Positions 1 to 7,695 of a stretch of DNA of 7,695 bases are shown here, one piece after another. The notes beneath the pieces are model-generated. The model was not told where the DNA came from, did no database searches, and saw only the letters and a list, made by a program, of their open reading frames with translations. Where the stretch lies: the IMG/VR virus record IMGVR_UViG_2778261454_000007, positions 1 to 7,695 of that record; one strand, written 5' to 3'. Source of the DNA: a virus (lineage: Duplodnaviria > Heunggongvirae > Uroviricota > Caudoviricetes). Position 1 is the first letter of the stretch; each line of letters starts with the position of its first letter. The translations under genes were made by a program, and so were the position numbers.

Positions 1-61
1 GCGGCATAACCTGAATCTGAGGCAGCACCTGGCACGGCTGGGACGGAAGTCGCTGTCGTTC

Positions 62-1270
62 TCAAAATCGGTGGAGCTGCATGACAAAGTCATCGGGCAT
101 TATCTGAACATAAAACACTATCAATAAGTTGGAGTCATTACCCGCCAGCATAGCGAAACAATATGTATCCCAATGGTCTGGTGAGTGCAGGTTGAGTTTT
201 TTCTTCATATCCTCCTTACTCATCACCTTCCATTGACCTGCGGAGTTAATCCCTACAGGGATTTTCGACGCTTCCTCAATAGTTTCATTACCCTTATCCA
301 GTCTCATACGACCAGATTTTACGGCCTCTGCGGCTTGAACGTTGGCATAAGCACGCTTATCAAAGTACAGGCTCTTATCTTCACGACTATGCATCTTTTT
401 ACCCCAGCGTATACGCTGTACGGTAATACCATAATGCTCGTACATCAGATCCGCCGTTGCTTTACCCAGGCCATCGCCGTCGATCGCTATGGTGATATTT
501 GGGAATCGCTCAGGATTACATTCTGCGAAAATTTTGGCGGCAAGCTGCGTTTCTGTAACGTCTGTGTATTCCAGCATTCGATAGTTGATTACACGGCGTT
601 TATTTCGCTGGCCGGACACCATCATGATATTGATAACGGACTTATCCCGTCCCGTACCACCAGCAACGTCCACACATGCAAGCCAGCCCCATCCTTTGGC
701 AATCTTGACTTTCCGCCGCGTTGCACGTTCAACCTCATCACGTCCAAGAAGGAAGCCATCCTGTGATTTAGGGAATAGGCCGCGTACCTTAATCATGTAC
801 ATAGGGTTATCACGCCCGCCGTACTCCGCCAGCTTCATTTTGATAAATGCTGGCGTTACCAGCGGTGATTCCTCACTGTTAAGCGTGATCGCCGTATAAA
901 CGCCATCAGGGTTACCAGGACGCTTGACCAGTTTATGGTGTGTATCGTAGAAATAGCCGCTTGGGCGTGTAGGCTGTGACAGCAATAAGATGCGGTTATC
1001 CTGTCCGGTAAGAGCACCGGTGATGATACCGAAAGCTCTATCACTGACACCGGAGGCTTCATCGATAATATACAGAAGATGATCTGCGTGTTCACCGGCG
1101 AGAGCTTCTTCACTTCCCAGACGAAAGCCCTTCGGTACTACAGTCCATACACCTTTACCAGTAACCTCATAGAAAGCGGTTTCTGTCAGAACAAAATAAT
1201 CAGCAAGCCATGGAAAACGGCTGGTGGCCGTAGCCCAGTTTATCTTGATGTACTTGAATATACCGGTCAT
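62..1270 (-). CDS. pacB: Terminase large subunit (pacase PacB-like), C-terminal 402-aa segment; same frame as 1277..1546 but separated from it by an in-frame TAG, so the intact gene would span 62..1546 (494 codons)
   Basis: Minus-strand ORF with ATG at 1268..1270. Contains a Walker-B-like [11 protein letters not shown] and a C-terminal acidic-residue nuclease-like region ([18 protein letters not shown]) typical of phage large terminases. It lies directly downstream of pacA, and the combined length of 494 aa matches my recollection of P1 PacB. Confidence 0.85.
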
Positions 1271-1276
1271 TACCTG

Positions 1277-1546
1277 CTAAATTTTGTTCGCAACGATAAT
1301 GGCACGGGCACCGGGATACATGATTATGAACAACATGATCATGATAGAAGTCATGTCTGATTTCCCGGTACCGTGACCAGACGAAACAGATGTCTTGCTA
1401 CCCTGTTCCTGCACAGACTCAATAATCAGATCCTGCTGCCAGGTAGGTGTTTTGCCGAACAAAACATCAGCGGCCGCAATCCAGTCATAACGATATAGCG
1501 CCACCAACTCGCGCCAACGTGGATCCGTTACGCAACTTCTGGCCAT
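1277..1546 (-). pseudogene. pacB: PacB N-terminal 89-aa segment terminated by an in-frame amber codon (TAG = revcomp of 1277..1279); gene appears disrupted
   Basis: ATG at 1544..1546 overlaps the pacA stop (TAATG). Carries the P-loop-like SGHGTGKS. Frame arithmetic: 1546 and 1270 are both 1 mod 3, so the two ORFs share a frame; the codons read ...ANKI-TAG-CAG-GTA-ATG(TGIF...). Confidence 0.8.
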
Positions 1547-2739
1547 TAATCATCATCCCCGTATAGCTTGCGGGTAACTTCTTCGTCTTCCTCCTCGTCT
1601 TCGTCTAGATCTTGTTCCAGCCATGGTTCGTTTGATACACCTTCAGTATCAACATCTCCATAACCGCCTGTATCAACGATATCGGCGATTTCTTCCCTAC
1701 GTTGCTCAATCCACAATGCAGCATCGGCGCGGCGGTTGGCGGCCCGTTCTCGCGCAACTTTGTCCAGATCTTCAAGAGAAGGGCCACCGACGGCTGTTTG
1801 CCTTTCCTCATCATCGGTATTGGTCTTAGGAGCACGCAGATCGGCTTTGATTTGCTCCAGCATCAGGGGCGGAACTTTCCCGCCATGCGCCTCGATGAAT
1901 TCAGCTGCTTCCAGCACTGACCAGTTATTTTCACGCTTTCGTTCGTATGCCAGCTTAACAATGCCAGCCTGCCCCATAGACAAAGCGTGCTTTTCCGCCT
2001 CCCGGCTTTCTTTTCGATAGTTATTCCGGATGCTGTAAATGGTGTTGATCAGACTGCTTATCTGCGCGGAACAGCTGTTTAGCATGCTCGCGATACGGTA
2101 TTCAGGCGGAGTACCTTCATCATCGTCTTTTTGCTGATCGCGCATTTCCTGCACCAGGCGAATACACGTATCCCTGGCGTTCTCCAGCATAAGGAGATGA
2201 GAAAGAGACTTTTCAAGAAGAGTGGTTTCCAGAACATCGGCCCCGGACCGACGCAACATAGCGCGCGCGGCCTTCCGCGCTTCAACGTTATCTATCAGGT
2301 AATCGCCAGCTTCGAATTCAAAGCGTTCACCATCATCATCCAGGGTGTCGCGTTCCAGGCGATCACGTAAGGTCCGGTGGGCGCGGGTGATCACGTCATG
2401 ATCATCTGAACGATCATTTATGCGCTTATTTTGGCGCTTCGCATTCTCGACTGCGGCACTGACAACGGCATTAACTCTCTGTTTTTCCGCTATTTCAGCC
2501 GCAATATGATCACCTGCATGTTGATCATTAGAGTGATCAATGATCATGCTTTTTAGTGGCTTCCTGACTGGCTTATTTGGCTTGCGGCTGTCCGCAGTCC
2601 TGGTGTCTTCTTTGAAGGCACGGAGATAACGACGTGCAGTATTAGGGTTAAGATTAAACTCGGCGGCATACTGTGCGATGGTGTAACCACCATCTCGCGC
2701 CAGGCGAGCAAAATTCTTCTTGTGATCGTCCCAGGTCAC
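1546..2739 (-). CDS. pacA: Small terminase / pacase subunit PacA (397 aa) with N-terminal HTH and highly acidic C-terminus
   Basis: 397-aa ORF; N-terminus [39 protein letters not shown] is HTH-like, and the C-terminus [13 protein letters not shown] is acidic. Apparent GTG start (revcomp of 2737..2739) preceded by AAGGAAG. The TGATC(A/G) hexamer clusters of a P1-type pac site lie inside its 5' third, and it is translationally coupled to pacB. Confidence 0.9.
2360..2546. other. pac-type packaging site: two clusters of TGATC(A/G) hexamers (Dam GATC sites) inside pacA
   Basis: Hexamers at 2360-2365 (CGATCA), 2388-2393, 2399-2404, 2411-2416 (CGATCA), then 2507-2512, 2522-2527, 2534-2539, 2541-2546 (TGATCA), with about 90 bp of hexamer-free DNA between the clusters. 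P1 pac is described as about 160 bp with seven TGATCA/G elements, four at one end and three at the other. Confidence 0.75.
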
Positions 2740-2824
2740 TTATGCTTCCTTTCGTAAAAACTCTTTTTGACGCGAGGGTAACGAAAGTCACATGTCAAAA
2801 GGCCCGGAACGGGCAAGCAATCAA

Positions 2825-3277
2825 TCAGATACGTGCGGATGTGGCATTACCGTAATGACGGTGCTGACGGGCCACCTTATTGAAAAGTTGACGCGCCATT
2901 ACCCAAGGCTGGTGCTCCCGGCGTTCCTTTTCGTCCTGCGTCATATAGAGTTCGTTCTGGAGTTTTTCATCAAACCGGCGCGGAGCGCGGCTACGGCGAA
3001 AGAATTCAGGATTCAGAGAGTGGATCTGAAATCTACGTGGGCGTGTACTGTCATCAATCAAAACAGACGAATACTTAGACACAGCGATAGCCTTTAAGCG
3101 CAGATAAACATCGCGCTTATCGACATCCAGATGTGGGTATTCCTTTTCAAGAATTGCTGCGAGTTCTTTCGCTGATAGAAGAGATTTAGTGCGGATCATG
3201 TAATCCGCAATCTCGTACGATGTTATTCGTGAGTGATTTATTTCCATGAAGTGGCGTCCCTGCCAGTTAAGTAACAT
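2825..3277 (-). CDS. lpa: Late promoter activator Lpa-like protein (150 aa)
   Basis: 150-aa ORF with ATG at 3275..3277 preceded by AGGTGA. It sits immediately upstream of pacA/pacB in the same orientation, which is the P1 arrangement. Identity is by recollection of P1 Lpa (gp10) and gene order, not by alignment. Confidence 0.75.
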   Translation of the reverse strand: MLLNWQGRHFMEINHSRITSYEIADYMIRTKSLLSAKELAAILEKEYPHLDVDKRDVYLRLKAIAVSKYSSVLIDDSTRPRRFQIHSLNPEFFRRSRAPRRFDEKLQNELYMTQDEKERREHQPWVMARQLFNKVARQHRHYGNATSARI

Positions 3278-3322
3278 CCTGTCACCTACTGATTAGCCCA
3301 TGTCAACTAATCAACGTGGAAT

Positions 3323-3364
3323 ATAATACCATCGATTAAAGAAATAGCAATACATTAGAGCAAT
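3323..3364 (-). promoter_or_regulatory. Putative lpa promoter (-35 TTGCTA 3345..3350, 16-bp spacer, TGG-extended -10 TATTAT 3323..3328) overlapping a C1-operator-like 17-mer (3348..3364)
   Basis: The minus strand reads ATTGCTCTAATGTATTG, versus the P1 C1 operator consensus ATTGCTCTAATAAATTT as I recall it (first 11 nt identical, 14/17 overall). A sigma70-like -35/-10 pair overlaps this site, about 45 bp upstream of the lpa ATG. Confidence 0.45.
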
Positions 3365-3365
3365 T

Positions 3366-4409
3366 TTATCTAACACTCGACGAGTGACTTGTGATAGCGC
3401 CGACTCCAAGCGCGTAATCAAAGAACAATCGTTGATGCATCGCCAGCCTACCGTGCGTCTTCTCCCAATTATCGCGGTCACGCTCAATATCACGCTGGCA
3501 TGACTGGCACAGAGGAATTGCGTAAATGTCATGCGCGCATAATCGACTATGACGAACGATATAAGGCGTAATGTAAGCGCCAGCTCCCGCCGCTCCACAC
3601 CCACAGCATGGACGGGAAGCAACAAAGTCCATGTACTCAGGTAATTTTAGCGATTGCAGTTTTGGTATTTTGAAATGCGCCATGCCAGGGTCGGAGTCAA
3701 CATCCACAGGGCATACTTTTGCACGCATCGGCGCGGCGCGTTCTTCCATCATCTGAACATATGCTGTAGCGCGATCGTCATACGGGCGAATATCCGCCTC
3801 TTTCAGAGGTCCGCTATCCTGCGTTGCGGCTTTCATCTTATTTATTGATATACGGCAAACTTCTTCCGGCATCAGGTGCATCATGTTGCGCATGAAAGCC
3901 CACCAGCACAGTTCCTGAATACTTAAATCATGGCCATCTGAAAGCCCCATTTCCTGACGGGCGACATCCAGTATCCAGTTAACGCGATTATTATGCAGCG
4001 TTTCTTTCAGCTCATTAAAACCACGCATCCGGTAATGGTTATCGTGATGCCAGCACAACAACACCGCGCTCTTGTCTCGTTCAGCGTGGACAATATGGTT
4101 GTCACACCAACTACGATCTGCGGCCTGGCATTGCCCCTCTTTCCTGCGCAACCACGCCACCAGCGAGTCAATTCCACCAATACGGTGAAACAGTTCATCG
4201 CTGTTAAAAAACGGCTGCAACGCCTCATTTGTTGCCATGGTTTGCTCGGTAACAACGAGGCCGTCTTCCATGTGCTCGATTAACTCACGCGGCACCGGCT
4301 CCATAATAAATTTACGGCCAGCCTCCACCAGCTTTCTGACCTCCTGATCCACTTTGAACGTGGCGAGGCCAAGCTCTTTCTGTACAAAGGGAGTAATTAC
4401 GGCTTTCAC
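3366..4409 (-). CDS. pdcB: Post-doc protein PdcB-like, 347 aa, function unknown; Cys/His-rich C-terminal region (CCGCG...H...CAHD...CQSC) suggests a Zn-binding, possibly HNH-like, domain
   Basis: Long minus-strand ORF with GTG start (revcomp of 4407..4409) preceded by AAAGGTG; stop at 3366..3368. Its position after doc/pdcA and before lpa matches P1 pdcB from memory. No catalytic motif is assigned with confidence. Confidence 0.65.
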
Positions 4410-4436
4410 ATCACACCTTTCATCACTGATTGGGCT

Positions 4437-4616
4437 TTATCTGCTGCCCGGCATTCTCTGTTTAAGCACAACCATTTCCTGACGGCATAACACAGCAATA
4501 GCAGTCCTGGCTCCAATTTGCTTACCAACCAGGTATTGCTTTACCTCGCGGCGACTCACGCCATCAAGAAGCATCTTTAACGCTTCACGGGACAATTTGT
4601 TGTATTTGCGTGCCAT
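4437..4616 (-). CDS. pdcA: Small post-doc protein (59 aa from ATG 4614..4616; the ORF track extends to 4637), possible HTH-containing regulator
   Basis: ATG at 4614..4616 lies 5 nt after the doc stop and is preceded by GGAG; the longer start at 4637 would overlap doc. The sequence LSREALKMLLDGVSRREVKQYLVG is helix-turn-helix-like. The gene symbol is assigned by position only. Confidence 0.5.
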   Translation of the reverse strand: MARKYNKLSREALKMLLDGVSRREVKQYLVGKQIGARTAIAVLCRQEMVVLKQRMPGSR

Positions 4617-4620
4617 TAAT

Positions 4621-5001
4621 CTACTCCGCAGAACCATACAATCTACGTAACGTGTCGGCGACAGAAGATACAGATATCTCGCCAGTCGCAGCGCCTACAG
4701 TAAGGTCTGCCAGTTCAGGTGAATCAAATACCTGCACTCCGTTACGGCGTAGAAATAGCAGCGCACTGTTTAGCGCGGTACGCTTATTGGCATCATTGAA
4801 TATATGCCCTCTCGCTGTAGCCACCAGGTAGGTGGCGGAGACTTCGAAAAGGTCGGTGATATCTTCGTAGGCAACTCTGGCCTGAACTCTCCCGATAATG
4901 GCCTCTGCCCTACCCGGATCTGACATTCCCGGCAGGCCGCCGTAGCGGCTTATATTCGCATCATGAAGCGCAATAAGTTCTTCCGGTGATATATGCCTCA
5001 T
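4621..5001 (-). CDS. doc: Doc toxin (death on curing; Fic-fold kinase), 126 aa
   Basis: Contains the Fic-type motif HIFNDANKR. Length and sequence match my recollection of P1 Doc. The start ATG (4999..5001) overlaps the phd stop (5001..5003) as TAATG. Confidence 0.95.
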
Positions 5002-5222
5002 TATCGGTTAACCAGTTCCTTGTTGGTGGAGTCCAGGGTGTCAAACAGGGATGCAAATTCAGCATCCAGCGCCGCTTTTTTGTAGGCTTCGAAAGTAGCC
5101 TTGCTGACAATTACTGCTGGCTCACGGCCTCTGCGGGTGATTTCAACCTCTTCCCCGGCTTCAACATTGTTGAGCACTTCAGAAAGGTTGCCGCGCGCGG
5201 TACGGAAGTTAATGGATTGCAT
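5001..5222 (-). CDS. phd: Phd antitoxin (prevent host death), 73 aa from ATG 5220..5222
   Basis: [41 protein letters not shown]... matches my recollection of P1 Phd. GAGGTG sits 4 nt upstream of the ATG at 5222. The ORF-track start at 5228 is a GTG two codons upstream and is less likely. Confidence 0.93.
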
Positions 5223-5228
5223 AAACAC

Positions 5229-5259
5229 CTCGTGTACTCGTTATGTGTACACAATTATA
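5229..5259 (-). promoter_or_regulatory. phd-doc promoter and operator: -10 TATAAT (revcomp of 5254..5259) followed by palindrome TGTGTACACA (5244..5253) and a second GTGTAC-containing imperfect palindrome (5231..5240)
   Basis: The minus strand reads GTTTATAATTGTGTACACATAACGAGTACACGAGGTGTTTATG. Phd is known to autorepress by binding palindromic operator sites that overlap its promoter. Confidence 0.7.
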
Positions 5260-5354
5260 AACTTCACAGGCATAAAGCACCAGCACTTTGCGGCTTAACA
5301 AACCTCTAGGCAGGTCATTCGTAGCCTAATGTCCGAACTGCTAAAGCATCCAAG

Positions 5355-5366
5355 TTGCTGTAGAAT
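5355..5366 (+). promoter_or_regulatory. Possible hsdM promoter -10 element TAGAAT (5361..5366); no convincing -35
   Basis: This is the only reasonable -10-like hexamer within 40 bp upstream of the hsdM ATG. Support is weak. Confidence 0.25.
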
Positions 5367-5398
5367 CACCGCCAATTACATAAGCCTGAAATAAGTGG

Positions 5399-6961
5399 AT
5401 GAAAATGACAAGTATTCAACAACGTGCAGAGCTTCATCGTCAAATCTGGCAAATTGCTAACGATGTCAGAGGTTCGGTCGATGGATGGGATTTTAAGCAA
5501 TACGTTCTGGGCGCGCTTTTCTACCGTTTTATCAGCGAAAATTTTTCCAGCTATATTGAAGCCGGTGATGACAGCATCTGTTATGCGAAACTGGATGACA
5601 GCGTAATTACTGATGACATTAAAGACGATGCCATCAAAACCAAAGGCTACTTCATCTACCCAAGTCAGCTTTTCTGCAACGTAGCTGCGAAAGCAAATAC
5701 CAATGACAGACTGAACGCAGATTTAAACAGCATCTTCGTTGCTATCGAAAGTTCTGCTTACGGTTATCCTTCAGAAGCAGACATCAAAGGTTTGTTTGCT
5801 GATTTCGATACCACCAGTAACCGCCTGGGTAACACCGTTAAAGATAAAAATGCCCGCCTGGCTGCGGTTCTGAAAGGGGTTGAAGGGTTAAAGCTTGGCG
5901 ACTTTAACGAACATCAGATTGACCTGTTCGGCGATGCCTATGAGTTCCTGATTTCTAACTATGCCGCGAATGCCGGTAAGTCAGGCGGCGAGTTCTTTAC
6001 ACCGCAGCACGTCTCTAAGCTGATTGCACAACTGGCAATGCACGGCCAGACCCACGTTAACAAAATCTACGACCCGGCAGCAGGTTCCGGTTCGCTGTTG
6101 TTGCAGGCTAAAAAACAGTTTGATGACCATATCATCGAAGAAGGTTTTTTTGGTCAGGAAATCAACCATACGACCTATAACCTGGCGCGTATGAACATGT
6201 TTTTGCACAACATCAACTACGACAAGTTTGATATCAAGTTGGGCAATACGCTGACTGAGCCGCACTTCAGAGATGAAAAACCGTTTGATGCCATCGTTTC
6301 TAACCCGCCGTATTCGGTGAAATGGATTGGCAGCGATGACCCGACGCTGATTAACGATGAACGTTTTGCCCCGGCTGGCGTTCTGGCCCCCAAATCCAAA
6401 GCTGACTTTGCGTTTGTATTACATGCGCTGAACTATCTTTCTGCCAAAGGTCGTGCTGCGATTGTCTGCTTCCCGGGCATTTTTTACCGTGGCGGCGCGG
6501 AGCAGAAAATCCGTCAGTATCTGGTTGACAATAACTATGTCGAAACCGTGATTTCACTCGCACCGAACCTGTTCTTTGGCACCACCATTGCCGTCAATAT
6601 TCTGGTGTTGTCTAAACATAAAACGGATACCAACGTTCAGTTTATTGATGCCAGCGAGCTGTTCAAAAAAGAGACTAACAACAACATTCTGACCGATGCC
6701 CATATCGAACAGATTATGCAGGTATTTGCCAGCAAGGAAGATGTTGCTCATCTGGCGAAATCTGTCGCGTTTGAGACCGTTGTCGCGAATGACTATAACC
6801 TGTCGGTGAGCAGCTATGTGGAAGCGAAAGATACTCGCGAAATTATCGATATCGCTGAGTTGAATGCAGAGCTGAAAACCACGGTCAGCAAAATCGACCA
6901 GTTGCGTAAAGATATTGATGCGATTGTGGCTGAAATTGAAGGCTGCGAGGTGCAAAAATGA
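5399..6961 (+). CDS. hsdM: Type I restriction-modification methyltransferase subunit HsdM, type IC (EcoR124I/EcoDXXI/EcoprrI family), 520 aa
   Basis: N6-adenine methyltransferase motifs are present: AdoMet-binding [10 protein letters not shown] (6071..6100) and catalytic NPPY (6302..6313). The N-terminus [25 protein letters not shown] and the 520-aa length match my recollection of EcoR124I HsdM. The stop overlaps the hsdS start (ATGA, 6958..6961). Confidence 0.95.
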
Positions 6962-7695
6962 GCGAGTTGAGTTATCTGGAAAAATTGCTGGATGGGGTTG
7001 AGGTTAAATGGAAAGCAGTGGGCGATATCGCCGGGTATTCAACAACCAAAGTTGATGCTGATAAACTTGATGCCACTTCATTCGTTGGCGTTGATAATCT
7101 CCTTGCTGATAAAGGCGGTCGCATTGATGCCACCTATCAGCCTAATACGGCACGTTTAACTGCCTATGAGCCAGGTGATATTCTTTTAGGTAATATTCGC
7201 CCATATTTAAAGAAAGTTTGGATGGCGGAGAATAATGGCGGGTGCAGTGGTGATGTCCTTGCTATACGCATTTTAGCAGACTGTAAAAAAATTATTAGTC
7301 CAGAATATCTCTACTATGCATTATCGTCGGATTCATTTTTTTCTTACAGTATGCAGCACGCTAAAGGGGCAAAGATGCCTCGAGGCAGTAAAGATGCAAT
7401 TTTAAACTATCAAATACCCATCCCTTGTCCCAGCGCCCCGGAAAAATCCCTTGCCATCCAGTCTGAAATTGTTCGGATTCTGGATAAATTTACTGAGCTT
7501 ACAGCAGAGCTTACAGCAGAGCTTACAGCAGAGCTTAGCATGCGTAAAAAACAATACAACTACTATCGCGACCAGTTGTTGAGTTTTAAAGAGGATGAGG
7601 TTGAGGGTAAGAGGAAAACCTTAGGGGAAATTATGAAGATGCGTGCCGGACAACATATTTCGGCTCATAATATAAATGAAAGAAAAGAAGAGAGT
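6958..7695 (+). CDS. hsdS: Type I R-M specificity subunit HsdS, 5' partial (246 codons; continues past window end): N-terminal target-recognition domain plus central conserved region with TAEL repeats
   Basis: ATG at 6958..6960 overlaps the hsdM stop. The conserved N-terminus [16 protein letters not shown] and the central region [49 protein letters not shown] are typical of type IC HsdS. There is no stop codon before the window end. Confidence 0.9.
7495..7536 (+). repeat. Tandem 12-bp repeat ACAGCAGAGCTT x3 (7501..7536) preceded by a 6-bp partial copy GAGCTT (7495..7500), in frame, encoding (T)[14 protein letters not shown] in the HsdS central spacer region
   Basis: Three perfect tandem copies are visible in the sequence. 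In the EcoR124I/EcoR124II system the copy number of this 12-bp unit (two versus three) sets the spacer length of the recognition site (N6 versus N7). Confidence 0.9.

Follow-up and report, generated by a model that had tools for sequence, protein, structure and literature searches.

The pacB gene of the 7,695-nt stretch of viral DNA analysed here (hereafter the window) is very probably a pseudogene, carried by an RCS47/phiW39-type P1-family phage-plasmid now reduced by degeneration to an ordinary mosaic plasmid. In addition to the in-frame amber codon described in the original prediction, we identified an IS1 insertion at the 3′ end of the gene, a second knock-out lesion that had been overlooked. 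Since IS1 has removed the native C-terminus, the amber codon is not the sole cause of the dead gene, and suppression alone would not restore pacB.

Results

The identity of the gene was assessed by alignment, gene order and profile searches. Window positions 143–2800 share 98–99% DNA identity with pacA-pacB of RCS47, JL22, SJ46 and phiW39, and the pacAB region shares 87.8% DNA identity with that of P1 and also aligns to several hundred IncY-type P1-like plasmids. The order lpa-pacA-pacB is the one annotated in P1 and RCS47, and P1 pacB (YP_006576.1, 494 aa; DNA pacase B subunit) corresponds to the window gene in synteny and in the positions of its Walker motifs. The alignment with P1 PacB and P1-like pacB that had been suggested as a check proved colinear and free of gaps over codons 1–468, with CAG in the relatives at the site of the stop. 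The PHROG profile phrog_2 (“terminase large subunit”) matched an intact relative (E = 2.9e-40) and, in the window gene, both the 89-aa piece (7.2e-5) and the 402-aa piece (1.9e-27). A Pfam scan returned no family match for intact PacB or for either fragment, and a PDB sequence search with PacB gave only matches at E ~0.8, to other large terminases. Because Pfam gives no match even for the intact protein, the gene is assigned to its family by P1 homology and PHROGs. The P1 homology and the lpa-pacA-pacB context agree with the earlier naming of the gene as the terminase large subunit gene pacB; judged by its sequence, it belongs by descent to the P1 PacB family but lacks what function requires, namely one polypeptide with both Walker motifs and a native C-terminus.

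The closest intact genes are of the RCS47/phiW39/SJ46 type (IncY, e.g. NZ_CP122909.1), at 98–99% DNA identity to the window. These have uninterrupted 494-codon pacB reading frames on elements with complete virion gene sets, and they share the downstream ash-icd-ant-c1 arrangement of the window’s element. Their pacB genes differ from that of the window at only 11–16 bases, nearly all in third codon positions, and A207V (window 927) is the single substitution relative to the nearest intact relatives besides Q90*. Because the differences lie almost only in third positions, with one amino-acid change besides Q90*, the inactivation of pacB looks recent. Relative to P1 pacB, the window has TAG for CAG at codon 90, and codons 469–494 are displaced by an IS1 composite transposon.

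The amber codon TAG is codon 90 of pacB, on the minus strand at 1277–1279, where the plus-strand base at 1279 is A; the surrounding minus-strand letters read ...GTT GCG AAC AAA ATT TAG CAG GTA ATG ACC GGT.... In the list of open reading frames, those at 1277..1546 (89 aa, MARSCV...SGHGTGKS...IVANKI) and 62..1270 (402 aa) lie in one frame, with TAG and two sense codons between them. The pacB genes of P1, RCS47 and plasmid NZ_CP122909.1 are 1,485 nt long and run for 494 codons without interruption; when the window was aligned to them, the sole change at codon 90 was C to T at pacB nt 268 (plus-strand G to A at window 1279), turning CAG (Gln90) into TAG. Codons 90–91 are CAG CAG in RCS47 and NZ_CP122909.1, CAG CAA in P1 and TAG CAG in the window. 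SJ46, phiW39 and two IncY plasmids each showed one mismatch to the 61-mer of the window, at position 1279, and codon 90 was CAG in all seven intact relatives compared base by base (P1, RCS47, SJ46, phiW39 and three intact P1-like plasmids, namely NZ_CP122909.1 and the two IncY plasmids). A single CAG-to-TAG transition, with plus-strand A for G at 1279, had been predicted from the letters alone and is what the alignment with intact pacB shows.

The stop divides the gene between its two nucleotide-binding motifs, also as originally predicted. Codons 1–89 (1280..1546, minus strand), annotated in RefSeq as the 89-aa “large terminase” WP_223648222.1, contain the Walker A-like SGHGTGKS (codons 56–63, window 1358–1381) upstream of TAG. 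Codons 91–468 (143..1276, minus strand), delimited by the reading frame and the alignment, contain the Walker B-like LLYIIDEA (codons 157–164, window 1055–1078) downstream of it, as well as ACVDVAGG (codons 290–297). Both Walker motifs are thus present, but on separate polypeptides. The first ATG after the stop is codon 93 (1268–1270).

The second lesion lies at the left edge of the window. Positions 1–142 are the terminal part of IS1, 100% identical to IS1 copies of P1 and other phages; this is the right end of an IS1A copy on the plus strand, with the terminal inverted repeat ...GGAGTCATTACC, as assigned from the identity to IS1, the annotation in the closest record and the junctions. Native pacB ends at codon 468 (...CFAMLA), and the fused frame continues into 26 codons and a stop read antisense from the IS1 end (62..142, minus strand; stop at 62–64). 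These 26 codons stand in place of the native acidic 26-residue C-terminus, and the complete native C-terminus (residues 469–494) is missing from the pacB reading frame. Residues 376–402 of the 402-aa reading frame match phrog_27209, which is unrelated to the terminase profile. The two reading frames had originally been taken to make up 494 codons of pacB; the total is correct, but only codons 1–468 are pacB and the last 26 are read from IS1, the agreement of 468 + 26 with the true PacB length of 494 being a coincidence.

The full insertion is visible in the closest complete record, Escherichia coli plasmid pLR-06-2 (145,376 bp; strain LR-06, a human isolate from Ecuador), where an 8,076-bp composite is inserted after pacB codon 468. 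It is bounded by two IS1A copies with their IRR ends outward and carries LysE, GGDEF, GntR-family, alcohol dehydrogenase and MFS genes and an EAL-domain fragment. At both junctions the GGTAATGACTCC... ends point outward, and the 8-bp CGCCAGCA is directly duplicated around the composite. Comparison of the junctions places one copy of this target-site duplication at 143..150 of the window; the second closes off the composite on its other side, where the last 81 nt of native pacB resume, displaced by 8.1 kb across the transposon. In an intact relative, the CGCCAGCA target site is present in single copy. The duplicated target, the continuation of the pacB 3′ end on the far side and the single site in the intact relative show that the insertion arose by simple transposition, not by a deletion. 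With two outward-IRR IS1A copies around a 6.5-kb cargo and the target directly duplicated on either side, the structure is that of IS1-bounded composite transposons. The duplication in pacB is 8 bp long; for IS1, 9 bp is commoner, and 8 bp has also been reported.

To follow the allele beyond the window, we used an exact-sequence look-up, which placed the 89-aa truncated product on 67 contigs in 132 index blocks, whose sources are NCBI isolate assemblies, SRA runs as assembled in Logan and metagenome assemblies at ENA. The TAG context was identical in 10/10 loci inspected, and the neighbourhood hsdRMS-phd/doc-pdcAB-lpa-pacA-pacB was common to all ten. A few SNPs, the length of hsdS and the number of 12-bp repeats distinguish these loci from the window and from one another, so they represent separate samplings of one lineage; in one of them, hsdM has undergone an IS-mediated replacement. 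IS1 is present at the pacB 3′ junction in all eight lineage contigs that extend to it, and both lesions, amber and IS1, occur in every informative contig. The contig logan:SRR8792727_82 (4502–13717) combines the same amber codon with a separate 9.2-kb Tn3-family transposon inserted in pacB at about window 970 (pacB codon about 193), with a 5-bp overlap that fits a target duplication and a cargo of MFS, isochorismatase, metallo-beta-lactamase-fold and AraC genes together with resolvase and transposase. This contig ends before the IS1 junction. The Tn3-family insertion is a third independent hit in pacB.

The window matches none of the inspected loci exactly. The nearest, GCA_021914785.1, shows 1 mismatch in 7,550 nt, and pLR-06-2 is 99.96% identical, with 4 SNPs, 1 single-base indel and one repeat-number difference; none of three collections (phages, PLSDB and complete E. 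coli genomes) contained the exact sequence of the window. The rarity of the allele was gauged by exact match to a 61-mer centred on the TAG site among records with this pacB type. One of 309 PLSDB plasmids and one of 302 complete E. coli genomes matched, the single match in both sets being pLR-06-2, and none of nine phage records did. The original prediction had allowed that related functional phages might carry the same stop, which the 0/9 result among phage records contradicts. The TAG allele is inherited in a circulating plasmid lineage: it lies on 67 contigs from independent assemblies, with differences elsewhere.

Despite the dead pacB, the genes pacA, lpa, pdcB and phd/doc and the pac site are intact. 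By its reading frame and annotation, pacA (1546..2739, minus strand) encodes an intact protein of 397 aa, and within it TGATCR hexamers form two clusters of four (2360–2416 and 2507–2546) where P1 has its pac site; in the window as a whole, this hexamer has 21 matches against about 10 expected by chance.

Several features of the adjoining restriction-modification region were also recorded. In hsdS, a perfect 12-bp tandem repeat GAGCTTACAGCA at 7495–7537 (plus strand) encodes TAEL in the central part of HsdS. It is present in three full copies in the window (3.6 by Tandem Repeats Finder), nine in pLR-06-2 and two or three in other lineage members. The repeat resembles that of type IC (EcoR124-like) systems, in which the number of copies sets the length of the recognition-site spacer. 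Given this likeness and the variable copy number, restriction-modification specificity may shift within the lineage. The hsdM gene (5399..6961, plus strand) is an intact 520-aa reading frame in the window and encodes 518–520 aa in other lineage members; in pLR-06-2, an extra A after window 5458 accompanies an annotation of hsdM as frameshifted. In RCS47 and NZ_CP122909.1, humD and hot (about 990 bp) lie between phd and the type I restriction-modification genes; this segment is absent at about 5229–5398 of the window, so that phd abuts hsdM.

The extent of decay of the carrier was examined in pLR-06-2, and this measure of gene loss may differ from the state of the window’s own replicon. The plasmid is a mosaic that contains BREX, cellulose-synthase genes, strAB, MobH/MobI, fragments of IncHI transfer genes and many IS copies, with 12 IS1-matching places. 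In a BLAST comparison with the intact 93.6-kb P1-like plasmid NZ_CP122909.1, 34.4 kb (37%) aligned, comprising the region around parB, ref-cre-c1-ant, pacAB-lpa-pdcAB-doc/phd, hsdRMS and a few neighbours, with the parAB genes themselves unaligned. The NZ_CP122909.1 segments at 33.4–49.5 kb and 59.7–93.6 kb had no syntenic counterpart in pLR-06-2, the sole BLAST matches within them being one of 391 bp at 87% and two weak ones to a paralogous icd/ant copy. These absent segments carry ban, dmt, tail, baseplate and fibre genes, holins, lysozyme, the head-processing protein (head protease) and the portal. pLR-06-2 retains a RepB-family initiator, ParA/ParB, phd/doc, c1, coi and a cre-like integrase, and its P1-derived ref, VRR-NUC gene, hsdM and a hypothetical gene are truncated or frameshifted. 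No tRNA genes, and hence no suppressor, were found on pLR-06-2 or in the window. These data support the suggestion of a decaying prophage that lives as a plasmid, as pLR-06-2 keeps about 37% of a P1-like genome, without portal, tail or lysis genes.

P1-like phage-plasmids that have turned into plasmids by losing genes are already on record (Pfeifer and Rocha 2024, PMC10879196). The plasmids in that study likewise kept a P1-type replication/partition backbone, lost phage core genes and gained accessory cargo and mobilisation functions (MobH/MobI), with no difference in kind from the present element. In the literature searched, we found no description of the combination of Q90amber and an IS1 composite in pacB.

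In RefSeq NZ_AP025548.1 (104041–105525, corresponding to window 62–1546), PGAP lists two separate protein-coding genes, a “large terminase” of 89 aa and a “terminase” of 402 aa, and the 402-aa model holds 26 residues translated from IS1.

Discussion

We propose the following course of events. A spontaneous C-to-T transition converted Gln90 (CAG) into an amber codon, at which translation is expected to stop after 89 residues, leaving a fragment with the P-loop and without Walker B or the nuclease region. The 402-codon reading frame could be translated, if at all, only by weak re-initiation at the ATG of codon 93, which lies six bases past the stop, and its product would have neither the P-loop nor the native last 26 residues. 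The 8.1-kb IS1 composite transposon inserted after codon 468, and pacase, that is packaging, activity is predicted to be lost. In P1, pacB is essential for plaque formation (EOP <1.2e-7; PMC10695390), and by analogy loss of packaging would follow from that essentiality. With most morphogenesis and lysis genes gone, no virions would be made and there would be no selection for an intact pacB. The lesions were probably neutral and tolerated in an element that seems to propagate only as a plasmid, and both are inherited vertically in a much-sampled plasmid lineage. This is ordinary pseudogenisation by a known process and not a new kind of system.

Two other origins of the stop had been raised in the original prediction, and both are rejected. 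A sequencing or assembly error in a gene that truly reads CAG might be suspected from a single base that differs from about 300 relatives; the same 89-aa product, however, recurs on contigs from a complete genome, draft isolates, Logan SRA assemblies and ENA metagenomes, and the loci that share the TAG context differ elsewhere. An identical truncated product on 67 contigs from independent assemblies excludes this explanation for practical purposes. A classical laboratory amber allele of P1 pacB, conditional-lethal and grown on suppressor hosts, has precedent in the amber mutants of P1 pacA and pacB (PMC10695390 Table 2), but here the odds are just as negligible: besides the 87.8% identity of pacAB to P1, there are 283 differences in the first 1,403 nt of pacB, the carriers are natural isolates and metagenomes, including the human isolate from Ecuador, and the gene holds an IS1 transposon in an element from which virion genes are missing. 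The proposal was accordingly rejected. With pacB truncated by IS1 and virion genes missing, we would predict no growth on either supE/supF or sup0 hosts.

It is also very improbable, if slightly less so, that pacB still works, either as a split terminase whose parts assemble or through read-through or suppression of TAG in the host. The ATG six bases past the stop makes termination and re-initiation conceivable, and PGAP annotates both pieces as CDSs and not as a pseudogene. Against this, the only Shine-Dalgarno-like element found by inspection of the sequence (AGGT) is one base from that ATG, too close by the usual spacing rules. The break splits the ATPase domain, with Walker A on one side and Walker B on the other, and the C-terminal 26 residues are derived from IS1. 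The stop is not conserved in functional relatives, with the TAG 61-mer in 0/9 phage and 1/309 plasmid records, and the plasmid has no suppressor tRNA and no virion genes to package into. Inactivation that was selected or co-opted rather than neutral is unlikely too, though it merits somewhat more weight than the readings above; it could have served to avoid self-cutting or to allow packaging by a helper phage via pacA and pac. In its favour, pacB was hit by the amber, by the IS1 transposon and, in one lineage member, by the Tn3-family insertion, and pacA, lpa, c1 and the pac hexamer clusters are intact. However, other P1-derived genes of pLR-06-2 are also broken, so pacB was not singled out, and the plasmid is riddled with IS elements.

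A particular form of this idea, which we consider similarly unlikely, is that the remnant acts as a “hitcher”, for which a P1-like helper phage, either resident in the same cell or superinfecting it, supplies PacB and capsids for headful packaging from pac, or that PacA together with the 89-aa stub interferes with incoming P1-like phages. The observation that points to it is the intactness of pacA, the pac site, lpa and c1. If it were true, loss of pacB would have been favoured by stopping the plasmid from cutting itself; in the self-cutting version, a dead pacase would shield a pac-bearing remnant when late genes are derepressed. Neutral decay remains the preferred reading for pacB. For the genes beside it, a residual or co-opted role is conceivable, because the inactivation looks recent and pacA, lpa, pdcB, phd/doc and the pac site have stayed intact.

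The practical consequence concerns annotation. Both RefSeq entries for this locus, WP_223648222.1 and WP_286330330.1, are pieces of a single pseudogene and do not belong in a count of functional phage genes, and tools that score phage-plasmids by terminase matches could wrongly call such remnants viable phages. Since the process itself is already described, the finding has little significance beyond this, and the lineage stands as a well-sampled example of a P1-like phage-plasmid becoming a plain, IS-laden cargo plasmid.

Follow-up and report, generated by a model that had tools for sequence, protein, structure and literature searches.

The DNA analysed here, referred to as the window, is a stretch of 7,695 nucleotides (positions 1 to 7,695 of IMG/VR virus record IMGVR_UViG_2778261454_000007) and represents a Punavirus (P1-like) segment. 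The genes and transcription signals located in it are as follows.

1..143, no strand assigned: end of an IS1 element abutting the truncated 3′ end of pacB, with 100% identity to the IS1 annotated in P1 record AF125376
62..1546, minus strand: pacB, disrupted, with TAG at codon 90; IS1 at window 143 replaces the last 26 codons
1546..2739, minus strand: pacA, pacase subunit gene, intact, 397 aa; pac lies at nt 194-352 of 1194
2775..2793, minus strand: LPpac, the late promoter driving pacA, with the -10 at 2775-2780 and a -22 box at 2785-2793, from the P1 annotation
2825..3277, minus strand: lpa, late promoter activator gene, 150 aa; Pfam BPP1_LPA, E = 3e-57
3366..4409, minus strand: pdcB (DUF968)
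4621..5001, minus strand: doc (Fic/DOC)
5399..6961, plus strand: hsdM, type I, intact, 520 aa; N6_Mtase, E = 4.5e-121; the start of hsdS follows

The product of pacA is 97.0% identical in amino acid sequence to P1 PacA. An N-terminal HTH was matched weakly at aa 10-44 (20.4 bits, below the Pfam cut-off). The segment carrying LPpac (window 2730-2830) is 100% identical to P1. Within the packaging module pacA, LPpac and lpa are intact; pacB, which has 494 aa when intact, is not.

The right part of the window is devoid of GATC. No GATC was found in window 4921-7695 (2.8 kb, comprising phd and the region upstream of it, as well as hsdM and the beginning of hsdS) vs 9.0 expected, and none of 3000 simulations reached zero. 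In the hsd part alone the count was again 0, vs 7.9 expected, a value reached in 2 of 3000 simulations. The lack of GATC in 4921-7695 could indicate that the hsd cassette comes from a GATC-avoiding background. A perfect 12-nt tandem repeat, GAGCTTACAGCA x 3.6, is present in hsdS at window 7495-7537 and encodes TAEL repeats. In type IC HsdS proteins (EcoR124 family), the copy number of such a repeat changes the spacer length of the recognition sequence.

The elements listed below lie within pacA.

2360..2365, minus strand: eighth hexamer, TGATCG, at pacA nt 375; separated from HEX3 by 22 nt, and not part of the 161/162-bp minimal pac
2388..2416, minus strand: HEX3 cluster of pac, made up of TGATCG 2411-2416, TGATCA 2399-2404 and TGATCA 2388-2393 (pacA nt 324, 336, 347)
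2455..2464, no strand assigned: positions matching the four annotated primary pac cleavage sites of P1 (AF234172 90804/5, 90806/7, 90810/1, 90812/3), transferred via a gap-free alignment
2472..2484, minus strand: IHF binding site of pac, from the P1 protein_bind feature 90784-90796 transferred by alignment; IHF binding is predicted
2507..2546, minus strand: HEX4 cluster of pac, with four copies of TGATCA at 2541-2546, 2534-2539, 2522-2527 and 2507-2512 (pacA nt 194, 201, 213, 228)

A pattern search for TGATCR in the window returned eight matches in the pac region, all of them TGATC(A/G) on the minus strand, which is the sense strand of pacA. Six of the eight are the palindrome TGATCA and the remaining two (2360-2365 and 2411-2416) read TGATCG on the minus strand; every one of them contains GATC. 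The hexamers are grouped 4 + 3 + 1, in clusters that span 2360..2416 and 2507..2546, and no GATC is present in the 90-nt spacer between these clusters (2417-2506). The initial annotation of this DNA had described eight hexamers in two clusters, separated by about 90 bp without hexamers and placed in the 5′ third of pacA. The search returned exactly the same cluster coordinates, and the array was located at pacA nt 194-380 of 1194. That annotation had also proposed that GATC density be compared with the rest of the window, and a local elevation was indeed seen, with 42.8 per kb in the array (8 in 187 bp) vs 2.5 per kb elsewhere. From the rest of the window 0.47 GATC would be expected in 187 bp (Poisson P = 4e-8). 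When the window was simulated 5000 times with a first-order Markov model, 187-bp stretches contained at most 7 GATC and at most 5 hexamers, never 8 of either. Over the whole window GATC is not enriched (27 observed vs 31 expected), the excess being purely local. A chance origin of the GATC cluster was rejected on the basis of the Markov simulations and the Poisson test. A weak 12-nt direct repeat adjoins HEX3 at window 2416-2439 (sense strand AAGCGCCAAAAT / AAGCGCATAAAT); it is identical in P1, is not conserved in Cronobacter phage JK004 and is probably due to chance.

The pac site of P1 was defined between 1987 and 1994 and has been used in P1 cloning and phagemid vectors. Its canonical description was taken here from PMC10028697 and PMC11260489. 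P1 pac is a 161-bp part of pacA in which seven TGATCA/G repeats, each with a Dam GATC, form the groups HEX4 and HEX3; an IHF site and a central cleavage site are also present (PMC10028697). The seven hexanucleotide repeats are also described in PMC11260489, which cites Sternberg & Coulby 1990. Pacase binds hemimethylated pac, further methylation promotes cleavage, and synonymous mutation of the hexamers lowers the P1 titre about 9-fold (PMC10028697). In the window, seven TGATC(A/G) hexamers stand 4 + 3 at the ends of about 160 bp (the HEX4-to-HEX3 span is 159 bp), as in the definition of a P1-type pac (PMC10028697), and the site lies inside the 5′ part of the pacA coding sequence.

Alignment to the P1 pac region, likewise put forward in the initial annotation as a check, gave 249 of 251 bases identical between window 2330-2580 and P1 AF234172 without a gap. 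The counterparts of the annotated cleavage sites and of the IHF site both fall inside the 90-nt spacer. Window 2455-2464, the counterpart of the cleavage sites, is identical in sequence to P1. Over 2330-2580 two bases differ from P1: 2506, which lies right next to a hexamer, and 2479, which is part of the IHF site. A candidate IHF site thus placed between HEX4 and the cleavage region (2472-2484) departs from P1 by one substitution. Its sense strand reads AAACAGAGAGTTA in the window vs AAACAAAGAGTTA in P1, an A-to-G change at 2479 that hits a conserved position of the IHF consensus. The allele of the window is shared by phage P7 and by 18 of 86 relatives, and two further alleles of the site occur in the population. 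As P7 has the same allele, the substitution at 2479 is presumably tolerated.

These results indicate that the site is pac, at which headful packaging of a P1-type (Punavirus) phage-plasmid starts. It is an orthologue of P1 and P7 pac, almost without difference from them in sequence, and is most likely usable only with pacase supplied in trans; a probability of roughly 0.93 was assigned to this reading. The P1 pac architecture proposed in the initial annotation is thereby supported as orthology to the experimentally defined P1 site; the disruption of pacB next door had been missed there and is added here. As a feature pac is already known, and its region is widespread, being found in 571 PLSDB plasmids and in 558 of 5426 complete E. 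coli genomes (~10%).

Two separate lesions were located in pacB. Codon 90 (window 1277-1279, minus strand) is an in-frame amber TAG in place of the CAG (Gln) of P1, and splits the gene into ORFs of 89 aa and 402 aa. The codon is CAG in 80 of 80 IMG/VR relatives as well as in P1, RCS47 and 673R5, and TAG was found only in the window and in plasmid pLR-06-2. At the other end of the gene, an IS1 insertion at window 143 interrupts pacB 81 nt ahead of its usual stop codon. The resulting pacB-IS1 fusion ORF ends at 62 and has 494 aa as in the normal gene, a coincidence, with 26 foreign residues at the C-terminus.

Among public records the closest to the window is that of pLR-06-2 (NZ_AP025548), an E. 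coli plasmid of 145 kb with many IS elements that bears aminoglycoside-resistance genes. Over window 1-7537 the two sequences are separated by two substitutions and a 1-nt indel, and a further substitution was seen over window 7495-7695. The hsdS repeat of the plasmid exceeds that of the window by 36 nt (three units). One extra A is present in its hsdM at window 5458, and PLSDB lists no hsdM CDS for it. The hsdM and other differences indicate that the window is a close relative of the pLR-06-2 record and not identical to it. In the ~98 kb of pLR-06-2 that were inspected, which lie beyond its first 48 kb and in which many products are unnamed, few P1 genes were recognisable. Among the incompletely annotated products of these ~98 kb, those of P1 type were c1, coi, a Cre-sized integrase, ref and par-type partition genes (ParB, AAA ATPase). 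The surroundings of the site look like a decaying P1 remnant.

With pacB disrupted next door, this copy of pac has probably lost its own enzyme. The damage to pacB, set against an intact cis site and intact pacA, LPpac and lpa, argues for an orphan pac that is most likely inert on its own, its use depending on pacase provided in trans by a P1-like phage that resides in the same cell or superinfects it. Alternatively, the module could still work in cis, if the TAG in pacB were suppressed, read through or a sequencing error, and if the lost C-terminal 26 residues were dispensable. A single transition turns CAG into TAG, and Gln would be reinstated by a supE (glnV) suppressor; across the IS1 junction the frame stays open and the protein length is unchanged, and the rest of the module is intact as described. 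A sequencing error fits poorly with the presence of the same TAG in pLR-06-2, which is an independent public record, and two independent lesions in one gene speak against a functional PacB. Moreover, the host plasmid looks like an IS-riddled mosaic. Since few P1 genes are recognisable in the inspected parts of pLR-06-2, function of pac in cis is doubtful, and only a small chance was given to an active module. An orphan pac dependent on pacase in trans is thus the preferred reading of the pacB lesions.

The arrangement of the hexamers was compared with that in divergent relatives of PacA. Cronobacter phage JK004, found by protein similarity, encodes a PacA of 70.5% amino acid identity and retains six hexamers in exact register (pacA nt 201, 213, 228 and 324, 336, 347). 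Between JK004 and the window, over nt 151-420, none of the 36 core-hexamer bases differ vs 111 of 234 (47%) other bases (p = 1e-9). Four IMG/VR contigs (L268, L275, L276 and L277, here the L268 clade), also found by protein similarity, encode PacA proteins of ~32% identity. In this clade, five or four TGATCR begin at gene nt 198 and are followed by a GATC-free gap of ~80 nt and then by three GATC elements (gene nt 198-379). For L268, 8 GATC per 187 nt was reached in none of 3000 simulations. The two-cluster regions of the L268 clade are predicted to be pac sites of an uncharacterised phage-plasmid clade, and an arrangement of GATC in two clusters may be an old feature conserved throughout the PacA family, even at 32% identity. 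In L215 (IMGVR_UViG_2773857937_000001), a JK004-like contig, an extra TGATCA was observed in the middle of the spacer at gene nt 275-280, beside the counterpart of the P1 cleavage positions (pacA nt 276-285).

Searches by pattern were also carried out. With a 3+3 hexamer pattern that allowed a flexible gap of 80-100 nt, all 121 of 121 matches spanned exactly 152 nt; among GTDB species representatives, only two Escherichia genomes matched the 3+3 pattern. The contigs L209 and L112 were found by the hexamer pattern itself and are not independent evidence of hexamer retention. The L112 contig is the same as that of L215, which was also recovered by the protein search, so that the unbiased comparators are JK004, L215 and the L268 clade. 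A search for PacA relatives in genome contigs by two peptide patterns found none, the patterns probably being poor.

Dense GATC clusters are a hallmark of SeqA-bound regions, which counts in favour of another role for the array, namely that of a SeqA/Dam sequestration or transcription-control element, as in oriC or P1 oriR, that would regulate replication or pacA expression and would be no packaging signal. The response of pac to methylation state (PMC10028697) is consistent with such a role. However, the site is orthologous to the P1 stretch in which pac cleavage termini have been mapped, its arrangement travels with pacA in relatives down to 32% identity, and no replication gene adjoins pac in the window. 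A SeqA-type cluster as the primary role is unlikely, and the replacement of packaging by sequestration was judged very improbable; SeqA binding could coexist with packaging, the function that is preferred for the site.

The eighth hexamer is present in P1, P7, SJ46, JL22 and RCS47 and in 85 of 86 close relatives. In JK004, L215 and the L268 clade the corresponding position has no hexamer, and other GATC elements occur close by. The possibility raised at the outset, that one extra hexamer (2360..2365) is present relative to the canonical 4+3 arrangement, needs correction. The hexamer lies outside the 4+3 set but does not mark a departure from P1, which has it as well. A new 4+4 variant was rejected, all five of P1, P7, SJ46, JL22 and RCS47 having the element. 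The eighth hexamer is, as judged by alignment, part of the wild-type P1 sequence, and it could have an auxiliary role confined to the P1/P7 clade.

Conservation of the hexamers was assessed in pacA genes taken from IMG/VR and GenBank, 86 of them intact and representing 69 distinct alleles. All three HEX3 hexamers are invariant in 86 of 86 relatives. The HEX4 hexamers, identical to P1 in the window, are unchanged across the 86 except in 3 sequences that vary at the fourth hexamer. In nt 192-380 of the 69 alleles, 3 of 48 hexamer bases are polymorphic vs 41 of 141 other bases (Fisher p = 7e-4), and each of the three variable hexamer bases varies in only one or two sequences. The pac region is at the same time the most polymorphic part of pacA among these alleles, with 22 polymorphic sites in nt 241-300. 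The variable stretch corresponds to the pac spacer (window 2417-2506) and the upstream linker, pacA nt 121-300. The annotated cut positions lie amid this variation, seven sequence variants of pacA nt 271-290 being observed. The pac site encodes a poorly constrained linker of PacA, located right after the weakly matched N-terminal HTH. The linker residues common to the window, P1, SJ46 and JK004 are mostly those encoded by hexamers (D68, D72-Q73, D77, D109-R110, D113-H114 and V116-I117-T118).

Third-codon positions show the same conservation. In the seven hexamers of the minimal site, 0 of 14 third positions vary among the 69 alleles. When all eight hexamers are taken, 1 of 16 varies, in the eighth hexamer, and elsewhere 31% vary. 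When synonymous codons were redrawn with the PacA protein held fixed (20000 draws), the mean was 2.4 hexamers with a maximum of 7, and no draw reached 8. For the GATC tetramer alone, the mean in the same redraw was 4.8, and 366 of 20000 draws reached 8. That the hexamers are a by-product of the protein, PacA needing Asp-His, Asp-Gln and Asp-Arg repeats that happen to spell GATC, would agree with the reading of 6 of the 8 hexamers as xxT-GAT-CRx (Asp followed by His, Gln or Arg) and with the only moderate enrichment of the tetramer over the fixed-protein redraw, but this explanation was rejected on the synonymous resampling, which leaves the full hexamer context unexplained, and on the third positions of the seven core hexamers, and is scarcely credible when the surrounding amino acids differ in JK004 and L215 with the hexamers still in register, and when synonymous hexamer mutations cut the yield of P1 (PMC10028697). 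The synonymous resampling and the comparisons with the alleles, JK004 and the L268 clade show selection on the DNA itself. The view of the initial annotation that a cis element doubles here as coding sequence agrees with the position of pac in pacA nt 194-352 and with hexamers in excess of the synonymous-codon expectation.

The mechanism of packaging initiation has been established for P1 and is applied to the present site by orthology. Packaging of P1 runs one way, from pacA towards pacB, a direction in which the coordinates of the window fall. Pacase (PacA + PacB) would recognise the seven TGATC(A/G) hexamers, in methylated form, in HEX4 (2507-2546) and HEX3 (2388-2416), one group on either side of the spacer. 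IHF, at its predicted site 2472-2484, and HU would bend the 90-bp spacer, and a staggered set of cuts would be made near the middle of the spacer at 2455-2464. With a Dam GATC in every hexamer, hemimethylated pac would be bound without cutting and full methylation would permit cleavage. Such a methylation gate would limit cutting on freshly replicated concatemers.

An intact pac that sits on a large IS-riddled plasmid next to a dead pacase gene may represent a hitch-hiking signal, at which any P1-like phage, co-resident or superinfecting, would cut within 2455-2464 and package plasmid DNA in one direction. This suggestion, with the two side readings of an ancient two-cluster GATC layout and an auxiliary eighth hexamer, is tentative. 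If the hitch-hiking signal is real, transduction of the adjoining DNA would be raised. Beside its broken pacB, this copy of pac may have become an orphaned cis site, open to mobilisation by helper phages. The conserved hexamer islands in the most variable stretch of pacA, in a layout kept at 32% identity, could help in predicting pac in uncharacterised phage-plasmids. The site itself is a textbook one, its confirmation mainly validates the call made in the initial annotation, and what the comparative footprint and the orphan status add to a known feature is modest.

Comparison with known systems places the site closest to P1 pac itself (AF234172 / NC_005856, ~90.72-90.88 kb, in pacA), with which it shares the sequences and spacings of all eight hexamers, the 90-nt spacer, the sequence at the cut positions and LPpac. 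It differs from P1 in the substitutions at 2506 and 2479 and in the disruption of the cognate pacB. The pac region of P7 (AF503408) is 99.4% identical over 321 nt, and the IHF-site allele AAACAGAGAGTTA is common to both. The P7 sequence departs from that of the window at pacA nt 333 and 353, with one amino acid replacement (T to N) as a result, and the pacB of P7 is intact by its annotation, unlike that of the window. JK004, L215 and the L268 clade (L268 and L275-L277) share with the window two GATC-hexamer clusters that start near gene nt 198-201, just after the N-terminal HTH, and are separated by a gap of ~80-90 nt. JK004 and L215 differ in being without hexamers 1 and 8 and in having other GATC elements at nt 175, 275, 364 or 390, whereas the L268 clade has 5+3 or 4+3 elements with other spacing, some of them AGATCA or CGATCG. 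In P22 one short asymmetric sequence serves as pac, and neither arrays of Dam hexamers nor control by methylation is known for it. The pac sites in small-terminase genes of other headful phages, such as P22 gene 3 (cited in PMC11260489), resemble the present site in being cis packaging signals inside the gene of the DNA-recognition subunit, from which headful packaging proceeds in one direction.

Follow-up and report, generated by a model that had tools for sequence, protein, structure and literature searches.

The two open reading frames (ORFs) located directly downstream of the phd-doc addiction module in the analyzed window (the whole stretch of 7,695 nucleotides) are pdcA and pdcB, i.e., already named and catalogued genes of a model phage. 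For the locus as a whole, the explanation that we favour, with moderate confidence, is that pdcB is a backbone gene encoding a non-catalytic binder and standing outside phd-doc, and that pdcA is a separate cassette. The sole modestly new point is the degenerate active site of PdcB, for which we found no description in the literature searched.

Over positions 3300-4700, nucleotide identity amounted to 98.4% with RCS47, 97.8% with P7, and 97.4% with P1, and the records of these three elements name the ORFs pdcA (fdc in P7) and pdcB (upf95.7 in P7), both with "unknown protein function". Based on identity and context, the window can be recognized with very high confidence as P1-like phage-plasmid DNA and the two ORFs as the known genes pdcA and pdcB. 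The following features were distinguished:

5399-6961, plus strand: hsdM
5228-5001, minus strand: phd (Pfam PhdYeFM_antitox, 3.1e-13; P1 annotation)
5001-4621, minus strand: doc (Pfam Fic/DOC, 2.9e-09; P1 annotation)
4437-4616, minus strand: pdcA (ORF; 95-100% identity to PdcA/Fdc in 21 phage records; phrog_3345, 5.8e-44)
3366-4409, minus strand: pdcB (96-98% identity to P1 PdcB and P7 Upf95.7; DUF968, 4.7e-49; phrog_96, 2e-126)
3364-3348, minus strand: C1 operator Olpa, beginning 2 nt past the pdcB stop codon (P1 annotation by 97% identity)
-35 at 3350-3345 and -10 ending at 3323, minus strand: promoter Plpa, overlapping Olpa (scan match 3350-3323; P1 annotation)
between pdcB and lpa: spacer of 88 bp
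2825-3277, minus strand: lpa, late promoter activator (Pfam BPP1_LPA, 3.1e-57)
2739-1546, minus strand: pacA, followed by the start of pacB

The doc gene ends with a TAG codon (4623-4621) and, after four spacer bases, the 59-aa ORF of pdcA (4616-4437, minus strand) begins with an ATG (4616-4614), i.e., 5 nt past the doc stop, and runs to a stop codon at 4439-4437; a GGAG sequence (4627-4624), located 7 nt 5' of this ATG, is a plausible ribosome-binding site. A second in-frame ATG at 4637, upstream, gives a 66-aa protein, which is the form present in the P1 GenBank annotation, and the PdcA entries at NCBI are mostly of the 59-aa form. The 347-aa ORF of pdcB (4409-3366, minus strand) follows after a gap of 27 bp, starting with a GTG (4409-4407) preceded by AAGGTG and ending with a stop codon at 3368-3366, and it shares its orientation with phd, doc, and pdcA. 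The first-pass annotation had described both ORFs with exactly this position, spacing, and orientation, and the C-terminal peptide which it quoted was found at residues 267-307 of PdcB.

Both pdcA and pdcB look like real coding genes rather than chance ORFs. In comparisons with P1, P7, SJ46, and 813R1, pdcB showed 15-23 synonymous and 8-12 non-synonymous changes (pN/pS of 0.09-0.18), which indicates clear purifying selection, and frameshifted and truncated pdcB alleles also occur in nature. The pdcA gene is short and almost invariant, its most diverged copy (that of D6) having 6 synonymous and 2 non-synonymous changes. The PHROG matches of both proteins extend over their full length. The PdcB proteins of P1 (AAQ14077.1) and P7 (Upf95.7) have the same length of 347 aa and differ from the window's protein by point substitutions only, and their genes have the same neighbours, with doc-pdcA upstream and Olpa/Plpa-lpa-pacAB downstream. 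Likewise, P1 PdcA and P7 Fdc occupy the same site 5 nt after doc and show no substantive difference from the protein encoded here. On the far side of phd, the window carries the type I genes hsdM/hsdS instead of humD.

The distribution of pdcB homologues provides the main evidence that this gene belongs to the phage backbone. A word-indexed search, also when run with a profile, went no further than 22 PdcB relatives (close ones and three distant), and an exhaustive HMM search of cluster representatives was needed to reach the wider family, which yielded 201 representatives, about 45 of them full length (roughly 330 aa; profile positions 1-339). Among the 175 phage records with a PdcB match, 155 had less than 60% identity, and full-length homologues were found at 24-30% identity. 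In the loci inspected, such distant homologues were common in lambdoid phages and present in some Vibrio phages. Within the lambdoid loci, the homologue was the last gene before that of the Q antiterminator and followed a primase or RusA gene; Pectobacterium and metagenomic homologues were likewise placed between primase or RusA and Q, and those of SfV and the Stx2a phage directly before Q. No toxin-antitoxin genes were seen near the homologues in these lambdoid loci, and in the Vibrio phage H20 a Q-like gene was not annotated after the homologue.

In most of the P1-like elements, pdcB lies before lpa instead. The Klebsiella and Cronobacter P1-like plasmids (68% identity) have the gene order pdcB-lpa-pacA-pacB-c1, with unrelated small genes before pdcB and without phd-doc, and a metagenomic homologue of 37% identity also adjoins lpa, so that the pdcB-lpa adjacency extends down to this level. 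In D6, phd-doc-pdcA is present at 97% nucleotide identity and is followed by convergent genes, and the pdcB homologue (37.5% identical) is found at a distance of 5 kb, after a ppp-like phosphoesterase gene and not beside lpa. The D6-like plasmid pGA_Eco1 carries phd-doc without pdcA. Finally, in the one IncF conjugative plasmid that was inspected, hsdRSM, phd, doc, and pdcA are followed by a pdcB cut off after its first 278 nt; a truncation at this very point occurs in about 430 plasmid records, compared with 666 that have full-length pdcB. In pairwise alignments, homology breaks exactly at the gene borders:

4409, the start of pdcB: Klebsiella and Cronobacter P1-like plasmids
4435, just beyond the pdcA stop codon: D6
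4631, the end of doc: pGA_Eco1

Taken together, the linkage data from these relatives identify pdcB as a phage backbone gene and phd-doc and pdcA as separate cassettes, and the breakpoints and contexts point to modular insertion upstream of a backbone gene, rather than a conserved operon, as the source of the tight packing. The neighbourhood of pdcB and phd-doc is therefore an accident of cassette insertion. This is in line with the published finding that pdcB is among the 21 most conserved genes in 77 P1-like plasmids (PMC9603915). The first-pass annotation had raised a functional link to the addiction module, which was not supported, and had proposed a check of the linkage to phd-doc across genomes. 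The PdcB family is widespread without toxin-antitoxin genes, an outcome that this annotation had itself listed as refuting its proposal; the pdcB homologue of D6 is separated from phd-doc-pdcA, and pdcB shows no conserved linkage to phd-doc across lineages. The linkage of pdcA to phd-doc was observed only inside near-identical P1-derived DNA, and phd-doc exists also without pdcA.

Sequence and architecture place PdcB in the His-Me finger superfamily, within the YdfU/DUF968 branch. In Pfam, the protein scored 167.1 bits for DUF968 (PF06147), above the gathering cutoff of 27.8, with residues 161-337 corresponding to profile positions 1-171 of 171, and homologues of only 28% identity aligned with it at 98% query coverage. 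The PHROG label of the full-length family is "HNH endonuclease", and RefSeq annotates PdcB in the same way. In a computational classification of the His-Me finger superfamily, DUF968 shares group 7 with DUF1364/YbcO (PDB 3g27), YdfU of the Qin prophage is listed as a DUF968 member, and a recombination role is guessed (Jablonska et al. 2017, PMC5714182). An earlier publication, PMC4118853, describes an HNH motif of the zinc-finger type for DUF968 proteins and likens part of DUF968 to lambda Orf; the PdcB counterpart of this part falls at about residues 161-255, in a region of low model confidence. The literature search revealed no experiments on any DUF968/YdfU protein.

The E. coli Qin protein YdfU and the DUF968 proteins of lambdoid phages (e.g., SfV Orf45) have the same two-domain architecture as PdcB and can be aligned with it end to end at 24-30% identity. 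The shared elements are an N-terminal domain with the motif CQ...LCWHHDN...ELCWWA, a Cys-rich beta-beta-alpha finger at the C-terminus, and a tail with RD..WE..HG. Combining the alignments with an AlphaFold2 model of moderate quality (built from 15 sequences; mean pLDDT 63.6), we divided PdcB into four parts:

residues 1-60 (4230-4409, minus strand): conserved N-terminal tail, 67-77% identity to P1-like relatives that are 65-71% identical overall; pLDDT mostly below 50
residues 61-190 (3840-4229, minus strand): helical domain with a probable zinc site; pLDDT 74-91, residue counts over 53 members
residues 191-255 (3645-3839, minus strand): conserved linker of low model confidence
residues 256-340 (3390-3644, minus strand): His-Me/HNH finger of the Cys4 beta-beta-alpha type, its active site being degenerate, recognized from alignments, residue counts, the model, and a weak YbcO match

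In the model, residues 60-180 were confidently predicted as helical, with a beta-hairpin (106-111/114-119) followed by a helix (120-129), and the family motif LCWHHDN is situated on this hairpin and helix. The candidate zinc ligands of the N-terminal domain are C94, C102, C119, and H122; C94 and C119 are near-invariant across the family, and positions 102 and 122 switch between Cys and His among the relatives, which is a signature of zinc ligands. A second beta-beta-alpha unit, with strands at 280-285 and 296-301 and a helix at 302-310, was modelled at moderate confidence (pLDDT 59-85), and residues 1-55, 189-211, and 229-255 were modelled poorly. The four cysteines of this second unit (C268, C271, C301, and C304) are invariant, and the beta-beta-alpha fold with a Cys4 zinc site expected of the superfamily is present. 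It may be added that hhalign set LCWHHDN in register with PLCxxCHxxLH. The idea that the N-terminal hairpin-helix is a duplicate of the C-terminal finger was, however, unsupported (hhalign probability 0.6%, E = 0.09). Fusions of the N-terminal domain to tail-tip, fibre, and portal domains were not used as functional hints, because they share one identical N-part and look like prophage deletions or chimeric contigs. A PDB sequence search with PdcB alone gave no match, the family profile retrieved only YbcO (E = 1.1), and NCBIfam contained nothing usable.

In canonical members of the family, the finger follows the motif C..C..DPHH(I/L)IGHGxGGMGTKAHDxFxIPLCRxCHxxLHxD. The family profile aligned with YbcO HIRLTGLCGTGTKPPDLIATIACSACHDEID only weakly (E = 1.1), and in this alignment the second His of the HH pair corresponds to the beta-1 histidine of YbcO; the mapping of the catalytic histidines given below is based on this alignment together with the logic of the motif. 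The comparison of 36 canonical sequences with 17 sequences of the P1/D6 type gave the following residue counts:

first His of HH (Y283 in PdcB): His in 35/36 canonical sequences; His in 1/17 of the P1/D6 type, Tyr or Phe in 16
general-base His (I284): His in 36/36 canonical sequences; His in 0/17 of the P1/D6 type, Ile/Leu/Met in 16 and Arg in 1
His past the second CxxC (Q305): His in 35/36 canonical sequences; His in 0/17 of the P1/D6 type, Gln in 15
His of "LH" (E309): His in 35/36 canonical sequences; His in 0/17 of the P1/D6 type, which have E, A, S, R, or V
residues from the general base to H293: 13 in canonical sequences (34/36); 8 in the P1/D6 type (16/17), i.e., a loop shorter by 5

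The canonical DPHH(I/L)IGHG-GGMGTKAHD...CRxCHxxLH is thus replaced in the P1/D6 type by PY(I/L)V...R-LCAHD...CxxCQxxI(E/A), and the D6 homologue shows the same losses in the catalytic site. In the register of the weak YbcO alignment, PdcB lacks the general-base His at the end of beta-1 that characterizes the catalytic members of the His-Me superfamily, and it has Y283, Q305, and E309 in place of the other histidines, at the sites beside the general base and on the alpha-helix where His, Asn, or Asp would be expected as metal ligands. The Cys4 set and H293/D294 are retained in all 17 sequences of the P1/D6 type, D311 is also invariant in this clade, and identity in the finger domain amounts to 66-72% among P1-type proteins (relatives of 65-71% identity), equal to that in the other domains. 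As judged from these sequence comparisons, selection maintains the finger of PdcB, but the residues by which a His-Me nuclease is recognized are missing. The canonical relatives, which carry the full HH...H...H set, are presumably DNA nucleases. The loss of the histidines, the retention of Cys4, and the selection acting on the domain would point to a non-catalytic role in binding nucleic acid or a partner, and PdcB may well be a zinc-stabilized, non-catalytic binder that assists in the DNA metabolism of the phage, although we hold this particular assignment at somewhat short of even confidence. The first-pass annotation had likened the C-terminus to a zinc-ribbon or HNH-like motif; this part of PdcB is the Cys4 His-Me finger, in which the four histidines typical of the canonical relatives are lost.

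Several other phage His-Me/HNH proteins differ from PdcB. YbcO of the DLP12 prophage is a single-domain protein of 96 aa that keeps both the beta-1 His and the His of the CH pair, which are missing in PdcB. No homology was detectable between PdcB and lambda Rap/NinG or P1 Ref, and Pfam matches to NinG and RecA_dep_nuc were absent; Rap and Ref are active His-Me nucleases with intact catalytic histidines (PMC5714182, PDB title), which PdcB lacks. A terminase-associated HNH protein of the HK97 gp74 type would be recognized by its small size, an intact motif, a gene beside those of the terminase, and a requirement for it in packaging. An assignment of PdcB to this type was rejected, as it is a protein of 347 aa without the HNH histidines, is non-essential (PMC10695390), and is encoded two genes upstream of pacA.

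The phenotypic data published for P1 agree on dispensability. CRISPRi knock-down of pdcB gave a plating efficiency of 0.68 and the gene was scored as non-essential, and pdcA was not targetable by CRISPRi, its non-essentiality being cited from a deletion survey (PMC10695390). P1 carrying pdcB::kan was viable and formed stable lysogens (PMC10067587, PMC10999674).

PdcA is a strongly basic protein of 59 aa, predicted by AlphaFold2 (pLDDT 85.7) to be a three-helix bundle (helices 2-17, 22-31, and 36-54), and its distribution is narrow: all relatives found had at least about 75% identity, none being found below this level, and originated from Escherichia or Salmonella P1-type DNA. In the 21 phage records with pdcA, the gene occurs only downstream of doc. 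PdcA probably binds nucleic acid. It was also considered as a candidate helix-turn-helix protein, a class to be recognized by a three-helix fold together with an HTH profile or a specific structural match. Profile searches and structure prediction, proposed by the first-pass annotation for both proteins, led for PdcB to DUF968 and a modelled finger; PdcA gave no Pfam, PADLOC, or (by sequence profile) PDB match. A literature search for pdcA and phd returned only unrelated "PDCA" papers, and the pdc genes are absent from the main text of the P1 structure and deletion paper.

A crude scan of the minus strand from doc to the end of pdcB found no terminator-like or promoter-like site, although the same scan also missed the annotated Pphd. 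The lack of such signals fits read-through from Pphd and, considering also the gene spacing, phd-doc-pdcA-pdcB are probably co-transcribed from this promoter in P1-type genomes.

Catalytic activity is the first alternative to be considered. PdcB might be an active HNH endonuclease with a non-canonical site composed of H293, D294, and D311, perhaps serving as a recombination/repair nuclease like lambda Rap/NinG or P1 Ref. The RefSeq and PHROG annotations agree with this, and the three residues, invariant in the P1-type clade, could form an unconventional site, but the beta-1 His defining His-Me fingers is Ile/Leu/Met, once Arg, in 17/17 P1-type sequences, three more histidines (each in 35/36 canonical members) have been lost, and the loop is short by 5 residues. 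Furthermore, H293 itself is substituted in 8 of the 36 canonical members, which makes it an unlikely catalytic residue of the family, and we therefore consider an active PdcB unlikely. A more specific proposal, in which the P1/D6 PdcB would be a nuclease-dead offshoot re-purposed as a zinc-finger binder (e.g., a sensor or regulator of DNA structure or of the early-to-late transition) and, separately, PdcA would be a nucleic-acid-binding accessory modulating phd-doc expression, seems to us decidedly improbable. The related suggestion of a regulatory or insulating role for PdcB, as a DNA-binding protein of the early-to-late switch, would explain the position of the family immediately before the gene of the late activator, which is Q in one system and Lpa in another, unrelated one, and it accords with the pdcB stop codon lying 2 nt from Olpa and with a finger that has lost the nuclease site and kept its zinc-binding residues. 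Nevertheless, the D6 homologue is not beside lpa, the H20 homologue is not followed by an annotated Q-like gene, plaque formation and lysogeny are unimpaired by knock-down or disruption of pdcB (PMC10695390, PMC10999674), and the position may merely reflect the last gene of the early region, and so we give this suggestion only a slender chance.

Participation of pdcA and/or pdcB in the addiction module, as a third or fourth component (a regulator, nuclease effector, or anti-toxin helper), is very unlikely in our assessment. The tight co-oriented packing without a terminator detectable in the crude scan would suit such a role, as would the occurrence of pdcA exclusively after doc in 21/21 phage records, the existence of at least 1125 plasmid records covering at least 80% of the phd-doc-pdcA query, and the maintenance of pdcA on plasmids that retain only the 278-nt stub of pdcB. 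However, pdcB and its family occur overwhelmingly without phd-doc, D6 separates the two loci, and pGA_Eco1 has phd-doc without pdcA; moreover, since about 430 records share one and the same truncation point, the retention of pdcA on these plasmids may reflect clonal hitch-hiking. It has also been said, reportedly by Lehnherr et al. in 1993, that phd and doc alone are enough for addiction. The least probable of the readings, to which we attach hardly any weight, is that PdcA and/or PdcB are defence or anti-defence cargo carried beside the toxin-antitoxin and type I restriction-modification genes. Both genes do lie in an accessory region that is variable and has phd-doc and hsdMS at its flanks, both are non-essential, and inactivated nuclease folds sometimes serve as decoys; yet neither PdcA nor PdcB had a PADLOC match at E values up to 0.1, no defence-gene neighbours were present in the lambdoid relatives inspected, and pdcB, one of 21 extremely conserved P1 genes (PMC9603915), is a backbone gene and not variable cargo.

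According to the favoured explanation, in which pdcB belongs to the backbone and pdcA to a cassette, pdcB is the P1-lineage version of the YdfU/DUF968 family. Its lambdoid counterpart is the last gene of the early, "nin-type" replication/recombination region and immediately precedes the gene for the late activator Q; in most of the P1-like elements examined, D6 being the exception, pdcB lies just ahead of the gene for the late activator Lpa. In the P1/D6 lineage, all four histidines are replaced and the catalytic loop is shortened, with the domain remaining no less conserved than the other parts of PdcB. PdcB may thus bind nucleic acid (possibly branched DNA) or a partner protein in a zinc-stabilized manner and without catalysis, and it would then provide the phage backbone with an accessory and dispensable function in DNA metabolism, being neither a nuclease nor a component of phd-doc. 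The pdcA gene would be a separate cassette gene for a basic three-helix protein, probably one that binds nucleic acid, and the pdcA and phd-doc cassettes would have been inserted upstream of pdcB, as a result of which the four genes are probably co-transcribed. With regard to the first-pass annotation, its observation of the locus was confirmed and its interpretation partly supported.

P1 serves as a model phage and as a standard tool of transduction, P1-like phage-plasmids spread resistance genes, and pdcB is among the most conserved genes of this group (PMC9603915). For practical purposes, experiments on the addiction module need not include pdcA or pdcB, and within the P1 lineage an automatically assigned "HNH endonuclease" label probably misleads, since the catalytic histidines appear to be gone. 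Should PdcB prove to be a nuclease-dead binder, or PdcA an accessory of phd-doc, this would be the first function for genes listed as "unknown" since the annotation of the P1 genome. If PdcB is indeed non-catalytic, then this protein and its intact lambdoid relatives would constitute a natural active/inactive pair for learning the function of the whole YdfU/DUF968 family; if not, pdcA and pdcB would be two accessory phage genes of an ordinary kind, both catalogued before.

The homology of the window to its different relatives stops exactly at gene borders, that is at 4409 (the start of pdcB) against the Klebsiella and Cronobacter P1-like elements, at 4435 (just beyond the pdcA stop) against phage D6, and at 4631 (the end of doc) against the D6-like plasmid pGA_Eco1, and it is a clean case of modular exchange, gene by gene. 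The features lying around these genes were as follows.

3311-3625, minus strand: ORF of 104 aa in an alternative frame, overlapping pdcB at its 3' end
3348-3364, minus strand: C1 operator Olpa, beginning 2 nt past the pdcB stop codon
5399-6961, plus strand: hsdM of a type I restriction-modification system, divergent from phd
6958-7695, plus strand: start of hsdS, divergent from phd and running past the window end

In P1, the position of hsdM and hsdS is occupied by humD. Within hsdS, a 12-bp unit is repeated in tandem without mismatch (3.6 copies at 7495-7537) and encodes a stretch of 15 residues. The repeat resembles the spacer repeat in the middle of type IC specificity subunits, where the number of copies determines how long the spacer in the recognition site is. 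The hsdRSM/phd-doc-pdcA junction of the IncF conjugative plasmid NZ_LS992169.1 (inspected over 1-6083) is the same as that at 4132-5400 of the window; there, pdcB ends after nt 278, with IS5 downstream. As this truncation point is common to about 430 plasmid records, it suggests a single ancestral capture of P1 DNA, which later spread.

Several proteins matched in the representative search (P0048, P0087, P0090, P0056, and P0148) have an identical PdcB-family N-terminal part joined to a tail-tip, tail-fibre, portal or glycine-rich domain; these fusions most likely come from prophage deletions or from chimeric assemblies, not from real domain architectures. The 104-aa ORF matches the tail with which a few rare, frameshifted PdcB variants of 365 aa in the databases (P0005, P0006, and P0014) end at the C-terminus; it is no separate gene but a by-product of frameshift alleles.

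At the inspected loci (L002, 6001-7706; L018, 2573-4256; L020, 2501-3849; L006, 6001-7582), DUF968/YdfU-family genes are directly followed by the gene for the activator of late genes, and the two regulatory systems concerned are unrelated: in lambdoid phages the activator is a Q antiterminator, whereas most P1-like plasmids have Lpa there, with D6 as an exception. This position may merely be that of the last early gene, though its recurrence is striking. No terminator-like site was found in the 2 nt between the pdcB stop and Olpa, and transcripts reading through from the constitutive Pphd operon, if any, would meet the lpa promoter with its bound repressor. In lysogens, expression of the late activator would have to be kept off against such read-through.

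Follow-up and report, generated by a model that had tools for sequence, protein, structure and literature searches.

Type IC restriction-modification systems are recognized by an HsdM subunit that is closely related to, and interchangeable with, the HsdM of EcoR124I/II, EcoDXXI and EcoprrI, and their genes normally follow the order hsdM-hsdS-hsdR. The spacer length of the bipartite DNA target depends on how many TAEL repeats HsdS contains: EcoR124I has two (N6), EcoR124II three (N7). A 1997 article by Tyndall et al. (Mol Microbiol 23:729) reportedly describes P1 DNA at the flanks of type IC hsd loci. The record of reference P1 (NC_005856) carries three corresponding misc_feature annotations, which describe positions 87969-88647 as sharing 98% identity with the DNA that precedes the EcoDXXI hsd locus, 84263-84482 as matching the sequence downstream of this locus, and 84399-84482 as matching the sequence downstream of the R124/3 hsdR gene. 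The slot delimited by these annotations contains pmgT-pmgU-pmgV-upfMNO-hot-lxr-humD in reference P1, with humD directly upstream of phd, and pmgT-humD is number 8 among the eight highly variable regions that a 2022 survey distinguishes in P1-like phage-plasmids (PMC9603915).

Here we analysed a stretch of 7,695 nucleotides from a Caudoviricetes record (IMG/VR IMGVR_UViG_2778261454_000007, positions 1 to 7,695), hereafter termed the window, which very probably represents the left half of a complete hsdM-hsdS-hsdR type IC cassette that resides in the pmgT-humD slot of a large P1-like prophage-plasmid lineage. The larger part of the window is a P1-like (Punavirus) gene block on the minus strand. 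Window 143-5298 aligns in one piece and at 92.9% nucleotide identity to P1 93125-87970, and other P1-like plasmids are 97-98% identical to this backbone. As stated in the original prediction, the gene order is colinear with P1, i.e. pacB (62-1546), pacA (1546-2739), lpa (2825-3277), pdcB (3366-4409), pdcA (~4437-4637), doc (4621..5001) and phd (5001..5222), all on the minus strand. Colinear with its P1 counterpart and with a Pfam Fic/DOC domain, doc encodes the toxin of the P1 addiction module; phd encodes the antitoxin (Pfam PhdYeFM_antitox), with a start that corresponds to P1 88046 when mapped to the P1 annotation. The P1 promoter Pphd is also kept (5254..5282, minus strand; P1 annotation 87986-88014 mapped via the alignment), with its -10 box TATAAT at 5254-5259 and its -35 box TGGTGC at 5277-5282. 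An Rfam scan across the whole window found no RNA families.

The backbone shows signs of decay. An IS1 end (1 to ~142) replaces the last 27 codons of pacB, the open reading frame of which has the same length as in P1 by coincidence, and pacB is in addition interrupted at 1277-1279 by an in-frame TAG (amber) codon in place of the CAG found in a related plasmid. The packaging function has probably been lost in this element. Its nearest record is plasmid pLR-06-2 of E. coli LR-06 (NZ_AP025548.1), which is 99.96% identical over window 1-7537; within this 145-kb plasmid, IS1, IS30 and cargo genes break up the P1 segments. Judging by the state of pacB and by these broken P1 segments, the backbone is probably a defective P1 remnant rather than a viable phage and, the element looking defective, the cassette may no longer travel as phage.

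The cassette itself is read from the plus strand, and its first gene starts 176 bp from phd (5223-5398), which confirms the coordinates of the divergent type IC hsdM-hsdS pair in the original prediction. Downstream of a 100-bp leader of non-P1 sequence (5299..5398, plus strand), which is specific to the cassette and presumably contains the hsdM-hsdS promoter region, lies an intact hsdM (5399..6961, plus strand) that encodes a type IC N6-adenine methyltransferase subunit of 520 amino acids with the Pfam domains HsdM_N and N6_Mtase. The start codon of hsdM is ambiguous by two codons, since a second ATG at 5405 is the RefSeq start for a 518-amino-acid version of the protein. It is followed by the first 246 codons of the specificity gene hsdS (6958..7695, plus strand; Pfam Methylase_S), which is open at the window end and overlaps hsdM in an ATGA motif; this overlap suggests coupled expression of the two genes.

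By several features, this cargo is a bona fide type IC system of the EcoR124 family. A full-length comparison of HsdM with the M protein of EcoR124II (PDB 7bst_D, 7BST) gives 518 identical residues out of 520 (99.6%); the match of the type IA EcoKI HsdM to the window HsdM is weak (E=1e-17) and limited to the catalytic domain. In HsdS, residues 1-17 and ~150-215, i.e. the N-terminal and central conserved regions, align to EcoR124II HsdS, whereas the first target-recognition domain (TRD1) is unrelated to that of EcoR124II, and the first half-site should therefore not be GAA and the specificity should be different. In the central conserved region a 12-bp tandem repeat, GAGCTTACAGCA, is present in 3.6 copies (7495..7537, plus strand; Tandem Repeats Finder, 100% matches) and encodes TAEL three times, the same count as in EcoR124II. 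It is the combination of HsdM identity, the conserved regions of HsdS and this TAEL repeat that supports the assignment. A review table mentions type IC members that have four extra residues in the HsdS central region. The likeness to EcoR124I and EcoR124II (plasmids R124 and R124/3; PDB 7BST and 2W00) extends to the overlap of hsdM and hsdS, to the P1-derived flanks and to the HsdR protein of pLR-06-2.

The original prediction had emphasized that no hsdR lies upstream, and had expected it downstream of hsdS or else missing. In fact, hsdR is absent upstream of hsdM within the window, and in pLR-06-2 hsdS is followed, after 122 bp, by an hsdR gene of 1038 codons and then by P1 pap. The encoded protein matches EcoR124 HsdR (2w00_A) end to end, i.e. 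over residues 1-1038 and with 2283 bits. The order hsdM-hsdS-hsdR was found in all six complete loci inspected (pLR-06-2, the phages vB_EcoM-673R5 and phi456, plasmid pRHB12-C02_3, a non-P1 plasmid and a chromosomal island), with hsdR downstream in every one and, in the relatives of the window, behind its own intergenic region. Thus, the absence of an upstream hsdR is no anomaly. Extrapolating from the near-identical pLR-06-2, hsdR should also lie downstream in the window's own molecule, past the end of the stretch analysed here.

Loss or disruption of hsdR in this particular molecule, which would leave a methyltransferase-only remnant (HsdM2S) without restriction, is improbable. Decayed copies of the cassette do exist, since the IncF plasmid pC16EC0593-1 keeps pdcA-doc-phd next to hsdM-hsdS, with hsdR in fragments beside IS elements, and the window element already contains IS1 and a nonsense codon in pacB; yet in pLR-06-2, the closest match to the window, hsdR is intact. 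Even less probable, to the point of being barely credible, is a locus of the prr type, in which prrC or another defence gene would be inserted between hsdS and hsdR of the window element. The order hsdM-hsdS-prrC-hsdR, which the original prediction had cited, is real and occurs at the same site in a few P1-like plasmids: in pRHB12-C02_3 we directly inspected a gene for the PrrC anticodon nuclease between hsdS and hsdR (positions 19982-21172 of locus L004), and three other E. coli plasmids have the same order. This prrC is found, however, in only eight plasmid records, as compared to 719 with the junction between phd and the hsd cassette. Moreover, the short hsdS-hsdR gap of pLR-06-2 lacks prrC, and the TRD1 of the window hsdS differs from that of the prrC-bearing plasmid, with homology lost at ~7000-7437. 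As a separate observation, hsdR of the prrC-bearing pRHB12-C02_3 is directly followed by P1 pap, annotated as a 3'-phosphatase, i.e. the type of activity that heals nuclease-cut tRNA ends.

How the cassette came to occupy this position can be read from its junctions. Aligning the window to P1, as the original prediction had proposed for 5223..5398 in order to locate the homology breakpoint, places the left junction at window 5298..5299: P1 homology ends at window 5298, equivalent to P1 87970, at the stop codon of humD and 16 bp past the -35 box of Pphd. Pphd is fully retained, with both of its boxes. Both breakpoints are common to four P1-like elements: towards phd the break falls at P1 87970, and towards pap at P1 84482, which lies 5 bp ahead of the first codon of pmgT; the cassette therefore replaces pmgT-humD as a block. 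The humD gene, correctly named in the original prediction as the immediate upstream neighbour of phd in P1, is part of what has been replaced. The limits of the misc_features in the P1 record (84482 and 87969/70) are the very breakpoints measured here. The junction sequences compared are alike apart from one or two substitutions (one at the left junction, compared in pLR-06-2 and pRHB12-C02_3), and the cassette between them measures 6.2 kb, or 7.2 kb with prrC. A search for repeats at the junctions revealed only short imperfect matches of the kind expected by chance, with no terminal direct or inverted repeats and no transposase at the ends. Together, shared junctions and the lack of repeats and transposase are most simply read as one old replacement that would later have been passed on by homologous recombination via the flanking P1 DNA. 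Either block, the hsd cassette or pmgT-humD, may be the ancestral one.

A recent and independent insertion of cargo into the window element, for which the listing of pmgT-humD among the eight variable regions of P1-like elements (PMC9603915) could speak, is very improbable and contradicted by the shared junctions, given that one and the same pair of P1 coordinates marks the breaks in four P1-like elements, that the junctions compared differ by one or two substitutions, that the P1 record gives identical limits for EcoDXXI and R124/3 and that the junction has neither flanking repeats nor a transposase. The 100-bp leader also occurs in some non-P1 plasmids, with homology beginning at window 5300, and is absent from chromosomal type IC loci, where homology starts only at ~5393-5402, i.e. 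at about the start codon of hsdM. A scan of 5150-5450 for consensus sigma-70 promoters and terminators found nothing; even Pphd, which is known from experiment, escaped it owing to a weak -35 box, and the scan is thus uninformative about the hsdM promoter. By eye, TAGAAT at ~5363-5368 would be the best candidate for a -10 box of hsdM. One of the non-P1 plasmids, pUTAK-6-1 (positions 7222-11897 of locus L006), carries the same cassette with the same left boundary (window 5300), and genes for a humD-like S24 peptidase and a hot-like theta subunit are located ~1.1 kb away on the opposite strand. This neighbourhood hints at an older link between the cassette and the hot/humD region.

The variability of this locus, suspected in the original prediction, is borne out by the listing of pmgT-humD as a variable region (PMC9603915). 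The unusualness that was implied at the same time does not hold, since the gene order is the same in all six loci, the cassette occurs in hundreds of plasmids, the flanks are annotated in the P1 record and comparison across P1-like genomes finds the same hsdMS at the same position many times over, an outcome that the original prediction had itself named as a refutation. When PLSDB was searched with 200-bp junction probes, counted at >=80% coverage, the phd-hsd junction was present in 719 records, as opposed to 432 with the P1-type junction between humD and phd, and at least 183 plasmids cover at least 80% of the whole 7.7-kb window, i.e. P1 backbone plus hsdMS. The same cassette with the same breakpoints is also found in the sequenced P1-like phages vB_EcoM-673R5 and phi456. 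Conjugative IncF plasmids carry a short fragment with pdcA-doc-phd next to hsdM-hsdS, and here hsdR is sometimes destroyed by IS elements. Outside of the variable domains of hsdS, vB_EcoM-673R5, phi456, pLR-06-2 and pRHB12-C02_3 share slot, junctions and 96-100% nucleotide identity; what differs are the recognition domains of hsdS, and in phi456 hsdS is split into several annotated CDSs. The EcoDXXI and EcoprrI loci are similar in the two P1 breakpoints (annotated in the P1 record for EcoDXXI and R124/3) and in phd-doc adjoining hsdM, but the window differs from them in being flanked not by short remnants but by a long P1-like backbone (pacB-phd, and pap to pmgM in its relatives). Phage phi456 carries the P1 Res/Mod system (type III) as well as the type IC cassette (positions 959-3871 and 12800-20034 of locus L002), which means that type III and type IC systems are not alternatives.

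The arrangement is therefore already known, and the window contains an ordinary type IC member in a classic P1 context. As a discovery this has little value, being a correct re-identification of the textbook association of type IC hsd genes and P1 DNA. A useful by-product is the finding that the hsd-bearing arrangement is commoner in current plasmid data than that of reference P1. In addition, all elements examined show a swap that respects the gene boundaries exactly. Reference P1 is therefore an atypical representative at phd/humD, which annotators of P1-like phage-plasmids should bear in mind.

If the cassette functions like EcoR124, for which a review describes methylation by HsdM2HsdS, a translocating endonuclease and delayed restriction via the second HsdR, two HsdM subunits would assemble with one HsdS into an adenine methyltransferase with a bipartite target. 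This target would be defined by the pair of recognition domains in HsdS, and its spacer by the TAEL repeats in the central coiled coil. With HsdR added, the complex would become an endonuclease that translocates at the expense of ATP and cleaves DNA lacking the modification. On arrival in a naive host, restriction would be delayed because the second HsdR binds weakly. For a lysogen, the cassette would thus provide defence against incoming DNA and, alongside phd-doc, it may help to retain the element. The cassette very probably represents an old exchangeable module with ends fixed at gene boundaries, and the P1 flanks offer homology by which it can pass from one P1-like element to another or to other plasmids and back.

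The window molecule and pLR-06-2 are not the same, as indicated by two differences. One is a single extra A in a short A run of the pLR-06-2 hsdM (position 17459 of locus L003, as compared to window 5459), which causes a frameshift in a gene that is intact in the window; in addition, the PLSDB gene table of pLR-06-2 does not list this hsdM. The frameshift may be a sequencing error or a real inactivation. The other difference concerns the 12-bp TAEL array, which has three copies in the window versus nine in pLR-06-2 (L003 19496-19603). Either the copy number of this array changes quickly, or long-read assemblies miscount it.

A regulatory role may be considered for two features of the cassette. 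In pLR-06-2, the right junction (L003 23543|23544, equivalent to P1 84482) keeps the C1-controlled pmgT promoters and the operator Op88, oriented antisense into the 3' end of hsdR. If antisense transcription from PpmgT acts on hsdR, restriction might drop when the prophage is induced, and if the TAEL array is a fast-changing contingency repeat, HsdS could alternate among spacer lengths or be turned on and off; taken jointly, these two readings seem unlikely. Tandem arrays of 4-11 copies of exactly this TAEL 12-mer are also present in distant bacteria, on contigs labelled Clostridia, Succinivibrionaceae, Oxalobacter and Melioribacteraceae, within hsdS-like genes whose flanking sequences diverge.

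Follow-up and report, generated by a model that had tools for sequence, protein, structure and literature searches.

The stretch of DNA analysed here (the window, 7,695 nucleotides) ends inside hsdS, the specificity gene of a type I restriction system, and this gene carries a short tandem repeat, which raises the question of what kind of recognition site the enzyme would read and whether the repeat is a place where that site changes. The gene is preceded by hsdM (5399..6961, plus strand), which encodes an intact type IC methyltransferase subunit of 520 aa with the Pfam domains HsdM_N and N6_Mtase. Over residues 1-520 this protein aligns with the EcoR124 HsdM (7bst_D), scoring 1162 bits against 332 bits for the next solved relative. 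The hsdS gene (6958..7695, plus strand; Pfam Methylase_S) starts with an ATG at 6958 that overlaps the hsdM stop codon as ATGA, and its frame is open up to the window end, where it runs off after the first 246 codons. The best solved relative of the partial protein is the EcoR124 HsdS (7bst_A, E=1.8e-49). Membership of a type I family is decided on complementation, antibody cross-reaction and sequence, and on the last of these the HsdM match places the system in type IC. The HsdS has the organisation of this type as well, with a conserved N-terminus, a first target-recognition domain (TRD1), a helix with TAEL repeats, a second domain (TRD2) and a conserved C-terminus, the latter judged from siblings, since the C-terminal part, which falls outside the window, is found in conserved form in the full-length HsdS of P0122 (395 aa, 2 repeat copies) and of the E. 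coli plasmid pLR-06-2 (423 aa, 9 copies). Sibling contigs that are three SNPs away from the window also encode a 1038-aa HsdR with an EcoR124_C domain, whereas the window itself ends before hsdR.

The similarity of the HsdS to that of EcoR124 is confined to particular segments. The N-terminal conserved segment (aa 1-19; 6958..7014, plus strand) is near-identical to residues 1-19 of EcoR124 HsdS; in type IC subunits it belongs with the region of the second dimerisation helix, following the circular-permutation logic of S subunits (PMC3874165). TRD1, the domain for the 5' half-site, spans aa about 20-152 (7015..7413, plus strand) and has no real similarity to TRD1 of EcoR124I. The central conserved region with the first dimerisation helix, D1 (IPIPCP...ILDKF...; 7414..7605, plus strand), is again nearly identical to EcoR124 HsdS, residues 145-200, and is followed by the first 30 codons of TRD2 (7606..7695, plus strand), which continue as in pLR-06-2 and P0122. 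The earlier note on this DNA had assigned the gene to the EcoR124 type on the basis of its first ~20 and its central residues and had set its TRD1 apart from that of EcoR124I. Both statements hold in the alignment to 7bst_A, where near-identity extends over residues 1-25 and the central region, while residues ~26-150, which include the TRD1 string quoted in that note (aa 42-88), align only nominally, with scattered identities. As judged by sequence, the window thus carries the hsdM-hsdS pair of a type IC (EcoR124-family) system with a TRD1 unlike that of EcoR124I, and the end-to-end match of HsdM bears out the family assignment.

Within D1, the 12-bp unit ACAGCAGAGCTT is present in exactly three perfect tandem copies (7501..7536, plus strand) that encode TAEL three times and form the putative spacer-length "ruler." The count that had been read from the letters is confirmed both directly and by Tandem Repeats Finder, which reports positions 7495-7537 with a period of 12, 3.6 copies and 100% matches; the additional 0.6 copy consists of GAGCTT from the preceding ACT GAG CTT together with one trailing A. 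The 36-mer of the array occurs once in the window and in 0 of 200 shuffles. The preceding codons (7492..7500, plus strand) constitute a partial copy, TEL, at a position where EcoR124 has ACT GCA CTT (TAL).

For this family, the copy number has a known relation to the recognition site. EcoR124I (GAA N6 RTCG) has two copies of the 12-bp sequence and EcoR124II (GAA N7 RTCG) has three, as do EcoDXXI and EcoprrI; hybrids with an altered copy number shifted the gap as predicted, and three copies are the apparent optimum (PMC3874165). Likewise, deletion of one of the three TAEL units turned EcoR124II into EcoR124I, with the expected change in phage restriction (PMC10644984); the experimental tests of the gap rule in these papers cover two and three copies only. 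In EcoR124I HsdS (7bst_A, with the same protein encoded at loci L112 and L114 by two copies of ACCGCTGAGCTT), the partial copy TAL is followed by two TAEL units and the linker has 13 aa. By contrast, the window has three full TAEL units after the partial copy and a linker of 17 aa between ILDKF and RKKQY, as do EcoR124II-type proteins. By copy count, the window array (TEL and three TAEL) is in the EcoR124II state, unlike the EcoR124I state (TAL and two TAEL). Since EcoR124 also has a three-codon partial copy, counting that of the window leaves it in the EcoR124II state, so that the distinction from EcoR124I drawn in the earlier note is retained. The chain 7bst_A is labelled EcoR124II via its UniProt mapping, yet it carries two full copies after the three-codon partial copy. 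The reading in which the partial copy would make the window the EcoR124I state is ruled out, as both proteins carry such a copy.

The geometry of the two helices places this state in a wider frame. Species genomes and viral contigs supplied 125-126 related loci, in which the residues between ILDxF and RKKQY were counted for both helices. The linker of the second helix, D2, has 17 aa in all 105 cases, while the D1 linker, in 111 helices, has 13 aa in 65, 17 aa in 40, and 9, 5 and 41 aa in two each. With three copies, D1 is exactly as long as D2, which fits the statement that three copies are optimal (PMC3874165), and by linker length the window array is the symmetric, canonical state.

From these observations an overall explanation can be formulated that we hold to be very likely, namely that the window carries the 5' two-thirds of a type IC hsdS in a decayed P1-like plasmid, with a three-copy ruler whose units can be gained or lost to change the gap. 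In this model, HsdS is ordered into the N-terminal conserved piece, TRD1, helix D1, TRD2 and helix D2, and D1 and D2 pair as an antiparallel coiled coil, which holds the two DNA-reading domains at a fixed distance and rotation; this sets the count of unspecified base pairs between the half-sites. The TAEL array is part of D1, where three copies correspond to the state of EcoR124II, EcoDXXI and EcoprrI, in which the methylated adenines lie 8 bp apart (an N7 gap for half-sites of 3+4 bp). The predicted site of the window enzyme is then the TRD1 half-site, an N7-type gap and the TRD2 half-site; we infer this gap length by analogy with the enzymes named. Slipped-strand mispairing or unequal crossing-over could add or remove turns of the helix, and because the three units have the same DNA sequence and preserve the reading frame, whole TAEL turns can be gained or lost without destroying the gene. 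A change from three to two copies would shorten the gap by one bp, as in the EcoR124II/EcoR124I pair. The system is presumed to be active, and the rate and reversibility of its switching are likewise matters of presumption.

An array of this kind would be expected to differ in copy number between loci that are otherwise the same, and such differences are found repeatedly. The nearest complete record is pLR-06-2, which was compared over window positions 5301-7695 (2.4 kb) and differs by two substitutions, by one inserted nucleotide that throws its hsdM out of frame, and by 72 extra bases (6 units), giving nine TAEL copies. A full-length search with the window gene completed from pLR-06-2 identified P0122 and P0123, which have TRD1 and TRD2 as in the window and two copies; seven contigs, taken from NCBI, Logan and ENA assemblies, encode P0122. 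The DNA of these two (L150 and L153) differs from window positions 958-7695 (6.7 kb) by three substitutions and one 12-bp unit. Thus, one allele of TRD1 and TRD2 exists with two copies (in several assemblies), three (in the window) and nine (in pLR-06-2). Chromosomal hsdMSR loci provide a second case: E. coli CI5 (three copies) and WAT (two copies), which share the TRD1 amino-acid sequence of the window, have 0 mismatches over 5.6 kb and are one unit apart, and by span arithmetic on the matches in complete E. coli genomes, four genomes are CI5-like and at least eight are WAT-like. A third kind of TRD2 accompanies the same TRD1 in L154 (three copies) and L141 (two copies). Furthermore, a different allele with the 12-bp unit of the window is at three copies in CNR20191027, a clinical isolate, and in Esc1-Esc28, at four copies in Esc29, whose gene is intact and whose flanks are identical to those of its 28 siblings, and at one, two or three copies in wild isolates. 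Esc1-29, a set of derivative genomes, and CNR20191027 appear to be a clonal series. The records of Esc1-Esc28 are marked without host or source. The proposal of the earlier note that the repeat is a likely site of specificity variation, for which it had advised looking for two- and three-copy variants in reads or related genomes, is therefore sustained at two levels: copy-number polymorphism among identical or near-identical loci (CI5/WAT; the window with L150, L153 and pLR-06-2; Esc29 and its siblings) and, as regards switching itself, one change from three to four copies in an apparently clonal series.

Because pLR-06-2 has nine copies and tandem repeats are a classic site of assembly errors, it has to be considered that the three copies of the window are an artefact, by collapse or miscounting of a longer or shorter array. 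This is highly improbable, given that an array of just 36-108 bp is below the usual read length and that three-copy arrays of the window unit are present in many independent assemblies (L100, L101, L155, L156). Moreover, differences from pLR-06-2 elsewhere in the sequence show the window to be a different molecule.

The same comparisons bear on the view that the TAEL array is a conserved structural feature of D1 that is fixed in practice, with no switching beyond ordinary indel mutation. In its favour, 105 of the 111 D1 helices have two or three copies, so the length is under strong constraint, three 12-bp units offer slippage only a short substrate, and 28 of the 29 Esc genomes stayed at three copies. 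On the other hand, loci that are identical in all other bases differ by one unit, and not only the window allele (at two, three and nine copies) but also another (at one, two, three and four) is spread over several states. In addition, the units are identical in DNA sequence within most arrays, while lineages differ from each other at synonymous sites (ACCGCTGAGCTT, ACAGCAGAGCTT, ACCGCCGAGCTG, GAGGCGGAGCTG and others), and this homogeneity within arrays together with divergence between lineages is a signature of ongoing gain and loss. We therefore regard a fixed array as quite improbable, and a ruler that gains and loses units as the preferred reading. Not every difference need have arisen by slippage: some genes that share TRD1 but have two or three copies differ also in the D1 flanks (TAL...NM or TEL...SM), and for these, recombination in the conserved region is the better explanation. 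At the population level, 58 E. coli records with a type IC central region, sampled at even spacing, yielded 27 two-copy and 25 three-copy arrays, as well as two with four copies and one with five, the four- and five-copy arrays having been checked by reading the sequences.

The surroundings of the cassette show where it resides. Upstream of hsdM, on the opposite strand, lie phd, doc, pdcA, pdcB (DUF968), lpa, pacA and pacB of a P1-like element. In phage P1, humD, lxr, hot and the pmg genes come after phd, whereas an hsd cassette follows phd in the window, in many P1-like plasmids and in one phage (vB_EcoM-673R5). The P1 genome annotation records 98% identity between the doc/phd region and the DNA that lies upstream of the EcoDXXI hsd locus, as well as a match of the pmgT/pap region to DNA downstream of the hsd genes of EcoDXXI and R124/3; this indicates that the classic type IC systems and the hsd cassette of the window occupy the same slot next to phd. 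The backbone of the window is a decayed P1-like plasmid, in which an in-frame TAG interrupts pacB at 1277-1279 and an IS1 junction near 143 cuts off the final 26 codons of this gene.

This decay could extend to the restriction system, which would then be a non-functional remnant whose repeat state has no phenotypic meaning. Besides the nonsense codon and the IS1 junction in pacB, the closest record points in this direction, as the nine-copy gene of pLR-06-2 adjoins a frameshifted hsdM, and so do the E. coli five-copy hsdS and one of the two four-copy hsdS genes, which are cut by IS elements. However, the hsdM of the window is an intact 520-aa ORF that is essentially identical to EcoR124 HsdM, hsdS is open up to the window end, and in the sibling contigs with the two-copy form hsdM, hsdS and hsdR are all intact, which makes a remnant rather unlikely. 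The few cases available suggest, as a weak inference, that expansion past three or four copies is commoner where the system is already broken.

Arrays beyond the canonical range do exist. While a scan of IMG/VR for four or more copies of the window unit found none, a metagenome scan with the same threshold found 11 contigs with four to eight copies. Open full-length genes with long arrays include L131 and L134 (four copies), L128 (seven copies) and L063, the last from an alphaproteobacterial metagenome-assembled genome, with nine full LEAE units and a 41-aa linker, the same as in pLR-06-2. Enzymes with a changed repeat number are said to show relaxed specificity (Gubler and Bickle, 1991). One could go further and see the TAEL array of this plasmid lineage as a multi-state device, in which long arrays might be functional, for instance through a much longer or flexible gap or as a reversible "parked" state. 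Two observations point to this, namely that one allele has two, three and nine copies while intact genes elsewhere have four, seven and 9-10, and that two unrelated genes share an identical 41-aa linker; nonetheless, we consider the idea a long shot. If it were true, mobile elements would gain a graded means to alter or silence restriction specificity.

A ruler state combines with whatever half-sites the two TRDs read, and TRD1 of the window is widespread. At least 80% of the window hsdS segment is present in 65 complete E. coli records, and TRD1 is 99-100% identical in E. coli B771, CI5, WAT, CP53, CH427, pLR-06-2 and others; it is found on Klebsiella, Raoultella and E. coli plasmids, and at 94-96% in three viral contigs. 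It is paired with at least seven different TRD2s, and the D1 allele of the window (TEL, ACAGCAGAGCTT units and SM) is in turn joined to other TRD1s in L100 and L101. The particular pair of TRD1 and TRD2 was found, within complete E. coli genomes and PLSDB plasmids, in pLR-06-2 only, and also in the two-copy assemblies (P0122/P0123). More distant relatives of TRD1, with 65-78% identity, come from Thiomicrospira, Arthrospira, Planctomycetota, Actinomycetes and others across many phyla, and domains with 50-57% identity sit in the TRD2 position of other genes.

No half-site could be read off from these relatives. A protein search with TRD1 alone returned short or unnamed proteins and no characterised match, TRD1 peptides had no match in a literature text search, and a literature search for a methylome paper on E. 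coli CI5 found none. The motif list in the supplement of PMC4752239 has none for the species bearing TRD1 relatives. Look-ups of exact-sequence clusters for the HsdS of pLR-06-2, the composite and CI5 mostly returned no entry. The C-terminal TRD of EcoDXXI (GAAY) presumably resembles TRD1 of EcoR124I (GAA), and among 104 full-length genes there was no HsdS with such an EcoR124I-TRD1-like TRD2, taken as a proxy for EcoDXXI. Since TRD1 is common in sequenced E. coli, a REBASE motif for it very probably exists already. The TRD2 of the window is unrelated to that of EcoR124I, as is TRD1, so that from sequence both half-sites should differ from those of EcoR124.

The mechanism by which the gap length changes has been known since the late 1980s, and the gene adds one more member to a well-understood family, in a common three-copy state and with a known mechanism; the understanding of how the system works is unchanged by these results. 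For annotation, the appropriate reading of hsdS is a type IC gene in the EcoR124II state, with a predicted site of half-site, N7-type gap and half-site in which the half-sites are unlike those of EcoR124. What is new is population evidence for a switch of the EcoR124I/II type in nature, on this TRD1 and with this repeat unit. The switch is not a mere laboratory curiosity, as two- and three-copy forms are about equally common in natural isolates and longer arrays exist. For predicting methylation motifs and restriction barriers, TRD content is insufficient and the repeat count is needed too.

Compared with known systems, the window is closest to EcoR124II (EcoR124/3, GAA N7 RTCG). HsdM is essentially identical, the architecture, N-terminal segment and central region of HsdS match, hsdM and hsdS overlap, and both have three TAEL units after a three-codon partial copy and a 17-aa D1 linker. 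The two differ in TRD1, which is unrelated, and in TRD2, which is unrelated as far as seen in 30 codons and the sibling genes, as well as in the repeat unit (ACAGCAGAGCTT in the window, ACCGCTGAGCTT in EcoR124II) and the flanks of the array (TEL...SM and TAL...NM, respectively). EcoR124I (GAA N6 RTCG; 7BST) has the family and architecture in common with the window, but its TRDs differ and it has two TAEL units with a 13-aa linker instead of three. The type IC enzymes EcoDXXI (TCA N7 RTTC) and EcoprrI (CCA N7 RTGC) have three TAEL units, as does the window (PMC3874165). In the EcoprrI locus prrC lies between hsdS and hsdR, while in the sibling loci of the window hsdR follows directly after hsdS. 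A more remote parallel is offered by Mycoplasma pneumoniae, where HsdS dimerisation helices contain in-frame 12-bp tetrapeptide repeats (ELSA/TELS). Their copy number differs widely from strain to strain (PMC8836594) and, according to earlier studies cited there, also from passage to passage of one strain. These proteins belong to another family and organism with multiple hsdS paralogues, and an effect on specificity is not established there either (PMC8836594). The M. pneumoniae repeats are nevertheless a precedent for arrays much longer than three.

A change in copy number of the 12-bp unit that encodes TAEL in the first dimerisation helix (D1) of HsdS is seen in the Esc series, a set of 29 near-identical genomes (Esc1-29), in which Esc29 (L148) carries four copies of ACAGCAGAGCTT and the 28 others carry three, the array lying at locus position 1564. 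When Esc29 was compared with Esc18 (L155) and with CNR20191027 (L156), a clinical isolate equal in genome size to the Esc strains, the one extra unit was the sole difference over 3.2 kb. The Esc strains may be laboratory derivatives; their database records give neither host nor source, and a literature search gave no paper on them.

Across the related loci L002-L126, the linker of the second dimerisation helix (D2), counted from ILDKF to RQKQY, is 17 residues long in all 105 genes, and the D1 linker, counted from ILDKF to RKKQY, takes only the values 5, 9, 13, 17 and 41. A D1 linker of 41 residues occurs twice, built of TAEL in E. coli pLR-06-2 and of LEAE in a locus from an uncultured alphaproteobacterium (L063); the two are unrelated in DNA sequence, yet the linker length is identical. 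The plasmid pLR-06-2 (L001, NZ_AP025548.1) is the closest complete record and carries the same hsdS as the window, but with nine TAEL copies (13493-13615) against three (7492-7542). Its hsdM has gained one nucleotide, reading CTAAACG where the window has CTAACG (at about 5459), and is thereby frameshifted.

Further long arrays, with four to eight copies of the exact unit of the window, are present in metagenome contigs (L127-L137), one source being labelled human gut metagenome. The HsdS genes that hold them are of markedly different sequence, with the pattern ILDxFTEL(TAEL)nTARKKQYEYYRD, and several are full-length open reading frames. Among the four E. coli arrays of at least four copies whose sequence was read, three belong to disrupted systems, namely JA0072 (L146), where hsdS is cut by ISEc45, E89 (L147), where it is cut by IS3, and pLR-06-2 with its frameshifted hsdM. 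These three of four cases, too few for a test, hint that long arrays build up once function is lost.

Relative to its nearest relatives with the same pair of target-recognition domains (TRD1 and TRD2), which are pLR-06-2 and the two-copy form (L150/L153; protein P0122), hsdS of the window has two non-synonymous substitutions. The first, A at 7006, alters the conserved N-terminus (E17K); the second, A at 7676, falls early in TRD2 (I240N). Lysine at residue 17 is also found in the unrelated allele of Esc18. The TRD1 of the window recurs in a chromosomal HsdS of E. coli B771 (L140, 2501-3724), whose TRD2 is of the same TRD family as its TRD1 (51% identical), so that, judged from sequence, both halves of the B771 protein may read related half-sites. 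In a database search with TRD1 only, the best relatives, spread over many phyla, were nearly all proteins of 140-240 residues, roughly half as long as an HsdS; they may be a by-product of how the search tool selects candidates, or half S subunits with a single TRD, of the TRD1 type, may be genuinely abundant.

The backbone around the cassette is P1-like, with pacB (62-1546, minus strand) broken twice: an in-frame TAG at 1277-1279 divides it into ORFs of 89 and 402 aa, and near position 143 it meets IS1 (window 1-143), a junction at which the final 26 codons have been replaced. The first ~135 bases of the window match thousands of sites in E. coli genomes. The hsd cassette replaces humD-lxr-hot-pmgVUT of P1. 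According to the deposited P1 annotation (AF234172, L138), doc/phd (6154-6832) shares 98% identity with the DNA upstream of the hsd locus of EcoDXXI. The pmgT/pap region (10319-10538) matches DNA downstream of the EcoDXXI and R124/3 hsd genes, so these classic type IC systems occupy the P1-like slot that the cassette of the window also fills.
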